60,238 nucleotides of DNA from NCBI GenBank assembly GCA_035290865.1, contig DATDTM010000027.1, positions 1 to 60,238 of the forward strand. Direction: 5' to 3'. Below the pieces are notes generated by a model that was given only the letters and a program-made list of their open reading frames with translations, was not told where the DNA came from and made no database searches. The stretch comes from Candidatus Nanoarchaeia archaeon (GTDB lineage Archaea; Nanobdellota; Nanobdellia; Woesearchaeales; GW2011-AR9). The position numbers and the translations under genes are program-made. Positions 1-60,238 of the stretch are shown here, piece by piece (the stretch's first letter is position 1; every line of letters begins with the position of its first letter).

Positions 1-102
1 GCTCCATCTCCTGCTTGGGTCTCAAGTAAGTATGGTTTAACTAAAGATTCTACTCTAATAGAGCCTTGCAAAAAATGTGGGGTTTTAGTTAAAAACGATT
101 AA
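1..102 (+). CDS. 3' end of an unidentified CDS running in from outside the window
   Basis: Frame 1 is open from base 1 to TAA at 100-102 (APSPAWVSSKYGLTKDSTLIEPCKKCGVLVKND, contains CxxC); family not recognised. Confidence 0.3.
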   Translation, partial: APSPAWVSSKYGLTKDSTLIEPCKKCGVLVKND

Positions 103-241
103 AGATTAACTCAAAATCAACCCACAAAAGAACCACTAAACCATAACCAAACCTCCCAAACTCAATAGCTCAACTCTCCAAGGCAAACTTTATAAATATA
201 TCGCCATTATGATAACAATTAACACAATAATGATATAAACT

Positions 242-745
242 ATGACTTTATTAAAAACACTAGCCCAGCCGGAAATAAGAACGCTCTTTGGCAAGCGAGA
301 GCTAGTGATAATTAGAAAACAGCTTTTGGGAGTGCTTTTAAAAGGCTCAGAAAAAACCCGGCTTTCCCGAGACATCCGTAAAAAATTTGAAGCTATTGCC
401 TTGTTGATTCCCTCCATAAAAGAATTTGAACTGAAAAAAGGGGCAGAGATTAAAAGATTGGTTGAGACAGCAAAAGAGGCCATTCTGGAAACCAAATTTT
501 TCCCTCGAATAAAGAAAATTATTCTCTTTGGTTCTGTGGCAGAAAACAAGCCCACGCTTCTTTCTGATATCGACTTAGCGGTAGAATTTACTCTCCTGGC
601 CGAGGGAGAGGCTACTCTTTTCCGGAGGGAAGTGCTGGGCCAATTAAACGAGAAATTTGATGTGCAGGTTTATAATCAATTACCAGCAAAGGTTAAAAAA
701 GAAATAGATGAAAAAGGGAAAGTGGTTTATGAACGAACGCATTAA
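242..745 (+). CDS. MntA-like minimal nucleotidyltransferase antitoxin with N-terminal extension
   Basis: GSVAENKPTLLSDID fits GSX10DXD; DVQVYNQLP C-terminal motif; overlaps the downstream HEPN gene; TATA-like TTTATAAATA at about 189-198. Confidence 0.85.
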   Translation: MTLLKTLAQPEIRTLFGKRELVIIRKQLLGVLLKGSEKTRLSRDIRKKFEAIALLIPSIKEFELKKGAEIKRLVETAKEAILETKFFPRIKKIILFGSVAENKPTLLSDIDLAVEFTLLAEGEATLFRREVLGQLNEKFDVQVYNQLPAKVKKEIDEKGKVVYERTH

Positions 746-1142
746 AGATAAGATTAAAGAAATTGAAAAATATTTAATGCAGCTAGAGGAAATAGTGCCA
801 GATAGCTTGGAGGAATACCAAGAAGACTTTAAAGCTAAAGCGGCATGCGAACGTTACTTAGAAAGGTTAGTAGAAGCTGCCGAAGACTTGGCTTTTTTGG
901 CGATTAAACATCTTGACCTGGAATCTCCAGAAGAGGAAAAAGAGATATTTCAAATCCTTTCCCGCACTAAAATAATTAGTTCTGATCTCTCTGATGAACT
1001 TAAACGTGCTAAAGGGATGCGTAATGTCATTGCCCACAAGTATGGGGAAATTGATGACAAAATAACTTTTGCAGCTGCAACAGAAGAAATCGGAAGAGAT
1101 TTAAAAGAACTAATTAAATCTATTAAAAGAAAAATAAACTAA
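729..1142 (+). CDS. HepT-like (DUF86) HEPN ribonuclease toxin
   Basis: MRNVIAHKYG fits RX4HXY; ACERYLERLVEA helix typical of DUF86; start moved to ATG 729 (ORF track 708). Confidence 0.88.
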   Translation: MNERIKDKIKEIEKYLMQLEEIVPDSLEEYQEDFKAKAACERYLERLVEAAEDLAFLAIKHLDLESPEEEKEIFQILSRTKIISSDLSDELKRAKGMRNVIAHKYGEIDDKITFAAATEEIGRDLKELIKSIKRKIN

Positions 1143-1147
1143 GAAAC

Positions 1148-1591
1148 ATGAACAAACAAGAGCTTATCCACAAATTACAGGACATTGAATGGCAAGACTT
1201 TGAAGTAAAAGAAGCAAGAGCGGAAATTCCGAAGAATGTTTGGGAAACAGTAAGTGCTTTTAGCAACACCTCCGGATGGAAGTCATATTATGCCAAGAAG
1301 CCGGTAGTTGAAGGCGACTTTGATTATTATAAGATAACTTTCTATTTAGAGAAGAAAGTAGAGAAGAAAAGTTTTGGGGGCGGAGAAAATGTCCCTGAAA
1401 ATGTCCCTGAAGACAGGAAGGGTCTTATTGTGAAAGAAATTAAAAATAACTCCAAAATAACTATCCCTGAACTTGCTTTAATTTTGAAAGTAAATGAAAA
1501 GACCGTCAAAAGGGACATTGAAAAACTTAAATCTGAAAGAATTATTCACAGAATCGGCCCCGACAAAGGAGGGCATTGGGAGGTAAAATGA
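1148..1591 (+). pseudogene. Internally deleted AlbA_2 (Schlafen-like)/HTH protein
   Basis: N-terminus EWQDFEVKEA...VWETVSAFSNTSG is the start of an AlbA_2 domain. It joins directly to a C-terminal HTH (ITIPELALILKVNEKTVKRDIEKLK...RIGPDKGGHWEV), with the usual middle ATPase-like region absent. A 12-bp tandem repeat GAAAATGTCCCT lies at 1385-1408. Confidence 0.6.
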
Positions 1592-1668
1592 TTAAACCAA
1601 CAAGCATTAAACCAGAACCAAGCTCCACCCGCGAGGGTTACGAACAAGCATACCATTTGGTTATCTAA
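1588..1668 (+). pseudogene. Duplicated 5' fragment of the transketolase C-terminal-subunit gene
   Basis: Translates MIKPTSIKPEPSSTREGYEQAYHLVI*, compared with MPPTPETKSTREGYGQALL at 2612; 19-bp exact repeat TCCACCCGCGAGGGTTACG at 1624-1642 and 2636-2654. Confidence 0.7.
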
Positions 1669-1715
1669 CACAACCAAAAAGCTTAAATATAGCTTAACAA
1701 TTATATCACATAACC

Positions 1716-2069
1716 ATGAACGAGACTAACGAGAAAATACTGCTGGACAATATTAAAGAGTTTACCACTAAAGCTGAAGAAGCAGAGCGGGATACAGCGT
1801 ATAATACTGCTGTAACTTTGTATTTCAAAGCGATTGCGGTGATAGTTGATTTATTCATTTTCAAGAAAGAAAGAATTATTCCTAGTAACCACACTCATCG
1901 GTTCAGGATTCTGGAAGAGAAATATCCCCAGTTGTATGCTCTAGTAGACAAAGACTTTCCTCTTTACCAACATAGTTACAAGCTCAAGTTTAACCAAGAA
2001 TATGCTGAGGTACTGAAGAATGACTTTAAAAAAATTGTTGAATTTACCCAAATTAAGCTCAACCGCTAA
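1716..2069 (+). CDS. HEPN-like all-helical protein (putative TA partner)
   Basis: 117 aa; KAEEAE...YNTAVTLYFKAI...HTHRF pattern resembles HEPN proteins paired with MNTs; no canonical RX4H; directly upstream of an NTase. Confidence 0.55.
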   Translation: MNETNEKILLDNIKEFTTKAEEAERDTAYNTAVTLYFKAIAVIVDLFIFKKERIIPSNHTHRFRILEEKYPQLYALVDKDFPLYQHSYKLKFNQEYAEVLKNDFKKIVEFTQIKLNR

Positions 2070-2610
2070 GAAATTTGCATTAAAATATAAGTTTATTTTT
2101 GATATTGTTATTTATGGCTCTACAGTTAGAGGGAAAACTAAGATTCGAGATGTTGACATAGCAATTATTTGCGGAAAAGAGGTTTCAGTAGGAGAAAAGT
2201 TGGAGCTCGCTCAGGTATTAAAAGCACAGATAAAGCCATTACTCTTGTATGAAATTGATGTTAAGTGCGTAAGCCTTTCTGAATTAATCGACCAAACTTT
2301 TATGGCTAGGGCCGGAATCTTAGCAGAGGGATATTCTTTATTAAAGAAAAGTTTCCTGTCAGTTCAGTTTGGGTTCGAGCCAAGGACTGTTTTTATCTAT
2401 TCTTTAGCAGGGTTAAGCAATTCAAAGAAGACTACTTTTCAATATATTATGAAAGGAAGAAGAGGACAAACAGGATTACTTGTATCTCATAACTGTAAGC
2501 ACTTGGGAAGCGGAGCCATTGCTGTACCATTGATTCACACCGAAGAGTTTAAACAACTATTTGAAAGACAAAAGATTAAATACCAGATGTACTCTACTTT
2601 ATTTTACTAA
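2020..2610 (+). CDS. Pol-beta-superfamily nucleotidyltransferase with extra C-terminal alpha/beta domain
   Basis: DIVIYGSTVRGKTKIRDVDIAII NTase motif; C-terminal ~75 aa (TVFIYSLAGLSN...GAIAVP) resembles Cas2/PaaX-like ferredoxin folds (inference). Confidence 0.75.
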   Translation: MTLKKLLNLPKLSSTAKKFALKYKFIFDIVIYGSTVRGKTKIRDVDIAIICGKEVSVGEKLELAQVLKAQIKPLLLYEIDVKCVSLSELIDQTFMARAGILAEGYSLLKKSFLSVQFGFEPRTVFIYSLAGLSNSKKTTFQYIMKGRRGQTGLLVSHNCKHLGSGAIAVPLIHTEEFKQLFERQKIKYQMYSTLFY

Positions 2611-2611
2611 A

Positions 2612-3544
2612 ATGCCACCAACACCAGAAACAAAATCCACCCGCGAGGGTTACGGACAGGCACTATTAGAATTAGGTAAAGAGAATCCTAAAGTAGTCGC
2701 TTTGTCTGCCGATCTAGTCGAAAGCACCTGCGCCCATCACTTCGCTGAGAAGTATCCGCAACGATTCTTTCAATCCGGTGTAGCCGAACAAAACATGATT
2801 GCTATGGCGGCAGGATTAGCTCTAGAAGGATTTATTCCGTTTGCGTCTTCGTTTGGAGTATTTCTGCCCATGCGCTGCTTGGATCAAATAAGAATTTCAG
2901 TTTGCTACAACCAAGCCAATGTCAAATTAGTAGCTACCCATTGCGGCTTAGCTACCGGAGAAGATGGTGCTACTCATCAGGCGATGGAAGATGTGGCGGC
3001 GTTGAGAGCAATTCCCGGAATGGTTATCATTGAACCGGTAGATTACAATCAAGCGATACAAGCAACGAAAGCAGCAGCGAAACATATCGGTCCGGTTTAT
3101 TTGAGATTTCATCGCGGCAAGTTCAATACACTTACTTCAGCTCAAGAGCCATTTGAAATTGGCAAAGCCCAATTATTACAGAAAGGAGAAAAGCTCACCA
3201 TTATCGGCAGCGGACCGGTTCTTACTGAAGTGCTGAAAGCGAAAGCCCTGTTCAATTTCAAGCCGGAGATAATTAATTGTCCCATGATTAAGCCGTTGGA
3301 CGAGAAAACTATTTTAGCTTCAGTTAAGAAAACCGGTAAAGTATTAGTGATTCAAGACCATCAGGTTCATGGAGGATTAGGAAGTGCGATTGCAGAATTA
3401 TTGACCGGGAAATATCCAGCCAAAGTAAAAATTATTGGAATGCCGGATAAATTCGGCGAATCCGGAAAGCCTAAAGAATTATGGGGAAAGTATGGATTAT
3501 CTGCGAGAAGTATTGTTAGGGAAATAAATTTGTTATTAAAATGA
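2612..3544 (+). CDS. Transketolase, C-terminal (pyrimidine-binding/C) subunit
   Basis: STREGYGQAL, GVAEQNM, GEDGATHQAMED and FGESG motifs; true start ATG 2612 (ORF track 2561). Confidence 0.92.
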   Translation: MPPTPETKSTREGYGQALLELGKENPKVVALSADLVESTCAHHFAEKYPQRFFQSGVAEQNMIAMAAGLALEGFIPFASSFGVFLPMRCLDQIRISVCYNQANVKLVATHCGLATGEDGATHQAMEDVAALRAIPGMVIIEPVDYNQAIQATKAAAKHIGPVYLRFHRGKFNTLTSAQEPFEIGKAQLLQKGEKLTIIGSGPVLTEVLKAKALFNFKPEIINCPMIKPLDEKTILASVKKTGKVLVIQDHQVHGGLGSAIAELLTGKYPAKVKIIGMPDKFGESGKPKELWGKYGLSARSIVREINLLLK

Positions 3545-3597
3545 AGAACAGTATGAATAGATAATATAATTAATAACTTATCCTAAAATTACCAACC

Positions 3598-4536
3598 ATG
3601 AAAAAAATAAAAAAACATCTCTACGAAACTATCATTGTCGGCGGAGGCATTGCCGGCTGTACCGCAGCGATCTATGCTTCCAGAAAGAGGATGGATTACC
3701 TCTTGGTCACAGAAGATTTTGGAGGGCAGTTCCTGGAATCAGGAGAGGTGCTTAACTACCCAGGAATTGTTCAGACTACGGGAGCCGGTTTTTCTAATAT
3801 TATGGAAAGACAATTAAAATTTAATGAAGTAAAAGTTCAAGAGGGTATTAGAGTAGAAAAAATAGTTAGAAAAGGAAAGAATTTTTTATTGCAGACCACT
3901 AAAAAAGATTATCTTACCCAAACGGTAATTCTTTGTACGGGTTCTCATCCCAAAAGATTGAATGTTTTGGGTGAAGAAAAGTTCCGCGGCCGGGGAGTGA
4001 CTTACTGTGCTATCTGCGATGGGCCGCTTTTCAAAGGAAAAGAAGTAGCGGTAATCGGGGGCGGGGATTCTGCCCTGGAAGCAGTGGATTTTTTAGGGAA
4101 AATAGCTAAGAAAATCTATTTGCTGGTTTTAGAAGATAAGCTGAAAGCTCATGAATATCTTCAGGAAAGAGCTAAAAATAATCCCAAATTGAAGATAATC
4201 TATAATGCTAATACTACAGAAATTCTGGGGAATAAATTTGTGGAAAGATTGAGATATGAACAGAAAGGAGATAAGAGAAACAAACTGAAAGAGCTGAAAG
4301 TCCAGGGAATCTTTGTAGAGATCGGCAGAGTAGCTAATTCCGATTTTGTTAAAGAGCTAATAAAATTAGATGAACATGGGCATATTATTGCGGATTGCCA
4401 GACTTTTACTTCTGTTCAGGGAATATTTGCTGCCGGGGATTGCAGTTCTGTACATGAATACCAATATGTGATTTCCGCTGGAATGGCCTGTACTGCTTTG
4501 CTCAAGACGGCAAGGTATTTGGCTGGGAGGAAGTAG
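3598..4536 (+). CDS. trxB: Thioredoxin-disulfide reductase
   Basis: GGGIAG FAD motif, YCAICDG active site, GGGDSA NADPH motif, FAAGD. Confidence 0.92.
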   Translation: MKKIKKHLYETIIVGGGIAGCTAAIYASRKRMDYLLVTEDFGGQFLESGEVLNYPGIVQTTGAGFSNIMERQLKFNEVKVQEGIRVEKIVRKGKNFLLQTTKKDYLTQTVILCTGSHPKRLNVLGEEKFRGRGVTYCAICDGPLFKGKEVAVIGGGDSALEAVDFLGKIAKKIYLLVLEDKLKAHEYLQERAKNNPKLKIIYNANTTEILGNKFVERLRYEQKGDKRNKLKELKVQGIFVEIGRVANSDFVKELIKLDEHGHIIADCQTFTSVQGIFAAGDCSSVHEYQYVISAGMACTALLKTARYLAGRK

Positions 4537-4559
4537 AAGAAAATAAAATCAAGTGGTAA

Positions 4560-4643
4560 AATAAAGTCGTTTCCACCGGTCTTTGACCGGTGGTGCACTC
4601 CTAAGTCAAAATGCTCAGCTCCCATTATGCGAGCATTTTGACT
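4560..4643. repeat. Double-hairpin dispersed repeat, copy A (between convergent genes; possible bidirectional terminator or REP/MITE-like element)
   Basis: Perfect 9-bp stem 4573-4581/4585-4593 and 13-bp stem 4604-4616/4631-4643; 55 of 62 nt identical to 59946-60007. Confidence 0.8.
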
Positions 4644-4673
4644 AAAAGAAAAAAAAGAATAAAAAATAAAAAT

Positions 4674-5174
4674 CTATTCAACTACAAATTTACCTTTCAT
4701 CTTAATATGGCCAGCTCCGCAAGGGACTGAACAATAATAAATGAAAGTGCCTTTCTTATCTGCGACAAATTCAATGGTCTTAGTTTCTCCGCCTTCTATT
4801 TTCTCTTTAATTCCAAATTCCGCAATAGCAAATCCATGGGCAATATCTTCACTAGTTATAGTGAACTTTACTTTATCTCCCTTATTTACTTGGATTTCGC
4901 TCGGAAGGAATTCCCAGCTCTTAGCAGTGATGGCAAATTCTTTGACGCCTGCTGCTGTTGGCAAAGTCTCTACAATATTTGAGCTAGTATATTCTGGCTC
5001 GGTTACTACTACTGTTTCTGGTTGAGTTACGGTTTCTGAGGTTGCATCTTCAGAAATTGTATCCACTACCACTCCGCCGGTAGGTTGGGTACTCTCTTTA
5101 CTACAACCAATCACCAATAAGCTCAAAATGGCTAATGCTAAAACCATTAATATCTCTTTTCTCATAAGTTCCAC
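4674..5174 (-). CDS. Cupredoxin-domain lipoprotein (CuA-type ligand set)
   Basis: Signal/lipobox-like LLVIGC; HGF and YCSVPCGAGHIKM (CxxxCxxxHxxM); SD GGAGGTGG upstream. Confidence 0.8.
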   Translation of the reverse strand: MELMRKEILMVLALAILSLLVIGCSKESTQPTGGVVVDTISEDATSETVTQPETVVVTEPEYTSSNIVETLPTAAGVKEFAITAKSWEFLPSEIQVNKGDKVKFTITSEDIAHGFAIAEFGIKEKIEGGETKTIEFVADKKGTFIYYCSVPCGAGHIKMKGKFVVE

Positions 5175-5298
5175 CTCCTAATTCTGAAAAAGAAAGAGTG
5201 GTATATTTAAACTTTATTGTTCTGGGTTGATTAGGAGAGCAATCAAAATGCCAAAAAAACCCAAAATGTTTAAAAACGGAACAAATAAAGCTTAATTT

Positions 5299-5940
5299 AT
5301 GGCCAAAACAACTAAAAAGAAACTGGAAGAGCCTTTAGAATCTGAAGAAGCAGCAGTAGAAGAGATAAAATTAGCTGAAACTCCTTCAGAGGAGAATAAA
5401 GCTGCTTCTAAAAAGACTAAAATCAAGAGTATTTTAGTGGGAGAGAGAGTTATCACTGAAATCAGCGATGAAGCCAGAGAGCTATATAATCAATCGCGGT
5501 TTGGAACTTTAGCAGAAAGCGGGAAGGTAGAATTATCCTTATTAGAAGGACTTTACCTGGTTGAGAAAGGCAGATTGGACCTGCATAGTGAGAACGGTAA
5601 AGAAGTTAGTATTGAGACTTACATCAAAAAAGCAAGAAAGATCGAGCCTAATTTCTGGATCAGATACTGTGTCTTTAAAGATATTCGGAATCGCGGGTAT
5701 ATTATTAAAACTGCTTTGAAATTCGGGGCAGATTTCCGAGTTTATGATCGAGGAGTCAAACCCGGTGAAGATCATGCCCGTTGGATTGTCTTTCCGGTAC
5801 ATGAAGCGAGCGTCTTTACTTGGCATGAATTTTCTGCCAAGAATAGGGTAGCCCATTCGACCAAGAAAAGATTACTTATTGGAGTAGTGGATGAGGAAGG
5901 AGATGTGACCTACTACGAAATTAAGTGGATGAGGCCGTAA
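5299..5940 (+). CDS. endA: tRNA-intron (splicing) endonuclease catalytic subunit
   Basis: KTALKFGADFRVY (Tyr), GEDH (His), AKNRVAHSTKKRLLIGVVD (Lys) triad; LSLLEGLYL motif. Confidence 0.92.
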   Translation: MAKTTKKKLEEPLESEEAAVEEIKLAETPSEENKAASKKTKIKSILVGERVITEISDEARELYNQSRFGTLAESGKVELSLLEGLYLVEKGRLDLHSENGKEVSIETYIKKARKIEPNFWIRYCVFKDIRNRGYIIKTALKFGADFRVYDRGVKPGEDHARWIVFPVHEASVFTWHEFSAKNRVAHSTKKRLLIGVVDEEGDVTYYEIKWMRP

Positions 5941-6040
5941 GTTATATAAATAAACGATTATTTGTATTCACAATTCACAAAATCTTTATTCCATTTAAAG
6001 TTGGTTAACTTAGCATAGTTTAATTAGGAAGTGTTACAAA

Positions 6041-6448
6041 ATGAGGATAAACGATGAAAAAGCAAAATATGGGGGAAGTTGTGCCCAAGATTTAATGTTT
6101 CTTGAAGTGAGGTATAACGATTTTTTAATAGCAAGTGGAAATCGGGCTTATAATCCTACTACTAAAGAATTTAGAGAATGGATTAAGCATCTAAATTCTC
6201 GCGTGAAAAGTATACAAGGATATGTGCGTCATACTAGTCCTTTAAGAGTTCATCCTTCAGAAGGTGAAATTAATCAAATTTTTGCAGTATTGAAAGGAGT
6301 TACGGATGTCATTATTCCTATCAATGATGAAGCACATTTATTTAAAGATGAATCTGTCAAAAGAAAAGTTTTAAAATATTTCTATCTATTTTCAGGTCAT
6401 TTAACAAAGTTACGAGAGGAACTATCTAGAGAAGGATTTAAAGTTTAA
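6041..6448 (+). CDS. Hypothetical protein
   Basis: 135-aa ORF with upstream AT-rich promoter and GGAAG; no recognised motif. Confidence 0.6.
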   Translation: MRINDEKAKYGGSCAQDLMFLEVRYNDFLIASGNRAYNPTTKEFREWIKHLNSRVKSIQGYVRHTSPLRVHPSEGEINQIFAVLKGVTDVIIPINDEAHLFKDESVKRKVLKYFYLFSGHLTKLREELSREGFKV

Positions 6449-6532
6449 ATGGGACAGAATCGTAGACAGTTTTTAATTATCTACTCTCCAAGCTAGAAAA
6501 CTATTTAAAAGAAATTAGCTAGCTGTAGTAGT

Positions 6533-7528
6533 ATGCAGGATTTAGATAAGATTGTCCAATTTCTGAAGTTTATAGGCCCGACCCTGCCGGCAAAAGTGGC
6601 TAAGAATATCAAAACAGATGTACTGCTAGCTTCAGCAATGTTATCGGACCTAGCTGCCCAGAAGAAAGTTAAATTATCCTCACTGAAGATAGGCGGTTCG
6701 CCATTATATTATCTTCCCGGACAGGAAGAGCAATTGTACAATTTCGCTTCTGGGAATCTTAATCCCAAAGACTTGACTACTCTAGAGAAACTGAAAGAAA
6801 AGAAAGTTCTTCGGGAAGCGGATCTGGAGCTGCTGGAAAAAGTTGGCTTGCGCAACCTGAAAGATTTTGCGGTTCCTCTAAACGTGAAAGTGGAAGATAA
6901 GTCAGAACTGTTCTGGAAATGGCATCTTTCCAAGGCTGAAGAAGTGAATCAAGTTATTGCGGAGATTCTGGCAGGTAATCAAGGGGTTGAGATGGTTCCG
7001 GAAACTGCACTTAAACCAACTACCGAGCCAGAAATTGTTTTGATAAAAACAACAGAACCAACCCCTCTTCCGGAAATTAAATTAGAGTTAAAACCGGAGA
7101 TCTTTGTGGAAAAAAGAATAGAACTAACTAAAGAGAATAAAATAGAACAGCAGCAGACTTTGATGGAAGAATTACCTGCTGAAAAAGTAAAACGCAAAAG
7201 AAGAGAGATTGCGGATGAATTTACTCCTCAACTGCGCAAATATTTTGAAGAGTTAAGAGTATTAATCAATTCTGAGGAAGTTATCAGAAAAAATTCAGAA
7301 TTGAATTTCTTATTGAAAGTGCCTTCTTCAGTAGGTTATATCACTTATTTCGGAAAGGCTAAAGCGAAAAGCAAATGCGATGAAAAAGATTTATCTGCGG
7401 CCTATATGGAAGCGCAGATCAAGAAATTGCCTTTATTGTTTTTGTATACTACAGAACTAACTAAGAAGGCTCAGGAGATGTTGGAAACAGGAGCTTTTGA
7501 GAATGCCATCGTAAAGAAAGTGGAATAA
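6533..7528 (+). CDS. Conserved-type hypothetical protein (N-terminal winged-helix-like, low-complexity linker, C-terminal nuclease-like alpha/beta domain)
   Basis: GPTLPAKVAK...SAMLSDL...GGSPLYY N-terminus; Pro/Glu-rich linker; domain calls are inference. Confidence 0.6.
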   Translation: MQDLDKIVQFLKFIGPTLPAKVAKNIKTDVLLASAMLSDLAAQKKVKLSSLKIGGSPLYYLPGQEEQLYNFASGNLNPKDLTTLEKLKEKKVLREADLELLEKVGLRNLKDFAVPLNVKVEDKSELFWKWHLSKAEEVNQVIAEILAGNQGVEMVPETALKPTTEPEIVLIKTTEPTPLPEIKLELKPEIFVEKRIELTKENKIEQQQTLMEELPAEKVKRKRREIADEFTPQLRKYFEELRVLINSEEVIRKNSELNFLLKVPSSVGYITYFGKAKAKSKCDEKDLSAAYMEAQIKKLPLLFLYTTELTKKAQEMLETGAFENAIVKKVE

Positions 7529-7550
7529 ATATTTTTTAAATCTCACTCTT

Positions 7551-8675
7551 TTGAAAATGCCCCAAAAACAAGATTTGGTTATTGATGATTTAGAGTACTT
7601 TGAAGAGCTTAAAGCTAGGAAGACTTTTCCTTTGCACATGCATTGGGATGGTTCGGTTCCAGTAGGGAGTTTATTTTCTTTTACGGAAAGAAGAGGAAAG
7701 ATGATCTTTCTTCCAGATAATGATATCAATGGTGAGAGAATCCGATATGATTCTTTTACCCAGAGATTGATCAGTACTCCGGAAAAATTGCGCGAATTCC
7801 AGTATGGATTACTAACCTTTTATAAGATGGGAGATGTTTTTGGGATACCAATCTCATTCATGCAGACTAAAGAAGATTTAGAGGAGATGGCCAAAGCTCT
7901 TTGCCGCTATCTTAAAACCCAGAATTCTCCTTACGCAGAAGTACGTTTTGCTCCTCAATACCATCTTAAAAAAGGATTAAGTTTAGATCAGGTAATCGGC
8001 TATTCTTTAGATGGTTTTAGGGAAGGTGAAGAACAGACCGGGGTTAAAACAAAACTGATTATTTGTATTGCCCGAGATGAAGCTCCGGAAATCGGGGAAG
8101 CAGTAGTGAGGGCAGCTTTACAATTTGCGGAAAGAGGGGTGGTGGGAATAGATCTAGCCTGCTACGAGCCGGGAAATCCTCCCGAGAAACATCTTCCCGC
8201 TTTTCAATTGACTTTTGATTCTCCCCTTAAAAGAACAGTACATGCAGGAGAGATGGGTGCGGAAGAAGAAAATCTTAGAAATACTTATGTCGCGCTTACA
8301 GAGCTGCGGGCAGACGGAATCAGTCATTCCCGCCATTTGTACCAGAGATATTACCAAGATAAAGATTTAATCGAAATGATGATCCAGCGAGGAGTGCGCT
8401 TGGAGTCTAATCCTCTCTCTAATTATCAATTCTTTATCCAGAATTTAGAAGAACTGCATTTGGATGAGTTGGTAGATGCAGGGTTAATGATAACAGTAAA
8501 TCCCGATGACCCAGCGATGTGGAAAAATGGGGATTTAGTGGATAGCTTATATTTTTTAGGTAAGCTTTACGGAGATGGTTTTGTTAAAAAAGTAACTGCT
8601 AATTCTATCCGTGCCTCTTGGGGATTGAGTGAAGAAGAGAAGAAAGGTTATCTGACGGAAATGATCCTAAATTAA
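7551..8675 (+). CDS. Adenosine/adenine deaminase family protein
   Basis: HMHWDGS metal motif, YAEVRFAP, TVHAGE, ESNPLSN, NPDDP. Confidence 0.85.
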   Translation: MKMPQKQDLVIDDLEYFEELKARKTFPLHMHWDGSVPVGSLFSFTERRGKMIFLPDNDINGERIRYDSFTQRLISTPEKLREFQYGLLTFYKMGDVFGIPISFMQTKEDLEEMAKALCRYLKTQNSPYAEVRFAPQYHLKKGLSLDQVIGYSLDGFREGEEQTGVKTKLIICIARDEAPEIGEAVVRAALQFAERGVVGIDLACYEPGNPPEKHLPAFQLTFDSPLKRTVHAGEMGAEEENLRNTYVALTELRADGISHSRHLYQRYYQDKDLIEMMIQRGVRLESNPLSNYQFFIQNLEELHLDELVDAGLMITVNPDDPAMWKNGDLVDSLYFLGKLYGDGFVKKVTANSIRASWGLSEEEKKGYLTEMILN

Positions 8676-8714
8676 CCTAAACTTTTTTAAGTGCGGAAAG
8701 AAATCTTCTTCTCC

Positions 8715-9749
8715 ATGGGCTTGCAATTCAAAGACTTAGTGGTTAAGAAAGAAATCAGCATTAAAGAGCTGAAAGGAAAAGTTCTGGCAATAGATTCGAT
8801 GAACTTATTATACCAATTCTTAACTACGATCAGAAGTGCGGATGGCTCTCCCTTAACTGATTCCAAAGGCAGAATTACTTCTCATCTGATTGGGTTGTTC
8901 AGCAGAACTACTTCTTTGATGGAAGAGGGCTTGAAATTAGTTTTTGTCTTTGATGGCAAAGCTCCGGAAATCAAACTGAAAACCTGGGAAAAAAGAAGCG
9001 AAGTTAAGAGAGAGGCAGCCCTGAAATTAAAAGAAGCGGAAAAGTTAGGTGACCTGGAAGCAATGAAAAAATTTTCTTCTCGAACTGCAGTTCTTAGCAA
9101 AGAGATGTTAGAAGAAGCTAAAGAAGTTATTCGTGCTCTGGGCCTGCCTATAGTTCAGGCACCCTCGGAAGGTGAAGCACAGGCAGCTTATCTGGCCAGA
9201 AAAGGGGATGCTTATGCTTCCGTCTCTCAAGATTATGATAATTTAATCTTTAATTCTCCTCGTTTAATCAGAAATTTATCTATCGAAGGTAGAAGAAAAA
9301 AAGCAGGCAAGTTAGGCTATGAAAAAGTCAATCCGGAGATGATTGAATTAAGAGAAGTGCTGATTAATTTAGGGATCAATCTAGACCAGCTGATCGTTCT
9401 GGCAATCTTAATGGGTACGGATTATGATCCGGGCGGAATTAAAGGCATCGGGCCGAAAACGGCTTTGAAGATGGTAAAAGAGACTAGTGATTTCAAAGCT
9501 ATTTTTGAGAAAGCGGAATGGAATAAGCATTATCCGGATTTAGGCTGGGAAGAAATATTTGATACCATCAAAAAGATTAAGATTACTGATGATTATAAGT
9601 TAGAATGGAAAGCGATTGATGAGATCAAACTGCTTCATCTTTTGGTTGAAGAGCATAACTTTTCTGAGGAAAGAGTTCGGGGCAAGATTGAAAAATTAAA
9701 AGAGATAAAAAAAGAATTAGGCCAGAAAGGCCTGGGAAGCTTTATTTAG
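8715..9749 (+). CDS. fen: Flap endonuclease 1
   Basis: MGLQFKDLV start (ATG 8715), AIDSMNLLYQFL, FVFDGKAP, APSEGEAQAAYL, SQDYD, GTDYDPGGIKGIGPKTA. Confidence 0.96.
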   Translation: MGLQFKDLVVKKEISIKELKGKVLAIDSMNLLYQFLTTIRSADGSPLTDSKGRITSHLIGLFSRTTSLMEEGLKLVFVFDGKAPEIKLKTWEKRSEVKREAALKLKEAEKLGDLEAMKKFSSRTAVLSKEMLEEAKEVIRALGLPIVQAPSEGEAQAAYLARKGDAYASVSQDYDNLIFNSPRLIRNLSIEGRRKKAGKLGYEKVNPEMIELREVLINLGINLDQLIVLAILMGTDYDPGGIKGIGPKTALKMVKETSDFKAIFEKAEWNKHYPDLGWEEIFDTIKKIKITDDYKLEWKAIDEIKLLHLLVEEHNFSEERVRGKIEKLKEIKKELGQKGLGSFI

Positions 9750-9764
9750 GTCCTTTATGACAGT

Positions 9765-10190
9765 TTATTTCTTCCCTTTGGTTGACTTTAGGGATGCTTT
9801 TCCCGGATTCTTCATTTTTGGCTTACTTTTTAAATTACCGGCTAAAGTTCCGATAATCATTACTTCCAAATAGCCTGCCCAGAGCCACCAGCTGGAATAA
9901 AATAAAGCGTAATCTTTTACAAATAAAGGGATGGTGATGATCAAATCCAGAACCGTACCGATGATCAAGAAATAAATTCCAGCTAGGAAACCAGTTTTAG
10001 CTGAAGCGGTGGTGCTCTTAAAGTATTTGACAAAGCAGAATAGAGCTAATAAAGGCAGGATGACTAGATGAAAAATATTTTGGGTTAGTACAGACAATCC
10101 TGGAATAAACATAATGATAGACACTTCCATGAAGATTAATATCCAGAGCAAAGTTCCGTAGCTTAAAATCGATTTCCAATTTTTCAACAT
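9765..10190 (-). CDS. Small membrane protein (about 4 TM)
   Basis: Hydrophobic segments with a basic tail. Confidence 0.65.
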   Translation of the reverse strand: MLKNWKSILSYGTLLWILIFMEVSIIMFIPGLSVLTQNIFHLVILPLLALFCFVKYFKSTTASAKTGFLAGIYFLIIGTVLDLIITIPLFVKDYALFYSSWWLWAGYLEVMIIGTLAGNLKSKPKMKNPGKASLKSTKGKK

Positions 10191-10270
10191 TTTTAATTCA
10201 CCTCATATTTAATTATTTAATCAGAGAAATGAAGATACTTTTATAAACTTTTATTCTTTTATTTTAATTC

Positions 10271-11290
10271 ATGCTGGCAGCAAAAACAGAATTAAAGAAA
10301 GCCCAAACTTTAAAAGAATTCTTAGCTAAGAGGAAATTGATTAGTCCTGATTATCTTCCGGTGAAAGAATTTGGTTTTATTTATTTTCCCATCCTGAAGA
10401 AAATGAGGATGGCTGGAGCTGAGATAATAAATACTAAATTTTCTTTTCCAGCAAAAGAAAAACAGTTAGGAGTAGAAGAATTATTGCAGGGAAAATTAAC
10501 TGCTTCAGAATTTGGATCTTTACCGAGATCACAAGAGATAGTGGGTAAGATCATGATCTTAGAAATACCCTTGGACTTACAAAAGAAAGAGCGGGTTATC
10601 GCTGAAGCTTACCTGAAAGCGAATAAATATATCGAGACAGTAGTAAGAAAAGAAGAGATGCATAGCGGAGAATTCCGCCTGCGCAAGGTCAAAATCCTGA
10701 CGGGAAAGAAAAGCAAAGAGACTATCCATCAGGAAAGCGGGATCAAATTAAAATTAGATTTAGAGAAAACTTATTTTTCGGCTAGGTCTGGCCATGAGCG
10801 GTTAAGGGTTGCAGAACAGGTGAAAAAAGGAGAAGTGGTCTTGGTAATGTTTTCCGGGGCTGGGCCTTATCCTTTAGTTATAGCTAAGAATTCACCTGCG
10901 AAAATGGTTTATGGCATTGAGATTAATCCCTTCGCGCATCAATATGCAGTTGAAAATGTAGCTTTAAATAATCTCGACGGGAAGATTAATCTTTATTTAG
11001 GGGATGTAGGTAAGGTCATGCCTAAGATGGATTTAAAGTTCGATCGTATAGTGATGCCCCTGCCGAAAACTGGAGAGGAATACTTACCTTTAGCTCTGAC
11101 TAAGATCCAGAAAAAGGGAACAGTTCACCTGTATGCTTTTTTAAGCGAAGAGGAGATTAAAGCCGAGAAAGTTAAGATTAGAAAGATTATTCAAGCGGGG
11201 GAAAAAATGGTGCAGTTCTTAAAAGTAGTCAAATGCGGGCAGTTTGCTCCCTCGATTTTCAGGGTTTGTTTTGATCTGAGGATAGTTTAA
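10271..11290 (+). CDS. Trm5/Tyw2-family tRNA methyltransferase
   Basis: GKIMILEI, ETIHQESGIKLKLDLEKTYFSAR, VMFSGAGPY, DRIVMPLP. Confidence 0.85.
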   Translation: MLAAKTELKKAQTLKEFLAKRKLISPDYLPVKEFGFIYFPILKKMRMAGAEIINTKFSFPAKEKQLGVEELLQGKLTASEFGSLPRSQEIVGKIMILEIPLDLQKKERVIAEAYLKANKYIETVVRKEEMHSGEFRLRKVKILTGKKSKETIHQESGIKLKLDLEKTYFSARSGHERLRVAEQVKKGEVVLVMFSGAGPYPLVIAKNSPAKMVYGIEINPFAHQYAVENVALNNLDGKINLYLGDVGKVMPKMDLKFDRIVMPLPKTGEEYLPLALTKIQKKGTVHLYAFLSEEEIKAEKVKIRKIIQAGEKMVQFLKVVKCGQFAPSIFRVCFDLRIV

Positions 11291-11347
11291 GTTTAATTCT
11301 AAAAAAAGATTGAAGAAAGATAGAAAAAATAAGAAAATCAGAACTTT

Positions 11348-11632
11348 TTATTCTTCAGCTTCCTGCTCATCATCTTCTTGGTGCTTAGATGGTTTTTTTC
11401 CTCGGGGTGCTTCGCTGGCTCCGCCCATCTCAGAAGCTTTCTGAAGCAAGGTTACTTTTTCTGCTTTCAAGCCTTTATCCCCTTCTACTGGTTCAAAAGA
11501 GACCTTATCATTATCACGTAAAAAGGTGCCTTGTGCTAATCCGGTAAAGTGGACAAAATAATCTTTGCTGTCTTCACCATTGATAAAACCAAACCCTTTC
11601 TTCCGGTTAAAAAACTTTACTGTTCCTTCCAT
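11348..11632 (-). CDS. Cold-shock domain protein with acidic tail
   Basis: MEGTVKFFNRKKGFGFI (RNP1), DYFVHFTGL (RNP2); SD GGAGGGTG; start at 11632. Confidence 0.92.
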   Translation of the reverse strand: MEGTVKFFNRKKGFGFINGEDSKDYFVHFTGLAQGTFLRDNDKVSFEPVEGDKGLKAEKVTLLQKASEMGGASEAPRGKKPSKHQEDDEQEAEE

Positions 11633-11795
11633 TTTCACCCTCCAAACAAGAATACTCTTATGGTACTCTAGATGTTCTTACTTGGGCTAAAAAATAAAGA
11701 TTATTTATAAACTTTCTGATGGTTTTGAATGCAGATCTTTCAGGTAAGTTTTATAAGCTGGGAAAATAATTATGCTTAATATCACTGAGTGGAAA

Positions 11796-11856
11796 GCGCG
11801 ATGATTAGGTGAACACCATAGGTTCCTAATACCTTACGGAAGTAACTGCTGAGCGC
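11796..11856 (+). ncRNA. Candidate K-turn / box C-D-like small RNA or structured leader
   Basis: GCGC-G-ATGATTA (C-like, 11801-11807) ... CTGA (D, 11849-11852)-GCGC; internal stem ATTAGG/CCTAAT and TTAC-GGAA-GTAA GNRA hairpin; TATA-like TTTTATAA about 40 nt upstream. Confidence 0.4.
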
Positions 11857-11870
11857 CCATAAAAGTAAAA

Positions 11871-12533
11871 ATGAAATTAACTAAATTTCCTCAATCTTGT
11901 ATTTTGATTGAAACCACGGGAAAGAGGATCCTTGTAGATCCGGGTTACCTCCAATATGATTCTTCCTGGCTGAATCGAGAATGGGCCAAGATTGATCTAA
12001 TCTTAATCACTCATAAACATAAAGATCATTGCCATGTTGAGGCGATAAAAGAAATCTTAAAGAATAAAACTACTTTAATTTATACAAGCAAAGAAGTTGC
12101 AGAAACTTATCCTGAACTTGCTGTAAAAACCATCAAATCTGGAGAAAGTTTAACTTTTGGGGGAATAAAGATAGATGCAGTAAAAGCAGTTCATGGCTAT
12201 TTGCCTCTTCTGAAAGGGGGAAATGAAATCAAAGAGAATATGGGTTTCATTCTTGCGGATGGAAAGAAAAAAGTTTATCTTACCGGAGATACGCTCTGTT
12301 TTGAAAATGGGTTTAGTGTTGATCTGATCTTTTTACCCGTATGTAATCATGGTTTAGTGATGGGTGTATTTGAAGCAGCTTTATTTGCAAAAGAAACCGG
12401 GGCAAAGACGGTTATTCCATATCATTATGATAATCCTAAATATCCGGTGGATTTAGAAGAAGTAAAAAGAGAGTTTGAAAAACAAAATCTGAATTGTAAA
12501 ATTTTAGTCATAGGAGAAACTATTACGGTTTAA
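11871..12533 (+). CDS. Metallo-beta-lactamase-fold hydrolase (UlaG/YtkL-like)
   Basis: LVDPG, ITHKHKDH, AVH, TGDT, IPYHY. Confidence 0.88.
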   Translation: MKLTKFPQSCILIETTGKRILVDPGYLQYDSSWLNREWAKIDLILITHKHKDHCHVEAIKEILKNKTTLIYTSKEVAETYPELAVKTIKSGESLTFGGIKIDAVKAVHGYLPLLKGGNEIKENMGFILADGKKKVYLTGDTLCFENGFSVDLIFLPVCNHGLVMGVFEAALFAKETGAKTVIPYHYDNPKYPVDLEEVKREFEKQNLNCKILVIGETITV

Positions 12534-13777
12534 CCATAAAACCCTTTCTGCAGATCTTCTTCCTCTTCTATTCTAACTTTTTCTATTGCAGCTAAGAAAT
12601 CTTCCTGGGTGACATGATCGCGATTTTCTCTGATGGCGAAATAACCAGCTTCAGTACAGGCAGCCCGAATCTCTGCACCAGAAAAGTCAGTCATAGTTTC
12701 AGATAATTCTTTCAGCTTGACTTTCTGGAGATTCATTTCTTTACTATGAACCTTAAGGATTTCCATTCTGCCCTTCTCATCCGGCAAACCTACCTCGATG
12801 AGACGGTCTAATCTTCCCGGACGGATAATGGCCTGATCAAGAATATCAATGCGATTAGTAGCTCCGATGATCTTGACATTATCCAGATTATTAAAGCCGT
12901 CAAGTTCAGCTAATAATTGCATGAAAGTACGATTAACTTCTCTCTCTCCAGAGGTTCCGTTTTCCATCCTGACTGAGGCAATGGCATCAATCTCATCAAT
13001 GAATACTATGGAAGGAGCTTTAGCTTTAGCCAGGTTAAACATCTCTTTAACCAATTTTGCGCCCTCGCCGATAAATTTTTGGACCAATTCTGAGCCGACC
13101 ACTTCAATGAAAGTAGCTTGGGTACTGTTAGCTACGGCTTTGGCCAATAGAGTTTTACCAGTTCCTGGCGGTCCATATAATAATACCCCTTTAGGAGGCT
13201 TAATCCCAATTTTCTTGAACAGTTCTGGTTTCTTTAAAGGCAATTCAATTACTTCTTTTACTTCCCTAATTTCTTTCTCTAATCCTCCGATCTCTTTCCA
13301 GCTTTCTTTAGGTTTGTCTACAATGACAAATTTTTCAACATCTAATTCATCGCAAACTTCAATTTTTTCTACTACATTAAGGGATTTTTGGTCTACTAAA
13401 ACCGTATCCCCTGGTTTTAAACCTTTAATCTCTACGGAAACATGGCTGTAAAACTTGTTGCCGTTAGGCAATTTTACGATGGCTTTATTCTTAGGAAAAA
13501 TAGTGCCTACCTCTCCAACCAATAAAGAAGGTTTTTTGAGGCTTTCCAGCTCACCACTGGCCTTAGCGAACATATCTTTTAATAGAGCGGCTTCATCTTG
13601 GGCTTGTTTTAAGCCTAAATAAGCGGTCCTATTTTCCTCTTCGAGCTGGTTTAATTCATCTTGGAGAACTTTATTCTCAGATTCTAAATCTAAAGGCTCA
13701 AAAGTCTCGGAATAGACAATTTTCTTATCAGATTCTTCTTTAGCAGGACTTGTAGGAAGATCAGTTATATCAGTCAT
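12530..13777 (-). CDS. pan: Proteasome-activating nucleotidase
   Basis: N-terminal coiled coil and OB domain, GPPGTGKT, IFIDEID, IRPGRLDR, C-terminal HbYX (FYG). Confidence 0.95.
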   Translation of the reverse strand: MTDITDLPTSPAKEESDKKIVYSETFEPLDLESENKVLQDELNQLEEENRTAYLGLKQAQDEAALLKDMFAKASGELESLKKPSLLVGEVGTIFPKNKAIVKLPNGNKFYSHVSVEIKGLKPGDTVLVDQKSLNVVEKIEVCDELDVEKFVIVDKPKESWKEIGGLEKEIREVKEVIELPLKKPELFKKIGIKPPKGVLLYGPPGTGKTLLAKAVANSTQATFIEVVGSELVQKFIGEGAKLVKEMFNLAKAKAPSIVFIDEIDAIASVRMENGTSGEREVNRTFMQLLAELDGFNNLDNVKIIGATNRIDILDQAIIRPGRLDRLIEVGLPDEKGRMEILKVHSKEMNLQKVKLKELSETMTDFSGAEIRAACTEAGYFAIRENRDHVTQEDFLAAIEKVRIEEEEDLQKGFYG

Positions 13778-13868
13778 AATCTTATATAATATAGACTGTA
13801 TTTTTAAAGGTTTTTGAGGAAATTAGGGGGTTGGGACTAGCTTCTCTTCAGAGATCTTTAAAGAATTT

Positions 13869-15827
13869 TTAATAAAACAACCCTACAAAACTGTTAAACC
13901 ATAATTCTATCTTACCTGCGAACCCGAAAGCTTCTCCAGGAACCATAACCTCTTCTTTAGAAGAATAGAGATTGCCGTTCTTATCTTTCCATAAAGCAGT
14001 AATCTTAAACTCATTCTTTTTAGCTACTCTTCCTTGATCAATAAGTAAGGTTACTTCTTCCAATTCAGTTAATTCGTTAAGTTCTATCTTATTTTCCATG
14101 TCCATCCCTTCCACGGTAACGATAACCTCTTCCGGAGCAGTATAAGATTTCTTATCCAGACTTAATTTTACTGGGAAAGTCTGGTCAAGCTGGATGGTCT
14201 TGGGAAATACAGTTTTTACTTCTAATTTAGGATCATCATAGACTAAAAATTCCAAAGAGGATTTCTTTTCTATTTCTGGACTGTCCGCAGTAACTAAAAC
14301 TTTATTCCATCCAGTCTTTTCTGCTTTTACGGTAATTTCAGTACTTTTCTTCTGGTTGATGGGCAGATCAACTTTTTCACAGATATCGCCGAGACAAAAA
14401 TTAACCTGATCGAGATTAGTATTACCCAGATTCTTTAAACTGCATTCTATCTTTGATTGTTGACTAAGCTTAATCTCTTTCGCGTAATTGCAGGTAAATG
14501 AAACTTTGACTGAATAACTTTTTTCTTCATTAGTTACAGTTAATTTCTGGATATCTTCTTGAGAATAAAAGCTCTTTCCACTCTGAGCAATAAAAGAGTC
14601 AGTTACAGTAGTGTTCTTTTCAGAGTAGACTAAAGTTGGAAATTGGTACCAAGAATCTGAGTTAAGATTTTCAGGGATTTTAATCATCCAGAAGGTTTCT
14701 TTAACTTGTTTTGGACCGAGTAGGATGGTTCTTTTGTTTCTCCCTTCGATTTTAATCTCTTCGGGAATAGCCAGCTGTAAAGTGGTAGCAGCATAATAAT
14801 CAGCTTCGTTCTTTAAAAGAACTTTAATTAGATTATAGCTGCCGAAATCTAATTCTTTAGCTAGAACCTCTTGGGCTAAACTGATTTCTTCCGCTAAGAT
14901 TGAGCCTTTACGGTTAAGCTTAAGATTAAAGTCTAGGTCGCTAAATTTTAATTCTACATTATTTGCCAGCCATTCGTATTTAGTGGCCGGTTCGCTGGGA
15001 TCAAAACCGTCTCGTAATTTAATATGGGTAGGATCGATATAACCATATTCTCCGAAAGCAATATCAAAACTGACCCAGCCTATTTCTGGGAAGTAAACTT
15101 CGGCCCAGCCATGAGGCTGCCAATTATCTGCAAATAGTTCTGAAGTAGTATACGATATTCCAGAAACGAATCTGGCGGGAATTCCTACGGCTCGGGCCAT
15201 GGCTACAAATAAAGAGGTCATCTCATCACAAACCCCTTCTTTATTCTCCAAAACCCAACTGGCTTTTTGGGAAGCGCTGGCAGTTAAAGTGTTTAAATCA
15301 TATTTAACATTTTCTTCTACCCAGCTGGCCAGCTTGAAAGCTACTTTGAAGGCATCGTCTTCTCCTTCAGCTAATTCTGTAGCTTGGGCAATAATGGTTG
15401 GGTCATCAGAATCAATCGTTTCAGTAGGCAGAATATATTTTTGGTATTGATCGATCCCCTTCAAGGGGAAAAGAACTTTAGTTTTGACTTCAGTGCGTTG
15501 GGAATTAGTCTCAATCAAAGAGGTATAACCAAAATTCTTTTTCTCTAAGATGGGATTGGTCCAAGAGAAAAAGACAACATGATCTTTAACTGTTCCTCCA
15601 GTGCCGAACTTTAACAATTTTTGGCGGTAATCTTCTTGAGGATATAATAATAATTCTGCGCTGACTTCTTTTACGGTTGCGGAGGGGCCAGTAGAGATTA
15701 GGGCGAATCCGCCATCTACGTTTAACCCTATTCTTAACGAATCGTATTGGTAGAGATTTTCTTCTGCGGAAATAAATGGAATGAGCAATAAGCTAATGAG
15801 ACTTAGTAATACAATTTTATATACCAT
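13869..15827 (-). CDS. Secreted/surface transglutaminase-like protein
   Basis: Signal peptide; GVCDE (Cys), PHGWAEVY (His), WVSFD (Asp); beta-rich C-terminal domains. Confidence 0.85.
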   Translation of the reverse strand: MVYKIVLLSLISLLLIPFISAEENLYQYDSLRIGLNVDGGFALISTGPSATVKEVSAELLLYPQEDYRQKLLKFGTGGTVKDHVVFFSWTNPILEKKNFGYTSLIETNSQRTEVKTKVLFPLKGIDQYQKYILPTETIDSDDPTIIAQATELAEGEDDAFKVAFKLASWVEENVKYDLNTLTASASQKASWVLENKEGVCDEMTSLFVAMARAVGIPARFVSGISYTTSELFADNWQPHGWAEVYFPEIGWVSFDIAFGEYGYIDPTHIKLRDGFDPSEPATKYEWLANNVELKFSDLDFNLKLNRKGSILAEEISLAQEVLAKELDFGSYNLIKVLLKNEADYYAATTLQLAIPEEIKIEGRNKRTILLGPKQVKETFWMIKIPENLNSDSWYQFPTLVYSEKNTTVTDSFIAQSGKSFYSQEDIQKLTVTNEEKSYSVKVSFTCNYAKEIKLSQQSKIECSLKNLGNTNLDQVNFCLGDICEKVDLPINQKKSTEITVKAEKTGWNKVLVTADSPEIEKKSSLEFLVYDDPKLEVKTVFPKTIQLDQTFPVKLSLDKKSYTAPEEVIVTVEGMDMENKIELNELTELEEVTLLIDQGRVAKKNEFKITALWKDKNGNLYSSKEEVMVPGEAFGFAGKIELWFNSFVGLFY

Positions 15828-15905
15828 TCTTTTTTAATCCTGAGCGGTAGGGGGATATAAAGGTTTCTGAGATTAGGTTCCTCAAGAAGAGATTCAACAA
15901 AAAAA

Positions 15906-16442
15906 TTATTTTTGTAAATAAGATTTTCCGACTGTTCTAACCACTTCATATTGCTGGTCCAAAATGGGACTTCTTTCCTTAACCATCTCTAAAAATCTGA
16001 CTAATTTCTCCAGGGATTCTATGTTTTGATCTCCGATTACAAGTCCATATATAGAACGAGAATGGTACAGCTTGGGGAATATCTCAGAATAAGGGGTTAT
16101 TTCTTCAAATGCGCCTGATCTATTTGAGGCTAGTAATCTAAATCCAAATTTGGTGGCATGTTCTTTTGCAATATCTAAATAAACATCAACAGCGTCATAA
16201 AATGTTCTGAGAGTGTTAATGTAGTCAAAAGTGTTCTCCAAAGTGGAAACATTAAACTTATCTTCGAACAAAATAAATCCAATTCCTCCGGATCTACCAA
16301 TAGGAATCTTCCGAGATAAATCTTTTAAACCCAATTGAGGTATAAGTTGCTCTAAATTCCCTCGCAGAATAGCGGGATGATTAAAATCAATTTGAGGATT
16401 CATATTCATTTTAAATGTTCTACATTTATAAACTTTGTCCAA
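15906..16442 (-). CDS. Hypothetical protein
   Basis: 178-aa ORF, no motif recognised; start uncertain. Confidence 0.55.
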   Translation of the reverse strand: MDKVYKCRTFKMNMNPQIDFNHPAILRGNLEQLIPQLGLKDLSRKIPIGRSGGIGFILFEDKFNVSTLENTFDYINTLRTFYDAVDVYLDIAKEHATKFGFRLLASNRSGAFEEITPYSEIFPKLYHSRSIYGLVIGDQNIESLEKLVRFLEMVKERSPILDQQYEVVRTVGKSYLQK

Positions 16443-16510
16443 TTAACTTCTTTAAAGTAGCAATTTAAACAAAGAAAAGATTATTAAACCATTTCTAATT
16501 CATCCAATAA

Positions 16511-17128
16511 ATGGAAAGAGGAATAGCTTTGCTGTCAGGAGGAATAGATTCTCCAGTAGCGATCAATCTGATGCAAAATCGTTTAGAGATTATTGCAGTG
16601 CATTTCCATCAAGTTCCTCTTACTGGCGAAGAAGAGTTAGTTAAAGTAAAAAAACTCTGCAAGATTCTTAGTTTGAATAAATTATATCTTATTCCTTTTG
16701 CGGAAGTGCTCAAAGAGCTTACAATAAAATGCGAACATAAAAATTATTTCATCTTACAAAAGATTCTAATGATGAAGACAGCGGAATTAATCGCGGAAAA
16801 AGAAAAGGCCAGGTATTTGATTACTGGGGAGAATTTAGCTCAGGTTTCCAGCCAAACCTTAAGCAATCTGATGGTGATTACTAAAAACATTAAATTGGAG
16901 ATATTTCGTCCGGTATTGGCTTATGATAAGCAGGAGATAATTAAGTTAGCGAAAAAGATCGGCACTTACGAAACTTCCAAAGGGCCGGAAATCTGCTGTT
17001 TGCTGGGGCCGAAACATCCGGAAACCAAAGCGGATCTGGAGATGATTAAACTGGAATTGGAAAAGCTAGATCTAGAGGGGTTGGTGAAGGAAAGTTTAAA
17101 TAGAGCGGAAGTGGTTAAGTTGGGATAG
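16511..17128 (+). CDS. ThiI-like PP-loop sulfurtransferase lacking the N-terminal THUMP region
   Basis: ALLSGGIDSPVA PP-loop, ITGENLAQVSSQTLSN, FRPVLAYDKQEII, IGTYETS; only 205 aa. Confidence 0.8.
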   Translation: MERGIALLSGGIDSPVAINLMQNRLEIIAVHFHQVPLTGEEELVKVKKLCKILSLNKLYLIPFAEVLKELTIKCEHKNYFILQKILMMKTAELIAEKEKARYLITGENLAQVSSQTLSNLMVITKNIKLEIFRPVLAYDKQEIIKLAKKIGTYETSKGPEICCLLGPKHPETKADLEMIKLELEKLDLEGLVKESLNRAEVVKLG

Positions 17129-17137
17129 GATTCAAAA

Positions 17138-18541
17138 ATGGCCCTGCAATTATATAATACCTTAACCCGTAAAAAAGAAAAGTTTGTTCCGCTGAATAAG
17201 AAAGAGGTAGGGATGTATACCTGCGGGCCTACGGTTTATAATTATGCCCATATTGGTAATTTACGTACTTATATCTTTGAAGACCTTCTGAAAAGAACCT
17301 TAATCTTTAATAAATTTAAGGTTAAACAAGTGATGAATATTACGGATGTAGGTCATCTAACTTCTGATGCAGATGCAGGAGAAGATAAGATGCTTAAAGG
17401 AGCGAAAAGGGAAAAGAAAACTGTCTGGGAAATCGCAGATTTTTATATTAAAGCTTTTCAATCAGATCTGGAAAAGTTGAATATTCTTTCTCCGACTATC
17501 TGGTGTAAAGCTACTGCTCACATTAAAGAGCAGATTGAGTTAATCAAAAAGCTGGAGAAGAAAGGTTTTACTTATGCTGCTGGTGGAAATGTTTATTTCG
17601 ACACTTCTAAACTGGAAGATTATGGGAAATTAGCCCAGCTGGATTTGGAGGCGGAACAGAAAGCTAGAGTGGAGAAAGATCAGTTTAAGAAAAATCCGCA
17701 CGATTTTGTCTTATGGTTTACTAAATCAAAATTTTCTGAGCAGGAGATGAAATGGAATTCTCCTTGGGGTCTAGGCTATCCGGGTTGGCATCTTGAATGT
17801 TCAGCGATGAGCATGAAATATTTAGGAGAACAATTCGATCTGCATTGCGGAGGGATAGATCATATTTCAGTGCATCATACCAACGAAATTGCCCAGTCAG
17901 AGGTGGCTATAGGAAAGAAGCCCTGGGTGAAATATTGGATGCATGGAGAGTTTTTAATTATTTCTGGCGGAGAGAAGATGGCCAAGTCTGGGGAAAATTT
18001 CTTGACTTTATCTTTACTAGAAGAGAAAAACTATCCAACTTTAGCTTACCGATATTTTTGCTTGGGAACACATTATCGCAAACCATTAATGTTTAGTTTC
18101 GAAGCTCTAGAAGGAGCGAAGATTGCTTATCGTAGATTAACTGAGAAAGCAGTGGAATTAAGAAAAGCGGTTGGGGAGAAGAAAGAGAATAAAACCTTGC
18201 AAAACAAATTAGTTAAACAATTTACTGCTCAAATTAATGAGGATTTAAATCTGCCCCAAGCTTTGGCTACAACTTTAGAGATGCTTCATACAGAGAAATT
18301 AAGTGCTTTTGAAAAGTATCAATTATTGATAAAGTTTGATAAAGTATTAGGGCTGGGTTTGGAGAATTTTAAAGAAGAAAAAATGGTTATCCCTGCGGAG
18401 GTCTCTAAATTAGTCGAAGAACGTGAACTTGCCCGGAAGAATAAAGATTGGAAGAAAGCAGATGAATTGAGAGAAAGAATTCAGAAGTTAGGTTATATGA
18501 TCGGGGATACGAAAGAAGGGTATGTGGTTAGTAACGTCTGA
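17138..18541 (+). CDS. cysS: Cysteinyl-tRNA synthetase
   Basis: [33 protein letters not shown]. Confidence 0.97.
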
Positions 18542-18579
18542 TTTTTGAATAAGTTAAATCCACCAATAATTAGTATTAA

Positions 18580-18957
18580 TTATTCCGCATCTTCAGGCAG
18601 CCATTGGGGACAGAAATTACCTGTTTCTATAATTCTTACAATCCCGCCATCTTCAAAAGGAACTTTTTGGGGAATAGGCTCTTCTGCAGATATACCGAAG
18701 TATTTGTGAACATGCCCGTCAGCTGTATCCCCGCAGTGCGGAGCATCTTGGTTTCTGTAAAAGCAGGCATCACAAGTTGTTAATTTACCCATCCCATACG
18801 CTAAATCTTCTGGATTAGAATATAATACTCCATTCCTTAGGTAAGGTCTGCCATTTAGAGTACCGTCTTTAGGATTAAAACGTAGAGGAGATTCAGGCAT
18901 AACTTCTCCATCTATTGCTTTTGCGCGTACAGAAAGACATTGGATAGAATTTATCAT
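18580..18957 (-). CDS. Hypothetical Cys/His-containing protein
   Basis: 125-aa ORF with CDAC, HC and HVH clusters (possible metal site). Confidence 0.55.
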   Translation of the reverse strand: MINSIQCLSVRAKAIDGEVMPESPLRFNPKDGTLNGRPYLRNGVLYSNPEDLAYGMGKLTTCDACFYRNQDAPHCGDTADGHVHKYFGISAEEPIPQKVPFEDGGIVRIIETGNFCPQWLPEDAE

Positions 18958-19069
18958 AGATACTCCTAATCAGGGGTACTTTAAAAAGATATCTGTAAAT
19001 AAATTGAATTTAAGCTAAATAAAAATTATTTTGGAAAAACTAAAAGAAAAATAAAACAAGAAAAATTAC

Positions 19070-19231
19070 TTATTTTTTAGCAGCGCCAAGAATCCTGAAC
19101 ATGGTTGTGCCGCATTTGGGGCATTTGCCTTTCATTGCTTTCCTCTGCACTCCGCCTTTACCTTTCATGCCCACTTCTTTACCGTCAGCCATCATTCTTT
19201 TCGCTTTACACTTCACGCAATAAGCTTCCAT
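19070..19231 (-). CDS. DUF5679-like small zinc-ribbon protein (53 aa, missed by the ORF track)
   Basis: MEAYCVKCKAKRMM...KGKCPKCGTTMFRILGAAKK; SD GAGGTGG upstream. Confidence 0.85.
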   Translation of the reverse strand: MEAYCVKCKAKRMMADGKEVGMKGKGGVQRKAMKGKCPKCGTTMFRILGAAKK

Positions 19232-19359
19232 TTTTTACCACCTCGATGTTTTAATTTTAATTGTTTACGTCAGAGAACGTAATTTCTCACGCTCTTTTAA
19301 CTTCATTATATCAGTTCTTATTAAAAAGGTTTCGGTTTTTTGAACGGAAAAAGAATAAT

Positions 19360-21798
19360 TTATTTCACAATCCCCACTTTAACTTTAAATCTTTCAGTCT
19401 CTAAAGTAGTCTTGCCTTGGAAATTAATCTCTTTAACCCTCAACACTGCTTTTAGATCTCCAAGGATATTACAAATTGATTCTTGGAAATGGTCTTCAGT
19501 ACTAACTAAAATTAATTCCCGAATCTCGTCCTTCAAAGACATTTTCTGCTCGGATTTAAATTTTCTGACCAGATCAATAATATCTATCCCTAAATCTCCG
19601 GTCAGTTCAGCTTCCTCATCAATTAACTCTTTCCTGAATTCCGGCCAAGAAGAAGTATGGATACTTTTCTCTTCCTCTTTTTGGGCGAAATAAAGCTGAT
19701 AAATTTCTTCACTAATATGGGGCATGATAGGGGCAATCAATTTTAAGATATTAAGCAATCCCCAATAAAGCCCCTGCTGGGCGCTTTTTCTAGCCTCTGC
19801 TCCTCTTTGGGCAGGATTATATAATCTGTCTTTAACTATTTCTAGATATTGGTCGCAGAAAGTATGCCAGAAGAATTGTTCTACTTCTGACTTGGTTCGG
19901 GAATATTCATAACTCTCAAAACTATCTGTACTTCCTTTAATCAATTTCTGTAATTTGCTTAGGAGCCAGCGATCGAATACTTCTATATTCTTTATTTTTT
20001 CATAAGGATTGTAATCATCTAGGTGCAGAAGATTAAACTTAGAGGCGTTCCAGAGTTTGTTAATACATTTCTGGCCGGTTAAAAGGTCTTTTTCCATGAA
20101 GGGAAGATCTTCTCCAAGCTTAGATCCAGCAGCCCAGAAACGTAAAGCGTCTGCAGAATATTTCTGGATCATCAATTGAGGTTCAATAATATTTCCTAAA
20201 GATTTAGACATTTTTCTTCCTTGTGTATCTAGGGCATGGCCGGAAATCATGACGGACTTCCAGGGAATCCGACGATGGTGATACCAGCTTTTGACTAAAG
20301 TATAAAACAGCCAGGTGCGGATGATGTCATGCGCCTGCGGCCTTAAAGAGAAAGGCTGGTCTGCATATTTGTAATCGTATTCTCCCTGATCTTTCCAGTT
20401 GCCGGCGATATCTGGAGTGAGGGAAGAAGTAGCCCAAGTGTCTAATACATCCATTTCTCCGATAAATTCTTTAGAACCGCAGGAGCAAGCTTTTTTCGGC
20501 GAGTGCAGCTGCGGATCTACCGGCAGATCTTTTAGTTCCGGAAGGATAATTTGTTGGCAGGTTTTACAAGTCCAGATCGGAATAGGAATACCAAAATGCC
20601 TTTGTCGGGAGATGCACCAGTCCCAATTCAAGTTCTGGACCCAATGATCGTAACGCACTTTCATGTGCTCTGGATACCAAATAATTTCTTTAGCTGCTTC
20701 TAACAACTCTTCTTTCCGATCTAAAACTTTAATGTACCATTGTTTAGTTTTTAAGAATTCAATCTCTGTCTTGCAACGTTCGTGCACGTTTACGGCATGG
20801 GTGATCTCCTGCTGGCGGAGAAGAAGATTTTTATCTTTCAATTGCTCTAAGATTTTTTTTCTTGCTTCCAGAATCTTTAATCCTTTTAAATCTCCAGCTA
20901 ACTCGTTTAATCTTCCGTTCTTTTCCAAAACCACGCGCAAAGGCAGATTGTAACGGAACCATTTATCTGCGTCTTCTTTATCTCCGAAAGTACAGACCAT
21001 CATCAATCCTGAACCTTTCTCTTGGTCTACGGATTCGTCAGCAAGGATGGGAACTTCATAGTTATATAGCGGAACCTGGGCGAATTTGCTTTTTAGTTTT
21101 GCATAACGCGAATCTTGAGGATGATGAAATAAAGCTACGCAGGCAGGGATCAGTTCCGGGCGGGTAGTAGAAATGATTAAATCTTTTCCTCCGCACTTAA
21201 AGATTATATCATTAAAAGAAGATTTTAGGTCTATGGATTTAAACTCAGCCTGGGCGATGGCGGTCTGGCAGGAGACGCAGAAAGTTCCTGGAGATTCCTG
21301 CTGATAAATTCTTCCCTGCTGGTATAATTCTATAAAAGAAGCTTGGGAAGTAATCTGGCAGTGCTGGTTGATGGTAGAATACGAATGCTGAAAATCTGCA
21401 GACATGCCGATATCTTTCCAGCTCTGGATAAATTTCGGTTTCTCTTCTTTGATCACTTCTTCACAGATCTTGATGAAATCTTTTCGGTCCATGTTCTTGG
21501 AAAGAAGGTTGCGGCTTTTCTCAATCAGTTTCTCTGTGGGCAGGCCATTATCGTCTGTGCCGAAGGGAAAGAAAACGTTTTTTCCTCGCATCCTTTGGAA
21601 GCGGGCGACCATGTCCTGCTGAGAATAGCTGAAAGCATGGCCAAGATGCATTTTCCCTGAGACCGTGGGTGGAGGAGTATCTATGCTATAAGTTTCTTTT
21701 TTAGGGTGAGGATGAAATTCAAAGAGTTTTTCTTTTTCCCAATACTTCTGCCATCGCGGTTCGGCTTCTTTAGGATCGTAATTCTTAGGAAGTTCCAT
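19360..21798 (-). CDS. valS: Valyl-tRNA synthetase (archaeal type)
   Basis: DTPPPTVSGKMHLGH, WDWCISRQR, KMSKS. Confidence 0.97.
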   Translation of the reverse strand: MELPKNYDPKEAEPRWQKYWEKEKLFEFHPHPKKETYSIDTPPPTVSGKMHLGHAFSYSQQDMVARFQRMRGKNVFFPFGTDDNGLPTEKLIEKSRNLLSKNMDRKDFIKICEEVIKEEKPKFIQSWKDIGMSADFQHSYSTINQHCQITSQASFIELYQQGRIYQQESPGTFCVSCQTAIAQAEFKSIDLKSSFNDIIFKCGGKDLIISTTRPELIPACVALFHHPQDSRYAKLKSKFAQVPLYNYEVPILADESVDQEKGSGLMMVCTFGDKEDADKWFRYNLPLRVVLEKNGRLNELAGDLKGLKILEARKKILEQLKDKNLLLRQQEITHAVNVHERCKTEIEFLKTKQWYIKVLDRKEELLEAAKEIIWYPEHMKVRYDHWVQNLNWDWCISRQRHFGIPIPIWTCKTCQQIILPELKDLPVDPQLHSPKKACSCGSKEFIGEMDVLDTWATSSLTPDIAGNWKDQGEYDYKYADQPFSLRPQAHDIIRTWLFYTLVKSWYHHRRIPWKSVMISGHALDTQGRKMSKSLGNIIEPQLMIQKYSADALRFWAAGSKLGEDLPFMEKDLLTGQKCINKLWNASKFNLLHLDDYNPYEKIKNIEVFDRWLLSKLQKLIKGSTDSFESYEYSRTKSEVEQFFWHTFCDQYLEIVKDRLYNPAQRGAEARKSAQQGLYWGLLNILKLIAPIMPHISEEIYQLYFAQKEEEKSIHTSSWPEFRKELIDEEAELTGDLGIDIIDLVRKFKSEQKMSLKDEIRELILVSTEDHFQESICNILGDLKAVLRVKEINFQGKTTLETERFKVKVGIVK

Positions 21799-21881
21799 TA
21801 CTCAAAGAGGAGTGAGAGGTTATTTAAAAAGATGATGGAGAAATTTTTTTAGGGTTAGGAATTGTTGGTCTGAGATTTTTA

Positions 21882-22265
21882 TTAGTACGAGTGAGAATCA
21901 AAATTATAATCATAACAAGCGGGATAATTGGTCCTAGCTCTGTAGCCTGCTTCTCCTAAAGCAAAAACTTGTTTTTCTACACAGTTTGAGGCCATACCCC
22001 CAGAAACCAATACGGTTAATTCAGGATAGGGGGCGGGCAGATCAGCAGGGAGCTGATTCGGGTCTCCGTAAACTTTAAAGTATTCTCCGCAGTTGATAAT
22101 TCTTTGGATGTTTTCCCAAACTGCTCTGGCTTTGGGAGATCTATCTATAGAAGATAGGACTACACCTGGATGTACGATTACGTGGATCTCTTGGGCCATA
22201 ACCACTCTCAGAAGCAGGTAATTTATAAATCTTTCTTTATTTATCACTAAGAAGTGAAGAACCAT
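21882..22265 (-). CDS. Hypothetical protein, possibly a minimal isochorismatase-like fold
   Basis: IHVIVHPG...TVLVSGGMASNCVEKQVFALGEAGY pattern; real start probably the internal MAQE; fold call is inference. Confidence 0.5.
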   Translation of the reverse strand: MVLHFLVINKERFINYLLLRVVMAQEIHVIVHPGVVLSSIDRSPKARAVWENIQRIINCGEYFKVYGDPNQLPADLPAPYPELTVLVSGGMASNCVEKQVFALGEAGYRARTNYPACYDYNFDSHSY

Positions 22266-22277
22266 CCATTTTGACTG

Positions 22278-23708
22278 TCACTCGTTCAGTTTCATCCCCT
22301 GCGCCTTGCTCTCTTCCCAGCCGGCTGAGGTGAGCTGTATCAATTCAGTGTTCTGATGCATCTCCATAATATTCCTAGCACCAGAATAACTCATGGCACT
22401 CTGCACGCCTTTAATGATGCTGTGGATAACATCTTCTACCACCCCTTTGTAATCCATGAGAATAGAGACTCCCTCTACAAAAATATCCAATCTTTCCCGT
22501 ACTTTCTTTCCTTCCTGCAATTCTTTGCGCTCATGTCCAGAATCGTAAGAAGCGCTGCCCATATATTTCTTATAGCGCTTGCCATCTTTCATAATTATCA
22601 TTCCGGGAGCTTCATCCGTTCCGGCAAACAAAAATCCAGAAAAGATACTGCTGGCACCTGCACCGATAGCTTTAGCTACATCTCCGGGGGTTTTCATCCC
22701 TCCGTCAGCGCAGACCGGAATATCAAATCTTTTGGCTACTTCTACTACATCTAATATTGCCGTTATCTGCGGAACTCCGCTTCCGGCGATAATTCTAGTG
22801 GTGCATACCGGAGAAGGGCCGATGCCAACTTTCAGTCCATCTGCGCCGGCTTGAATCAAATCCCGAGCCGCATCAGCGGTAGCAATATTGCCGGCCATAA
22901 TCTCTACATTGGGGAAAGCAGCTTTTAATTCCCGGACTCTTTGAATCGCTAAGTCAGAATGAGCATGAGCGATATCTAACACTAATACATCTGCACCAGC
23001 ATTAATTACAGCTTTGGCTCGCTCTAAAGCATCTTTTACTCCTACCGCTGCTCCTACCATCAATCGGCCTTTAGAATCCCGGGTAGCTTTAGGCCAATAT
23101 TCCAGTTTCTTGATGTCTTGAGTGGTCATTAGTCCTCTTACTTTTCCATTTTCTAAAAGAGGAAGCTTTTCAATGCGATACTTATGGAGAAGTTCTTTAG
23201 CTGCTTCCAAGCTAATACCATATTCTCCCACCACTAATTTTTCTTTAGGAGTCATTACTTCTTTGATTTTACGATTAACATCTTCTTCAAACAGATAATC
23301 CCTTCTAGTAAATATTCCTACTAATTCTTCTCCCTCTTTAACCAGTAAGCTGGTAACACTTTCTTTTTCCATTAATTCCGCTGCTTCTCTGATGGTTACT
23401 TCATGAGAAATGGATAAAGGGTTTTCAATGATATAACTGGTGCTTTTCTTAACTTTATTTATCTCTTCCACTTGTTGTTCAATGGTATCAAATTGATGTA
23501 TTACTCCCAAGCCGCCTTCTCTGGCAAGAGCGATGGCCATCTTGTGTTCAGTTACGGTAGCCATATTAGCGCTGACTAAAGGAATGTTCAGATGGATGTT
23601 GCGAGTGAATCTGGTTTTAGTATCAGCTTCACTTCTGCTGTTTAAAGGGGTTCTTTTAGGCACGAGAAGGACGTCGTTGAAGGTTAGTCCGAGGTGGATA
23701 GGTTTCAT
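22278..23708 (-). CDS. IMP dehydrogenase/GMP reductase family protein with CBS domains (GMP reductase-like)
   Basis: LTFNDVLLVP, SANMATVT, tandem CBS, GIGPSPVCTTR catalytic loop, ADGG; flap region YMGSAS...FVEGVS lacks the Arg-Tyr dyad. Confidence 0.9.
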   Translation of the reverse strand: MKPIHLGLTFNDVLLVPKRTPLNSRSEADTKTRFTRNIHLNIPLVSANMATVTEHKMAIALAREGGLGVIHQFDTIEQQVEEINKVKKSTSYIIENPLSISHEVTIREAAELMEKESVTSLLVKEGEELVGIFTRRDYLFEEDVNRKIKEVMTPKEKLVVGEYGISLEAAKELLHKYRIEKLPLLENGKVRGLMTTQDIKKLEYWPKATRDSKGRLMVGAAVGVKDALERAKAVINAGADVLVLDIAHAHSDLAIQRVRELKAAFPNVEIMAGNIATADAARDLIQAGADGLKVGIGPSPVCTTRIIAGSGVPQITAILDVVEVAKRFDIPVCADGGMKTPGDVAKAIGAGASSIFSGFLFAGTDEAPGMIIMKDGKRYKKYMGSASYDSGHERKELQEGKKVRERLDIFVEGVSILMDYKGVVEDVIHSIIKGVQSAMSYSGARNIMEMHQNTELIQLTSAGWEESKAQGMKLNE

Positions 23709-23822
23709 GGAGCGATATTTAAGTGTAGAAGATGTTTAAATAGATTGTGGGAGTGGAGAGGTAACATCTGTGGGTTGTACTATAGAAATTAATATATACA
23801 TTTAATATTCTAAAAATTAATT

Positions 23823-24413
23823 ATGACTTATTCCTCTCTCCAACAGCGCATCTACGACAATAAAGTACGCCGTGGCTTTAACGTTACAGATGTAGGTAAA
23901 GAGTTGATATTGATGACAGAAGAATTCGGAGAGTTGAATGATGGTTATATTTGCTTGAGAAAGAGTAAAGCTGGTTCTCATGAAAAAATGGTTGATGCTG
24001 TGGGAGACTTGCAGGTTTACAATCTGGGATTAGCTTCCATGTTTGGCTGGAAAGCGGATGAAGTGGCTCATCCTAAATTTAAGTCTGTTGATGATGCTTT
24101 AAAATATTTAAAAGAACCAATTTATGATGATGGTTATGATCATTTCATTAGTGGAATCTGTGGTACTTATCCTGAAATAAGGAATTACTTTCCTTTTGTA
24201 GCCAGAGGATTAGGGCGGCTGGCTAATGCCTACAAGAAAAGCAACAAAGAGCTGGTGGAAAAAATTGACCAAAGGGAGGAGTTTAACTGGATTTTGCACA
24301 AGTTAATGAGATATTGCTCAGATATGTTCAAAAATTTAAAAGTAGAAGAGTTCTCCGTGTTAGAACATATTGTAAAGAATAATGAAACCAGAACGCATGA
24401 AGGGCAGATTTGA
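23823..24413 (+). CDS. MazG-like NTP pyrophosphatase (apparently two MazG-type repeats)
   Basis: LMTEEFGEL...DAVGDLQVY motif; second degenerate repeat ending VKNNETR. Confidence 0.75.
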   Translation: MTYSSLQQRIYDNKVRRGFNVTDVGKELILMTEEFGELNDGYICLRKSKAGSHEKMVDAVGDLQVYNLGLASMFGWKADEVAHPKFKSVDDALKYLKEPIYDDGYDHFISGICGTYPEIRNYFPFVARGLGRLANAYKKSNKELVEKIDQREEFNWILHKLMRYCSDMFKNLKVEEFSVLEHIVKNNETRTHEGQI

Positions 24414-24418
24414 AGCAA

Positions 24419-24889
24419 TTAGCTTTTATTTTTTTGGCGTTTGTAATTACTAAGTTTATTTGTTATCAATGCTATTCCCATCGCAATCGCACCATAACCA
24501 ACAATTAACCATACATATAACAGAGCTTTCTCTATACTTCCCGCTGCGTAGATGTTTTTGGCTTGCAGCAAGAGGGTGATGATAATAAAAGACAATCCTA
24601 ATATTCCTGCTTCACGAAGAGTACGTTTTCTACTGAGTATGGCTACAATCAGTACAGGAATTATCAGATACAGCAATAAAGATATTCCCGCTAGTTTTGT
24701 GTAAGGCGTGTCTGCATAATAAAAATTGGTGACTTCTCCATCCGACATGATTATGGTTTCGTTGGTAGTAAGTTCTTCCTGGTGGTTTTGGAAATAATCT
24801 TTATCTAAACTGCTAGTAAAAGCTTGAATAGCAAAAAATATAGCGGTGACTATCAAAATAATAATTATTGGTTTTAAGAGTTTATTCAT
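24419..24889 (-). CDS. Membrane protein
   Basis: N-terminal TM plus three further TM segments. Confidence 0.6.
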   Translation of the reverse strand: MNKLLKPIIIILIVTAIFFAIQAFTSSLDKDYFQNHQEELTTNETIIMSDGEVTNFYYADTPYTKLAGISLLLYLIIPVLIVAILSRKRTLREAGILGLSFIIITLLLQAKNIYAAGSIEKALLYVWLIVGYGAIAMGIALITNKLSNYKRQKNKS

Positions 24890-25064
24890 AGTAACATTAT
24901 CAAATCTTCCGGGAGATATAAATGTTCACTCAAATATCATCTTCTGCGCCGGGAAAATATAATCTTCACTCATGATGGCGGTTATCATTAAATCCCCCGC
25001 GAAAAGTAATCTCCCCTTCCCCACCACCGCAAACCTTTAAAACTTAGCCTACTCTGAAATACTC

Positions 25065-26273
25065 ATGTCCCTTTTTACCCAAAAATATGCACCCCAAAAT
25101 ACCAGCCAGATTAAAGGACAGCCGAAAGCTTTAGCGGAACTGAAAGATTATATCACTAATTATAAGAATATGACCCACAAAGCTGCTTTGCTTTATGGTC
25201 CAGTTGGCTGTGGGAAGACTTCTTCGGTCTATGCCCTTGCCCAGGAATTAAATTACGAAATCTTAGAGATTAATTCTTCAGATATGCGAAACCAGGAAAA
25301 TATCAAATCTTTTTTAAGTTCAGCCTTGGGCCAGCAATCTTTATTCTTCCGGCCGAAAATTGTTTTAATTGATGAAATTGATAATATTTCGGGAGTGAAA
25401 GATCGGGGATGCCTGCCGGCTTTGATCGAAGCAATTGGAAAATCTTCTTTTCCAGTAATTCTTACCGCTAATGATCCTTTCGACCAGAAATTTAAACCAT
25501 TAATGAAAGTCTGCCAGAAAATTGAATTCCAGAAATTATTATATCCTACCATCGCTAAAGCCTTACAGGAAATCTGCGAAAAAGAAGAAATTAATTTTGA
25601 GGAGAAAGCCTTAAATTCTTTAGCCAGGCAAGTTGATGGGGATTTAAGGGGAGCTTTAATTGATCTACAAGCTTGCTCTTTAGATAAAAGTTTTAGATTT
25701 ACAGATTTAACAGCTTTATCTGATCGGAAAAGAACCCAAACTATCCTAGAAGCGTTAAGAATAATCTTTAAATCTTCTGCAGTTGAAAATGCTCTTCCTG
25801 CTCTGGAAGATGTAGATGTAGACCTGAATGAGGTTTTCTTATGGATGGACGAAAATCTGCCTAAAGAATATCTTGGTCCGAATTCTTTAGCCAGGGCTTA
25901 TGAGCATCTAGCTAGGGCAGACGTGTTCAAAGGCAGGATCAATCGCCAGCAGCATTGGCGTTTCTTAGTATATATTAATAGTCTGCTTACTGCAGGCATA
26001 TCTTCAGCCAAAGAAGAAAAGAATCCTAATTTTGTGCCTTACCGACCAACCATGCGCATCTTAAGAATCTGGCAGGCGAAGATGAAATGGGGTAAGAGAA
26101 AAGAAATTGCTGAAAAATTAGCCTTAGCTACCCATACCTCTACTAAAGTTGCTTTGGAACAGATGGCTTATTTCCAGACTATTTTCTTGAAAGGAAATCT
26201 TCACTTAAGATCGGATTTGATCAAAGAATTGGGTTTAGGTGAGGAAGAGGTAGAGTGGCTGAAGAAGAAATGA
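25065..26273 (+). CDS. rfcL: Replication factor C large subunit
   Basis: KYAP, GPVGCGKT, EINSSD, LIDEID, GDLRGALIDL, LARADVFKGRI. Confidence 0.94.
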   Translation: MSLFTQKYAPQNTSQIKGQPKALAELKDYITNYKNMTHKAALLYGPVGCGKTSSVYALAQELNYEILEINSSDMRNQENIKSFLSSALGQQSLFFRPKIVLIDEIDNISGVKDRGCLPALIEAIGKSSFPVILTANDPFDQKFKPLMKVCQKIEFQKLLYPTIAKALQEICEKEEINFEEKALNSLARQVDGDLRGALIDLQACSLDKSFRFTDLTALSDRKRTQTILEALRIIFKSSAVENALPALEDVDVDLNEVFLWMDENLPKEYLGPNSLARAYEHLARADVFKGRINRQQHWRFLVYINSLLTAGISSAKEEKNPNFVPYRPTMRILRIWQAKMKWGKRKEIAEKLALATHTSTKVALEQMAYFQTIFLKGNLHLRSDLIKELGLGEEEVEWLKKK

Positions 26274-26352
26274 AAAATAAATCTCTTTTTAGGGGATATT
26301 TATGTTCCAGAAACCATAAATGATTATAAACTCTTTTTTCTGCGCTGAGGAA

Positions 26353-26946
26353 ATGACTAAAGAATTTATTGATGCTCAGTCTTTACTAGATGATTCTTAT
26401 CGCTTAGCAGATAAAATTTTGAATTCTGACTTTCACCCGAATTATCTGGTGGCTTTATGGCGGGGAGGTACTCCGGTAGGGGTAGCAGTACAGGAATATC
26501 TGCAATGTTGCGGGGTGAAAAATGATCATATTGCAGTGCGAACTAAAGCTTACACGGGGATGACTGAAGAGTCCACGGTTCGAGTTTTCGGGTTAAGCTA
26601 TTTAGTTAATTCCCTTAGCGCGGGGGATAATTTGTTGCTGGTGGATGATGTTTTTGATACGGGAAAAACCATTGAGGCAGTAGTGGAGGGGCTAAAAAAG
26701 AAAATGCGCCGTAATTTTCCGGAAAATTATCGTATAGCTACCGTTTACTGGAAACCGGAAAAGAATAAGACTGAACTTAAACCAGACTTTTACCTGCATT
26801 CCAAAGATAGAGATTGTTGGCTGGTCTTCCCCCATGAGCTGGAAGACCTAACTGAGGAAGAAATGGTTAGGGCCAAAGGTGCGGAAATAGCGGGGATGTT
26901 ACAGCGGAGAAAAAGTTTATTGGGGGGTCTGGAAAGAAAACTTTAA
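26353..26946 (+). CDS. Purine (hypoxanthine/xanthine-guanine) phosphoribosyltransferase family
   Basis: ALWRGG, LLVDDVFDTGKT PRPP loop, WLVFPHE; likely start ATG 26353. Confidence 0.85.
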   Translation: MTKEFIDAQSLLDDSYRLADKILNSDFHPNYLVALWRGGTPVGVAVQEYLQCCGVKNDHIAVRTKAYTGMTEESTVRVFGLSYLVNSLSAGDNLLLVDDVFDTGKTIEAVVEGLKKKMRRNFPENYRIATVYWKPEKNKTELKPDFYLHSKDRDCWLVFPHELEDLTEEEMVRAKGAEIAGMLQRRKSLLGGLERKL

Positions 26947-26974
26947 TAAATCTGTAATTAAATCTAGATAAATA

Positions 26975-28501
26975 ATGGATAAATCAAAAGAAGTAGGACC
27001 TAAAATTGAGGGTAATCCTAAAGATCTGGCTACCTTCTTCAAAAAGAAAGGTTTTATCTATCCTTCTTCTGAGATTTATGGGGGAGTGGCGGGATTATAT
27101 GATTATGGCCATCTGGGAACTAAACTTAAGAAGAATTTTGAGAATTTATGGAGAACTTATTTTTTAGGGTTGAATGATAATTTCTTTGAGATTGAAACTT
27201 CAGTAATCATGCCAGAAAAGGTTTTTCGAGCTTCCGGCCATCTAGAAAACTTTGTTGATCCATTAGTCAAATGCAAAAAATGCGAATATGTTGAGCGGGC
27301 AGATCATCTGATTGAGAAAATAACTACCAGAAGAGTAGAAGGTTTCTCTGCGGAAGAGTTGAATGAACTAATCCAGAAAAATAAAATTAGATGTCCGCAA
27401 TGTAAGCATGAACTGGATAAAGTTTCAGTACAAAACTTAATGTTTCCTCTACAGATGGGGGCTAATACTAGCAATCAAGCTTATCTCCGGCCGGAAACTG
27501 CCCAGTCACCTTACGTCAATTTTAAACTGCAGTATGAATTACTTAGGAAAAAGCTGCCTTTAGGTTTAGCTTTAATTGGCAGGGCTTACCGCAACGAGAT
27601 TTCTCCTAGAAATCTGACTTTAAGACAACGGGAGTTTACCCAAGCTGAACTGCAGATTTTCTTTAATCCTAATACTCTTAAAGAGCATGCTGATTTTGAA
27701 TCAGTTAAGAATTATCCTTTAAGAACTTTCCTGGAAGAAGATCGGAAAGCGAATAAAGAAGCGGGTAAAGTGGTGGAAAGGACTTCCGAACAGTTGGTAA
27801 AGAAAGGCTTACCTAAATTTTATGTTTATCATCTGGCTAAAATCCAGCAGTTTTATCTGGAAAAATTAAAAGTTCCTAAGGAAAAGTTTAGACTATTCCA
27901 ACTAAACGATCAGGAAAAAGCGTTCTATAATAAATATCATTTCGATCTGGAGATTGAGCTAAGCGAGCATGGCTTTACGGAAATGGGGGGATTACATTAT
28001 CGTACAGACCATGATTTAGTAGGCCATCAGAAAGTTTCTAATCAAAGTATGGAAGTTTTAGATGAAGAAACTCAGCAGAAGTTTATTCCTCATGTACTGG
28101 AATTATCCTTTGGAGTAGATCGGCACGTTTATGCTTTATTGGATCTCGCTTATAATGAAGATAAAGAGCGGGGGAATGTGGTCTTAAAACTACCTACTAA
28201 ACTAACCTCCTTCTTCTGCGCAGTATATCCTTTGGTTAAGAATAAAGAAGAAATTGTAGGTTTAGCTAGAGAAGTTTATGCTGTGATCAAAGATGGCTAT
28301 TCCTGCTTTTATGATGAAACTGCTTCAGTAGGCAGAAGGTATGCCCGAGCAGATGAGATGGGGGTAAAGTATTGTATTACTATAGACTTTGATTCATTAG
28401 AGGATAAAGCGGTTACTATCCGAGATAGGGATACGACTAAACAAGAGCGGGTGAAGATCGCTGAACTTAAGAACAAGCTTTTTGGATTGTATTTCTGGTA
28501 A
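26975..28501 (+). CDS. glyS: Glycyl-tRNA synthetase (alpha2, archaeal/eukaryal type)
   Basis: YDYGHLG, YLRPETAQ, YRNEISPR...RQREFTQAE, ELSFGVDR, GRRYARADE. Confidence 0.96.
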   Translation: MDKSKEVGPKIEGNPKDLATFFKKKGFIYPSSEIYGGVAGLYDYGHLGTKLKKNFENLWRTYFLGLNDNFFEIETSVIMPEKVFRASGHLENFVDPLVKCKKCEYVERADHLIEKITTRRVEGFSAEELNELIQKNKIRCPQCKHELDKVSVQNLMFPLQMGANTSNQAYLRPETAQSPYVNFKLQYELLRKKLPLGLALIGRAYRNEISPRNLTLRQREFTQAELQIFFNPNTLKEHADFESVKNYPLRTFLEEDRKANKEAGKVVERTSEQLVKKGLPKFYVYHLAKIQQFYLEKLKVPKEKFRLFQLNDQEKAFYNKYHFDLEIELSEHGFTEMGGLHYRTDHDLVGHQKVSNQSMEVLDEETQQKFIPHVLELSFGVDRHVYALLDLAYNEDKERGNVVLKLPTKLTSFFCAVYPLVKNKEEIVGLAREVYAVIKDGYSCFYDETASVGRRYARADEMGVKYCITIDFDSLEDKAVTIRDRDTTKQERVKIAELKNKLFGLYFW

Positions 28502-28838
28502 CGGGACACTGTAAAATGATTCATAATGGAGTTCAAAGAGGATTTTTATTCAAAATTAACCTGTGTCAATCGGAAACTGCTCGTGGGGCAGTTTCCTCAG
28601 ACCCTGAATTTTCCAGGCAGATAATCTATCAAATTAGTGAAAAATTCAGATTTTAGAGGCAGGAAATGCTCCAAAAGACCCTATTTTCCCTCGATAATTC
28701 TCTAAAAGAGAGATTTAGCCCATTTCTGGAACTTTGTTCTATCTTTAGAGTTTTGTTATTTGCTAGAAGTGAACTGTTAAAAGCTAGAAATTTAATGGGA
28801 TGGAGCCATAACCTCCCAAAAAACGGTTTGGGGGGGGA

Positions 28839-29051
28839 AAGCCTTGCGAAAGGCTTATAAACGGCGGTGGGGTCTTAAGTTGTAATCTAATCAGAAGTCT
28901 GTCTATAAAATCGAAAAGAGGTATCAAACCTGGGTGCTTCTTTCGGAATTTTTATAGAACTGGACCAAGAGGCGAGAGTTTTTACCTGTTCCATCAGGAG
29001 CGGGAAAAGAGAGTGAATTGATTTTTAACACAGGAGGTGTGTTTTGAGAAA
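28839..29051 (+). promoter_or_regulatory. S-layer gene promoter and long structured 5' UTR
   Basis: BRE/TATA CGAAAGGCTTATAAA (28847-28861) inside inverted repeat AAGCCT/AGGCTT; stem TCTATAAAA 28902-28910 / 28950-28958; SD GGAGG forms the loop of AACACA/TGTGTT. Confidence 0.6.
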
Positions 29052-31691
29052 ATGAAAATAAAAAGAATGGTGAAGCGTTTATTTGCGGTTGGTACCGGTG
29101 TAGCAATGCTGGGAGCAACAGCGATGGGCGCTATGGCAGCTGTAGACCTAAAGGACTACCCTAATATGTTCGTTAAAGACGGCGTATTTGATGGGTATTT
29201 CGTAGTTGGTGAAAATGCTGCTTCTGTAGACAATTTAGCAATGACAGATATTGCTGCAAGCATGAAATATCTGAAAGCAGATGATAGTACTACTGTTTCC
29301 GTAGAAGGAGACAACTGGGAAGTTGGAACTGCTGTAAAATACTTAGAAATGGTTAACAACAACGGGACTGCTTCCGGATTAGTAGGAGAAACTTTTAGAG
29401 ATATCATCACTTTTATTTCTGATGATGAGTTAGATGCTTTAAAAGATGGAACCTGGTCCACCAGTGAAGCTGATTATGGCTTCCAGCAATTCATGTACTT
29501 CGACTCAGAAGGACGTGATGGGCAAGATGATAACAGAATCGTAAAATATGTGGAAGATGATAGCGATAAAACCGATGTTAATCTCTTTATTAAAAACGGT
29601 CGGCAAATTGCTAGATATAAATTAGAGTTTACCTCTACTGCAGAATCAGACGTTACTGATAGCGCAGGCAGTGCAGATACTACCGGTACCTATCTAGATG
29701 ACTTTGAAAATACAGATTTGTCTATGTTAGGTAAAGATTATAGTGTAGTCTTAGCAAGAAGACCAGCTTCTGGCCCACAAGGCGGTGGTGGCAGTGTTAA
29801 GTTGACCTTAATGTCTGGCTCTACCCGAGACACTTTATTGGAAGGAGAATCCAAATCCTATAAAGTTGGAGATAAAGAGTATGATGTCACTCTATCTTTC
29901 GTAGATAGTGACGAAGCTAAATTTACCGTGAATGGTGAAGCTACCAATAAACTGAAAGTTGGTGAAACTTCAGTTCTAGCTGATAAAAGCGAAGTTGGGG
30001 TAAGTGAAATCTTGTACCAAGATTATGCTGGTGGGGTACACTCTACTACTTTCTTCATCGGCGCATCCAAGATGGAATTAAGGGATGATGATGTCAGCGA
30101 CGCTACTGGTGCTTATAACGTTAAAGTTGGCTCTGAAGATATTGATGGTACGAAAGTAGTTATCGGCGGTTCAGATAATAACGTTACTTTCAGAATAAGT
30201 ACTATTGATGTGAACATGACTGCAGAAGACGACTTCTTTGTAGGAAAAGACCAGAAACTAAGTGCAGTGATCGCAGCTGGAAATGAAGAAGAAGAAGTAC
30301 TCATGAACGGCGGGTTTGACGTTGAGTTTAAAGGAATAGAAACCGAAGAAGCTAATGAGATTGGATTGAAAACATCTTCAGCTAAAAGGTATAAGCTAAA
30401 CTTGTTTGATGGTGATGGGAAGGCAGTAGATGTTCCTATCGCTTATGCTGAATCTGCAACTAACCTTTCTTCAGGTGAAGATACTCAGGTTGGAACTACC
30501 AGAGCTAATTATAAACGATTGGTATTATCAGAAAATGCTGTTGCCCTTAGTGGTGCTGCAGGTACAATCGAGAAAGATGACTACTTTGTCGTAACTGGTG
30601 GGACAGCAAGTGATGGTTCAGCTAAATCTTACCTTTTACAGTATAAAGGACAAGACAAGACTACCAAAACCAGCCCAAAGATTAAGTTTAAGAATGTGGG
30701 CAGCGGAGAAAGTTTAGAGTATGCAGTGTCTACTAGTAACGCATCTGCAACCATCAAGTTAGGAGGGTATTCTTTCATTGTCAACGGACAGTCCAGTAAT
30801 GTAGATGATATTGGAATTGTAGTGGACCTTAATGGAGGGGGAGCAATAGCTGCATCAGGTAACATTAGCTTTGTTGATTATTATGGTACTCAATGGGCGA
30901 TTGCACCCGTAGTAGCAGGTATGGGTTGTAGTTGGTTGGATTGCAATGGAACCGGTACAGTAACTTCTCCAGTGCCTTACGTAGGGGTTACGGTTACTAC
31001 TCCAAATGCAGATGATTATGACAATATCTTGCCTTCGCAACTAAGATTAAACTTGACAGCTACGACTGGGCCAGAATTAAGAGCTTCGCTGTTTGATGTG
31101 ACTTTAACTACACCAGACGGAGAAACAGAAGTTAGCTATGGTTATACCTCTATGGGTACCCATATCAAGTTTGCTGCACCTTCCAGTGATCCGCAAGAGT
31201 TAACCTTGACTTATCCGAAGACCCAAGCTTTGGCGCAAGTGTATTTCACCAGCGGAGTTACTTCCAGTAGCACCACCGCAGGCGGAACCTTGACTAAAGT
31301 AGAAATCGTGGATGCTACCAAGTTAGACAGCGAAATTGCTGATGCTAAAGCTCAGAATTTGATTGTTGTAGGCGGACCTTGTGTGAACACAGTATCTGCT
31401 GAGTTATTAGGAAACCCAGCTTCTTGTACTGAAGGATTCACTCCAGGAAAAGCAAGAGTCAAGTTGTTCGAGCAGGCTAACGGCAATGTGGCAATGTTAG
31501 TTGCAGGTTACTCTGGCGCAGATACCAGATTAGCTGGTAAAGTGTTAGCTAACACCAACAAAGTTGCTGCTGCTGGCGGAACAGAAGTTGAGATTGAAGG
31601 AACCACTACTGCAGATGCAGTTGTAGGAGCTCCTGCTGCAGTCGAAACTACTGAAGTTGTGGCTACAGAAGAAGTAGTTGCTCCAGAATAA
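29052..31691 (+). CDS. S-layer protein (Methanococcales-like N/C-terminal signatures)
   Basis: KRLFAVGTGVAMLGATAMGA leader, DLKDYPNMFV...VVGENA, C-terminal NLIVVGGPCVN...VAGYSGADT; acidic, many N-x-S/T sequons; start ATG 29052. Confidence 0.9.
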   Translation: MKIKRMVKRLFAVGTGVAMLGATAMGAMAAVDLKDYPNMFVKDGVFDGYFVVGENAASVDNLAMTDIAASMKYLKADDSTTVSVEGDNWEVGTAVKYLEMVNNNGTASGLVGETFRDIITFISDDELDALKDGTWSTSEADYGFQQFMYFDSEGRDGQDDNRIVKYVEDDSDKTDVNLFIKNGRQIARYKLEFTSTAESDVTDSAGSADTTGTYLDDFENTDLSMLGKDYSVVLARRPASGPQGGGGSVKLTLMSGSTRDTLLEGESKSYKVGDKEYDVTLSFVDSDEAKFTVNGEATNKLKVGETSVLADKSEVGVSEILYQDYAGGVHSTTFFIGASKMELRDDDVSDATGAYNVKVGSEDIDGTKVVIGGSDNNVTFRISTIDVNMTAEDDFFVGKDQKLSAVIAAGNEEEEVLMNGGFDVEFKGIETEEANEIGLKTSSAKRYKLNLFDGDGKAVDVPIAYAESATNLSSGEDTQVGTTRANYKRLVLSENAVALSGAAGTIEKDDYFVVTGGTASDGSAKSYLLQYKGQDKTTKTSPKIKFKNVGSGESLEYAVSTSNASATIKLGGYSFIVNGQSSNVDDIGIVVDLNGGGAIAASGNISFVDYYGTQWAIAPVVAGMGCSWLDCNGTGTVTSPVPYVGVTVTTPNADDYDNILPSQLRLNLTATTGPELRASLFDVTLTTPDGETEVSYGYTSMGTHIKFAAPSSDPQELTLTYPKTQALAQVYFTSGVTSSSTTAGGTLTKVEIVDATKLDSEIADAKAQNLIVVGGPCVNTVSAELLGNPASCTEGFTPGKARVKLFEQANGNVAMLVAGYSGADTRLAGKVLANTNKVAAAGGTEVEIEGTTTADAVVGAPAAVETTEVVATEEVVAPE

Positions 31692-31828
31692 GCCTAAAAA
31701 GCTTTTTTTTCTTTTTTTTTCTTTCTCTTTCTTAACCATCTTTTTATTGACTCGTCCGAATGTTTTAAGATTTAAAGTAAGTTTTATATAATTAAAGATT
31801 AATACTCTTGGTTAGGTGATAGATTTTA

Positions 31829-32860
31829 ATGATTAATTATAAGAATTATATCCCTTTGGCTTTGTTAGTTCTTTTGTTAGTTTTATCTTTTCTAATTTTA
31901 GAACCATTTCTTAAAGCATTGTTTCTCGGGGCTTTATTAGCTTATATTTTTTATCCTCTGCATATTCGGCTGAAAGCCAAAGTAGGGGGAACTGCTTCAG
32001 CAACATTAATCTGTCTTTTAGTCCTGCTGATTTTAGTCATTCCAGCAGTGTTTTTCCTGAAAACTTTAATCTTTGAATCTTATGCCTTGTTTGTCTTGGT
32101 CAAACAGAAATTGGCAGTAGGATTGTTTACCCAATGTCAGCATCAGCTTTGCGGGATGATCAAAGAGTTTGGTCAGTTGCCGGAGATAAGTTATCAGATT
32201 CAAAATATAGTTAAAACCATTACTACCAGTATTGTGGATAAAGGTTCAGCTTTATTAGTAAGCATTCCCAGAATAATTCTAAACTTGGTGGTGATGTTCT
32301 TTACATTATTCTATTTGATATTAGAGGGACCATTATGGTTAGCAAAGTTGAATAAATTTTTTAATGCTCAGAAAAAAGAGTATAATCGGGTAGTGCAACG
32401 CTTAAAAGATACCACTTATGGAATTATTTATGGCTATGGAATTGTAGCTTTAATCCAGGGGATTTTGGGGGGATTAGGATTTTGGATCTTTGGATTATCT
32501 TCTCCTTTTTTCTGGGGATTGGTGATGGGATTATTAGCTTTGGTTCCTTTTTTGGGAACGGGATTAGTTTGGGTGCCAGCAGCTTTAATCTTGTTTTTAG
32601 ATGGATTATTCCAAAATTCTAGCTGGTTAATGATTAAAGCAGGAGTATTCTTCGTTTATTGCCTGCTGTTAGTGAGCACTTTAGATAATATTATCCGCCC
32701 TAAAATTATCGGTGAGAAGGCCAGAATTCATCCGGTGATGGTTATGCTGGGTATTTTTGGAGGAATATTATTCTTTGGAGCGATCGGGATTATAATTGGT
32801 CCATTGCTGCTTTCTTTTACTGCGGAGATTGCAGAGATTTATCTGAAAGAGAAAGCGTAA
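31829..32860 (+). CDS. AI-2E (PerM) family transporter
   Basis: Multi-TM; ALIQGILGG, DNIIRPKII, HPVMVMLGIFGG...GIIIGPLL. Confidence 0.9.
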   Translation: MINYKNYIPLALLVLLLVLSFLILEPFLKALFLGALLAYIFYPLHIRLKAKVGGTASATLICLLVLLILVIPAVFFLKTLIFESYALFVLVKQKLAVGLFTQCQHQLCGMIKEFGQLPEISYQIQNIVKTITTSIVDKGSALLVSIPRIILNLVVMFFTLFYLILEGPLWLAKLNKFFNAQKKEYNRVVQRLKDTTYGIIYGYGIVALIQGILGGLGFWIFGLSSPFFWGLVMGLLALVPFLGTGLVWVPAALILFLDGLFQNSSWLMIKAGVFFVYCLLLVSTLDNIIRPKIIGEKARIHPVMVMLGIFGGILFFGAIGIIIGPLLLSFTAEIAEIYLKEKA

Positions 32861-32881
32861 CTGAAAAAGGTAGAAACAAAG

Positions 32882-33391
32882 TTAGAATCTGGAGTTACTT
32901 TGTTCTCTTTTAGCATAATCCACTAACTGCTGCAGATAATCGCTGATCTGGATATTATTAGAGATATGGCGCAGATAGAATTGGTTTCCTAGAGCTATCG
33001 AATAAGTCTTGAAGAGCTTATCCCAGAGATCTCGTTTAGTTACGATGATTATGATATTGATATAATATAATTCTTTTTTATGAATCCAGAGCCGATTGCG
33101 ATAGAACTTATAGGGTTGGTTAGCTCGATGGATAGCCAGATAAATCCCTAAGATGATGATGAAAAGCAATAAAATTAAAGAAATGGTTTGGATCAGATTT
33201 TCTGTGGAGCTGGTTAGTTCCATTAAAGAGAGGTTTAGCCATACTCCTAAATAAAAGATTACTCCTAAGACCAAGAAGGTAATGAATTTAGGAGCGAGAG
33301 CCCGAAGCTTGTTTTGAGGGAGGATGTAGACTGGCGGTTCTACTGGGGGTATTTTTGGTAAAGAGGGGGATATTACTTGATTAGCTTCCAT
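32882..33391 (-). CDS. Two-TM membrane protein with PH-like soluble domain
   Basis: 2 TM followed by YKFYRNRL...RDLWDKLFKTYSI; similar architecture to 54184-54696. Confidence 0.55.
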   Translation of the reverse strand: MEANQVISPSLPKIPPVEPPVYILPQNKLRALAPKFITFLVLGVIFYLGVWLNLSLMELTSSTENLIQTISLILLLFIIILGIYLAIHRANQPYKFYRNRLWIHKKELYYINIIIIVTKRDLWDKLFKTYSIALGNQFYLRHISNNIQISDYLQQLVDYAKREQSNSRF

Positions 33392-33482
33392 TATTAGAAA
33401 GTAAATCTAGGGGGTTTATATTTTTGTTCTTTTTTTGGGTGTGGATTGGATTTAATTTAATCCTGAAGTTAAGAAAAATGAA

Positions 33483-33636
33483 TGGGCCTGTCCGGACTTT
33501 CTTTCAAGCAATTTAATTAGGTTGCTTGCAATTCGAACCGGAGATCCTCTCGACGTCAACGAGATGTCCTTTGTGGCGATAGAGCTGCACTTTGAATTCA
33601 AAGGGCCGCTCCCCGTAGCCACTAGACCACAGGCCC
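33483..33636 (-). tRNA. tRNA-Val(GAC) with two non-canonical introns (33571-33616 at 20a/21; 33497-33531 at 59/60)
   Basis: Removing 46 and 35 nt yields GGGCCTGTGGTCTAGTGGCT|AGGACATCTCGTTGACGTCGAGAGGATCTCCGGTTCGAA|TCCGGACAGGCCCA, with perfect acceptor, anticodon and T stems; BHB-like junctions. Confidence 0.9.
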
Positions 33637-33740
33637 ATACAAAAAGGAAAAGCTTATATCCATTTATAAATTTTTGTTTGTAGAAATCTAAGAATCAGGT
33701 TTAAGTAGATTTAGTTGATTTAAAAGAGGTAAAATATAAG

Positions 33741-34862
33741 ATGTATCATAACCATCATTGGTGGAGATTCTTCCCTAAAAAGAAACTTACTCAGATTTAT
33801 ACCTCGGCAGCTTTACGCTCTTTTGCTATTTCTTTAATAAGTCTGTTTATTCCATTATATCTTTATGTGGAAAGAGGGTTTAGTTTAGAACAGACAATTT
33901 ACTTTTTCATCTTCTATGCGGTAATCTTTGCGGTAAGTTCGCCTCTTGCAGCTAAGTTCGGAGCGAGATTCGGAGCGAAACATGCTATTTTATGGAGTGT
34001 ACCTTTTTATTTATTATTTATTCTGGGTTTGTATCTTCTCCCCCAAGTGAGAGTTCCTCTGGCTTTAATTAGTGCTCTTTTTGGCCTCTCCCAAAGTTTT
34101 TATTGGATGGGCTTACATTTGATCTTCTCTAGAGCTAGTGATCATGACCATCGCGGAGAGGAGTTGGGCAAGAGAGATAGTATCTCGGTCTTAGCAACCA
34201 TGTTAGGCCCAGTAATCGGCGGATTGCTGATAAAATATACTGGTTTTAGTTTAGTTTTTAGTTTAACTGCCCTGATCCTCTTTGGCTCTGCTCTCTTCCT
34301 TTTTCTGAGCAAAGAAGATAAATATCAATACCATTTTACTTTCCGCTCCCTGATGGACAAAAGGCAATGGCGGGATGATTTGTTCTATACTGCTAGGGGG
34401 ATGCAGATCATTGCTGCAGGAGTAATCTGGCCACTGTTTATTTTTATGATCCTGAACGATTATTTTAGTTTAGGATTAACTGGATTTATTTTATCGGGAA
34501 TAAGTGCAGTACTTATTTTGGTGATAGGTAGATTAAGCGACCATACTGGAAAAAGAAGAATAATCCGTTGGGTGGTTGGTTTTGAATCTCTAGCTTGGAT
34601 ATTGAAAGCTTTTGTTGGAACGATTAGCCAGGTCTTTGGAATTACTATCTTTAGCGCTTTTACAGGAGGATTTATGGAATCTCCCATCGGAGCGATAGAA
34701 TATGATAAAGCTAAAGGAAAGGTGGCTAGTTATTTTGTGAACAGAGAGATATTTTTATGTTTAGGCAGGATTTTATTATTAGTATTTGTGTTGATGATGA
34801 ACAGTTTATCTGGGGGATTGATCTTGACCGGATTGGCGAGCTTATTGGCTTTATTATTTTAA
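33741..34862 (+). CDS. MFS transporter
   Basis: About 12 TM; AKFGARFG and IGRLSDHTGKRR motif-A-like loops. Confidence 0.88.
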   Translation: MYHNHHWWRFFPKKKLTQIYTSAALRSFAISLISLFIPLYLYVERGFSLEQTIYFFIFYAVIFAVSSPLAAKFGARFGAKHAILWSVPFYLLFILGLYLLPQVRVPLALISALFGLSQSFYWMGLHLIFSRASDHDHRGEELGKRDSISVLATMLGPVIGGLLIKYTGFSLVFSLTALILFGSALFLFLSKEDKYQYHFTFRSLMDKRQWRDDLFYTARGMQIIAAGVIWPLFIFMILNDYFSLGLTGFILSGISAVLILVIGRLSDHTGKRRIIRWVVGFESLAWILKAFVGTISQVFGITIFSAFTGGFMESPIGAIEYDKAKGKVASYFVNREIFLCLGRILLLVFVLMMNSLSGGLILTGLASLLALLF

Positions 34863-34872
34863 GAGGATTAAA

Positions 34873-35538
34873 ATGGGTTTAGATCCTGAAACGGAATTTT
34901 TTAGGGGATTGATTGAATTGCAGTACGGCAAAAAAGTAGAGAAAAAATTAGAGAAGATTTCTGGTAACGTTTCCTGGGCGAAAGGCTGGCCGAAGAAAGA
35001 TGAATCATTTTGGAATGGGGAAGCGTTCATGTGGCAACATAAAATCAGCAAAGAAAAAAGGGAATTGATCGGAAAAGAGTTAAGATTTTTATCTGGAGGA
35101 AAACTATCTCGAAGAGAATATTCTGGCGGAAAGAACTTAGATTTAGGCTGCGGAGCTTATTCTTATATCCTTTCGGTAGGGTTAGATTTTTCAGAGAAGA
35201 TGTTACAGTTCAATCAGAATTGCGTTGAGAAAGTGAAAGGGAACCTAGAGGGGAGATTACCGATAGAAGATAAACGGTTTGATTCGGTAACGGCAGTATT
35301 TGTATTAAATTATGTCAAGAATTATGAATTGTTATTAAACGAGATCAAGCGGGTGCTGAAAGGAAAGGGAATATTTGTGGCGGTTTTATCGGGATTGGAG
35401 ATCAATTCCTGGCAGAAACAAAAAGAGCTTAATTCTTTTTCCGGGAAGGAATGGAAAGAGATCCTGGAAAAGTATGGTTTTAAGGTTAAGTTTTATGAAC
35501 GGGAAGGGGTATGGTTTTTTAGGTGCGGAATGAAATAG
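34873..35538 (+). CDS. Class I SAM-dependent methyltransferase
   Basis: NLDLGCG, GLDFSEKML, RFDSVTAVFVLNY, EIKRVLK. Confidence 0.8.
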   Translation: MGLDPETEFFRGLIELQYGKKVEKKLEKISGNVSWAKGWPKKDESFWNGEAFMWQHKISKEKRELIGKELRFLSGGKLSRREYSGGKNLDLGCGAYSYILSVGLDFSEKMLQFNQNCVEKVKGNLEGRLPIEDKRFDSVTAVFVLNYVKNYELLLNEIKRVLKGKGIFVAVLSGLEINSWQKQKELNSFSGKEWKEILEKYGFKVKFYEREGVWFFRCGMK

Positions 35539-35630
35539 TTAGGATATAAAGTGCTTATTCCGTTTATAACCCTAAATAAACCAAAAAGATTATTAATTAG
35601 GATAGATTAATCTGGTCTAAAAGAGGAAAG

Positions 35631-37079
35631 ATGGAAAGCTTATTTTATACCGGACTTGAACCAAGAGCCAAATTACTGAAAGAGTTCGGCTTTACTGAAG
35701 AAAATCGAGAGGTAATCCCGGATCAGTTTGCCAATACCGGCTTTCCCAAGCCCAGAAAAGCCTATATGCTGACTATGGAAGCTTATGACCTTAGCCTGGA
35801 AGAGCCTTATTTCTGGGTCTTAGAGGAATTCAAGCGCCAATTTCCCATTATAGAAAAGTTGGAAGATTCTTTTGCGGCTGCAGAAAATTCTGCTTTTTTT
35901 GGGGCTACCCAGCAAAGGTTAGGTGCGCAGCAGGATCGGGCAGCCCAGTTCCTGAAAGGTTCCAGCGACATGATTAAAGGCCTGTTTCAGATGGTGCGAG
36001 AATTGAGAATTATTGATGAAAAATTGACCTATTACAACGAAGCTGAGGAGCAGACCCAAAAAGAAATAAGCAAAAGAAGTAAAGGTGCAGAAATTACCTT
36101 AAAAGGTTTCTTTGTGGATTTAGTCCAGGGAGCAGCGAAAAATCCAGCTTCAGTCTTTGGGATGGCCAGAGAATTAGAATTTATTACTTTACCAGATTTA
36201 TTTTTCGATGCTCCTCCATTTAAAGACGTTTCAGAATTAGATGCGCATATGAAAAGCTTAGAGAAAGATTTTAACCGCAGCTTGTTGAGGGTATTAGAAC
36301 GTCATCTGCGCCAGTTCATGGAATGGAAGAAAAGAACCCACCAAGAACATGCTAACCGGAGAAGATTCATGTTACAATACCTATTACAACATTTTGAGAT
36401 CATTAAAATGTATTTAGTCTGGGTTAAACCTTATCTGCGGGCAGCAGCGAGATTAACCATGAAAGAGAGAAACATACTCTCTCCGGATTTAATTTCCGCT
36501 TTTGAAGGAAGTATGTTAGATATAGAAATATTAGCCAGAAAACCTGAAGGAAAAGGAGCGAATTCCTGCCTATTAGCCACTTTTAGCTATCGGACCAGGC
36601 CAGAGATGAAAGTAGTTCAGGAAGGATATCAGCGCGGGCCGGTGCATATAGGCAGATACGAAATGAATTTCAGGATTTACGCCTGGACGGATCAGGAAGT
36701 GGAAAATTATAAGAAACTGAAAAATAAAGAAATCATGGAATTGATGGGAGATGTTTCTTCTTCGGTGCAAAAGGCCATGGAATCTTTAGGGAAAGAATTA
36801 GACTTATATTTGGCAGAGGCAAAAGGAGAGAAGGCGAAGAAAGAAGGAGAAGCGGTCGGAGAAAAAAAAGAGTCGAACAAGAAATCAGTGATGGAAAAAT
36901 TGTTTGGCGATTTCTATACCCCTAAAAGTGCTGCAGCCAAATCAACTGAGGATAAAGTAGGCAGCGGAAAGAGAACTTTATCTGAGGAGGAAGCGAAGAA
37001 AGCAGCAGGCTATGCGGGGTTCCATGCATTTAACATGTATAAGAATTTCAAGAAAGCGCATGGGATGGTACAGTGGTAA
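35631..37079 (+). CDS. Large helical hypothetical protein
   Basis: 482-aa ORF with coiled-coil character; no recognised motif. Confidence 0.75.
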   Translation: MESLFYTGLEPRAKLLKEFGFTEENREVIPDQFANTGFPKPRKAYMLTMEAYDLSLEEPYFWVLEEFKRQFPIIEKLEDSFAAAENSAFFGATQQRLGAQQDRAAQFLKGSSDMIKGLFQMVRELRIIDEKLTYYNEAEEQTQKEISKRSKGAEITLKGFFVDLVQGAAKNPASVFGMARELEFITLPDLFFDAPPFKDVSELDAHMKSLEKDFNRSLLRVLERHLRQFMEWKKRTHQEHANRRRFMLQYLLQHFEIIKMYLVWVKPYLRAAARLTMKERNILSPDLISAFEGSMLDIEILARKPEGKGANSCLLATFSYRTRPEMKVVQEGYQRGPVHIGRYEMNFRIYAWTDQEVENYKKLKNKEIMELMGDVSSSVQKAMESLGKELDLYLAEAKGEKAKKEGEAVGEKKESNKKSVMEKLFGDFYTPKSAAAKSTEDKVGSGKRTLSEEEAKKAAGYAGFHAFNMYKNFKKAHGMVQW

Positions 37080-37215
37080 AGATTATATCTCTCAATTTTT
37101 TAACTTCTTCTTTAACCCACAAAAACTACCAATACTTTTTTAGCAATTAGTTCTGGAGAATATCTCTTGAAAAGAAGCTTGATTTTTCCCTTAATCGGCT
37201 CTTTGCAGACAGAAT

Positions 37216-37905
37216 CTATTTGAAATATCCACTTGCCGTAGGGAAAAGCGAAGAGGTTGAGAAAGGTGTAAGATATATCTCTATCCTCTCTTTACCGCTG
37301 CCTAAACTCTTTCTTTTTAAAGTAATATCTCTAATCTCTCCTGTCCTTTTGAGGTGGGTTCCACCACAATATACTTTTCCAAAACTTTCGATTTGCCAAT
37401 ATCTCCGCTCATTTTTTTCATCACTAAAAGAGCTGGTTATTGGTAAGTCTGAATTAATCAGCTCCAACGCTTTCCGGGTTAATTCTGGGAAAATCTCAGA
37501 AATGTTACCCTCCCATACAAAATCCAATCTTGCTTTTTCAGAAGTTATATTTGCGCCAATTTTTTCAGGTCTGTTAAAGTGTTGATATACTAATTCCAAT
37601 ATTATTTCTGCTGCAAAATGCAGTTTCATTATTTTGTATCGTTTTTCCCAATCTATCTTAACAGTTACCTCATCATCTACATTAAAGTTAGCATTCGATT
37701 CTAAGGTATAAATTATCTCATTGAGATATTTTCTTGCTTCAATAACTTTTAATCCGTTAATTGTGCCTGAATCAGATTCCTGGCCACCTGAAAAAGCATA
37801 AAAAATAGTTTTATCTAAAGTGACCAGGTTTCCATTAGCGCTGGTTACTCGGGCTTTCTGTTCAGTTGAGTACGGATCTTTCCAAAATACTTTTTCTACC
37901 ACCAT
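37216..37905 (-). CDS. AlaX-type alanyl-tRNA editing protein
   Basis: LDKTIFYAFSGGQESDSG, WEKRYKIMKLHFAAE, ARLDF, CGGTH. Confidence 0.9.
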   Translation of the reverse strand: MVVEKVFWKDPYSTEQKARVTSANGNLVTLDKTIFYAFSGGQESDSGTINGLKVIEARKYLNEIIYTLESNANFNVDDEVTVKIDWEKRYKIMKLHFAAEIILELVYQHFNRPEKIGANITSEKARLDFVWEGNISEIFPELTRKALELINSDLPITSSFSDEKNERRYWQIESFGKVYCGGTHLKRTGEIRDITLKRKSLGSGKERIEIYLTPFSTSSLFPTASGYFK

Positions 37906-37930
37906 TTTTCCACCTAAAAAATAAAAAAAA

Positions 37931-39259
37931 TTATTTAGTTAACTCCAAAAATCTTTGCATCACCCTCTCATAAAAATCTTTAGGGAAAGCAAATCCATCC
38001 TTTGCAGGACATCGGTTGTTTACAAGATTTTGGGGATTCTCAATTCCCATTCTTCGGTTTGGTGAATTTTCCCAGATCTGGCTTAGAGGAGTATCTTGTA
38101 CGTTTGCATATACTGTCTCTCGGTCAAATCTTCCCGGACACATCTGAACAATTCCATTTGCTCTAATGTATAATCCGGTAGCGGCTTGGTTGCAGGGTTC
38201 TGCTCCTACATAGCTGGCAATACCTTCACTCCTTACCTGTTCAGGGGTTTGAACTCCGGTGCTGACGTTGTAGGCATAGATTTTTGCGTATAATTCTACT
38301 AGCTGGTTATGCCATTCTTTAACGCTGATGGTCTGCTCTTGTTTTGCATATTGCCCGCAGCCTTTCCCGCTAAGCATTGAGGGGGTCATGACTACTGGTG
38401 TCCCTCTTTCCACAAAAAATTTGTAGATATCAAATGATTCTCCAATGTTCTCGGGGATAATGGGGGCGTTAATGATGCAGATTCTGTTGGTCATCCCGCT
38501 ATTGTAAAATCTGGAACTGAACAGATTCTCTATAGCTTGCTCTCTAATTTTGGAATATTCCTGTAGACCAGTTACGGTCCCGGTTTCGTCTCTGCTGGTA
38601 ACCAAGCTGTCTTGCAGTTTATCATCAAAGGACTGGAAAGACATCAATAATCCTACGTTACTATAACTCGCTAATTTTTCAACCAGCTGTTTTGCAGTCA
38701 TTCCATGATACTTTTGTGCCAGTTCATCGCTTCCCAGTAAAGCCCCTTTGGTAAAGATGTTCAGCTGAATCCTTCTTTTTTCGTATTCTCCAACAATTTC
38801 AAATAGTTGGGAGTTCATCAGTAACTCTCCTGGACCTAGGAACTTTACACTTTTGAAATCATGCCCTTCTTCCCAGGCTATTCTTATTGCTTGATCGACT
38901 ACATTCAGGGTATCTTCTAAGGTCATCATTCTGTTTAGGGAATAATTTTCCGCTTCTGCTTTGATTAACTTTCCATTTAAGTCTCTTTTTACTTTTGAAT
39001 AAACTATACTCTGTTCGTTGAAGCAAGCAGGACATTTATGTAGGCAGAGGTCAGCCCTATATCTAGAAGCGACACTTTCCTGACTATCAGCATCGTTGTG
39101 TTGGTCTACTAATTCATCGGCAATATGTTCTATATCTAAGGTGTATAAGCCAGGGGTAGCATCATTAATGTGCCAGTCTTTTACCCCGTTAGTCCACCCT
39201 ATTTGGATTTTACCGGCGAAGGTTACGGGAATCTTTTGTTCGAGTGTTTGTTTTGACAT
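37931..39259 (-). CDS. Radical SAM protein with SPASM/twitch domain
   Basis: CLHKCPAC (CxxxCxxC), GPGELL (GGE-like), C-terminal CNQAATGLYIRANGIVQMCP...RCP. Confidence 0.88.
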   Translation of the reverse strand: MSKQTLEQKIPVTFAGKIQIGWTNGVKDWHINDATPGLYTLDIEHIADELVDQHNDADSQESVASRYRADLCLHKCPACFNEQSIVYSKVKRDLNGKLIKAEAENYSLNRMMTLEDTLNVVDQAIRIAWEEGHDFKSVKFLGPGELLMNSQLFEIVGEYEKRRIQLNIFTKGALLGSDELAQKYHGMTAKQLVEKLASYSNVGLLMSFQSFDDKLQDSLVTSRDETGTVTGLQEYSKIREQAIENLFSSRFYNSGMTNRICIINAPIIPENIGESFDIYKFFVERGTPVVMTPSMLSGKGCGQYAKQEQTISVKEWHNQLVELYAKIYAYNVSTGVQTPEQVRSEGIASYVGAEPCNQAATGLYIRANGIVQMCPGRFDRETVYANVQDTPLSQIWENSPNRRMGIENPQNLVNNRCPAKDGFAFPKDFYERVMQRFLELTK

Positions 39260-39373
39260 GTTGGTTACATCCTTTTTATTACTATGGAGAGATAACCAAT
39301 TATATCAAAGTTCCGAATCAAATCTGAGCATAAATGATAAAATTTATATAGTTATTATCCTATATGCTTAATT

Positions 39374-40354
39374 ATGATACAAATAACTAAAATTAAGCTG
39401 GATAAGACCGATAGGAAGATTCTGGCAGAATTAGATAAAAACTGTCGGGTTCCCACTACCATATTAGCTAAAAAAGTGATGAAGTCAAGGCAGGCAGTAG
39501 AGTACCGCATAAACCAGCTGGTAAACCGAGGAATTATCACCAGCTTTAATGTCTCATTCAATCCCCATAAGATGGGATATAAGATTTACAAGATTTATCT
39601 TAAGCTGAGAAACATACCTGAAGAAAAACAGAAATTATTCGCATATCTCAAATCTTCTGGTATTGTATATTGGATGGGAGAATGCTCCGGCTCCTGGGAT
39701 TTAATTTTGGGTGTTTTTTCTAAAAATGATTATGAATTTTACAAATTAAAAAATGAATTGTTGTCAACTTTCCAAAAAATAATAACCCAAGAGTATGGGG
39801 ATATAATAATAGACGTGAAACAATATCCTAAAATGTATTTCACCAATGAAATTGTTCCGCCGACCATGTTTGCAGGAGAGATTGTCAATAATGAATTAGA
39901 AAAGCTGGATTATGCTATTTTAGGAGAGATGGTGAATAAGGCTAGAATTCCGATCATTGAGCTAGCCAAAAAAGTAAGCTCAACCCCTATTATTGTCCGG
40001 GGAAAATTAAAAAAATTAGAGCAGAAAGGGATTATCATTCAATATAGGGTTGGGATAGATTTAAATAAGTTGGGATTAGAATTGTATAAAGTTATAATTA
40101 AATTAGATAAATATACTAAAGACGACGAATTTAAACTGCTTACTTATTTGTCAAACATTCCTAATATCCATTATTATATCCGAAATATCTGGCAGATAGA
40201 ACCAGAACTAGTGGTAAGCAGTTATCAAGAATATTACGAAATAATTGAAAACTTAAAAAAAGAATTTCCGTATGTCATCAGAACAGTTGATTCGGTATTG
40301 ATGATAACCGATGAATGGACTCCGGGATTTAAGAATTTATTGAAACTAAACTAG
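39374..40354 (+). CDS. Tandem (double) Lrp/AsnC-family regulator
   Basis: Two HTH-plus-RAM repeats (LDKTDRKILAELDKNCR...; LEKLDYAILGEMVNKAR...); divergent from the radical SAM gene. Confidence 0.9.
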   Translation: MIQITKIKLDKTDRKILAELDKNCRVPTTILAKKVMKSRQAVEYRINQLVNRGIITSFNVSFNPHKMGYKIYKIYLKLRNIPEEKQKLFAYLKSSGIVYWMGECSGSWDLILGVFSKNDYEFYKLKNELLSTFQKIITQEYGDIIIDVKQYPKMYFTNEIVPPTMFAGEIVNNELEKLDYAILGEMVNKARIPIIELAKKVSSTPIIVRGKLKKLEQKGIIIQYRVGIDLNKLGLELYKVIIKLDKYTKDDEFKLLTYLSNIPNIHYYIRNIWQIEPELVVSSYQEYYEIIENLKKEFPYVIRTVDSVLMITDEWTPGFKNLLKLN

Positions 40355-40374
40355 TGATCTAAAAAATAGTAAAA

Positions 40375-40830
40375 ATGAAAATCCTGAAAAAGATCTGGTC
40401 CAAACCTTCTCTTAGAGGAGGAATCATCGGAGTAATTATTTGTCTGATACTTTTTTTGTTTAATCTCTTGGTTTATTTTCCTTTGGTAACTAATGATGAA
40501 GGAGTGATCTCTCAGGGGGCTTTAATCTTTCCCTTGGTAACTGGCCAAGCTTTTCCTCTGTTATCCATTTTTATCGTTCCGTACGGACTATTCTGTGAAT
40601 TTACTGAACCGACTTGTGTGCTTTGGTCTGCGGGGTATAGTTATCCGGATTGTATTCCCTGGGAGATGGAAGGAACTCAAGGCTGCTGCCAAGAGCAGGT
40701 GATGCAGCCTACGGCTGCCTGCGATGCTCTTTCTGATAAAATAGGATTTATTGGCTTGACTGTAATTTTATTTTTAGGTTATTTCTTAGTTGGGGCATTG
40801 ATTGGAAAATATGTCTGGAAGAGAAAGTAA
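40375..40830 (+). CDS. Membrane protein with Cys-rich extracellular loop
   Basis: 3 TM; six Cys between TM2 and TM3. Confidence 0.65.
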   Translation: MKILKKIWSKPSLRGGIIGVIICLILFLFNLLVYFPLVTNDEGVISQGALIFPLVTGQAFPLLSIFIVPYGLFCEFTEPTCVLWSAGYSYPDCIPWEMEGTQGCCQEQVMQPTAACDALSDKIGFIGLTVILFLGYFLVGALIGKYVWKRK

Positions 40831-40984
40831 AAATAAGAACCAATTCTTTCTAAACTCGAAACTTTAATTTCTCGTAAACTCGACCTGTGGGTCTCCTAAT
40901 GTTGTTGATACAACATAATCTCAAACAGATTATTTAGCTCGTTGGATATAAAAATATTTAAACTCTATCTCTTTTAGTCAGAAT

Positions 40985-41623
40985 ATGGTAGAAGATGAAC
41001 TAAAGAACCTTCCTCCGGAAGAGAGGATCAAGAGATTGAAAGAATTAGAGAAAAAGAAGAAACAGGAGATAGAGGAAGCGCAGAAGAGAATCAAAGAGAG
41101 TGAAGTAGAATTAACTGCTAGAGATGAATGGATCCGGAGAGTGCCAATTCCCCAGGTAGCCAAAGAGAATCTTAAAGACCTTACTCGGGAAGAGAAAGAG
41201 GTAGTAAAAGCTCATCGGGGCTTGAAAGAAGAGAAAAAAGAAGAAAGTGTAGAAGCAACAGTCAGAAAAAAAGAAGTTGAAGAGGGAAGTCCACTGGAAG
41301 CTTTAGCTGAAGAGCGGGTAGATTTACCCCCAGAACTGCTTAATTCTGAATATGCTCGGCATCTGGGCCAGAAACCAATGCAGGAATTGTATAAAGAGAT
41401 GAAAAGCTTAGCCTCTAACATTGAAGATAAAGGTTATATGAATCGGGATGAGCAGCGCAAAGTAGAATATCTTTTAGCTGGAATGGAACATAAATTAGAA
41501 GATGCGGAAGAGGGTACTTATTCTTTTACAGAAAGAACTGCCAAGAAAGCCAACTTAACCAGAGAAATCGGAGAGAAATTAAGAGGTATGTACCAAGGGA
41601 ATAGGACGGAATATCATACCTAA
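40985..41623 (+). CDS. Charged coiled-coil hypothetical protein
   Basis: LPPEERIKRLKELE N-terminus; Glu/Lys-rich. Confidence 0.7.
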   Translation: MVEDELKNLPPEERIKRLKELEKKKKQEIEEAQKRIKESEVELTARDEWIRRVPIPQVAKENLKDLTREEKEVVKAHRGLKEEKKEESVEATVRKKEVEEGSPLEALAEERVDLPPELLNSEYARHLGQKPMQELYKEMKSLASNIEDKGYMNRDEQRKVEYLLAGMEHKLEDAEEGTYSFTERTAKKANLTREIGEKLRGMYQGNRTEYHT

Positions 41624-41695
41624 AATTTTCTGTGGTTTACGTTCAATGAAGTCTCACGTAAACTATATATACCCCAAAATTATACTTTAAATAAT

Positions 41696-43792
41696 ATGGT
41701 CACTTTCGGCTCAGGGTATTATATGCCTATGGATCGGGAATATGCAAACTCATCTCCCCGGCCAAATAATGAATCTACTAATGATGTAGGAGTAGGTATA
41801 GGAGATATCGGGATGAGTTTAGGTTTAGGTCCGGTTCCTAATGTCCAGGCAATCGCTTCAAAAATCAGGGCAGGAGCGAAAACTACTGAACTAACCTTCA
41901 TGGGAGCAGGAAAAGGTTCTGCTCAAGGTCATACTCCGGAATATTATGGTAAATTGCAAAGGCAGGCTTTATTAGAGATGCAGAAAGCCAACGAATATAA
42001 TTTTACTACTCATGCTACGGTGGGAGTTTATGGCCTAGCAGGAATGGATCAGCAAGGTAATTTTTCTAAACAAAATAAAGAGACGGCCCTTAACGAAATC
42101 CAGAGAGCAATACATTTCGCTGCGGATGTGGCCCAGGGCGGGCCGGTGGTAGTGCATACCGGAGAATTCTATCGACCTTTAGTGGATGCGGATTGGAATG
42201 AGGGAAATAAATTCAAGATGTATGCGGGCGAAGAAGAGCGGGCTTCATTTAGAGTGGTAGATTCCCGTACCGGCGGAGTTATTCAAGAAGCAAGAAAAAA
42301 TAGGAAAGTTGCCCGGCCAATCTGGAACACTGCAGAGCAAGGAATAGAATTTACAGATTTTGACGGCAAGAAAAGGACCGCTAATTCTGAATTTGATGAA
42401 AAGGGAAGATTAATTTATCTTGACCCTTTCGGAAATAGGATCCATGATGAGCATAGGGTTCCTCAGTTCGATTCAGAGAAAGGACAGTTTAAAATCCAGC
42501 AGATGGGTTGGGATGAGTTGGAAAAAGAATCCAAACAGATGACCCTGAGAGCGAAAGAAGTCTGGAAAGATTGGAAAGCTGGGAAACTGTCTGAGGATGA
42601 ATTTCAAAAATCGTATTGGGTCAGATTTAAAGAAGCTAATTCTGAAGATGAAATTAAGATCAAACCAGAAGAAGCTTATATTATCTCTACTCTAGAAACT
42701 AACGCAGCCAACAGCCGGGGCTGGGCTTATTATTATGGTGCAGATTTCGATGAGCGGGTAGATAATATCAAGAAACTTAGAAAAGCTCAAGATTTCTATC
42801 AGAAGATTGAAGAAGCGACTGATGAGGAAGAAAAATGGCGCTTAAAGAGAGATGCAGGAAGACAGTTTGGAGATCTCGTTCCTCCGGAATCGAAATTTCC
42901 TACGGAAATTATTAAAAGATTATTACGGGCAGAGGAAGCGCACCTGAAACAGAACCAGGAAGGTTCAGCTTCACAATGGGCTCAGGCTGCAGAAGCTGAG
43001 GAAACTATCCGCCATGTAGAATCAGCAGAACATTATGCTCTGAAAGAGGCTTTTGATGCCTATGCCCGGGCCGGGATTTCTGCGATGGAGCAAAGCAAAC
43101 GCTTAGAAAAAGAAGGCAAATTGAAAAAGCCAGTGGCAGTGGCCATGGAAAATCTCTTTCCGGAAAGTTTCGGTTCTCATCCTGATGAATTAATTACCTT
43201 GGTTGAAGGCGGCAGGAAAAAAATGGCAGATTTTTTAGTGCAGAGAGGAATGTCAAATTCTGAAGCGGAAAAGAAAGCTAAAGATCATATCACTGCTACT
43301 TTTGATACTGGACATCTGAACATGTGGCGGAAATATTGGCAGGGAGATCCCAGCAAAGGTATTGAAGAAAATGATACTAATTTTAATAAGTGGATGCTGG
43401 GTAAAGTTGAAGAATTAGCTCAACGTGGAGTAGTCAGCCATCTGCATCTAGTGGATAATTATGGCTATCAGGATGATCATCTTGCACCTGGACAGGGAAA
43501 TACTCCAGTAAAAGAGATTGTTGAGATTTTTAAGAAGCATGGATATAAAGGGGAGATGATCGTAGAACCAGGAGCAGATTATAGCACGGATGTAAGCGGC
43601 TTCCATAGCGTGATGAAGACCTGGGGCATGTTCGGCAGTTCTGTTTATGGTAGTCCGGGAGCTGCGCCGAGAAAAGGCTGGGGAGAAGTCCAATACGGTT
43701 TCTTCGGTCAGAACGAGCCGCCTTACTTTACTTTCGCTCCTTATTCACCATCAGAAGAATGGACTTTATGGAGCGGAGTGCCGTTGGAATAG
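41696..43792 (+). CDS. Xylose-isomerase/AP-endonuclease-2-like TIM barrel with a large internal insertion
   Basis: THAT, VVHTGE, AMENL, FDTGH, HLHLVDN...DDHLAPGQG, MIVEPG metal-site motifs; about 330-aa insert between HTGE and ENL. Confidence 0.75.
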   Translation: MVTFGSGYYMPMDREYANSSPRPNNESTNDVGVGIGDIGMSLGLGPVPNVQAIASKIRAGAKTTELTFMGAGKGSAQGHTPEYYGKLQRQALLEMQKANEYNFTTHATVGVYGLAGMDQQGNFSKQNKETALNEIQRAIHFAADVAQGGPVVVHTGEFYRPLVDADWNEGNKFKMYAGEEERASFRVVDSRTGGVIQEARKNRKVARPIWNTAEQGIEFTDFDGKKRTANSEFDEKGRLIYLDPFGNRIHDEHRVPQFDSEKGQFKIQQMGWDELEKESKQMTLRAKEVWKDWKAGKLSEDEFQKSYWVRFKEANSEDEIKIKPEEAYIISTLETNAANSRGWAYYYGADFDERVDNIKKLRKAQDFYQKIEEATDEEEKWRLKRDAGRQFGDLVPPESKFPTEIIKRLLRAEEAHLKQNQEGSASQWAQAAEAEETIRHVESAEHYALKEAFDAYARAGISAMEQSKRLEKEGKLKKPVAVAMENLFPESFGSHPDELITLVEGGRKKMADFLVQRGMSNSEAEKKAKDHITATFDTGHLNMWRKYWQGDPSKGIEENDTNFNKWMLGKVEELAQRGVVSHLHLVDNYGYQDDHLAPGQGNTPVKEIVEIFKKHGYKGEMIVEPGADYSTDVSGFHSVMKTWGMFGSSVYGSPGAAPRKGWGEVQYGFFGQNEPPYFTFAPYSPSEEWTLWSGVPLE

Positions 43793-43861
43793 GTATTTTT
43801 AAGTAATTATTTTGGTGTTATGATGAGAGCAAGAAGTTAAAGAGAGTTAAACTTAAATCAT

Positions 43862-43884
43862 AAAAAAACCCCGCCTGAGCGGGG
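43862..43884 (-). terminator. Hairpin plus T7 run (intrinsic-terminator-like) on the minus strand
   Basis: CCCCGC-CTGA-GCGGGG 6-bp GC stem adjacent to A7 on +; no minus-strand gene ends here. Confidence 0.35.
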
Positions 43885-44141
43885 AAAGAAGGTCGGTTTT
43901 TATCGATACTAATGTATTATTTAAGAGGTGTTTTGAGGGAACTAAGCAAATATGCTTAATTCTAGATTTCAAAAGATGAGGCTTTATAAATCGTTTATGC
44001 AGCGAATATAAAGAAAGCAAATAAAGAAAGTAAAAGCAGAAGAAAAATACATAAAGCTTTTAAACGGATGGGCCATTTTGCTACTTAAGAGTAAAACGGA
44101 GAGTTTCCGTAAGTTTTACTAAAATAGGTGGATTTTAAACT

Positions 44142-44849
44142 ATGTACCAACTTTTTTTCACACCAGAATGGTTTAGGGGATTTGATTTAATATTTGATGT
44201 TATAGGCTTAGTTATAGCTTTAATGGTGGCTGCTTATAGCTGGCGGATGTATAAGATGAGCGATGAAAACAAGTTCGCTTATTTCTCTTTTGCTTTTGTC
44301 TTATTAGCCCTAGGACTGACCGTAAAAGCTTTTACCCACGGGGTATTATATTTTACCCCTTTAAGAGATTCAGTGATGGAAGTATTAAAGCCAACTTTAG
44401 GGGTCAAACTGAAATTTTCAGACTTATATTATCGAGCAGCTTTTTTCATCCAGATGATTTCCATGCTGGGCGGCTGGCTCTTGATCTATTTTATCTCCCA
44501 GAAATCCAGGTCGAGATTGACTAAATATTATGAAGTGAGCCAGATGGCCTTGTTTGTTTACCTGATCTTACTGATTTCCATCGTAGCTAATTTTAAGTAT
44601 TTTGTCTTTTATTTGACTACTGCAGTTATCCTGGGAATGACGGTACTTAATTATTATAAAAATTATTTAAATACGGATGGAAACAAGAATGCGTATAAAG
44701 TAATGTTAAGTTTCCTCTTTATCCTTATCGGCAACTTTTTCCTGATTTTTGTCTATCTCTTTGATAGCTTTTATGTCTTCGGAGAGGTATTCATGCTGGT
44801 AGGATTTTTATTGTTGCTGTCTGCTTACAGCAAAGTCCAGAAAAAGTAG
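44142..44849 (+). CDS. 7-TM membrane protein (putative sensor)
   Basis: Seven hydrophobic helices by eye, no cytoplasmic output domain; operon with a wHTH gene. Confidence 0.7.
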   Translation: MYQLFFTPEWFRGFDLIFDVIGLVIALMVAAYSWRMYKMSDENKFAYFSFAFVLLALGLTVKAFTHGVLYFTPLRDSVMEVLKPTLGVKLKFSDLYYRAAFFIQMISMLGGWLLIYFISQKSRSRLTKYYEVSQMALFVYLILLISIVANFKYFVFYLTTAVILGMTVLNYYKNYLNTDGNKNAYKVMLSFLFILIGNFFLIFVYLFDSFYVFGEVFMLVGFLLLLSAYSKVQKK

Positions 44850-44875
44850 ATGTGGATAGATGAAAAACAATTAAA

Positions 44876-45169
44876 ATGAGCAATAAAAGAAGATCCCGAT
44901 TGGAATTGGTCTATGACATACTTCTATCTATTCAAAATAAGGGTGGAAAGATCAAGCCCACCCATTTAATGTATAAATCTAATCTTTCCCATAAACTACT
45001 CAACGCTTATTTAGATGAATTATTGGGTAAAGAGTTAGTCCAGATCGAGGAAGTTTACCATAAGAAAAGGAAGACTAATTCTAAAATTATTGCCCTTACA
45101 GATAAAGGTTCGGGATTCCTGGCAGAATTCAGAAGGATGAGAGAGTTTACGGATGCCTTTGGGTTGTAA
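44876..45169 (+). CDS. Winged-helix transcriptional regulator (archaeal HTH_45-like)
   Basis: RRSRLELVYDILLSI...KPTHLMYKSNLS...LTDKG. Confidence 0.85.
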   Translation: MSNKRRSRLELVYDILLSIQNKGGKIKPTHLMYKSNLSHKLLNAYLDELLGKELVQIEEVYHKKRKTNSKIIALTDKGSGFLAEFRRMREFTDAFGL

Positions 45170-45185
45170 TAATGGTTAATTAAAA

Positions 45186-45470
45186 ATGAAATCAATTATT
45201 CATGGCGGACTGGAAGGGCGGGTCGGATTAACTGATTCACATCTACCTAAAAAAGTTCATTTAGGTGATAAGGTACAGATTTCTGGACCAGATAATAGTG
45301 CTACCGGTTATGTGAGCAGCATAGATGATAAAACAATTGGCTTAACTACAGCGAACCCATTTTGCCCTCCACCTGGTTGGGCTTATAATGGTCTTGTTCC
45401 TCCGCTTACAACTAGGTACCGCTTAGTTGAGTTTACAGAGTGTAGCATTCTAGAGAAAAAGAGAGATTAG
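45186..45470 (+). CDS. Hypothetical protein (SH3/Sm-like small beta fold possible)
   Basis: LGDKVQISG...TGYVSSIDDKTIGL. Confidence 0.5.
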   Translation: MKSIIHGGLEGRVGLTDSHLPKKVHLGDKVQISGPDNSATGYVSSIDDKTIGLTTANPFCPPPGWAYNGLVPPLTTRYRLVEFTECSILEKKRD

Positions 45471-45587
45471 TTAGTAAATCTAAAATCTAGAATTAACAGA
45501 TTTCAATGATAGTCTAATTGGTGAATCTAAAGCTTATTCTTAACAAGTTTTTAATATAATCATTCTTTTTAGAGTATATCGTTATTT

Positions 45588-46307
45588 TTGGAGATAAGAA
45601 CGGTGAAGAATAAAGTAAAAGCAGCTGCTGCAGGAAAAGAGATTGCTGGAAGAGTAATCGTGGGCGTGGACGAGGCAGGTCGCGGTCCAGTTCTCGGTCC
45701 TTTAGTGATGGTAGCTTTAGCGGTAAAAGAAGAAAACATCAAGAAATTAGAATGGATGGGAGTAAAAGACAGCAAACTGCTTAGCTCTTCAGTGCGGGAA
45801 GAATTATTTGAACAGATTCGAGCAGTAGTAGAGGATTTTCGGGTAGAGATGATCGAGCCAGATGCGATTGACCTCTCTTTAACCGAATCTAACCTCAATT
45901 GGCTGGAAGCAGAGACTTCTGCGCGAATGGTTTCGGAACTGGATCCAGATAAAATCATTATCGACTGTCCCAGCCCGAATATTCCTGCCTATAAGAGTTA
46001 CTTCTCTAAAAGATTAAGCGAGGCAGTGGTTAAGAAAGCAGAATTAGTGGTGGAACATAAAGCGGACTTGAATTATATTGTAGTGGGGGCTGCTTCAGTA
46101 ATTGCCAAAGTCATTCGGGATAGGGCAGTTAATCATTTAATCTCTGAGATCGGAATTGATTTCGGTTCCGGTTATATGAGCGATCCGAAGACCCAAGAAT
46201 TTCTTGAAAAGTATCATGATAAATTTCCGCATCTGTTCAGAAAGAAATGGCAGTCTTATAAGAATGCGGAAGTGAAGAAGATGCAGAAGAGCCTGGGAGA
46301 GTTTTAA
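45588..46307 (+). CDS. rnhB: Ribonuclease HII
   Basis: GVDEAGRGPVLGP, GVKDSKLL, HKAD...VGAASVIAKVIRD, GSGYMSD. Confidence 0.95.
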   Translation: MEIRTVKNKVKAAAAGKEIAGRVIVGVDEAGRGPVLGPLVMVALAVKEENIKKLEWMGVKDSKLLSSSVREELFEQIRAVVEDFRVEMIEPDAIDLSLTESNLNWLEAETSARMVSELDPDKIIIDCPSPNIPAYKSYFSKRLSEAVVKKAELVVEHKADLNYIVVGAASVIAKVIRDRAVNHLISEIGIDFGSGYMSDPKTQEFLEKYHDKFPHLFRKKWQSYKNAEVKKMQKSLGEF

Positions 46308-46405
46308 ATGAGAAAATTTAACCTATTGTTTGGTGTTTGATAACATTTTTAAATGGACGATCTTTTTTAAAGTTTGGTTTGAGGCGATGGGGGGAGGAAA
46401 GAAAA

Positions 46406-46774
46406 ATGGCTGAAGAAAAGTATGACGCAAAACGACTGGATTTTGTTTATAATCAGTTAGTTCTGGGGGGATTTAGCGGAGATCAAGATTGGTCAGTACC
46501 AGCTGTGCTAATATATGCTCCCGGACCAGGCGTGTTGGTTGAAACAGATCCTCATACAGAGGTTTTATTTGGTCCGCCCGAAAGTAGGTCAGCTGCTTCT
46601 ATTGGCGAGGCAGCACAGAAAAGATATGATGCTCTGGTTACCGAACTATCTTCAAGAGGGATTGAACCAAAATCAGTTGAAGTAACCCAAGAATTTGTGG
46701 ATTGGGGAAGAGCGCTTCAAAGGGTACAAAATCCCAGCAAATCTTTAGTTGATTTTTTAGAACCAAAAAGATAA
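46406..46774 (+). CDS. Hypothetical protein
   Basis: Likely start ATG 46406 after GGAGG; no motif. Confidence 0.55.
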   Translation: MAEEKYDAKRLDFVYNQLVLGGFSGDQDWSVPAVLIYAPGPGVLVETDPHTEVLFGPPESRSAASIGEAAQKRYDALVTELSSRGIEPKSVEVTQEFVDWGRALQRVQNPSKSLVDFLEPKR

Positions 46775-46861
46775 TTTTAACTTTTATCTTTTCTATACCT
46801 CTTTTTTAATAGTTAGTCCCACCGTAATATTTATATATCACTTGTACTTTTTATATTACAG

Positions 46862-47398
46862 ATGTTACATAATTATAACAAATGGAAAGTGCTTCAGGTT
46901 TTTTTTGATGAGCCTTTAGCGGAAGGGGGGCATCAATTAAGAGAAATCAGCCGAAAAGTTAAGCTAGCCCCACTTTCAGTGAAGAATTATCTATTGGAAT
47001 TGAAATCTGAAGAACTGGTTCTAGAGAAAAAAAGCCGGGTCCAAAGCCATCCCACTTATTGGGCAAATAGAGAGAGTGAGTTATTCTTATTATATAAAAA
47101 GACCAATACAATCTTAAAGATAAAAGAGAGCGGGTTGTTAGATTATCTGTATGATTCCTGTTTACCTACGGCGATTATTTTGTTTGGTTCAGCAGCACGG
47201 GGTGAAGATACCGAACAGAGCGATATTGATTTATTTTTACAAGCCAGCCAAACTAAGTTAAATCTAACTAAGTATGAGAAAATCCTAAAACGAGAGATTA
47301 ACCTCTTTTTCGAAGAAAACTTTTTAAAATTGAGTAAAGAGCTAAAGAATAATCTCTTAAATGGGATGATATTAAAAGGATACCTAAAAGTGTTTTAA
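46862..47398 (+). CDS. HTH-fused minimal nucleotidyltransferase (MNT)
   Basis: N-terminal HTH (QLREISRKVKLAPLSVKNYL); LFGSAARGEDTEQSDIDL fits GSX10DXD. Confidence 0.88.
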   Translation: MLHNYNKWKVLQVFFDEPLAEGGHQLREISRKVKLAPLSVKNYLLELKSEELVLEKKSRVQSHPTYWANRESELFLLYKKTNTILKIKESGLLDYLYDSCLPTAIILFGSAARGEDTEQSDIDLFLQASQTKLNLTKYEKILKREINLFFEENFLKLSKELKNNLLNGMILKGYLKVF

Positions 47399-47400
47399 AA

Positions 47401-47799
47401 ATGGATTTGATTAAAATAACTCCAGACAAAGAGAAAGCAAAGAATATTCTACAAATGGTGCTATTGATTGAAGAACGAATCAAAATACAGGACCGGGAAA
47501 AAATGGCTGCTCTGATTATAGTTGATTATTACGAAATCATCAAAGAGTTAATTACCGCCATTCTTTTAGCCGATGGTTATAAGACTCTCAGCCATAAAGA
47601 TTTAGTTACTTATTTAGAAGAAAAATTCTCGGACTTTCTGGCAGAAGAAATATACTTAATTGACCAGTTAAGAATATTAAGAAATAGGGTAGCTTACGAA
47701 GGCTTTTTGGTAAATTCTATTTATTTAAAAAAGAACGAAAATCAATTTAGAGAAATAATTAATAAACTGAGACGAATAGTTAAGGATAAAGTGAATTAA
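47401..47799 (+). CDS. HEPN domain protein (RX4Y variant)
   Basis: DYYEIIKE...SHKDL...LRILRNRVAYEG; directly downstream of an MNT. Confidence 0.75.
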   Translation: MDLIKITPDKEKAKNILQMVLLIEERIKIQDREKMAALIIVDYYEIIKELITAILLADGYKTLSHKDLVTYLEEKFSDFLAEEIYLIDQLRILRNRVAYEGFLVNSIYLKKNENQFREIINKLRRIVKDKVN

Positions 47800-47800
47800 A

Positions 47801-48604
47801 ATGACAGTTTTCACCAAGGTCAAAAAAGAGGATTTGCTGCATCTTAAAGACTTTATAGAATTAGGGCCAAAGACGATTTATGAAGAATTGCGCTTGCAGC
47901 AGAAAGAAGTTACTCTTATTCTTTATACTTCCGAGAAATTATTGCTCCAGGGAAAGAAAGAAGCGGTAGATAAGATCGCCGAGCAATTGGAAAAGAAAGG
48001 AATTGGTGAGAGAGTAGAAGAAGAGACTTTTAGGAAAGAAACGGGCACGATAATCGGCAGTGATGAAGCCTTGAAAGGAGATACTTTTGGCGGAATGGTG
48101 ATTGCGGCAGTGAAAGCGGATGATGCTTTACGCCAGAAATTGATCGAGATGGGAGTAGCTGACAGCAAAACTTTAAGTGATAAAGAGATTATGTTTATGG
48201 CCGAGAAGATTAAGAAAATTGCTCAGTGCGAGATTAAAAGCCTTTTGCCGGAAGAGTTTAACCATGAAGATAAAGTTACTGAGATGCTTAATAAATATCA
48301 TGCTCAAGTTGCAGAATATCTTAAACCGGGCAAGCATGTTGTGGATAAGTATCCTGGATGCATAGTGGGAGATATTGCGGAAGAGAAAGCAGAATCTAAA
48401 TATGTAGAAGTTGCGGCAGCTTCAGTTTTAGCCAGGGCTACTGCCCTGAAACAATTAGATTTTCTAAGTAGTCAGGCCGGTTTTACCTTGCCTAAAGGAA
48501 GTACGCATGTGAAAGATGCTTTGTTGAAGTTAAAAGAGAAAGGATTAGATGCTAAAAAGTTTGTAAAGTTAAATTTTAGGAATGTCCAGGAAATTCTAGG
48601 ATAA
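47801..48604 (+). CDS. rnhC: Ribonuclease HIII
   Basis: N-terminal TBP-like segment (VTLILYTSEKLLLQGK), IGSDEALKGDTFGG, GVADSK, KAES...VAAASVLAR, LPKGS. Confidence 0.85.
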   Translation: MTVFTKVKKEDLLHLKDFIELGPKTIYEELRLQQKEVTLILYTSEKLLLQGKKEAVDKIAEQLEKKGIGERVEEETFRKETGTIIGSDEALKGDTFGGMVIAAVKADDALRQKLIEMGVADSKTLSDKEIMFMAEKIKKIAQCEIKSLLPEEFNHEDKVTEMLNKYHAQVAEYLKPGKHVVDKYPGCIVGDIAEEKAESKYVEVAAASVLARATALKQLDFLSSQAGFTLPKGSTHVKDALLKLKEKGLDAKKFVKLNFRNVQEILG

Positions 48605-48637
48605 GATTTATAAGAAAGGTCTTAAGTAGCAGAAATC

Positions 48638-48880
48638 ATGTTTGCCCCTTCAGATGAATCAGCACAGAGATATTATTCAGTCCTGCCTTCGGAAAGGGAT
48701 GAGCGGGGCTATCAATTTGTTGTTCCGGTCTCTTTATCAGGAGGACTAACTGATATTTTCACTGGGCGGAAGAGGACTTTGGTTGAAGTTCTTCCAACTC
48801 CTCTGAGAGGTAAATTATATCTTCATTTTCATAATCCGATGAATTATTTAGATGAACTGCAACAAAACCTTTATAAATAA
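48638..48880 (+). CDS. Hypothetical protein
   Basis: 80-aa ORF in operon orientation. Confidence 0.45.
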   Translation: MFAPSDESAQRYYSVLPSERDERGYQFVVPVSLSGGLTDIFTGRKRTLVEVLPTPLRGKLYLHFHNPMNYLDELQQNLYK

Positions 48881-48910
48881 CTCCTCTTACTGAGAATTAG
48901 CTTAATTAAG

Positions 48911-49219
48911 ATGAAAATACCTAAAACAATCAAAAGATTTTGCAAGACCTGTAAAAAGCATACCGAACATAAAGTTTCCCAGAATAAGAAGAAGAATGCC
49001 AGCTCTTTTAAGAGGGGTTCTAAAGTTAGAGCGAGGTTAAGAGGTAGAGCCAGAGGAGTAGGAAACTTAGGTCGGTATTCTAAGCCAGCAGTAACTAAAT
49101 TTAAACGTACTGGGGCTAAACAGACCAAAAAAACAGATTTACGTTATACCTGTGCAGTCTGCAAAAAGGCCAGCTGTCAAAAATCAGGCATCCGCTCGAA
49201 AAAGGTGGAATTGATTTAG
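48911..49219 (+). CDS. rpl44e: 50S ribosomal protein L44e
   Basis: MKIPKTIKRFCKTCKKHTEH...KKTDLRYTCAVCKK. Confidence 0.95.
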   Translation: MKIPKTIKRFCKTCKKHTEHKVSQNKKKNASSFKRGSKVRARLRGRARGVGNLGRYSKPAVTKFKRTGAKQTKKTDLRYTCAVCKKASCQKSGIRSKKVELI

Positions 49220-49260
49220 GACTGAGATGGATATAGATTAAATATGATTATGTGATTAAA

Positions 49261-49434
49261 ATGAATACAAAAAGCAAATTTATCAAGGTAAGATGCGCGA
49301 AATGTAAGAATGAACAGATACTTTTCGGCAATTGCAGTTCAGAAGTTAAATGTCTGGTTTGCAATAAGGAGATGGCTTATCCTACCGGTGGAAAGGCCAG
49401 GATTGCAGGCAGAGTTCTAGAGATTTTAGAGTAA
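49261..49434 (+). CDS. rps27e: 30S ribosomal protein S27e
   Basis: SKFIKVRCAKCKNEQILF...VKCLVC...PTGGKARI. Confidence 0.95.
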   Translation: MNTKSKFIKVRCAKCKNEQILFGNCSSEVKCLVCNKEMAYPTGGKARIAGRVLEILE

Positions 49435-49465
49435 AGACGGGTAGATCTGTACAGTTTAAAACTAG

Positions 49466-50467
49466 ATGAAAAGTATGGTGAACCAAATTTATATCCCAAC
49501 AGTACCTTTTTCTGAATCCCAGAATCAGATTGCCATTGAACTTCAGGCAGAATTGATTGCAAGGGGTTATTCTCCTGGTTTGATGTTAGTGATTCTGGGT
49601 GGAATGAAAGGATTAGACCAAAAAGAAAAAGATTATGCTGGTCTAAAGAAGTTTCAAAGTATAATTAAAGATTGGCCTTTGGTGACCATGCTTAGCTGTA
49701 CTCCAATGAAAGAATTAGATCTTCTCCATGAGACTAATTTTGGAATAGCTCACATTAAAGAAGGCATTGATTATGCAGCTGATTTGCTTTTTGGTAGAGA
49801 AAAACTTGTAACTTTTCATCTGGGATCATTAGTTAGGAAAGATGAATTTAGAAGCAGAACTAAAGAGAACTGGGAAAATCAGTTTCATAGAATAATTAGA
49901 CCTAGTTTAAAAGAAATCGCTAAATATGGCCAAGAACAAGGGGTTGCGATTAAAGTTGAAACAACGCCGGTGCCGGAATTTGGTGATATCTCTGATGCAG
50001 ATGAAAGAATATATCGGGGAGTTAAATTTAACCAGTTACGAAATCCTTTTTACTTGACTAACCATTGGGGATTCGAACAAATAAGAGATACAGGGCTAGG
50101 ACTTTGTTTAGATCTTTGTCATAACCGGACAATTTATGAAACAGCAAAAAGTGGTGAATATGGAGGAATCATTTTCCCAGAAGATAGTGAAGTATTTGCT
50201 GGATCTACTCTTTTTGATGATGTTACTGCTCTTAGTCCTTCAGATCTGGTTCATCTTAATGATGGAAGAGGGATCTATTCTGATAGTAAAAAAACTGTTT
50301 TTGAAGAAGGAGTACCCTTAGGAGAAGGGGATATAGACAGCTTAGGCCAGATGATAGATTCTCTTGATCAAAGAGATATTGCTTATGTCTTAGAGATTAA
50401 TGAAACTGATTTTGTGAAGAGACCAAATACCCAAAAGTCAATCGATTACTTGTTAAAAAGGGAATAA
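49466..50467 (+). CDS. Sugar-phosphate isomerase/epimerase-like TIM-barrel protein inserted in the r-protein operon
   Basis: TFHLG, KVETTP, LCLDLCH, VHLNDG, VPLGEGDI, VLEI. Confidence 0.75.
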   Translation: MKSMVNQIYIPTVPFSESQNQIAIELQAELIARGYSPGLMLVILGGMKGLDQKEKDYAGLKKFQSIIKDWPLVTMLSCTPMKELDLLHETNFGIAHIKEGIDYAADLLFGREKLVTFHLGSLVRKDEFRSRTKENWENQFHRIIRPSLKEIAKYGQEQGVAIKVETTPVPEFGDISDADERIYRGVKFNQLRNPFYLTNHWGFEQIRDTGLGLCLDLCHNRTIYETAKSGEYGGIIFPEDSEVFAGSTLFDDVTALSPSDLVHLNDGRGIYSDSKKTVFEEGVPLGEGDIDSLGQMIDSLDQRDIAYVLEINETDFVKRPNTQKSIDYLLKRE

Positions 50468-50542
50468 AGGGTTTGGCCCATCACTGAATACACTCCTTTT
50501 TTATAGTAAAGATTTATAAATAAATTTCTTTCTAATGGTTTT

Positions 50543-51322
50543 ATGTTCTATAAACGCCAAGGCCTGCCGGAAGAGGACGAGATTGTCTTATGTCAAGTTA
50601 CCAAACTCTTTCCGAATTCAGTTTTCGTAGACTTATTAGAATTCAATGATTCAGGCATGGTGCATATCTCAGAAATAGCTCCGGGAAGGATCAGGAACTT
50701 AAGGGATTATGTCAGTATAGGCAGGCAGATTGTCTGCAAAGTTTTGAGGATAGACCGAGAAAGAGGGCATATTGACCTATCTTTAAGAAGAGTCAATTCT
50801 CACCAGCGCCAGGAAAAGTTGGATGAAATCAAGCAAGAATTAAAAGCGGAAAGTTTAGTGAAAAGCGTGGCTAAAAAAATCAAGATCAAGCCTGAAGAGC
50901 TTTATGCGACTTTGAAGAAATCTGTGTTCAAAGAATATTCTCATCTATACTTATGTTTTAAAGATGCGGCTAATGCTGAAACCGATTTAATTAAATTAGG
51001 GGTGGAAAGTAATATCGCGGAGGAGATGACTCTAGCGATTAAAGATAAATTTAAACCCCCTAAATTCTTTATTGAGGGAGAGGTTACTTTAAGAACTTAT
51101 GATCCAAATGGGTTGGATAAGATCAAATCAGTTTTAATGAAGATAGAGAAAATTTCTCCGAAATTAAGCTTATTTTATCTGGGAGCAGGAAGGTATAAGT
51201 TAAGAATCGAAGATTTAGAATATAAATCTGCAGAGGCAAATTTAACTAAAGTAGAAGAAGTCTTAGCTACTTTTAATGATAAGCTCTCGGTAGCAGAGCT
51301 GAAACGAGAGAAGAAAGAATAG
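50543..51322 (+). CDS. eif2a: Translation initiation factor aIF2 alpha subunit
   Basis: LPEEDEIV S1 domain, HISEIAPGRIRN, GHIDLSLRRV, YLGAGRY. Confidence 0.95.
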   Translation: MFYKRQGLPEEDEIVLCQVTKLFPNSVFVDLLEFNDSGMVHISEIAPGRIRNLRDYVSIGRQIVCKVLRIDRERGHIDLSLRRVNSHQRQEKLDEIKQELKAESLVKSVAKKIKIKPEELYATLKKSVFKEYSHLYLCFKDAANAETDLIKLGVESNIAEEMTLAIKDKFKPPKFFIEGEVTLRTYDPNGLDKIKSVLMKIEKISPKLSLFYLGAGRYKLRIEDLEYKSAEANLTKVEEVLATFNDKLSVAELKREKKE

Positions 51323-51356
51323 AGTTGGAGAAAAAAAGAAAAGGTGCGGTAAAAAG

Positions 51357-51533
51357 ATGGCTTTAAATATCCGTAAATGTATTTCCTGCGAGAGATACAC
51401 GCTTAAAGAGGAGTGCGCTTGCGGAGGAAAAACCATCCTGCCCAGGCCCCCGAAATTCTCTTTGGAAGATAAATATGCAGATCTGAAGCGGAAGGTTAAA
51501 AAAGAAGAGTTAATTGAGAAAGGGTTATATTAA
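51357..51533 (+). CDS. nop10: Nop10 (58 aa, missed by the ORF track)
   Basis: IRKCISCERYTLKEECACGGKT...PPKFSLEDKY; canonical position after aIF2alpha. Confidence 0.92.
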   Translation: MALNIRKCISCERYTLKEECACGGKTILPRPPKFSLEDKYADLKRKVKKEELIEKGLY

Positions 51534-51570
51534 TCTGGGTTTATCGATAGATAAAAAGAGGTGAGCAAAA

Positions 51571-51840
51571 ATGTCTTTAAAACAATTACTGCAGAAAAAA
51601 GTGCCTAAACCTTCGCAATTAGAGCCGCATTTTAAGGCTTTGTTAGAGCATATTGAGATGAAAAGGATTGATACCGAGGAGCATCTAGTGGATTTTCTGA
51701 GAAAAGAGGTTAATGTCCTCGAAAAAGAGGTTACTCAATTGAAGAAAGCTTCTTCTACCAGCGTTAAATTGGTCAGAGATCGAGTAGTGCACTTGGAAAT
51801 GTTGAAGAAAGGATTAGGATTGGTTAAAGATTATTTGTAG
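51571..51840 (+). CDS. Hypothetical helical protein
   Basis: 89 aa, SD GAGGTGA. Confidence 0.6.
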   Translation: MSLKQLLQKKVPKPSQLEPHFKALLEHIEMKRIDTEEHLVDFLRKEVNVLEKEVTQLKKASSTSVKLVRDRVVHLEMLKKGLGLVKDYL

Positions 51841-51909
51841 GAAAATTAATCTTTTTTTAGTGGTAACAAACGCGAAAGTTTTATATACTAATAATCATTT
51901 TAAAGAGGA

Positions 51910-52575
51910 ATGAATTTAAATCTTACTCCAGATAAAATTGCTTGGGCGAAAGGACTTCTAAAATATGAAAGTTCATCAAATAAGGAGATGGTTTTTTTAA
52001 ATTCAGGAACTTCTTCTCCTTCCCGGGTAAGATTAGCTACCTTTGAGGGATTGAATAGATTTACAACTGCAAGAGCTAATGAGATTGAACAACTGGTAGC
52101 TTTATTAATCATGAGGGATTTAATTAATCCAGATAATCTTGAAGGGGCGGTTGTTGATTTTGGTACTGGATTTGGTGCAGGAGCTTATATTCTAAACCAA
52201 TATGGTGGAACTGTTACCGGGGTTGATTCTTTAGAGAGTGGGGTTCAACGTGTAATCGAAGAGGGTATTTTGCCAGCAGATAGAGCTTTAGTTAAAGATG
52301 GATTTGAATATTTAGGAAGTTTACAACCTGCAAGTATTAATTTTATCGGGGCATTTATGATGCAGAATGAATTTCCTCATAGAAAATTATACCGTGAATC
52401 TCAAAGAGTTCTTAAACCAGGCGGACAATTGTTAATTACCGGTGGAACAACTGAACTAAAAGCTGAACTTCACCGGGAAGTTGGTAGATATGGTACAGTT
52501 GAAGAAGTTGTTACTTTTGATGATACAAGTACTTATTACCAGATTGCATTTATTTACACTCAGTTGGAAAAATAA
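51910..52575 (+). CDS. Class I SAM-dependent methyltransferase
   Basis: VVDFGTGFG, TGVD, RVLKPGGQLLI. Confidence 0.75.
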   Translation: MNLNLTPDKIAWAKGLLKYESSSNKEMVFLNSGTSSPSRVRLATFEGLNRFTTARANEIEQLVALLIMRDLINPDNLEGAVVDFGTGFGAGAYILNQYGGTVTGVDSLESGVQRVIEEGILPADRALVKDGFEYLGSLQPASINFIGAFMMQNEFPHRKLYRESQRVLKPGGQLLITGGTTELKAELHREVGRYGTVEEVVTFDDTSTYYQIAFIYTQLEK

Positions 52576-52585
52576 ATTTTTCGAA

Positions 52586-53077
52586 TCAAAACACCAGCAA
52601 ACTAATCCAGAATACAATTATTCCCAATACTGTTCCAGCAGTCAAATCAATCCAGTCGTGTTTCTTTAATACAATCCGAGAATACATAATGGTTAGGGCA
52701 GTAAGAACGAAAAAAGAAGTTAAATAAAAGTTTTGGAAGTGATTCCCTAAAGCTAAAGCTAGAAAGATACATCTAGCTGCATGCACACTGGGAAAAGAGC
52801 TGGCATCAATTTTTTCTAATAAATTCTTATAAGTCCGATGATTCGGTCTAGAACGAAAGTAAATCGCTCGGGTAAGACTGATAACGGCTAGAGTTAAAAC
52901 AAAACCAAACAGTAATTGCCAAAAAAGGTTAAATTCCGCGAAAAGGAGAACAGAAAAGCTTAGTAAAGCATAAAAGACAATGCTTCCTAGAGAGGTAAGG
53001 TCGCGCCAAGGCTGGAAATCAAACTTACTTTTTTTAATCAGTTCACTTAATTTTAGGTTGGGTTGGTTCGGTTTCAT
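52586..53077 (-). CDS. PAP2-family phosphatase
   Basis: RSRP, SFPSVHAAR, SRIVLKKHDWID. Confidence 0.88.
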   Translation of the reverse strand: MKPNQPNLKLSELIKKSKFDFQPWRDLTSLGSIVFYALLSFSVLLFAEFNLFWQLLFGFVLTLAVISLTRAIYFRSRPNHRTYKNLLEKIDASSFPSVHAARCIFLALALGNHFQNFYLTSFFVLTALTIMYSRIVLKKHDWIDLTAGTVLGIIVFWISLLVF

Positions 53078-53125
53078 CTTGATGATTTAAAGGGGGAATG
53101 ATAATCAGAAAAAAAGATTGAAAGT

Positions 53126-53920
53126 TTAGTTCAATCCTAGATTCATGGTCTCTCCATTAACGCTGACACTTTTGACATCGCCCTCTAGCTCTAGTTCCAT
53201 CTCGGCGTTTTTATCTACGCTTAATTGGCCGATGAATGAGCTTAAGCTGACTTCTTCATCAGAAAGGGTATATTGTAATTTGTCTGCGACCTCAAACTTA
53301 CCGCTTCCCTGAGGCAATAAAATCTCTTTTAGGTCTAGATCGTTAATGTTCATGAATTCATAATTCAAATCGCTGAAAGAAAGGTCAATCTCTCCGGCGG
53401 AAGATAGAGCAATATTATTAACTTCTAATCTTTTAGCTCTACCGGTTAAAGAAATTCCGTTTTCGTCAAAGGTGAGTTCGCCTAGGAAACCTTTGATTCT
53501 CAGGCTTACTTCCTGAAGATTGTTTAATTCTAACTTATCGTTATTTACTTTAATGATCGTATCTAGATTAGTAAATCTTAATTCCATCTGGTCAATTTTA
53601 GCTTCTTTCTTTACGGAAGGGATCTCATTGAAACTCATGGTAATCCCAATTTTTTGGAAGTTTTTACGATTGGTGTTGGTTGAGCTCCATTCTCCTGCGG
53701 CAAGCTCATCATCGGTTTGGAGATCTTTATTGAGACTGGTTTTAAGAGATTCTACGGTACTACTAAGATTTTCATCTCCGCCCATGAAAGCGCTGGTCAA
53801 TCCGAAGCCTTCCCCGTCCTTGTTCATGAAAAGAAACAAGAATATAATCCCCACCACCATAGTAATCATCACAATATAAAATCGTAAATGGTTCTGACCA
53901 GAATGTTCGTTGCCCATCAT
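53126..53920 (-). CDS. Membrane-anchored beta-rich exported protein
   Basis: Single N-terminal TM followed by a beta-strand-rich domain. Confidence 0.65.
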   Translation of the reverse strand: MMGNEHSGQNHLRFYIVMITMVVGIIFLFLFMNKDGEGFGLTSAFMGGDENLSSTVESLKTSLNKDLQTDDELAAGEWSSTNTNRKNFQKIGITMSFNEIPSVKKEAKIDQMELRFTNLDTIIKVNNDKLELNNLQEVSLRIKGFLGELTFDENGISLTGRAKRLEVNNIALSSAGEIDLSFSDLNYEFMNINDLDLKEILLPQGSGKFEVADKLQYTLSDEEVSLSSFIGQLSVDKNAEMELELEGDVKSVSVNGETMNLGLN

Positions 53921-54029
53921 TAATTATTCACCTCAATCTTTTTTATTATTTGATCTTAATCAATTTAAGATTAATCATTTAATCGATTTGTTTATAATGC
54001 GAGAGTATTTAATAAACTTTTTGGTAGCG

Positions 54030-54170
54030 GAAGATGATTGTTCTGGTTAAATCAAATAAGCAGAAATCTCCAAGATTCATCTTAGGAGATGAATGCTGAT
54101 GAGTGAACGGGGAGATTTCGTTATATTTGATTTTAGAAAATCCGTTTCAGGATTTTCTTTAAGTTTGTTT
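54030..54170 (+). ncRNA. Candidate structured intergenic RNA
   Basis: Stems GAAATCTCC/GGAGATTTC (54063-71/54111-19), ATTCATCT/AGATGAAT (54075-82/54087-94) and AGAAAATCC/GGATTTTCT followed by a T-rich run; contains ATGATTG and CTGATGA. Confidence 0.25.
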
Positions 54171-54183
54171 TTAGCTTAAAACC

Positions 54184-54696
54184 TTAGGTTTTCTGGTCCC
54201 TTTGCGGCGGATTTTTAGTATTTTCAATCAAATCTTCCAATAAGCCAACCACTTGATCAGGATGGTCAATATCTTTGATCTGGAAACTATTGCTCCCGGT
54301 AGATACGGAAATAGTACCGTAATTAAGCATTCTTTGCAGGTAATTTTGTTTAACGTTAATATCGGGGACATAGCCCAGCGGATGGTAATAAACATTCTGT
54401 TTCCTCTGTTTGATCAAGCCTTCACTGATGACCATCTTCTCAGGCATGAAGGTGTATTTTAAGACCATGCGGGAATATTCTGCAGAAATCAAGGAGAAGA
54501 CAGCCAGCCCTAAAAGAAAATAGATCAATAGTTGGTTGGAAAAATAGCCAGTAAAATAATTTATGCCCAGCAAGATAAGTAAGAAAAAACCGCAAGAATA
54601 TTCTGGGAAAAAAGCCTTCCGAGAGCGTTTTAAGATGTAAAGTAGATGTTCAAAATTCTTTTCCAATTCCGGGGCTCTTTTTTCTTTTTCAGCCAT
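54184..54696 (-). CDS. bPH_2 (PH-domain) membrane protein
   Basis: 2 TM followed by ISEGLIKQR...NVKQNYLQRMLNYGTISV. Confidence 0.8.
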   Translation of the reverse strand: MAEKEKRAPELEKNFEHLLYILKRSRKAFFPEYSCGFFLLILLGINYFTGYFSNQLLIYFLLGLAVFSLISAEYSRMVLKYTFMPEKMVISEGLIKQRKQNVYYHPLGYVPDINVKQNYLQRMLNYGTISVSTGSNSFQIKDIDHPDQVVGLLEDLIENTKNPPQRDQKT

Positions 54697-54758
54697 TTTG
54701 AGTTGTATTTGAATATAATCTAAAAAGCTTTATATATTTTGTTGTGCTCCTTTAATAG

Positions 54759-55562
54759 ATGCCAGAATTGCCGGAAGTAGAGACGATCGTAAGACAATTG
54801 CAGCGAACAGTAGTAGGAAGAACTATTGAGAGAGTAGAAGTTCTGGATAAAATGGTGGATTCTCGCTTAAAGAGGATCACTCCAATTAAAATACGGGGAG
54901 TGGAGAGAAGGGCGAAATATATTATTATCCGTCTGGGGAAACAGAAATCTATCTTGGTTCATCTGGCCATGACCGGACATTTTCGATTTTTTCCCAAAGG
55001 AAAGAAAATTGGTCCGGAGGAAAGAAAATTTGTAGTGGCTAAATTTTATTTGGATGATGGTTCGTTGTTAACTCATAACTCTATCCGTAAGTTCGGGATG
55101 GTAAAATTGATAAATCAAAAACAGTTGGAGCAAAAGCTGGGAAAATTAGGCCCGGAGCCGTTATCTCCGGAATTAACTTTGGATGTTTTTAAAAAAGTAT
55201 TAAGTAAGAAGAAAAAAGCCAATCTTAAGGTTACTTTACTGGATCAGAATTTTATTGCCGGTATGGGTAATATCTATGCCCAGGAAATACTTTACCATGC
55301 TCGGATTGATCCTCGAAGGAAGATAGAAAATTTATCTGAGATGGAGGTCAAAAAACTATATCTTCAGATGAAGAAAGTGCTGCAGTCAGCAGTAGTTCAT
55401 CAGGGGACTACGATAGATAATTATTCGCATATGACTGGGATTGGGGGATATCAAAAATTCCTGACCGTATATCAACTAGATAAGTGTCCTAAACATCATG
55501 CTTTAAAGAGAATAAATCAGGGGGGAAGGGGGACGTTTTATTGTCCGGTCTGCCAGAAATAA
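54759..55562 (+). CDS. mutM: Formamidopyrimidine-DNA glycosylase
   Basis: MPELPEVE, RRAKY, HLAMTG, LGPEPL, GMGNIYAQE, zinc finger CPKH...CPVC. Confidence 0.93.
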   Translation: MPELPEVETIVRQLQRTVVGRTIERVEVLDKMVDSRLKRITPIKIRGVERRAKYIIIRLGKQKSILVHLAMTGHFRFFPKGKKIGPEERKFVVAKFYLDDGSLLTHNSIRKFGMVKLINQKQLEQKLGKLGPEPLSPELTLDVFKKVLSKKKKANLKVTLLDQNFIAGMGNIYAQEILYHARIDPRRKIENLSEMEVKKLYLQMKKVLQSAVVHQGTTIDNYSHMTGIGGYQKFLTVYQLDKCPKHHALKRINQGGRGTFYCPVCQK

Positions 55563-55584
55563 ATATGAAAAAGGGGATGGACTA

Positions 55585-55992
55585 ATGTGGAAAAATTTAT
55601 TGAACAAGGTTAAATGGAAAATTACGGAATTAAAGCAGAAAAGAGAATTTAAGAGAAAAATTAAAACTGAAAAAATTATACAGAAGAACGAAGAGAAAGA
55701 AAAGAAAATTGAAGAGAAGAGCAAAGCAGTAGTAGTGGAGAGTAAAAAGATTACGGAAAGTGGTGCAGTGAACCAAAGTATTAATACTAGATATTCTAAT
55801 CGTTTTCTTAAGTTTTATTATCTTAACCAGAACAAATTGAATAAAGAGCGAAGAAAAAGTTATTCTTATCGAAAAGGAAAGGGAATCTGTGTAAGATGCA
55901 AGCAGAAATCTCTTCCGGGGATTATTTTTTGCGAGTTCCACCAGCAAAAACAGCAAACTTATAATTATCGCTCCCGGCATAAATCAGTATAG
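55585..55992 (+). CDS. Basic hypothetical protein with C-terminal zinc finger
   Basis: GICVRC...FCEFH (CxxC...CxxH). Confidence 0.6.
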   Translation: MWKNLLNKVKWKITELKQKREFKRKIKTEKIIQKNEEKEKKIEEKSKAVVVESKKITESGAVNQSINTRYSNRFLKFYYLNQNKLNKERRKSYSYRKGKGICVRCKQKSLPGIIFCEFHQQKQQTYNYRSRHKSV

Positions 55993-56214
55993 TAAAATTA
56001 GTCCTGTTCCCCGAATAAAGCTAAGAAATGCTCTCTGTTTCACAATATCTCCCCAAACACCGAAATATTTATATAGTTAAGCGCTTTTTGAGTATACAAA
56101 AGAGTATACTGAAGGCTTAAAGCGATTAAATATATGCCTTCATCTATAGCGACGTAAGCGGATGATAAAAGTATAGAGAATTCGTACAGTCGCTATATAT
56201 TGGTGTGGTGCGAG

Positions 56215-56835
56215 ATGTCAAAAGAAAAAAGTGAAGTGATCAGAGCGAGAAAAGCTTTAACTCAATTACATGATTCTCCAGAATTAGAAGTACGTTTATT
56301 TGAAATTCTAGAACAGATTCGAGATAAAGGAATTCAGGCTGCAGAAGAAAAAGGAGAAGAGTATCACTTGCATGGGCTTTGTGCAGTCTTAGGTTATGAT
56401 CCAGTAAAACATGAAGATTATTTTAGGATGCCGGTAGGAGCAGATCTATTTGCAGGGCGAGAGGTTTATTTGGACAGCCCAGAAGCACCCCAAGCTTTAG
56501 AAGAGGCAATGGATGAAGATGGGGCAATTTTAATTGATACCGAGGGAAGAATTCAGCATAGTGGAAGATATATCAATGTTGATGTTGCGGATGTTTATGA
56601 ACGCTCTCCTGATGCTAAAGCAACTTACGATAGATTAAAAGAGACTGCCAATGCCGGAACTAGACATTTATCTATTGTGGCTGCTTCTACAGAATTACCA
56701 GATTTACTGTTTTGTGCTTTGAAGAGTGATCATCCTCAGATCAGAATTTTTAAGGAAGGGCAGGTATTACATTCTACAGTTGCAGAGGATGAGAATTACA
56801 AAACAAAAGAAGTACCTTATCTGAAGGCAGCTTAG
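56215..56835 (+). CDS. Stand-alone diadenylate cyclase (DisA_N/DAC) domain protein
   Basis: MDEDGAILID (DGA) and AGTRHLS (RHR-like) motifs; likely start ATG 56215. Confidence 0.72.
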   Translation: MSKEKSEVIRARKALTQLHDSPELEVRLFEILEQIRDKGIQAAEEKGEEYHLHGLCAVLGYDPVKHEDYFRMPVGADLFAGREVYLDSPEAPQALEEAMDEDGAILIDTEGRIQHSGRYINVDVADVYERSPDAKATYDRLKETANAGTRHLSIVAASTELPDLLFCALKSDHPQIRIFKEGQVLHSTVAEDENYKTKEVPYLKAA

Positions 56836-57546
56836 TTATTTAGTGATTAACTTTTTTATCTTTCCGAAATTATAAATCTCTTTTTCTCCGACGGCTAAGA
56901 GCTCAAAGTTGGAGATATCAGTAAGGAAAGGGCTTAATAATTTCTCTTTAAGAATATCTGTGCCTTCTAAGAGAGGATTGAAACTAGGCATGACGATTAA
57001 TTCTTTATTTCTCCATTTCCCTTTCAAGAAACACTTGAATTTTTCTATCTTACTTTTTTCGCGAAGAGTGATGGCTGGATGTTCATGACCGATAATAATG
57101 GTTTTGATGCTTTTGGGGAAGGGCTTAATTTTGTCTCCATGGAGAATAAGAATATTTTTGAGAATTAATTCTTCGACTACTTTAATCTTCATCTTAGCGG
57201 CAATAGTCTGCAGATAGTTATCATGATTGCCTTTGATCAGAATAATTTTTTGGCAATGGTTTTGAATGAATTTTAACACCTTTAGTACATCGTTCCATTC
57301 CTGAGCGGCATTATTGCTGAAGTCGTGTTTTAAATCGCCGTTAATCACGATTATTTTAGGTTTGACTTTTTGAAAGATTAATTTTAATCTCTGAATGATT
57401 TCTTCTACCTGGAATCTGGGAAGAAGGATTCCTTTTTGATGCAGATATTCTTCATAGCCAAGATGGAAATCGCTAAGGATGAGAATCTTTTCTTTAGGAA
57501 GCCAGATTCCTAAATCAATCAGCTCTAAATCTGGGTTGATCTTCAT
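56836..57546 (-). CDS. Calcineurin-like metallophosphoesterase (COG1407-like)
   Basis: LSDFHLG, INGDLKH, KGNHD, LHGD, IGHEHP, MPSFN. Confidence 0.88.
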   Translation of the reverse strand: MKINPDLELIDLGIWLPKEKILILSDFHLGYEEYLHQKGILLPRFQVEEIIQRLKLIFQKVKPKIIVINGDLKHDFSNNAAQEWNDVLKVLKFIQNHCQKIILIKGNHDNYLQTIAAKMKIKVVEELILKNILILHGDKIKPFPKSIKTIIIGHEHPAITLREKSKIEKFKCFLKGKWRNKELIVMPSFNPLLEGTDILKEKLLSPFLTDISNFELLAVGEKEIYNFGKIKKLITK

Positions 57547-57647
57547 TTTTGGTTTGAGGTTAGAAATCTTTATAAATAATTTGGATTAAAAGAGATATTA
57601 TTGTTAGGTAAAGTTATTAAATTAAAACAATAAACAAGTATAATCAT

Positions 57648-57766
57648 GTCCCTGTAGCTTAGCCTGGTTCACGCGGCCAATCAAACTCGACTCGGTCTCG
57701 TAGTATCAAATGCGTTTGATATTCGATTTGGCGTTCGAAGTGCGCTTCGCTTTGCTCAGCAGCACA
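57648..57766 (+). repeat. tRNA-Asn 5'-fragment unit 1 (23-nt tRNA piece, hairpin insert, 27-nt constant tail)
   Basis: GTCCCTGTAGCTTAGCCTGGTTC 57648-57670, then ACGCGGCCAAT..., tail GTGCGCTTCGCTTTGCTCAGCAGCACA 57740-57766. Confidence 0.85.
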
Positions 57767-57810
57767 GTTAACTTAATAAATCACATAAGTCAAAAATATC
57801 AAATTTAATT

Positions 57811-57888
57811 GCCCCTGTAGCTTAGCCTGGTTCACGCGACCAATTACGCTTGGTGAACGTGGTGCGCCTCGCTTTGCTCAGCAGCACA
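57811..57888 (+). repeat. tRNA-Asn 5'-fragment unit 2
   Basis: GCCCCTGTAGCTTAGCCTGGTTC 57811-57833, then ACGCGACCAAT..., tail GTGCGCCTCGCTTTGCTCAGCAGCACA 57862-57888. Confidence 0.85.
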
Positions 57889-57931
57889 ATTAAAAAGATA
57901 AAAAAGCGTCTAGAAAATAATAACATAAAAT

Positions 57932-58006
57932 GCCCCTGTAGCTTAGCCTGGTTCGAGCGAACGGCTGTTAACCGTTAGATCACCAGTTCAAATCTGGTCA
58001 GGGGCG
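57932..58006 (+). tRNA. tRNA-Asn(GTT), intronless
   Basis: GCCCCTG/CAGGGGC acceptor stem, AACGG-CTGTTAA-CCGTT anticodon arm, ACCAG-TTCAAAT-CTGGT T arm, G73. Confidence 0.95.
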
Positions 58007-58084
58007 GCTTTTATTTTTAAGCATATATTTTGAACCATCAAAATATATAAATATCTTTGAAAAATGAAAAATTAAGAGATTAAA

Positions 58085-58939
58085 ATGATTGGAGAAAAAC
58101 TAAGAAGAAATCAGGGAGTAATCTGGGGAATTAGAGAACAAAATTCTCCCGTAGAATCAGATGCCCATTTTTCCAAGAATCTAGAGGCAGCAGTAAAGTT
58201 ATGCGAAGCAGCAGAAGATTATCAAGTTCATTTCCTGGATCATGAATGGTCTTCCGAGGTAAACCTAAGTTTATTTAATCATTTTCTTCGTTGGGGCGTA
58301 AAAGTAGAGTTTGTTTTTCCTGATAATGCTGAGGAACCTGATCATAACCTTTTTTTCTATCAATGTTCAATAGGTTATGGGGGCAGAAGTAATGCTGAAG
58401 GCAGAAGTGAGCAATATTCCCTAGGAAGAAAAGATGTTTTAGAAGCAGTCAGAGATTGGCAAAACCAGCCTGGGTTCAATTTCACTCAGAAAGAAATGTT
58501 TGCTTATATGGATCTACAGGTAGCCGCAGGGAAATATTGGAATTTAGAGCGAAGAGATGCTCTTCCGCTCTCTCCGAAAGCCGTGGATAAGGCTAAATCC
58601 ATGTTTCGATGGTTAGTTGAAAAATATCCCTTATTTGAGGCTAACGAAGGTTTGGATGTTTATAATTTTCCCGGGGCCCAGTTTGATTTAAACTATTCTA
58701 AATTTTCTAGTTGGAAAACTGCTCTGGTGAATTGTTTGACTCAAAGGGTCTTAGAAGTTACTTTTGATGATGAGCGCTCTTCAGTATATTGTTACCAATA
58801 CATTTACCCGCCATTGGAACAGTTGGGAAGAGGAATTGTTACCAGTCGGCATGGTTTCCCAGAGATGAGCAAAGGACAAAGACCAACTATAACTAAACTT
58901 GATGATCTAGTAAAGTATGTAGACTGGGTGAAAGAATAA
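58085..58939 (+). CDS. Hypothetical protein downstream of tRNA-Asn
   Basis: 284-aa ORF; no motif recognised. Confidence 0.7.
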   Translation: MIGEKLRRNQGVIWGIREQNSPVESDAHFSKNLEAAVKLCEAAEDYQVHFLDHEWSSEVNLSLFNHFLRWGVKVEFVFPDNAEEPDHNLFFYQCSIGYGGRSNAEGRSEQYSLGRKDVLEAVRDWQNQPGFNFTQKEMFAYMDLQVAAGKYWNLERRDALPLSPKAVDKAKSMFRWLVEKYPLFEANEGLDVYNFPGAQFDLNYSKFSSWKTALVNCLTQRVLEVTFDDERSSVYCYQYIYPPLEQLGRGIVTSRHGFPEMSKGQRPTITKLDDLVKYVDWVKE

Positions 58940-58982
58940 AAATAATCTTTGCATAATTACTATACTGTTTTAAAACTCCATA

Positions 58983-59240
58983 TTATTTTAATCCCAACTC
59001 ATAAATCTCTTCGGCTAACTTTTCCATTAAACTAACATCAGCACATTTCTTAAACAATAATTCGCCATGGGCATGGACGATAACTTCTCCGGCTGCAGTT
59101 TTAATTACCAATAAAATAGGGGTTTCCATCAAGATCTCATATTGATTTTTTATTTTAATTAAATCCAGTTTTCTATTCTGTTTTAGTTTAGCGGAATAGG
59201 CAGCTTTAGTCTTGCATTTGGCTAGGGAAAAGTTAGTCAT
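58983..59240 (-). CDS. Hypothetical protein (ThiF/MoeB C-terminal-like possible)
   Basis: 85 aa, AKCKTK...HAHGELL; family call weak. Confidence 0.5.
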   Translation of the reverse strand: MTNFSLAKCKTKAAYSAKLKQNRKLDLIKIKNQYEILMETPILLVIKTAAGEVIVHAHGELLFKKCADVSLMEKLAEEIYELGLK

Positions 59241-59368
59241 AGGTTAGATCTAGAAGTAGTTTCTTATAAAATTTACTTCTTATTTCTTTAAATTAGTCCT
59301 TACTCGACCGAAGCCTTTATATACTAAAAATAGTTTATCAGCTATATCATTTAAGAGGTGATAGTCAA

Positions 59369-59734
59369 ATGGTTAAATCTTTAATTAAAAAAGAAAAAAT
59401 GGAGCTGCATAAAATAGCTCATTATACCTTCTTTGCGGGATTGTTAGTAACAATCATTGCGGGATTCTTTAGGAATGTTTTAAGTACAGAAATCTTGGTT
59501 ACTACTTTAGTTATCCTTGGATTTGTGGTAGGGTTGTTTAACTTAACTGCGAAGGAAACCATGCCTTTCCTAGTAGCATCAATTGCTTTAATGCTGGCAG
59601 GAATTGTTAATCTGGCTTTAATTCCAGGCGTAGGATTGTTTTTAAGATCAATCTTAAGCAATATTGTTGTTTTCGTGGTTCCGGGAGCAATCATCGTGGG
59701 CATGAAAACCATCTGGAAAATGGCTTCAGAATAA
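59369..59734 (+). CDS. Small 4-TM membrane protein
   Basis: VGLFNLTAKETMPFLVASIALM; SD GAGGTGA. Confidence 0.75.
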   Translation: MVKSLIKKEKMELHKIAHYTFFAGLLVTIIAGFFRNVLSTEILVTTLVILGFVVGLFNLTAKETMPFLVASIALMLAGIVNLALIPGVGLFLRSILSNIVVFVVPGAIIVGMKTIWKMASE

Positions 59735-59746
59735 ATAGAGGGCAAG

Positions 59747-59860
59747 ATGAATTTTAAAAGTATTGAATGTCCCCACTGCAAATTTAAATTTAATTCTTTT
59801 ATTTTTTCTGGTTTGAAAGCAGTCTATTGCCATTACTGTCATGGATGGGTCAAGGTTTAG
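59747..59860 (+). CDS. 37-aa zinc-ribbon microprotein (missed by the ORF track)
   Basis: MNFKSIECPHCKFKFNSFIFSGLKAVYCHYCHGWVKV; CxxC-16-CxxC; GAGGG SD. Confidence 0.55.
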   Translation: MNFKSIECPHCKFKFNSFIFSGLKAVYCHYCHGWVKV

Positions 59861-59901
59861 AAAAGAGTATTCTTAGATTTTTTTTGAATGTTTTTATTCA
59901 A

Positions 59902-60021
59902 TGAAAATGGGTCTGATACCCCGCAGCTTGCTGCGACCCATTTTCAATAAAGTCGTTTCCACCAATCTTTGATTGGTGGCGCACTCCTCAGTCAAAATGT
60001 TCAGCTCTTATACATTTTGAC
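59902..60021. repeat. Triple-hairpin element including copy B of the double-hairpin repeat
   Basis: 12-bp stem 59902-59913/59935-59946 enclosing CGCAGCTTGCTGCG; 9-bp stem 59959-59967/59971-59979; 10-bp stem 59991-60000/60012-60021. Confidence 0.8.
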
Positions 60022-60238
60022 AGATGAATTAGGGAAGAAAAAAGATGTGCCGTTCTACTTCCGGGAACGGCTGAGGATGCGAGACAAGATGAAAACAGAT
60101 GAAGCAAAGAAAGTGTATTCTTTGCGGAAAATTACGGTCGAGCCGGTGTATGGGAATATCAAGCAAAATTTAGGATTCAGGGAATTTCTTCTTCGGGGCA
60201 AGGAAAAGGTGAAGATTGAGTTTAATTTAGTCTGTATT
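60020..60238 (+). mobile_element. IS1182-family (DDE) transposase C-terminal fragment, 5'-truncated and cut by the window end
   Basis: Frame 2 reads ...RDKMKTDEAKKVYSLRKITVEPVYGNIKQNLGFREFLLRGKEKVKIEFNLVCI, the RKxTVEPVxGxIK...GFRxFxLRG signature; no upstream transposase body. Confidence 0.8.

What the first reader, a model, noticed from the sequence alone, without database searches (positions are those of the whole stretch)
4560..4643. Dispersed double-hairpin element with compensatory base changes (copy A; copy B at 59946-60021)
Seen: two copies 55 kb apart share 55 of 62 nt. Four of the seven differences are two G-C to A-T swaps preserving the 9-bp stem (CCACCGGTC/GACCGGTGG versus CCACCAATC/GATTGGTGG). 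A fifth (C to T) is matched by G to A in hairpin 2. The unpaired 5' AATAAAGTCGTTT and linker GCACTCCT are conserved. Inference: the structure is under selection, as in a REP-like/MITE element mobilised by a HUH (Y1) transposase or a small structured RNA. Copy A fills the gap between convergent trxB and cupredoxin genes.
Basis: partly seen in the sequence, partly recalled or inferred. Interest (0 to 1): 0.66.

Follow-up and report, generated by a model that had tools for sequence, protein, structure and literature searches.

The report
Hairpin mini-transposon from an archaeal IS200
The two hairpin repeats are gene-less miniature copies (76-84 bases) of a small IS200-type jumping gene found in Woesearchaeota-like (DPANN) archaea, a known kind of mobile element, and their matched base changes keep the DNA hairpin that the transposase is expected to grip.

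Summary
Two + strand copies (4560-4643 and 59946-60021) share 55 of their first 62 nt, and the differences preserve both hairpins. The element is not an RNA gene. It is a non-autonomous member of the IS200/IS605 family, of the PATE (palindrome-associated transposable element) type.

- **Copy number:** depth in metagenomes holding this genome rises 8-11 fold over the element.
- **Relatives:** 16 further insertion sites lie in groundwater metagenome contigs, and 3 copies in genome-collection MAGs, two of them labelled Woesearchaeota.
- **Insertion polymorphism:** a ~90%-identical relative lacks copy A. It has only TTGTAAAATA at that site and shows no target duplication.
- **Shared target:** 16 of 19 mini-element sites and 6 of 6 full-IS sites follow TANAAT.
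- **Parent IS:** a 751-bp IS encoding only a 145-aa Y1/HUH TnpA occurs in the same metagenomes. Its left-end hairpin stem is identical to copy A's. Its right end aligns with the right part of 139-143-nt "long" mini-elements.
- **Window copies:** both are "short" forms that lost the right-end hairpin, apparently by deletion between two GCGAGC repeats. They may no longer move.
- **Hairpin 1:** 4 of 9 pairs show compensatory changes.

This is a new member of a known kind, of modest interest.

The parts
4557..4562 (+). TAAAAT: flanking target motif (TANAAT) directly 5' of copy A. It is not part of the mobile unit.
   Evidence: TANAAT precedes 16 of 19 mini-element sites and 6 of 6 full-IS sites. 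The motif remains at the empty site of the relative in run X11, which reads TTGTAAAAT|A.
4563..4642 (+). Copy A, a short-form non-autonomous IS200/IS605-type element (80 nt, AAAGTCG...CATTTTGAC).
   Evidence: Family boundaries from 15+ copies. Depth jumps from about 15 to 120-165 exactly at 4560. Absent from the relative's contig.
4573..4593 (+). Hairpin 1 of copy A, the left-end subterminal palindrome (CCACCGGTC TTT GACCGGTGG) and presumed TnpA binding site.
   Evidence: The stem is identical to the left-end hairpin stem of the 751-bp IS. 94% of cells pair, 4 of 9 pairs carry compensatory changes, and 0 of 500 shuffles reach the observed score.
4595..4602 (+). Invariant linker GCACTCCT. It is specific to the mini-element family and absent from the IS.
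   Evidence: Invariant in 15 of 15 aligned copies, though all were retrieved with a search pattern that requires this octamer (L167, found without it, reads GCACTCTT). Not present in the IS left end.
4605..4642 (+). Hairpin 2 of copy A. The family-specific arm GTCAAAATGCTC pairs with the right-end terminus GAGCATTTTGAC. The 56-60 nt right-end domain that long forms carry between two GCGAGC repeats is missing here.
   Evidence: Folds. Comparison of long and short forms. 96% paired, but only 2 compensatory cells.
59943..59948 (+). TTCAAT: target-like motif 5' of copy B. It lies inside the end of another repeated hairpin element.
59949..60021 (+). Copy B, a short-form element (73 nt) with a slightly larger internal deletion (...GCTCTTATACATTTTGAC).
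   Evidence: A similarly deleted copy sits in a Woesearchaeota MAG, locus L167.
59959..59979 (+). Hairpin 1 of copy B (CCACCAATC TTT GATTGGTGG).
   Evidence: The same stem variant occurs in L095 and L103.
59991..60021 (+). Hairpin 2 of copy B (10 bp, GTCAAAATGT / ACATTTTGAC).

Best explanation
The two repeats are gene-less miniature derivatives of an IS200-group insertion sequence (IS200/IS605 family). They are the same kind of element as the PATEs described in haloarchaea, here in a Woesearchaeota-like DPANN archaeon from groundwater.

Inferred mechanism, taken from what is established for IS608 and ISDra2. A Y1/HUH transposase (TnpA) is supplied in trans by a ~750-bp IS of the same lineage. 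It binds the subterminal hairpins that form on the top strand when the DNA is single-stranded. It cuts at the element ends, releases a single-stranded circle, and pastes it immediately 3' of a short target motif, here TANAAT. This leaves no terminal inverted repeats and no target duplication.

Hairpin 1 is the left-end recognition hairpin. TnpA needs its shape more than its sequence, so stem mutations survive only when compensated.

Full mini-elements are 139-143 nt. They carry a second, similar hairpin inside a right-end domain homologous to the IS right end. The two window copies have lost that domain, apparently by deletion between two GCGAGC direct repeats.

Shown here: family membership, copy number, insertion polymorphism, shared target motif, end homology and covariation. 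Inferred: TnpA action in trans, the DNA level of selection, and the likely immobility of the short forms.
For: 1. Multi-copy. Contig depth over 4560-4604 is 120-165 against 15 in the flanks in four runs that hold the window. It is 445 against 82 in a related genome.
2. Spread. There are 16 further insertion sites in metagenome contigs and 3 copies in genome-collection MAGs, two of them labelled Woesearchaeota.
3. Empty site. A 41.5-kb contig of a ~90%-identical relative joins 4540 to 4649 with only TTGTAAAATA between. The target TAAAAT is retained and nothing is duplicated.
4. Shared target. TANAAT lies 5' of 16 of 19 mini-element sites and 6 of 6 IS sites.
5. Transposase link. Locus L100 has the same 5' end followed by a 143-aa ORF matching Pfam Y1_Tnp (E 1.9e-8, 34.9 bits against a cut-off of 23). 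Its 85%-identical homologue P0003 lies in a 751-bp element at more than 5 different sites, including samples of the window's own study. A 758-nt contig of this IS is present at depth 72 in run X1, which holds the window.
6. End homology. The left-end stem CCACCGGTC/GACCGGTGG is identical in the IS and in copy A. The 71-75 nt right part of long mini-elements aligns along the whole IS right end, including ...GCGAGC(A)TTTTGAC.
7. Transposase motifs. The HUH histidines and Y125...Q129 are invariant in 21 family members.
8. Covariation. Hairpin 1 has 4 of 9 pairs with double changes, 12 cells, and 0 of 500 shuffles reach the score.
9. Negative results that fit. There are no terminal inverted repeats (direct reading of the ends), no ORF, and no Rfam family.
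10. Definition. These features match the published definition of PATEs, including repeat-mediated core deletion down to ~52 bp (PMC3119063). A 51-nt single-hairpin copy exists at L116 13546-13596.
Against: - No tnpA lies in the 60-kb window. I could not show that the IS belongs to the same genome rather than to a co-occurring relative.
- The related genome in run X11 has at least 5 mini-element copies but no tnpA at 80% nucleotide likeness or above.
- The mini-element is not a plain deletion product of the sampled IS. Its first 10 nt (AAAGTCGTTT against TTGTTTT) and the GCACTCCT-AAGTCAAAATGCTCAGC module are absent from the IS.
- The window's short forms lack the right-end hairpin that IS608-type transposition needs, yet short forms occur at several sites. 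Recurrent deletion and mobility of the short form cannot be told apart.
- The empty-site comparison is with a ~10% diverged relative and includes small indels in an A-rich tract, so the right boundary there is uncertain by a few bases.
- The compensatory patterns could partly come from recombination between hairpin variants rather than stepwise mutation and selection. Hybrid stems with two mismatches exist in L081, L093 and L132.
Confidence: 0.86

Rival explanations
1. It is a multi-copy small structured RNA gene or a cis-regulatory RNA, and the covariation reflects RNA folding.
For: The RNA folds are strong (z -7.2 and -6.4). The unpaired segments AAAGTCGTTT and GCACTCCT are invariant while the stems vary. 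U-G pairs occur in both hairpins on the + strand. RNA expression could not be tested because no RNA runs were listed.
Against: There is no Rfam match even at E up to 10. Sequence beyond 6 nt upstream is unrelated between copies, so no promoter is shared. The element is absent from a close relative at the same locus. Its ends are homologous to the ends of a transposase-bearing IS. Whole hairpin modules come and go between copies. The minus strand folds equally well, as expected for DNA palindromes.
Confidence: 0.05
2. It is a REP/REPIN-type repeat served by a domesticated single-copy RAYT transposase.
For: It is a short hairpin repeat linked to a Y1/HUH protein. JGI labels several TnpA homologues 'REP element-mobilizing transposase RayT'. 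A 51-nt single-hairpin form exists.
Against: The TnpA gene sits in a 751-bp unit with its own left and right ends at many different genomic sites; 22 contigs were read and more than 5 distinct flanks seen. That is IS behaviour, not a single domesticated gene flanked by REPs. The copies are not arranged as inverted pairs. The closest solved structures are ISDra2 TnpA, and only weakly (E 0.07). The RayT label is a generic automatic name.
Confidence: 0.04
3. It is a PATE that carries a guide RNA (omega-RNA) for a TnpB or IscB nuclease encoded elsewhere, with the 3' hairpin acting as scaffold and the flank as guide.
For: Published PATE-like elements often encode omega-RNAs (PMC10055086). The right end is highly structured.
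Against: The parent IS encodes TnpA only. No tnpB-like gene was found among the window ORFs that were scanned or beside the copies that were read. No omega-RNA-type Rfam family matched.
Confidence: 0.03
4. The hairpins are ordinary intergenic terminators or chance palindromes shared by two loci.
For: Copy A lies between convergent genes.
Against: No T-run follows either hairpin on either strand; the T-runs that would end the cupredoxin transcript precede the element. Archaeal termination does not need hairpins (established knowledge). The 80-nt similarity is far beyond chance and occurs at dozens of unrelated loci.
Confidence: 0.02

Closest known systems
PATEs (palindrome-associated transposable elements) of Haloquadratum walsbyi and other haloarchaea (PMC3119063)
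   Same: They are too short to code and have no terminal inverted repeats. They carry near-terminal palindromes resembling those of IS200/IS605-type transposons. They make no target duplication and insert next to a short targeting oligonucleotide. They decay by repeat-mediated core deletion to ~52-bp terminal-only versions, and they sit in clusters with other mobile elements.
   Different: The host is a DPANN (Woesearchaeota-like) archaeon, not a haloarchaeon. The related IS is an IS200-group element with TnpA only, whereas haloarchaeal PATEs mostly relate to IS1341/TnpB-type elements. There is no sequence similarity. The family carries its own conserved internal module, GCACTCCT plus an arm that pairs with the right-end terminus.
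IS608 (Helicobacter pylori) and ISDra2 (Deinococcus radiodurans), the mechanistic models of IS200/IS605 'peel and paste' transposition
   Same: The transposase is a Y1/HUH TnpA of about 140-155 aa. Similar subterminal hairpins sit at both ends on one strand. Insertion is 3' of a fixed short motif without duplication.
   Different: The TnpA here is very divergent (best PDB match ISDra2 TnpA, E 0.07). The target motif is TANAAT rather than TTAC or TTGAT. The window copies have no gene and lack the right-end hairpin.
PATE-like minimal elements of Geobacillus stearothermophilus ISGst families (PMC10055086)
   Same: These are gene-less elements sharing left and right ends and transposon-adjacent motifs with autonomous IS200/IS605 elements, and are predicted to be mobilised in trans by TnpA.
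   Different: Those are bacterial and tied to TnpB/IscB omega-RNAs. No such nuclease or guide RNA is evident here.
REP/REPIN elements with RAYT transposases
   Same: Both are short hairpin repeats acted on by a Y1/HUH protein.
   Different: RAYTs are single-copy domesticated genes flanked by REPs. Here the TnpA travels inside a multi-copy IS.

Membership tests
IS200/IS605 family (parent IS, 751 bp, e.g. L140 1512-2262) | Encodes a Y1 (HUH) tyrosine transposase TnpA | tested here: met
   Pfam Y1_Tnp, E 1.9e-8, 34.9 bits against a cut-off of 23. H63-x-H65 and Y125...Q129 are invariant in 21 homologues. There is weak sequence similarity to ISDra2 TnpA structures.
IS200/IS605 family (parent IS) | Subterminal hairpins at both ends on the same strand, and no terminal inverted repeats | tested here: met
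   The left end has CCACCGGTC...GACCGGTGG and the right end has CCACCAGTG...CACTGGTGG, in the same orientation. The termini TTGTTTT... and ...CTTTGAC are not inverted repeats.
IS200/IS605 family (parent IS and mini-element) | Insertion 3' of a conserved short target with no target-site duplication | tested here: met
   TANAAT lies 5' of 6 of 6 IS sites and 16 of 19 mini-element sites. The flanks show no duplication. The empty site in the relative keeps TAAAAT once.
IS200/IS605 family | Single-strand excision and integration catalysed by TnpA | not testable with these tools
   This needs biochemical or genetic assays.
PATE / IS200-IS605-derived miniature element (window copies) | Too short to encode a transposase | tested here: met
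   The copies are 80 and 73 nt and carry no ORF.
PATE / IS200-IS605-derived miniature element | Ends and near-terminal palindromes related to those of an IS200/IS605-type transposon | tested here: met
   The left-end stem is identical to that of the IS. The right-end terminus GCGAGCATTTTGAC matches GCGAGCTTTGAC in the IS. Long forms align over the whole IS right end.
PATE / IS200-IS605-derived miniature element | Palindromes near both termini | tested here: inconclusive
   Long forms (L097, L103, L123, L125, L092) have both. The two window copies keep the left-end palindrome only. Their 3' hairpin is built from a family-specific arm plus the right-end terminus, not from the TnpA-type right-end hairpin.
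PATE / IS200-IS605-derived miniature element | Multi-copy, with strain-specific insertions | tested here: met
   Depth rises 8-11 fold. At least 5 copies occur in a relative, and copy A is absent there.
REP/RAYT system | Single-copy domesticated Y1 gene flanked by REP sequences, with REPs often in inverted pairs | tested here: not met
   TnpA lies in a multi-copy 751-bp IS at many sites. The copies are solitary and not inverted pairs.
Canonical MITE | Terminal inverted repeats and a target-site duplication | tested here: not met
   The termini AAAGTCG... and ...TTTTGAC are not inverted repeats, and there is no duplication.
Described RNA family (Rfam 15) | Covariance-model match at the gathering score | tested here: not met
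   There were no hits in the window element, in long forms or in 10 related loci. The best E-values are above 1.

The most novel reading that the evidence does not exclude
The family-specific module, meaning the invariant GCACTCCT plus the arm GTCAAAATGCTC that pairs with the right-end terminus, could be a functional addition rather than filler. One possibility is a built-in structure that masks or presents the right-end cleavage site, so that elements lacking the canonical right-end hairpin can still be mobilised. Another is that the module is expressed as a small RNA that regulates the parent TnpA. Either would make the short double-hairpin form a distinct, self-sufficient minimal substrate for a divergent archaeal Y1 transposase.
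Probability: 0.1. Interest if true: 0.55.

Novelty: new member of a known kind. Interest (0 to 1): 0.3.

Why it matters
The result turns an apparent candidate structured RNA into an annotated mobile element, which avoids a false ncRNA call.

It documents an active-looking IS200-type transposon and its miniature derivatives in Woesearchaeota-like DPANN archaea. These have small genomes and their mobile elements are little described.

It also supplies material for later work:
- a clean target motif (TANAAT);
- a divergent clade of Y1 transposases;
- a natural deletion series of 291, 174, 143, 83 and 51 nt, useful for defining the minimal DNA substrate of such a transposase;
- repeats that break metagenome assemblies at these sites, which matters for binning and finishing such MAGs.

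Tried and rejected
1. The first genome-collection scan used AAAGTCGTTT-N20-28-GCACTCCT. It gave 70 loci, all chance matches in unrelated taxa and mostly inside coding sequence. The same pattern in viral contigs gave 5 chance matches.
2. I considered a group II intron 5' end or domains V/VI because long forms continue as GCGAGCGACCCGAGCCC.... I rejected it: there is no Rfam intron hit, and that segment proved to be the IS right end.
3. I considered H/ACA or C/D sRNA, hammerhead-type ribozymes, a CRISPR repeat or tracrRNA, and an SD/anti-SD role for GCACTCCT. No motifs, arrays or start codons fit on reading, and Rfam was negative.
4. The cupredoxin ORF from its GTG start is not on record as an exact protein. 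The trxB-like protein worked instead.
L100 was accepted and served the purpose.
6. tblastn of five TnpA proteins and blastn of the IS against the window found no transposase and no third copy. An nhmmer search of all loci added only one extra copy, in L116.
7. The repeat just upstream of copy B (59903-59945) has no other copy in any fetched locus.
8. No RNA-seq runs were available.

Full report
**1. The observation**

Copy A (4560-4643) and copy B (59946-60021) lie on the + strand as described.
- Over the first 62 nt there are seven differences. Four of them turn CCACCGGTC/GACCGGTGG into CCACCAATC/GATTGGTGG. A fifth, C>T in the 5' arm of the second hairpin, is matched by G>A in its 3' arm.
- An 18-mer and a 25-mer of the element each occur exactly twice in the window, against 0.07 and 0.00 expected.
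- Both copies fold into two hairpins much better than shuffled sequence, as RNA (z -7.2 and -6.4) and as DNA (z -8.3 and -7.3). The opposite strand folds equally well.

**2. The setting**

- The window has about 37% G+C. It encodes a tRNA-intron endonuclease, several aminoacyl-tRNA synthetases, an S-layer protein and other housekeeping genes, so the host is an archaeon.
- The window sequence is held by groundwater and soil metagenome runs.
- Exact copies of the trxB-like protein occur on contigs of a groundwater study.
- Related elements and transposases carry source names such as Candidatus Woesearchaeota, Nanoarchaeota and Nanoarchaeia. The host is therefore most likely a Woesearchaeota-like DPANN archaeon. 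This is an inference from relatives, not from a phylogeny of the window itself.

**3. Copy number**

I laid the contigs of four runs that hold the window onto 4530-4670.
- Depth rises from about 15 in the flanks to 120-165 over 4560-4604, then falls stepwise to about 31 at 4635-4645.
- The 5' boundary is sharp at 4557-4560, where several contigs have unrelated sequence upstream.
- So about 8-11 copy equivalents share the 5' part. Fewer share the exact 3' part.
- Two Logan contigs end inside hairpin 1, consistent with a repeat breaking the assembly.

**4. Relatives**

- A pattern built from the two unpaired conserved blocks found only chance matches among genome representatives and viral contigs.
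- The same approach in metagenome contigs recovered true relatives at 13 distinct sites.
- A second scan of genome representatives, using only the 5' end, found three more: two Woesearchaeota MAGs and one MAG labelled Methanosarcinales.
- All copies begin AAAGTCGTTT-hairpin-TGCACTCCT. With a few base changes, all end ...GCGAGCATTTTGAC. They come in size classes of 51, 73-83, 118-151, 174 and 291 nt.

**5. Anatomy of the full form (139-143 nt; L097, L103, L123, L125)**

In order:
- AAAGTCGTTT;
- hairpin 1;
- T-GCACTCCT;
- the arm AAGTCAAAATGCTC;
- about 18 nt ending in GCGAGC;
- a domain GACCC-[small GC hairpin]-CATG-[hairpin CCACCAGTC TGT GACTGGTGG]-TGGTC;
- GCGAGCATTTTGAC.

The last 12 nt pair with the internal arm. 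The second CCACC...GGTGG hairpin resembles hairpin 1 and has the same orientation.

The short forms, including both window copies, lack everything between the two GCGAGC repeats. Copy B and L167 lack slightly more. That pattern fits repeat-mediated deletion. A 51-nt copy in L116 (13546-13596) fuses the left hairpin arm directly to the right-end tail.

**6. The link to a transposase**

- In L100 the same 5' end is followed about 340 nt later by a 143-aa ORF that matches Pfam Y1_Tnp above threshold.
- Its homologues number 280 at E <= 1e-3. Most sit on ~1-kb contigs, as expected of repeats.
- One homologue is P0003 (85% identical). It lies on at least 22 contigs, some from samples of the window's own study.
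- Comparing eight of these places defines a 751-bp element. Flanking sequence is unrelated up to TA(T/A)AAT. The element then starts TTGTTTTCCACCGGTC...GACCGGTGG and ends ...CCACCAGTGTTTTGTTCACTGGTGGTGGGCGCGAGCTTTGAC, after which the flanks differ again.
- It carries only tnpA, which places it in the IS200 group.
- The TnpA family has invariant H-x-H and Y...Q motifs. Its nearest solved relative is ISDra2 TnpA, and only weakly (E 0.07).

**7. Homology of the ends**

- The IS left-end hairpin stem is identical to hairpin 1 of copy A. The IS merely carries 22-41 extra nt in the loop.
- The 71-75 nt right part of long mini-elements aligns with the whole IS right end.
- The first 10 nt and the GCACTCCT-AAGTCAAAATGCTCAGC module are specific to the mini-element.
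- As with many miniature elements, then, only the functional ends are shared.

**8. Target and empty site**

- The six bases 5' of the element read TANAAT at 16 of 19 mini-element sites and 6 of 6 IS sites. Position -4 is free and the sequence further upstream is unrelated.
- In run X11 a 41.5-kb contig of a relative (roughly 7-14% diverged in the flanking genes) joins 4540 to 4649 with only TTGTAAAATA in between.
- That site therefore has TAAAAT once, no element and no duplication.
- The same relative holds at least 5 copies elsewhere, one of them at the end of that very contig.
- This is a strain-specific insertion of the IS200/IS605 kind.

**9. Covariation**

- Hairpin 1, across 15 distinct copies: 94% of cells pair. 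Four of nine pairs show changes on both sides (12 cells). No shuffle of 500 reaches the observed covariation score, and sliding the partner by 1 to 3 columns collapses pairing to 17-66%.
- The right-end hairpins also differ compensatorily between copies, for example CCCTCGGTC/GACCGAGGG against CCACCCGTC/GACGGGTGG.
- Hairpin 2 is 96% paired, but mostly through sequence identity. Only two cells carry double changes, and 33 of 500 shuffles do as well.
- Some hairpin 1 stems are hybrids with two mismatches (L081, L093, L132). Exchange between variants may therefore contribute to the pattern.

**10. Interpretation**

Every defining feature of an IS200/IS605 derivative that can be read from sequence is present:
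- a linked Y1/HUH TnpA;
- same-strand subterminal hairpins;
- no inverted termini;
- no duplication;
- a fixed 5' target;
- multi-copy distribution with insertion polymorphism.

The features match the published definition of PATEs, including core deletion to ~52 bp and clustering with other mobile elements (PMC3119063; compare PMC10055086). The mechanism is inferred from IS608 and ISDra2 and was not tested here: TnpA binds the hairpins on single-stranded DNA, then excises and pastes the element 3' of the target. Selection for hairpin shape explains the compensatory swaps.

**11. What remains open**

- No tnpA or tnpB lies in the window.
- A 758-nt contig of the IS is present at depth 72 in run X1, where the window genome is at about 15. 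It cannot be assigned to this genome.
- The X11 relative has mini-elements but no tnpA at 80% nucleotide likeness or above.
- The window's short copies lack the right-end hairpin and may be immobile relics. Equally, their 3' hairpin may substitute for it.
- No RNA data exist for these samples, so an added RNA-level role cannot be excluded.

**12. The surroundings of copy B**

The relative in X11 matches the window only up to 59864. Beyond that point the window holds, in order:
- a different repeated hairpin (59903-59945, 13-14 fold depth);
- copy B;
- a C-terminal fragment of a DDE_Tnp_1_6 transposase (60047-60238) at 25-40 fold depth.

This is a cluster of mobile elements. Copy B's target-like TTCAAT is the end of the neighbouring repeat.

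**13. Verdict**

The element is a new member (DPANN archaeal, IS200-group derived) of a known kind, and interest is modest.

Noticed in passing
window 59903-59945: A different hairpin repeat (GAAAATGGGTC...GACCCATTTTC) lies directly 5' of copy B. In runs X1 and X4 its depth is 13-14 times that of the flank (236 against 16.7 in X1). Its end supplies the TTCAAT after which copy B sits. No other copy is present in any fetched locus.
   Followed up: partly
window 60047-60238: A C-terminal fragment of a DDE_Tnp_1_6 (IS1182/IS5-like) transposase runs off the window end (Pfam E 6.7e-15). Depth there is 25-40 times the genome's, so this IS family is highly repeated in the community. The X11 relative diverges from the window at 59864, so 59865-60238 is a strain-specific cluster of mobile elements.
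   Followed up: partly
L116 13546-13596 (minus strand of the locus): A 51-nt minimal copy: AAAGTCGTTT, a single hairpin, then TGGTCGCAAGCATTTAGAC. It looks like the left-end and right-end hairpins recombined, which parallels the 52-bp terminal-only PATEs of Haloquadratum.
   Followed up: partly
L100 3255-3600: A TnpA-bearing IS (its left end starts TAGCTTTTTCCATCCGGTC) appears to be inserted inside a mini-element copy, right after an internal AAAAT. That is the same target rule, applied within another element.
   Followed up: partly
L139 versus L142: The same IS has an identical left flank (ribosomal L1/L10/P1 operon) but different right flanks in two assemblies. This is either IS-mediated rearrangement between strains or assembly chimerism at the repeat.
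   Followed up: no
L165 (MAG labelled Methanosarcinales), oriented position ~5754: A clear family member with a shortened hairpin 1 sits in a MAG labelled Methanosarcinales, outside DPANN. The cause could be mis-binning or horizontal transfer.
   Followed up: no
L123, downstream of the element: The copy is followed directly by an ORF fragment that looks like the C-terminal part of another transposase. This was read by eye only and not scanned against Pfam. It would be another case of the element sitting next to a broken IS.
   Followed up: no
window 242-1142: Adjacent nucleotidyltransferase (Polbeta/NTP_transf_2) and HepT-like (HEPN) genes form a likely MNT-HEPN toxin-antitoxin pair, judging by the Pfam marks on the identical contig L071.
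   Followed up: no
window 35631-37079: A 482-aa ORF has no Pfam match at E <= 1e-5.
   Followed up: no
run X11 (related genome): This genome carries at least 5 mini-element copies at genome depth, but no tnpA at 80% nucleotide likeness or above to the L100 type. Either a more divergent transposase serves them or they are orphaned.
   Followed up: partly

What the first reader, a model, noticed from the sequence alone, without database searches (positions are those of the whole stretch)
33483..33636. tRNA-Val(GAC) with two non-canonical introns (D-loop 20a/21 and T-loop 59/60)
Seen: a 46-nt insert (33571-33616) forms a near-perfect BHB (helix GTGG/CCAC, bulges CTA and AAA). A 35-nt insert (33497-33531) forms a relaxed BHB (TTCG/AGAA with a G-A mismatch, bulges AAT and AGT, inner stem CAAGCAA/TTGCTTG). 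Cutting after the second bulge base restores a textbook cloverleaf. There is no canonical 37/38 intron. Known: multiple non-canonical introns are typical of Thermoproteales and some DPANN (ARMAN) and need broad-specificity endonucleases. Standard annotation could miss this gene.
Basis: partly seen in the sequence, partly recalled or inferred. Interest (0 to 1): 0.65.

Follow-up and report, generated by a model that had tools for sequence, protein, structure and literature searches.

The report
Two-intron tRNA-Val gene in a Woesearchaeote
This is a real valine tRNA gene of a tiny groundwater archaeon, interrupted by two short introns in unusual places (D-loop and T-loop); this kind of gene is already known, but here the cutting enzyme encoded on the same contig lacks the extra loops usually linked to such introns.

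Summary
Removing 33571-33616 (46 nt, D-loop 20a/21) and 33497-33531 (35 nt, T-loop 59/60) gives a 73-nt tRNA-Val(GAC) that ARAGORN accepts. ARAGORN and Rfam both miss the unspliced gene.

Each insert has one junction register with bulge-helix-bulge (BHB) geometry. Intron 1 is near-canonical. Intron 2 is relaxed, with two G·A mismatches beside the 5' bulge.

The organism is a DPANN archaeon (Woesearchaeota/Nanoarchaeia) from aquifer metagenomes. Syntenic orthologues beside the same MFS gene carry 0, 1, 2 or 3 introns at four sites, and all splice in silico to tRNA-Val(GAC). The closest relative shares both introns and adds a 37/38 intron. Its exons are 73/73 identical while flanks and intron 1 have diverged, which argues against a pseudogene.

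The window also encodes the splicing endonuclease EndA (5299-5940). It is collinear with the M. jannaschii α4 enzyme and has no insertion at the two specificity-loop sites compared here.

No RNA data exist, so splicing is inferred. This is a new member of a known kind, of moderate interest.

The parts
33483..33636 (-). pre-tRNA-Val(GAC) gene, 154 nt, from G1 (33636) to discriminator A73 (33483). No CCA is encoded.
   Evidence: In-silico splicing gives an ARAGORN-accepted tRNA-Val(gac). Precursor fold z = -5.0. A syntenic intron-less orthologue lies at L013 15142-15216.
33617..33636 (-). Exon 1: acceptor 5' strand, U8, G9, D-stem 5' strand, D-loop up to position 20a.
33571..33616 (-). Intron 1, 46 nt, in the D-loop (20a/21). 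Near-canonical BHB: central helix GTGG/CCAC, bulges CUA and AAA.
   Evidence: Geometry; shuffle control 1012/100000. A homologous 50-nt intron sits at the same site in L015, with pairing-preserving changes (G-C to G·U in the central helix; G-C to A-U in the inner helix).
33532..33570 (-). Exon 2: A21, D-stem 3' strand, anticodon arm (anticodon GAC = 33557-33555), variable loop, T-stem 5' strand, T-loop 54-59.
33497..33531 (-). Intron 2, 35 nt, in the T-loop (59/60). Relaxed BHB: T-stem as outer helix, central helix UUCG/AGAA with a G·A mismatch, bulges AAU and AGU, inner helix U-A, G·A, then 7 bp.
   Evidence: Geometry; shuffle control 21/100000. It is 32/35 identical in L015; of the 3 changes, two lie in the hairpin loop and one turns G-C into G·U.
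33483..33496 (-). Exon 3: U60, T-stem 3' strand, acceptor 3' strand, A73.
33663..33670 (-). TATA-like box TTTATAAA at -34 to -27 from G1, preceded by an A-rich BRE-like run. It lies in an intergenic block shared with the divergent MFS gene.
   Evidence: The block AAAAATTTATAAATGGATATAAGCTTTTCC is conserved in the window and L015 and is recognisable in L014. Its role as a promoter is inferred.
33474..33478 (-). Run of five T beginning 5 nt after the discriminator; a likely archaeal transcription stop.
   Evidence: A T-run follows the gene in the window, L015, L014, L017 and L020. Function is inferred.
5299..5940 (+). tRNA-splicing endonuclease EndA, 213 aa, alpha-type subunit with a 40-aa Lys/Glu-rich N-terminal tail. 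It is the presumed enzyme that cuts both introns.
   Evidence: Pfam tRNA_int_endo_N and tRNA_int_endo. TIGR00324 endA 112.9 bits against a cutoff of 59.6. PDB 1a79 E = 2.7e-35 over the full length, 3iey_A E = 1e-35. Triad, L10 loop and absence of loop insertions.
19360..21798 (-). Valine--tRNA ligase, the enzyme that would charge the mature tRNA (context only).
   Evidence: NCBIfam NF009687, 1037.9 bits against a cutoff of 738.

Best explanation
The locus is the functional, single-locus tRNA-Val(GAC) gene of a Woesearchaeota-type DPANN archaeon. It is transcribed from the minus strand as a precursor of about 154 nt carrying two protein-spliced (BHB) introns.

In the precursor, D-loop bases G15-G19 pair with the 3' end of intron 1 (GUGG/CCAC). 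T-loop bases U54-G57 pair with the 3' end of intron 2 (UUCG/AGAA). Each junction therefore presents two 3-nt bulges four base pairs apart.

The EndA encoded 28 kb away on the same contig would cut after the second base of each bulge. An RtcB-type ligase, not in the window, would join the three exons. CCA addition and ValRS charging would follow.

Shown: the sequence, the geometry, orthology, exon conservation, and the presence and architecture of EndA. Inferred: transcription, cleavage by this EndA, and ligation.

Both introns were already present in the common ancestor of the window organism and its relative L015. Across the wider clade the same gene has gained or lost introns at four sites (D-loop 17/18, D-loop 20a/21, 37/38, 59/60).
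For: - The spliced product is a textbook tRNA-Val(gac). It has A73, A35, C36, U8, A14, G18G19, U33, the T-loop UUCGAAU and a G53-C61 pair (read from the sequence).
- BHB geometry appears at one register only for each intron. Shuffle controls give 1e-2 and 2e-4. Precursor fold z = -5.0.
- In every relative found, a tRNA-Val(GAC) sits in the same place next to the same MFS gene: intron-less in L013, and with 1, 2 or 3 BHB introns in L014, L017, L020 and L015. All are ARAGORN-positive after splicing.
- The cloverleaf shows 5 compensatory pairs and 96% pairing; 0/500 shuffles reach that and slid registers collapse.
- Window against L015: exons 73/73, intron 1 32 identities in 54 columns, intron 2 32/35, flanks 68-79%, MFS DNA 87%. 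P(0 changes in 73 nt) is about 4e-5 at 13% divergence.
- The helix substitutions seen in the introns keep pairing.
- EndA with an intact Tyr/His/Lys triad is encoded in the same window and is 70-90% conserved across Woesearchaeota.
- A TATA-like box and a T-run flank the gene.
- The 59/60 position, relaxed hBH motifs and up to three introns per gene are documented in other archaea (PMC3239211, PMC8450103).
Against: - There is no RNA evidence. The only metatranscriptomes from these sites show zero coverage.
- Intron 2's BHB is relaxed. The thermodynamic MFE leaves a 9x9 internal loop instead of the central helix.
- Intron 1's outer helix is offset by the unpaired A14.
- The EndA found lacks the loop insertions compared here that the literature ties to cleavage of relaxed motifs (PMC5829648, PMC3488258).
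- The rest of the genome could not be searched for a second tRNA-Val(GAC), a beta subunit or RtcB.
Confidence: 0.85

Rival explanations
1. Disrupted pseudo-tRNA: two insertions inactivated the gene, they are not removed, and valine GUY codons are read by another copy.
For: No RNA evidence of splicing. Intron 2's motif is relaxed. The rest of the genome was not searchable for a second copy.
Against: Exons are 73/73 identical to L015 while surrounding DNA has diverged 13-30%. Both inserts keep BHB geometry, with pairing-preserving substitutions. Orthologues in five other lineages are also intact after splicing. A promoter-like box and a T-run are retained. No other tRNA-Val was found in the 60-kb window plus about 9 kb beyond it.
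Confidence: 0.05
2. A real gene, but the alpha4-like EndA in the window is not sufficient. The relaxed T-loop junction would be cut by a different or additional factor elsewhere in the genome (a beta-type structural subunit forming a heterotetramer, or another nuclease).
For: The literature links relaxed BHB cleavage to (alpha-beta)2 or epsilon2 enzymes or to the L1/L2/L3 loops (PMC5829648, PMC3488258, PMC3239211). The window's EndA has no insertion at the L2 or L3 site. Its best PDB hit is the catalytic alpha subunit of the N. equitans heterotetramer.
Against: The enzyme keeps the full N-terminal domain and an acidic L10 loop (VDEEGD) like the M. jannaschii homotetramer, whereas N. equitans alpha lacks it. 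All 120 best homologues are single units of about 200 aa. [quoted passage not shown]
Confidence: 0.12
3. Assembly or chimera artefact: the inserts are mis-joins of reads from different tRNA genes.
For: tRNA exons are shared between species in the same metagenomes, and many short contigs match only the exons.
Against: The identical 361-nt stretch lies inside long contigs (4.5-10 kb, depth 15-32) in independent runs X1, X3 and X4 and inside a 483-nt contig (depth 5) in X9. It is also present in JGI, ENA and Logan assemblies from different samples. A diverged homologue with the same two introns exists in L015.
Confidence: 0.01

Closest known systems
ARMAN-2 (Ca. Micrarchaeum acidiphilum) pre-tRNA-Cys(GCA) with a 59/60 hBH intron, and pre-tRNA-Pro(GGG) with two T-loop introns (Fujishima et al. 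2011, PMC3239211)
   Same: A DPANN host; an intron at exactly 59/60 in the T-loop; a relaxed BHB with the T-stem as outer helix; more than one non-canonical intron per gene.
   Different: ARMAN-2 uses a three-unit epsilon2 EndA whose ASL loop (K161) gives the broad specificity (PMC3488258). Here the EndA is a single alpha unit with no ASL-type insertion. The isotype differs, and one intron is in the D-loop.
Multi-intron tRNA genes of Thermoproteales such as Pyrobaculum (Sugahara 2008 and Fujishima 2010, as summarised in PMC4033280 and PMC8450103)
   Same: Up to three BHB introns per gene at D-, anticodon- and T-loop positions. Intron content changes quickly between related species, as seen here with 0-3 introns in one orthologous gene.
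   Different: Those hosts have (alpha-beta)2 EndA with the Crenarchaea-specific loop. Their introns show sequence families that indicate transposition, whereas no paralogous intron copies were found here.
Methanopyrus kandleri pre-tRNA-Glu(UUC) with a D-loop HBh' intron plus a canonical intron (Kaneta et al. 2018, PMC5829648)
   Same: A D-loop intron with an imperfect BHB, processed by an EndA that lacks the specific loop.
   Different: The M. kandleri enzyme is an (alpha-beta)2 heterotetramer and cuts the non-canonical intron inefficiently. The enzyme here looks alpha4-like, and the second intron is in the T-loop rather than at 37/38.
DPANN tRNA/EndA survey including Ca. Woesearchaeota RBG_13_36_6 (Kaneta et al. 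2018, Figure 7, PMC5829648)
   Same: The same clade. It reports alpha4-type EndAs together with more disrupted tRNA genes, and notes that some DPANN tRNAs are missed and need manual curation.
   Different: That paper attributes the trend to an L3 (N. equitans-type) loop. The 12 Woesearchaeota EndAs aligned here have a 6-residue gap at that site and M. jannaschii spacing.

Membership tests
Archaeal tRNA gene with BHB (protein-spliced) introns at non-canonical positions | Exons are collinear and join into a complete cloverleaf tRNA with a sensible anticodon. | tested here: met
   73-nt tRNA-Val(gac) by ARAGORN. Cloverleaf covariation across orthologues.
Archaeal tRNA gene with BHB (protein-spliced) introns at non-canonical positions | Each exon-intron boundary lies in a 3-nt bulge, with the two bulges separated by a 4-bp helix (hBHBh') or a relaxed form (HBh'/hBH). 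| tested here: met
   Intron 1: central helix 4/4, both 3-nt bulges, inner helix 3 bp, outer helix offset by A14. Intron 2: outer helix 5 bp, central helix 3/4, inner helix 8/9, which is the relaxed form. Shuffle controls.
Archaeal tRNA gene with BHB (protein-spliced) introns at non-canonical positions | The host encodes a catalytically competent EndA. | tested here: met
   Window 5299-5940: both Pfam domains, TIGR00324 above cutoff, and Tyr/His/Lys conserved.
Archaeal tRNA gene with BHB (protein-spliced) introns at non-canonical positions | The host encodes an RtcB-type ligase to join the exons. | not tested
   No RtcB among the window's ORFs.
Archaeal tRNA gene with BHB (protein-spliced) introns at non-canonical positions | A mature spliced RNA (and excised or circular introns) exists in cells. 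| not testable with these tools
   Only four small metatranscriptome assemblies from these sites are available, and all show zero coverage.
Hosts with broad-specificity EndA ((alpha-beta)2, epsilon2, or loop-bearing alpha4) | A specificity-loop insertion near the active site (CSL/L1, ASL/L2 or N. equitans-type L3), or a multi-unit architecture. | tested here: not met
   Single alpha unit. The core is collinear with M. jannaschii alpha4 (no indel above 2 aa), with a 6-aa gap against the N. equitans loop and no ASL insertion. L1 was not compared directly; it is reported to occupy a similar structural location to the ASL. A separate beta subunit elsewhere in the genome was not testable.
tRNA pseudogene | Relaxed constraint on the exons, with broken stems or lost invariant bases. 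| tested here: not met
   Exons 73/73 against L015 despite 13-30% divergence around them. All invariant positions are present.
Split or permuted tRNA genes | tRNA pieces are encoded at separate loci or in permuted order. | tested here: not met
   The three exons are contiguous and in order within 154 nt.
Self-splicing (group I) tRNA introns | An intron of about 200 nt or more with a ribozyme core, usually in the anticodon loop. | tested here: not met
   The introns are 46 and 35 nt, lie in the D- and T-loops, and there is no Rfam intron hit.

The most novel reading that the evidence does not exclude
Woesearchaeota may process non-canonical-position and relaxed BHB introns with a plain alpha4-type EndA that has no insertion at the compared specificity-loop sites. 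[quoted passage not shown] The broadened specificity might come from something not yet described, such as the clade-wide Lys/Glu-rich N-terminal tail ending in a Lys patch, or the conserved Lys in the SGKVEL surface loop. Combined with 0-3 introns at four sites in a single orthologous gene, this clade would be a natural system for watching tRNA intron gain and loss.
Probability: 0.25. Interest if true: 0.6.

Novelty: new member of a known kind. Interest (0 to 1): 0.42.

Why it matters
- Annotation: this tRNA-Val(GAC) locus, the only one found in the DNA examined, is invisible to ARAGORN and to the Rfam tRNA model. Genomes of this clade can therefore look as if they lack tRNAs that they actually have. 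This matters for the completeness and "reduced translation capacity" claims often made for DPANN.
- Evolution: one orthologous gene, anchored by synteny, shows 0, 1, 2 or 3 introns at four positions among relatives with 57-94% identity in the neighbouring protein. This gives a clean case of intron turnover outside the Thermoproteales.
- Enzymology: substrate and enzyme are on the same contig, and the enzyme lacks the compared loop insertions said to be needed for relaxed motifs. The rule that EndA architecture predicts intron type is therefore directly testable with two short RNAs and one 213-aa protein.

Tried and rejected
- An exact search for the 38-nt middle-exon core in the GTDB representative genomes found 0 hits, so the organism itself is not among the representatives.
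- Alignment-guided splitting against the intron-less orthologue mis-placed the D-arm junctions for the window and L015. It was replaced by explicit BHB scoring.
- Intron mobility: neither intron core recurs in the window at up to 3 mismatches. The T-loop intron pattern has no match in GTDB genomes. No intron similarity was seen between the distant orthologues.
- Hidden tRNAs: an intact T-arm scan, a GC-island scan and an acceptor-stem scan of all intergenic gaps, plus about 8.7 kb beyond the window end, found nothing convincing besides tRNA-Asn and this gene.
- RNA evidence: four metatranscriptome runs from the same studies gave zero coverage.
- C/D-box guide RNA inside the introns was rejected: there is no RUGAUGA or CUGA box and the introns are too short (read from the sequence).
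- A reading on the plus strand was rejected: the cloverleaf, anticodon and T-loop only make sense on the minus strand.
- The supplementary tables of PMC5829648 that might list Woesearchaeota intron positions are not held.

Full report
OBSERVATION

The stretch 33483-33636 reads as a tRNA only on the minus strand. ARAGORN calls this tRNA-Val(gac) with a standard cloverleaf.

That product has a 7-bp acceptor stem, U8, a GUCU/GGAC D-stem and a D-loop AGUGGCUA with G18G19. Its anticodon loop is UUGACGU, its T-loop is UUCGAAU, and the discriminator is A73.

The unspliced gene is invisible to ARAGORN with or without its intron option, and to the Rfam tRNA model even at E<=10. The anticodon loop is continuous, so there is no 37/38 intron.

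BHB GEOMETRY

I scored every junction register that gives the same mature sequence. The model was the canonical layout: outer helix, 3-nt bulge, 4-bp central helix formed by the 3' end of the upstream exon with the 3' end of the intron, 3-nt bulge, inner helix, and a cut after the second bulge base.

- Intron 1: central helix GUGG/CCAC 4/4, bulges CU|A and AA|A, and an inner helix that starts C-G, G-C, G·U. The outer helix is the D-stem, displaced by the unpaired A14.
- Intron 2: the outer helix is the intact 5-bp T-stem. The central helix is UUCG/AGAA with a G57·A mismatch. The bulges are AA|U and AG|U. The inner helix is U-A, G·A, then 7 bp. The 5' cut site is therefore flanked by two G·A mismatches, which makes this a relaxed motif.

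Shuffling the intron letters reaches the observed central-plus-inner pairing in 1012/100000 trials for intron 1 and 21/100000 for intron 2.

The whole precursor folds at -62.4 kcal/mol. The MFE equals the centroid, z = -5.0, and 0/200 shuffles fold as well. The fold shows all four tRNA stems and both intron hairpins. The MFE leaves intron 2's central helix open as a 9x9 internal loop, which is another sign of a relaxed motif.

ORGANISM AND AUTHENTICITY OF THE LOCUS

GlyRS (26975-28501) and EndA homologues are named Candidatus Woesearchaeota or Nanoarchaeota archaeon by NCBI. The nearest GTDB representative carrying the syntenic locus is a "Candidatus Nanoarchaeia archaeon" MAG.

The same contig occurs in JGI, ENA and Logan assemblies of aquifer and sediment metagenomes. 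The 361 nt around the gene are 100% identical inside contigs from four independent DNA runs. It is not an assembly artefact.

ORTHOLOGUES

The tRNA lies head to head with an MFS transporter gene (33741-34862). Using that protein as an anchor, together with a GlyRS relative, I recovered the syntenic gene from five other lineages. After in-silico splicing all are 73-nt tRNA-Val(gac) by ARAGORN, and each insert again has one BHB register.

| Locus | MFS identity to window | Introns |
|---|---|---|
| L013 | 58% | none (ARAGORN finds it directly) |
| L014, L018, L019 | 58% | 37/38, 33 nt |
| L017, L016, L021 | 63% | 37/38, 18 nt; 59/60, 51 nt |
| L020 | 60% | different D-loop site (17/18), 31 nt; 37/38, 32 nt |
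| L015 | 94% | same D-loop site, 50 nt (homologous); 37/38, 16 nt; 59/60, 35 nt (32/35 identical) |

The lineages form a star at 57-65%, with the window and L015 as sisters. The D-loop and T-loop introns therefore predate the window/L015 split. The 37/38 intron was either lost in the window lineage or gained in L015.

Across the five distinct spliced sequences the cloverleaf is 96% paired and has five pairs with changes on both sides. 0/500 shuffles reach that, and every slid register collapses.

FUNCTIONAL GENE RATHER THAN PSEUDOGENE

Window against L015:

| Segment | Identity |
|---|---|
| Exons | 73/73 |
| Intron 2 | 32/35 |
| Intron 1 | 32 identities in 54 alignment columns |
| 5' flank | 71% |
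| 3' flank | 68-79% |
| MFS gene DNA | 87% |

At 13% neutral divergence the chance of no change in 73 nt is about 4e-5.

The substitutions that fall in intron helices keep pairing. These are G-C to G·U in the central helix of intron 1, G-C to A-U in its inner helix, and G-C to G·U in the hairpin of intron 2.

A TATA-like TTTATAAA box lies at -34 to -27, preceded by an A-run, and a T5 run follows the discriminator. Both features recur in relatives. Their function is inferred. CCA is not encoded.

THE ENZYME

Annotating the window revealed an EndA gene at 5299-5940. It has both EndA Pfam domains and scores 112.9 bits on TIGR00324 against a cutoff of 59.6.

Residues 41-213 align end to end with the M. 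jannaschii alpha4 enzyme (1a79, E = 2.7e-35). The best hit overall is the N. equitans catalytic subunit (3iey_A).

I aligned it with 11 Woesearchaeota homologues, M. jannaschii, N. equitans alpha and the ARMAN-2 alpha unit. The alignment shows:

- Tyr149, His159 and Lys190 are conserved.
- The acidic L10 loop (VDEEGD) that mediates homotetramer contacts is retained, as in M. jannaschii. N. equitans alpha lacks it.
- There is a 6-residue gap where N. equitans has its basic "specific loop". That loop is L3 in Kaneta et al. (PMC5829648) and residues 90-98 in PMC3488258.
- There is no ASL-type (L2) insertion.
- No indel larger than 2 residues separates the core from the M. jannaschii enzyme.
- The only extra is a variable Lys/Glu-rich N-terminal tail of roughly 35-65 residues that ends in a Lys patch.

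The Crenarchaeal loop (L1) was not compared directly. PMC3488258 reports that it occupies a similar structural location to the ASL.

The literature holds that alpha4 enzymes need a strict BHB, and that relaxed motifs need (alpha-beta)2 or epsilon2 enzymes or a loop-bearing enzyme (PMC3239211, PMC3488258, PMC5829648). Either this alpha4-like enzyme tolerates these motifs, or a partner is encoded elsewhere. I could not search the rest of the genome.

The window also encodes ValRS (19360-21798), a Trm5b-like methyltransferase, ThiI, CysRS, GlyRS and AlaXM.

MECHANISM

Shown: the precursor sequence, its BHB-type junctions, orthology, constraint on the exons, and the presence and architecture of EndA.

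Inferred: transcription from the TATA-like box; EndA cutting after the second base of each bulge, leaving 2',3'-cyclic phosphate and 5'-OH ends (established EndA chemistry); exon joining by an RtcB-type ligase (not in the window); CCA addition; and charging by ValRS.

The D-loop G18G19 and T-loop U54-C56 are sequestered in the two central helices. The D-loop/T-loop tertiary contacts can therefore form only after both introns are removed (inference).

COMPARISON AND NOVELTY

Several things are already documented. Introns at 59/60 with relaxed hBH motifs occur in ARMAN-2 (PMC3239211). D-loop introns occur in M. kandleri (PMC5829648). Up to three introns per gene, and rapid intron turnover, occur in Thermoproteales (PMC4033280, PMC8450103).

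Kaneta et al. already surveyed a Woesearchaeota MAG. They reported alpha4-type EndAs with more disrupted tRNAs in DPANN, and warned of tRNAs that remain undetected. This gene is therefore a new member of a known kind.

Three things go beyond that:
- the clean syntenic series of 0-3 introns at four sites;
- enzyme and substrate together on one contig;
- the absence of the compared loop insertions from this clade's EndA.

WHAT LED NOWHERE

- No RNA coverage in the four metatranscriptome runs from the same studies.
- No paralogous intron copies in the window or in GTDB genomes.
- No other disrupted tRNA in the window or in about 8.7 kb beyond its end.

VERDICT

I put 0.85 on this being a functional two-intron tRNA-Val(GAC) gene. 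Interest is moderate (0.42).

Noticed in passing
window 5299-5940 (+): The tRNA-splicing endonuclease gene lies on the same contig as the interrupted tRNA. It is alpha4-like, has no insertion at the L2 or L3 specificity-loop sites, and carries a 40-aa Lys/Glu-rich N-terminal tail that is present but variable in all Woesearchaeota homologues aligned.
   Followed up: yes
L015 1233-1406 (-): The closest relative's tRNA-Val(GAC) has three introns: a D-loop intron of 50 nt, a canonical 37/38 intron of only 16 nt, and a T-loop intron of 35 nt. Three is the maximum number reported for archaeal tRNA genes. Its mature sequence is identical to the window's.
   Followed up: yes
L014, L017 and L020 (tRNA-Val orthologues upstream of the MFS gene): Three of the four orthologues that carry a 37/38 intron have C33 instead of the near-universal U33 (anticodon loop UCGACAU). 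In L014 and L017 C33 pairs with a G in the BHB central helix; in L020 that position is a mismatch. The window, L015 and L013 have U33.
   Followed up: partly
L017 (also L016 and L021), about 95 nt upstream of the tRNA-Val gene: A 14-nt direct repeat, TTGGGCCTGTAGTC, duplicates the 5' end of the tRNA between the promoter-like box and the gene. It could be an integration (att-like) scar or an insertion in the leader.
   Followed up: no
window 33568/33616, run X1: A low-depth (2.5x against 15x) 127-nt DNA contig joins these two positions with one extra A. It is a near-identical tRNA-Val without the D-loop intron and with T22, from a rarer close relative in the same aquifer sample.
   Followed up: partly
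window 5299-37905: There is an unusual density of tRNA-related genes: EndA, a Trm5b-like methyltransferase (10271-11290), ThiI (16511-17128), CysRS (17138-18541), ValRS (19360-21798, -), GlyRS (26975-28501) and AlaXM (37216-37905, -).
   Followed up: partly
window 242-1142; 2020-2610; 46862-47799: MNT/HepT-type nucleotidyltransferase-RNase (toxin-antitoxin-like) genes: an overlapping NTase (242-745) and HepT (708-1142) pair, plus further NTases at 2020-2610 and 46862-47398. The last is followed by an unassigned 132-aa ORF.
   Followed up: no
window 45588-46307 and 47801-48604: Two RNase HII paralogues lie within 3 kb of each other.
   Followed up: no
window 59954-60070 and L022 about 13370-13470: A repeat of about 115 nt with an internal palindrome (GTTTCCACCAATC...GATTGGTGG...) occurs twice within 1.5 kb, next to a DDE transposase fragment (L022 11885-12178). 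It could be a MITE or an IS end.
   Followed up: no
window 24909-25015: A 106-nt intergenic element is closed by a 7-8-bp stem, GGGAGAT/ATCTCCC. It is not tRNA-like, has no Rfam match, and remains unexplained.
   Followed up: no

Follow-up and report, generated by a model that had tools for sequence, protein, structure and literature searches.

Inherited truncated tRNA-Asn copies joined to a two-hairpin module lie upstream of the tRNA-Asn gene in a subclade of Woesearchaeota

The window, which is the whole 60,238-nucleotide stretch of DNA analysed here (Candidatus Nanoarchaeia archaeon, GCA_035290865.1 DATDTM010000027.1:1-60238), contains close to its downstream end an intergenic region in which a complete tRNA-Asn gene is preceded, on the same strand, by two shorter units that begin with the 5' end of the same tRNA. 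The region is bounded upstream by a divergent metallophosphoesterase gene, homologues of which are labelled Woesearchaeota or Nanoarchaeota by their sources. In order along the window, the elements are:

56836–57546, minus strand: metallophosphoesterase gene (Pfam Metallophos, E 1.7e-10), the syntenic anchor for relatives
57569–57578, no strand assigned: TATA box TTTATAAATA, common to the divergent metallophosphoesterase gene and the tRNA-Asn side
57648–57767, plus strand: unit 1, long form (covariance model R1, 78.4 bits), composed of the 5' fragment (57648–57670), ACGCG (57671–57675), hairpin 1 (57676–57732; GCCAA, a 47-nt loop with TATCAAA:TTTGATA, TTGGC), the linker GTTCGAA (57733–57739), hairpin 2 (57740–57765) and AG (57766–57767)
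57768–57810, plus strand: spacer 1, A-rich, with T runs of at most 3, beginning with TTAACTTAATA
57811–57889, plus strand: unit 2, short form (covariance model R1, 96.2 bits), composed of the 5' fragment (57811–57833), ACGCG (57834–57838), hairpin 1 (57839–57854; ACCAA TTACGC TTGGT), the linker GAACGTG (57855–57861), hairpin 2 (57862–57887) and AA (57888–57889)
57890–57931, plus strand: spacer 2, with 26 A and 9 T and T runs of at most 3
57932–58006, plus strand: tRNA-Asn(GTT), working and intron-less, the sole complete tRNA of the array (ARAGORN; Rfam tRNA, 64.5 bits)
58009–58018, plus strand: oligo-T TTTTATTTTT, the first terminator-like signal from the start of unit 1 onward

The 21-mer CCCTGTAGCTTAGCCTGGTTC has exactly three matches in the whole 60-kb window (57650, 57813 and 57934; 0 expected) and, together with the two bases before it, makes up the 23-nt 5' end of tRNA-Asn at 57648, 57811 and 57932, the 57648 copy having T, not C, at position 2. 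The 27-nt tail GTGCGC[T/C]TCGCTTTGCTCAGCAGCACA occurs at 57740 and 57862, the two copies differing at one base (0 expected in the window). Both tRNA-Asn fragments run on as ACGCG(G/A)CCAAT into a core closed by a (G/A)CCAA...TTGG(C/T) stem, which holds a loop of 47 nt in unit 1 and of 6 nt in unit 2, with the closing pair altered on both sides (G-C in unit 1, A-T in unit 2). Unit 1, at 120 nt, corresponds to the 79-nt unit 2 with ~41 nt added inside the loop of this stem. The first-pass annotation of this DNA had described the three copies of the tRNA-Asn 5' end and the two copies of the tail at these positions, as well as the shared continuation and the CCAA/TTGG-closed core, all of which are borne out by the sequence. 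It had also allowed for an assembly artefact, which can be ruled out because the 538-nt intergenic region recurs, identical or with a one-base difference, in nine independent assemblies from four pipelines and different samples (JGI, ENA MEGAHIT, ANAN16-1 and Logan); to judge by record names only, the ANAN16-1 series is from the Rifle aquifer. Between the repeats of the tRNA-Asn head, open reading frames reach at most 42 aa in frames that are not conserved, and no integrase, recombinase or cargo gene is present.

Loci of relatives were retrieved through the metallophosphoesterase anchor, giving 80 syntenic loci. One or two units stand at the same place in eight lineages, all of them Woesearchaeota (DPANN): that of the window itself and, with the amino-acid identity of the neighbouring protein in brackets, L010 (87%), L032 (88%), L146 (65%), L035 (63%), L036 and L039 (both 62%) and L069 (57%). 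L010 has a single unit followed by tRNA-Asn; this unit matches unit 2 exactly from GGTGCGCC to CACAATTAA, and unit and tRNA alike carry a T-to-C substitution in the D loop. In L148 the last ~13 nt of a unit remain together with the spacer, indicating that the unit has been deleted, and L033 (82%) has no unit and carries at that spot a tRNA-Asn with two introns, each having a perfect bulge-helix-bulge (BHB). The unit is therefore dispensable. The slot belongs to tRNA-Asn itself in no fewer than 40 of 80 further Woesearchaeota genomes; there the tRNA gene lies <1 kb upstream of the one for the metallophosphoesterase, in most at ~55 nt from it, and often contains one to three introns. It follows that the unit sits in the ancestral tRNA-Asn slot, with the working gene ~100–135 nt further on. 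The arrangement is inherited within a Woesearchaeota subclade.

The tail and the variable core are two hairpins, hairpin 2 and hairpin 1 respectively, which together form a module of 50–95 nt. The structure was derived by manual decomposition of ten copies, the MAFFT alignment having missed the structure inside hairpin 2. In hairpin 1 the stem, (G/A)CCAA:UUGG(C/U), is 5 bp long and shows compensatory changes in two of its pairs (unit 2, G-C to A-U; L146, C-G to A-U); the cap is UUACGG in most short forms and a 47-nt insert in the long form, and the hexanucleotide can be taken for a UACG (UNCG-type) tetraloop closed by a U.G pair. A 7-nt linker (GUYCGUG) leads to hairpin 2, whose 4-bp outer stem (GURC:GYAC) is generally GUGC:GCAC but GUAC:GUAC in L146. 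The outer stem is followed by an invariant bulged A and by a 3-bp stem that occurs as GCU:AGC, AUC:GAU or ACC:GGU, with all three pairs varying on both sides. Above the UC/UC internal loop that comes next, the apical stem varies from lineage to lineage yet is paired in each, and two further bases (AG or AA in the window) end the unit. Compensatory double changes were found manually at six base pairs across the ten copies, one of them also by RNAalifold. Each tail on its own folds into the common hairpin 2 shape, and the G.U pairs of hairpin 1 and of the flanking CGCG:CGUG helix are compatible with the sense strand only. One of the readings offered in the first-pass annotation was a scaffold with constant ends and a swappable core; of this reading the anatomy holds, with two hairpins, conserved bases and variable apical parts.

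The covariance model R1, for which seven units were used, assigns 55–97 bits to the known units and 10–32 bits to ordinary tRNA-Asn genes, the latter via the shared head only. A search of Rfam 15 gave only tRNA matches and no family that fits the units; a weak mir-16 match (22.4 bits) falls below the gathering score and lies on the opposite strand. The result is a conserved two-hairpin element with covariation support, outside described RNA families, that can now be searched for and tested. The units are without an anticodon loop, a T arm and an acceptor 3' strand, and ARAGORN and Rfam find no tRNA there. A cloverleaf drawn for unit 2 (79 nt) was rejected, as it has two acceptor mismatches, a D stem of 3/4, a 6-nt 'anticodon' loop and no T arm. 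Also discarded were a long rod with the tail paired to the tRNA head, which is the minimum free energy fold of several units with z-scores of -0.4 to -1.7, and a conserved tail–head complementarity, which in a swap and shuffle test was notable in unit 2 only (p 0.012) and absent in L036, L039 and L069. No C/D box, H/ACA or K-turn motifs were seen by eye. A CRISPR-like or type III antitoxin-like array does not fit units of 79–120 nt whose 'spacers' are homologous to one another and which have no conserved linked nuclease or toxin. Coding potential was likewise dismissed, the short open reading frames over the tails being in different frames by lineage and the indels not being multiples of three.

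Hand counts between unit 2 and the L010 unit give 0 changes in 32 positions of the tail and 9 in 28 of the core, with spacers that cannot be aligned, and the cores of L035 and L036 are identical. Since the spacers are randomised at the divergence at which the tail is unchanged, the conservation of the hairpins disfavours neutral decay.

The module also occurs apart from the array. In L036 a second copy, without a tRNA head, lies ~1 kb downstream of the tRNA and shares ~86% identity (hand count) with unit 1 of the window over core and tail, the 41-nt insert included; L148 has a standalone copy of the short form with a window-type tail. Both abut the stop codon of an 85/87-aa gene, the conserved convergent neighbour of tRNA-Asn, and have in front of them a pseudo-copy of that gene's C-terminal coding end. 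Each module copy, whether in a unit or standalone, therefore follows a duplicate of the end of the adjoining gene. The neighbouring 85-aa and 284-aa proteins have no match in PDB and Pfam searches. A tandem duplication of promoter, tRNA and module with an internal deletion would fit L036, where copies lie on both sides of the tRNA, and L039.

In the units, GGTT is followed by C-A-(C/T)-G-C-G, hairpin 1 and then C-(G/A)-T-G, so that GGTT-CACGCG stands where many Woesearchaeota tRNA-Asn genes have GGTTAGAGCACGCG. This looks like a loss of the 4-nt 3' strand of the D stem with a continuation into positions 25–30, in which case the break is perhaps not a clean one in the D loop; the 4-nt gap was not recovered in an alignment with MAFFT. 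Several tRNA-Asn genes of Woesearchaeota show GGTTAGAG-C-A-(C/T)-G-C-G, have an intron at 30/31 ending C-(G/A)-T-G-A-A, and continue with GCTGTTAA, and the T/A variant (CATG...CATG) is common to the L010 unit and the L033 tRNA. The correspondence is suggestive only: the unit could be a copy of an intron-bearing tRNA-Asn that has lost the 3' strand of the D stem and everything 3' of the intron. The standalone modules, which have no CACG partner, count against such an origin.

The head of the unit follows the tRNA of its own genome, with 0–1 differences in seven of the eight units. The tRNA heads of the two main lineages differ from each other at 4–6 positions, and a unit head differs likewise from the tRNA of the other lineage. 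The exception is L036, with four head differences, three of them within the first 20 nt and two at stem positions, where they are wobble-compatible. In L039 the ~22 nt preceding the unit and those preceding the tRNA hardly differ. The head varies in length from 11 to 23 nt across the units (23 in the window, 11 in L069) and is absent in the standalone copies. Because the L069 head is short, the standalone copies are headless and the similarity in L039 extends upstream of the gene, the match of head to tRNA is attributed to gene conversion, not to selection.

The TATA box TTTATAAATA lies ~22 nt from the metallophosphoesterase ATG, and in most relatives the shared TATA box is just as far (~22 nt) from where the tRNA or unit begins (the unit in L010, L035 and L036); in the window ~45 extra AT-rich bases separate it from unit 1. 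No T run between the start of the unit and the start of the tRNA exceeds 3, or 4 in L146, and T runs of 4–8 come right after every tRNA. The spacer between unit and tRNA in L146 measures 17 nt, which leaves no room for a promoter. The lack of a terminator-like T run, the A-rich and T-poor spacers and the 17-nt spacer of L146 suggest that units and tRNA may be transcribed, at least in part, as one precursor. In most spacers a TTAACTTAATATA-like box is conserved ~30 nt upstream of the tRNA, which makes a second start likely, and the tRNA may mainly use its own promoter. The TTAACTTAATA motif at the beginning of spacer 1 is kept 3' of the units in L035, L036, L039 and L148 and is a possible candidate for the TATA/BRE of the next gene.

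The reading preferred here, tentatively and from comparison of sequences, is that the unit is an inherited, co-transcribed and structurally constrained upstream element of the tRNA-Asn precursor, made up of a truncated tRNA-Asn copy and the two-hairpin module. A tRNA-Asn paralogue reduced to its first 11–23 nt would be fused to the module, and transcription from the ancestral promoter would make it the leading portion of the tRNA-Asn precursor, from which the RNase P cut at the tRNA's 5' end would remove it. Selection on the RNA fold would keep the hairpins, and gene conversion between the tandem repeats would keep the head identical to the working gene. The arrangement may have originated by duplication of promoter, tRNA and module followed by internal deletion, or by insertion of the module into a tRNA copy. 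For tRNA genes of intron-rich DPANN archaea it would be a remodelled state intermediate between the known categories of intron-containing, duplicated, fragmented and split genes, the truncated copy holding the ancestral promoter and the downstream copy being the working gene.

Multi-gene tRNA precursors and structured 5' leaders are familiar, RNase P removing the upstream RNA by cleavage at +1. The proposed element resembles them in that upstream RNA would be co-transcribed with the tRNA, and differs from known leaders in starting with a second copy of that tRNA's 5' strand and in having conserved hairpins; we know of no described case of a tRNA leader that opens with such a duplicate. An orphan 5' fragment of tRNA-Thr(GGU), termed tRNA-Thr-F, has been described upstream of the intact tRNA-Thr in Caldiarchaeum subterraneum (Sugahara et al. 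2012, PMC3293823). The likeness lies in the first ~27 nt and upstream sequence being placed on the same strand ahead of a complete gene for the same tRNA, at a tRNA locus that is a recombination hot spot. In Caldiarchaeum, 1.8 kb with a recombinase separates fragment and gene and the arrangement is polymorphic within one population (PMC3293823), whereas the array described here has 98–140 nt between them, without an open reading frame and with a conserved two-hairpin insert, and is fixed in nine assemblies and inherited in eight lineages.

Several observations count against the leader reading. Since the module is also found apart from a tRNA head, its joining to one may be accidental; compensatory changes can also arise by template switching in DNA palindromes, which bears on selection for an RNA fold; and a 26-nt identity with bacterial REP-like repeats, together with an IS200 core, points to a history at the level of DNA. 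In the main rival, which is judged unlikely, the module, or hairpin 2 at least, is a REP or IS200/IS605-type hairpin or the scar of a small mobile element, the insertion or integration of which duplicated the end of the neighbouring gene and the sequence of which would be kept by recognition by a Y1 transposase or recombinase, not by a function as RNA. REP elements carry a GTAG tag and are linked to IS200 transposases. REP elements and the end hairpins of IS200/IS605 are substrates of Y1 (HUH) transposases (PMC2817692, PMC3733652). The units share with them an imperfect hairpin of 26–38 nt with a bulged base and a TGAGC...GCGAA core as in the ends of one archaeal IS200.

The duplicated gene end ahead of every copy (11–23 nt of tRNA-Asn or the pseudo-copy of the 85/87-aa gene) agrees with such an insertion, and further support comes from relatives. 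In L036 an IS200-type TnpA gene (Pfam Y1_Tnp, E 9e-25) is situated between the tRNA and the standalone module, ~200 nt from the latter, and the LE and RE hairpins of this IS200 have a stem-TGAGC-loop-GCGAA-stem core in common with the reverse complement of the tail; the same TGAGC/GCGAA core is found in a T-loop intron of the L086 tRNA-Asn. Five relatives contain a second small hairpin element flanked by 22–25-nt repeats of the tRNA 3' end. Three intergenic repeats in a bacterial assembly of 60% GC, which to judge from its ORF translations encodes HslV, XerC and DapF, carry the window-type hairpin 2 over 26 nt (the third at 25/26), with a GTAGG tag on the other strand and inverted partners, as in REP elements. 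The chance probability of this identity, estimated roughly from 17 chance 19-mer matches, is ~0.01, and it could be a coincidence. If the IS200/REP link is true, a hairpin of this kind has become fixed at an archaeal tRNA locus.

Against a DNA-level element, the module is neither high-copy nor dispersed: the 60 kb contain two copies, both in the array, none occurs in 7 kb beyond the window, and 80 related-genome loci have no further copy outside the tRNA-Asn neighbourhood. An exact 19-mer scan of metagenome contigs on both strands gave an L010-type unit (L028) as the sole woesearchaeal match. By tblastn, no Y1 transposase was found in the window or in 100+ loci, L036 being the sole exception. 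The GTAG/CGTC tag is absent at the window hairpins, whose minus-strand flanks are TTAACT (unit 1) and TTAATT (unit 2), and the units hold a fixed, orthologous position over long divergence. An att-type feature is present in that direct 23-nt tRNA repeats flank inserted DNA, with the same 98–140 nt between repeats; a check for an empty site, as after att duplication, found the array fixed in the nine assemblies, with one unit in L010, a remnant in L148 and none in L033. The mobile intron or MITE suggested in the first-pass annotation survives in part: the module is separable, is headless in L036 and L148, and resembles intron hairpins and IS200 ends, but repeated independent hits on the D loop are at odds with units that are orthologous across species and in tandem. 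Viral contigs contained no match to the long-form insert, and a BLAST search of plasmids with the bacterial REP-like sequence gave nothing informative; 30 hits of the hairpin 1 pattern in viral contigs, scoring at most 17 bits with the covariance model, were rejected as chance.

A function independent of the tRNA-Asn precursor, as a trans-acting small RNA, seems quite improbable. The tRNA-Asn-identical 5' segment would serve as mimic or seed and the hairpins as a protein-binding scaffold, for example in competing for or recruiting a tRNA-Asn-handling factor, or in pairing with the tRNA 3' strand. Conservation at about the level of the tRNA itself and the layout of a free 5' segment followed by two hairpins are consistent with this, as is the wobble compatibility with the tRNA 3' strand of all differences at stem positions (position 2 in unit 1, positions 7 and 13 in L036), although three compatible changes out of three are expected by chance about 1 time in 8. 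The 11-nt head of L069, the headless standalone copies, the loss of the unit in L148 and the lack of a linked partner protein gene argue in the opposite direction. It is similarly doubtful that the units constitute a new archaeal small-RNA family, in the form of a tRNA-Asn-headed two-hairpin scaffold derived from the tRNA-Asn precursor, recruited from an IS200/REP element and acting on tRNA-Asn metabolism; its members would be mimics or competitors for a tRNA-Asn-handling enzyme, or patches on the tRNA 3' strand.

It is very doubtful that the unit is neutral, a remnant of a locally duplicated tRNA-Asn 5' region that is decaying and has no function as RNA or DNA. The copy number of one or two, the variation in head length from 11 to 23 nt, the deletion in L148 and absence in L033, and singleton variants in unit 1 that break pairs are what such a relic would show. 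They stand against an unchanged tail and identical cores beside randomised spacers, six compensatory pairs, apical stems that are all different and all paired, and the persistence of the element where the neighbouring protein is only 57–65% identical.

Trans-spliced tRNAs include the adjacent-half split tRNA-Asp of Aeropyrum pernix (Chan, Cozen and Lowe 2011, PMC3218864), which the array resembles in having a 5' piece with its own promoter, a trailer and a second promoter-like element on the same strand; split tRNAs are joined at a BHB, have a trailer and a leader that are G/C-rich and complementary, and lack an intact gene, and not one of these traits applies here. It is hardly credible that the unit head is an alternative 5' exon, joined by endonuclease and ligase to a 3' piece elsewhere or to that of the adjacent tRNA, even though the window encodes a tRNA splicing endonuclease (5299–5940, Pfam E 1.9e-28), introns of non-canonical type, among them one in the D loop of tRNA-Val, occur in the genome, and pairing of the unit heads with the tRNA 3' strand is still feasible: the neighbouring tRNA-Asn is intact and no missing tRNA was found, the L069 head is too short for a D arm, the tail–head complementarity is not conserved, and no complementary partner was found, the reverse complement of the tail being absent from the window (at most 3 mismatches) and its antisense absent from woesearchaeal metagenome contigs (exact 19-mer scan). 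The 3' partner with a BHB envisaged by the first-pass annotation did not materialize either. A BHB scan of 57641–58012, covering joins of head to tRNA body and of unit to unit, revealed nothing convincing and no motif joining a unit to anything; as a control, it recovered the two L033 tRNA-Asn introns and, in tRNA-Val, the T-loop intron. For annotation, the caution is that apparent split-tRNA pieces can be inherited leader elements, as the preferred reading would have it.

The two-intron tRNA-Val gene elsewhere in the window is real: tRNA-Val(GAC), on the minus strand near 33483–33636, has a D-loop intron and a T-loop intron. The likeness of the units to its intron 1, in an ACG start and a CACAA end, is present but extends over a few bases only. 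The gene was missed by both tRNA finders, an example of real multi-intron tRNAs that escape standard finders.

A single TATA box lies between the metallophosphoesterase gene and tRNA-Asn, approximately 22 nt from the ATG of the former and approximately 22 nt from position 1 of the latter. This bidirectional and apparently leaderless layout is kept across Woesearchaeota.

Window 57569-57578: TATA box, TTTATAAATA, at the same spot in loci L035, L036, L070, L086 and others fetched for comparison.

On the far side of the tRNA, the slot between tRNA-Asn and the conserved convergent 85-aa gene is an insertion hot spot, and a further gene pair occurs between the 85-aa and metallophosphoesterase genes of L147, another comparison locus.

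Window 58023-58048: perfect 11-nt palindrome, ATATATTTTGA/TCAAAATATAT, directly past the tRNA-Asn terminator.
Window 58085-58939: 284-aa ORF in the slot.
L148 (unit remnant) 2400-3700: slot occupied by two PIN/AF2212-like pairs plus a methyltransferase.
L147 3140-3716: MazE/ParE pair.
L010 (unit-bearing relative) ~5745-5675, minus strand: hairpin element of approximately 47 nt, GGGGTTGATAAGGGGnAAnCCCCTTATGTGAG, directly 3' of tRNA-Asn.

The 284-aa ORF, for which a Pfam search returned no match, does not occur in L010, the relative with 87% amino acid identity in the metallophosphoesterase. The hairpin element, absent from the window, is also found 3' of tRNA-Asn in L039, L043, L069 and L148 (3830-3745), and is bordered on both sides by a direct repeat of 22-25 nt, consisting of the tRNA 3' end and its T run.

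Other sequences adjoin the units themselves. The insert in the relative L032 contains two inverted repeats, CGAAGGACACAA/TTGTGTCCTTCG and ATAGTGGC/GCCACTAT, and looks like a miniature inverted-repeat element. In scaffold L007 (1-95), unit 1 is followed by GC-rich foreign sequence, a scaffold end that is probably chimeric owing to the repeat.

L032 ~155-60, minus strand: insert of approximately 95 nt between TATA box and unit.
L036 (JBBSWE010000090.1) 2311-2192, minus strand: tRNA downstream of the unit, near-identical to the tRNA-Asn of L035.
L036 1588-2103, plus strand: IS200-type transposase gene between the tRNA and the standalone two-hairpin module.
L016 1892-1925, also L021 and L025: REP-like intergenic repeats of CAJDWN01, the assembly of a bacterium with 60% GC.

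The anticodon loop of the L036 tRNA reads CTCATAT, with CAT in place of GTT, which could reflect an anticodon switch or a pseudogene. In this locus, the end hairpins of the IS200 element are similar to the unit tail in reverse complement. Over 26 nt the CAJDWN01 repeats are identical to the hairpin 2 that the window units carry (GTGCGCTTCGCTTTGCTCAGCAGCAC), with a chance estimate of ~0.01.

Elsewhere in the window, a tRNA-Val gene picked up by neither ARAGORN nor Rfam carries one intron in the D loop (GGCTA/CGGGG...GCCACAA/AGGAC, slashes marking its boundaries) and a second in the T loop.

Window ~33483-33636, minus strand: tRNA-Val(GAC), both of its introns non-canonical.

According to a 2026 preprint, tRNA-Val is 'missing' in some Nanobdellota orders; genes like this two-intron tRNA-Val could explain that absence.
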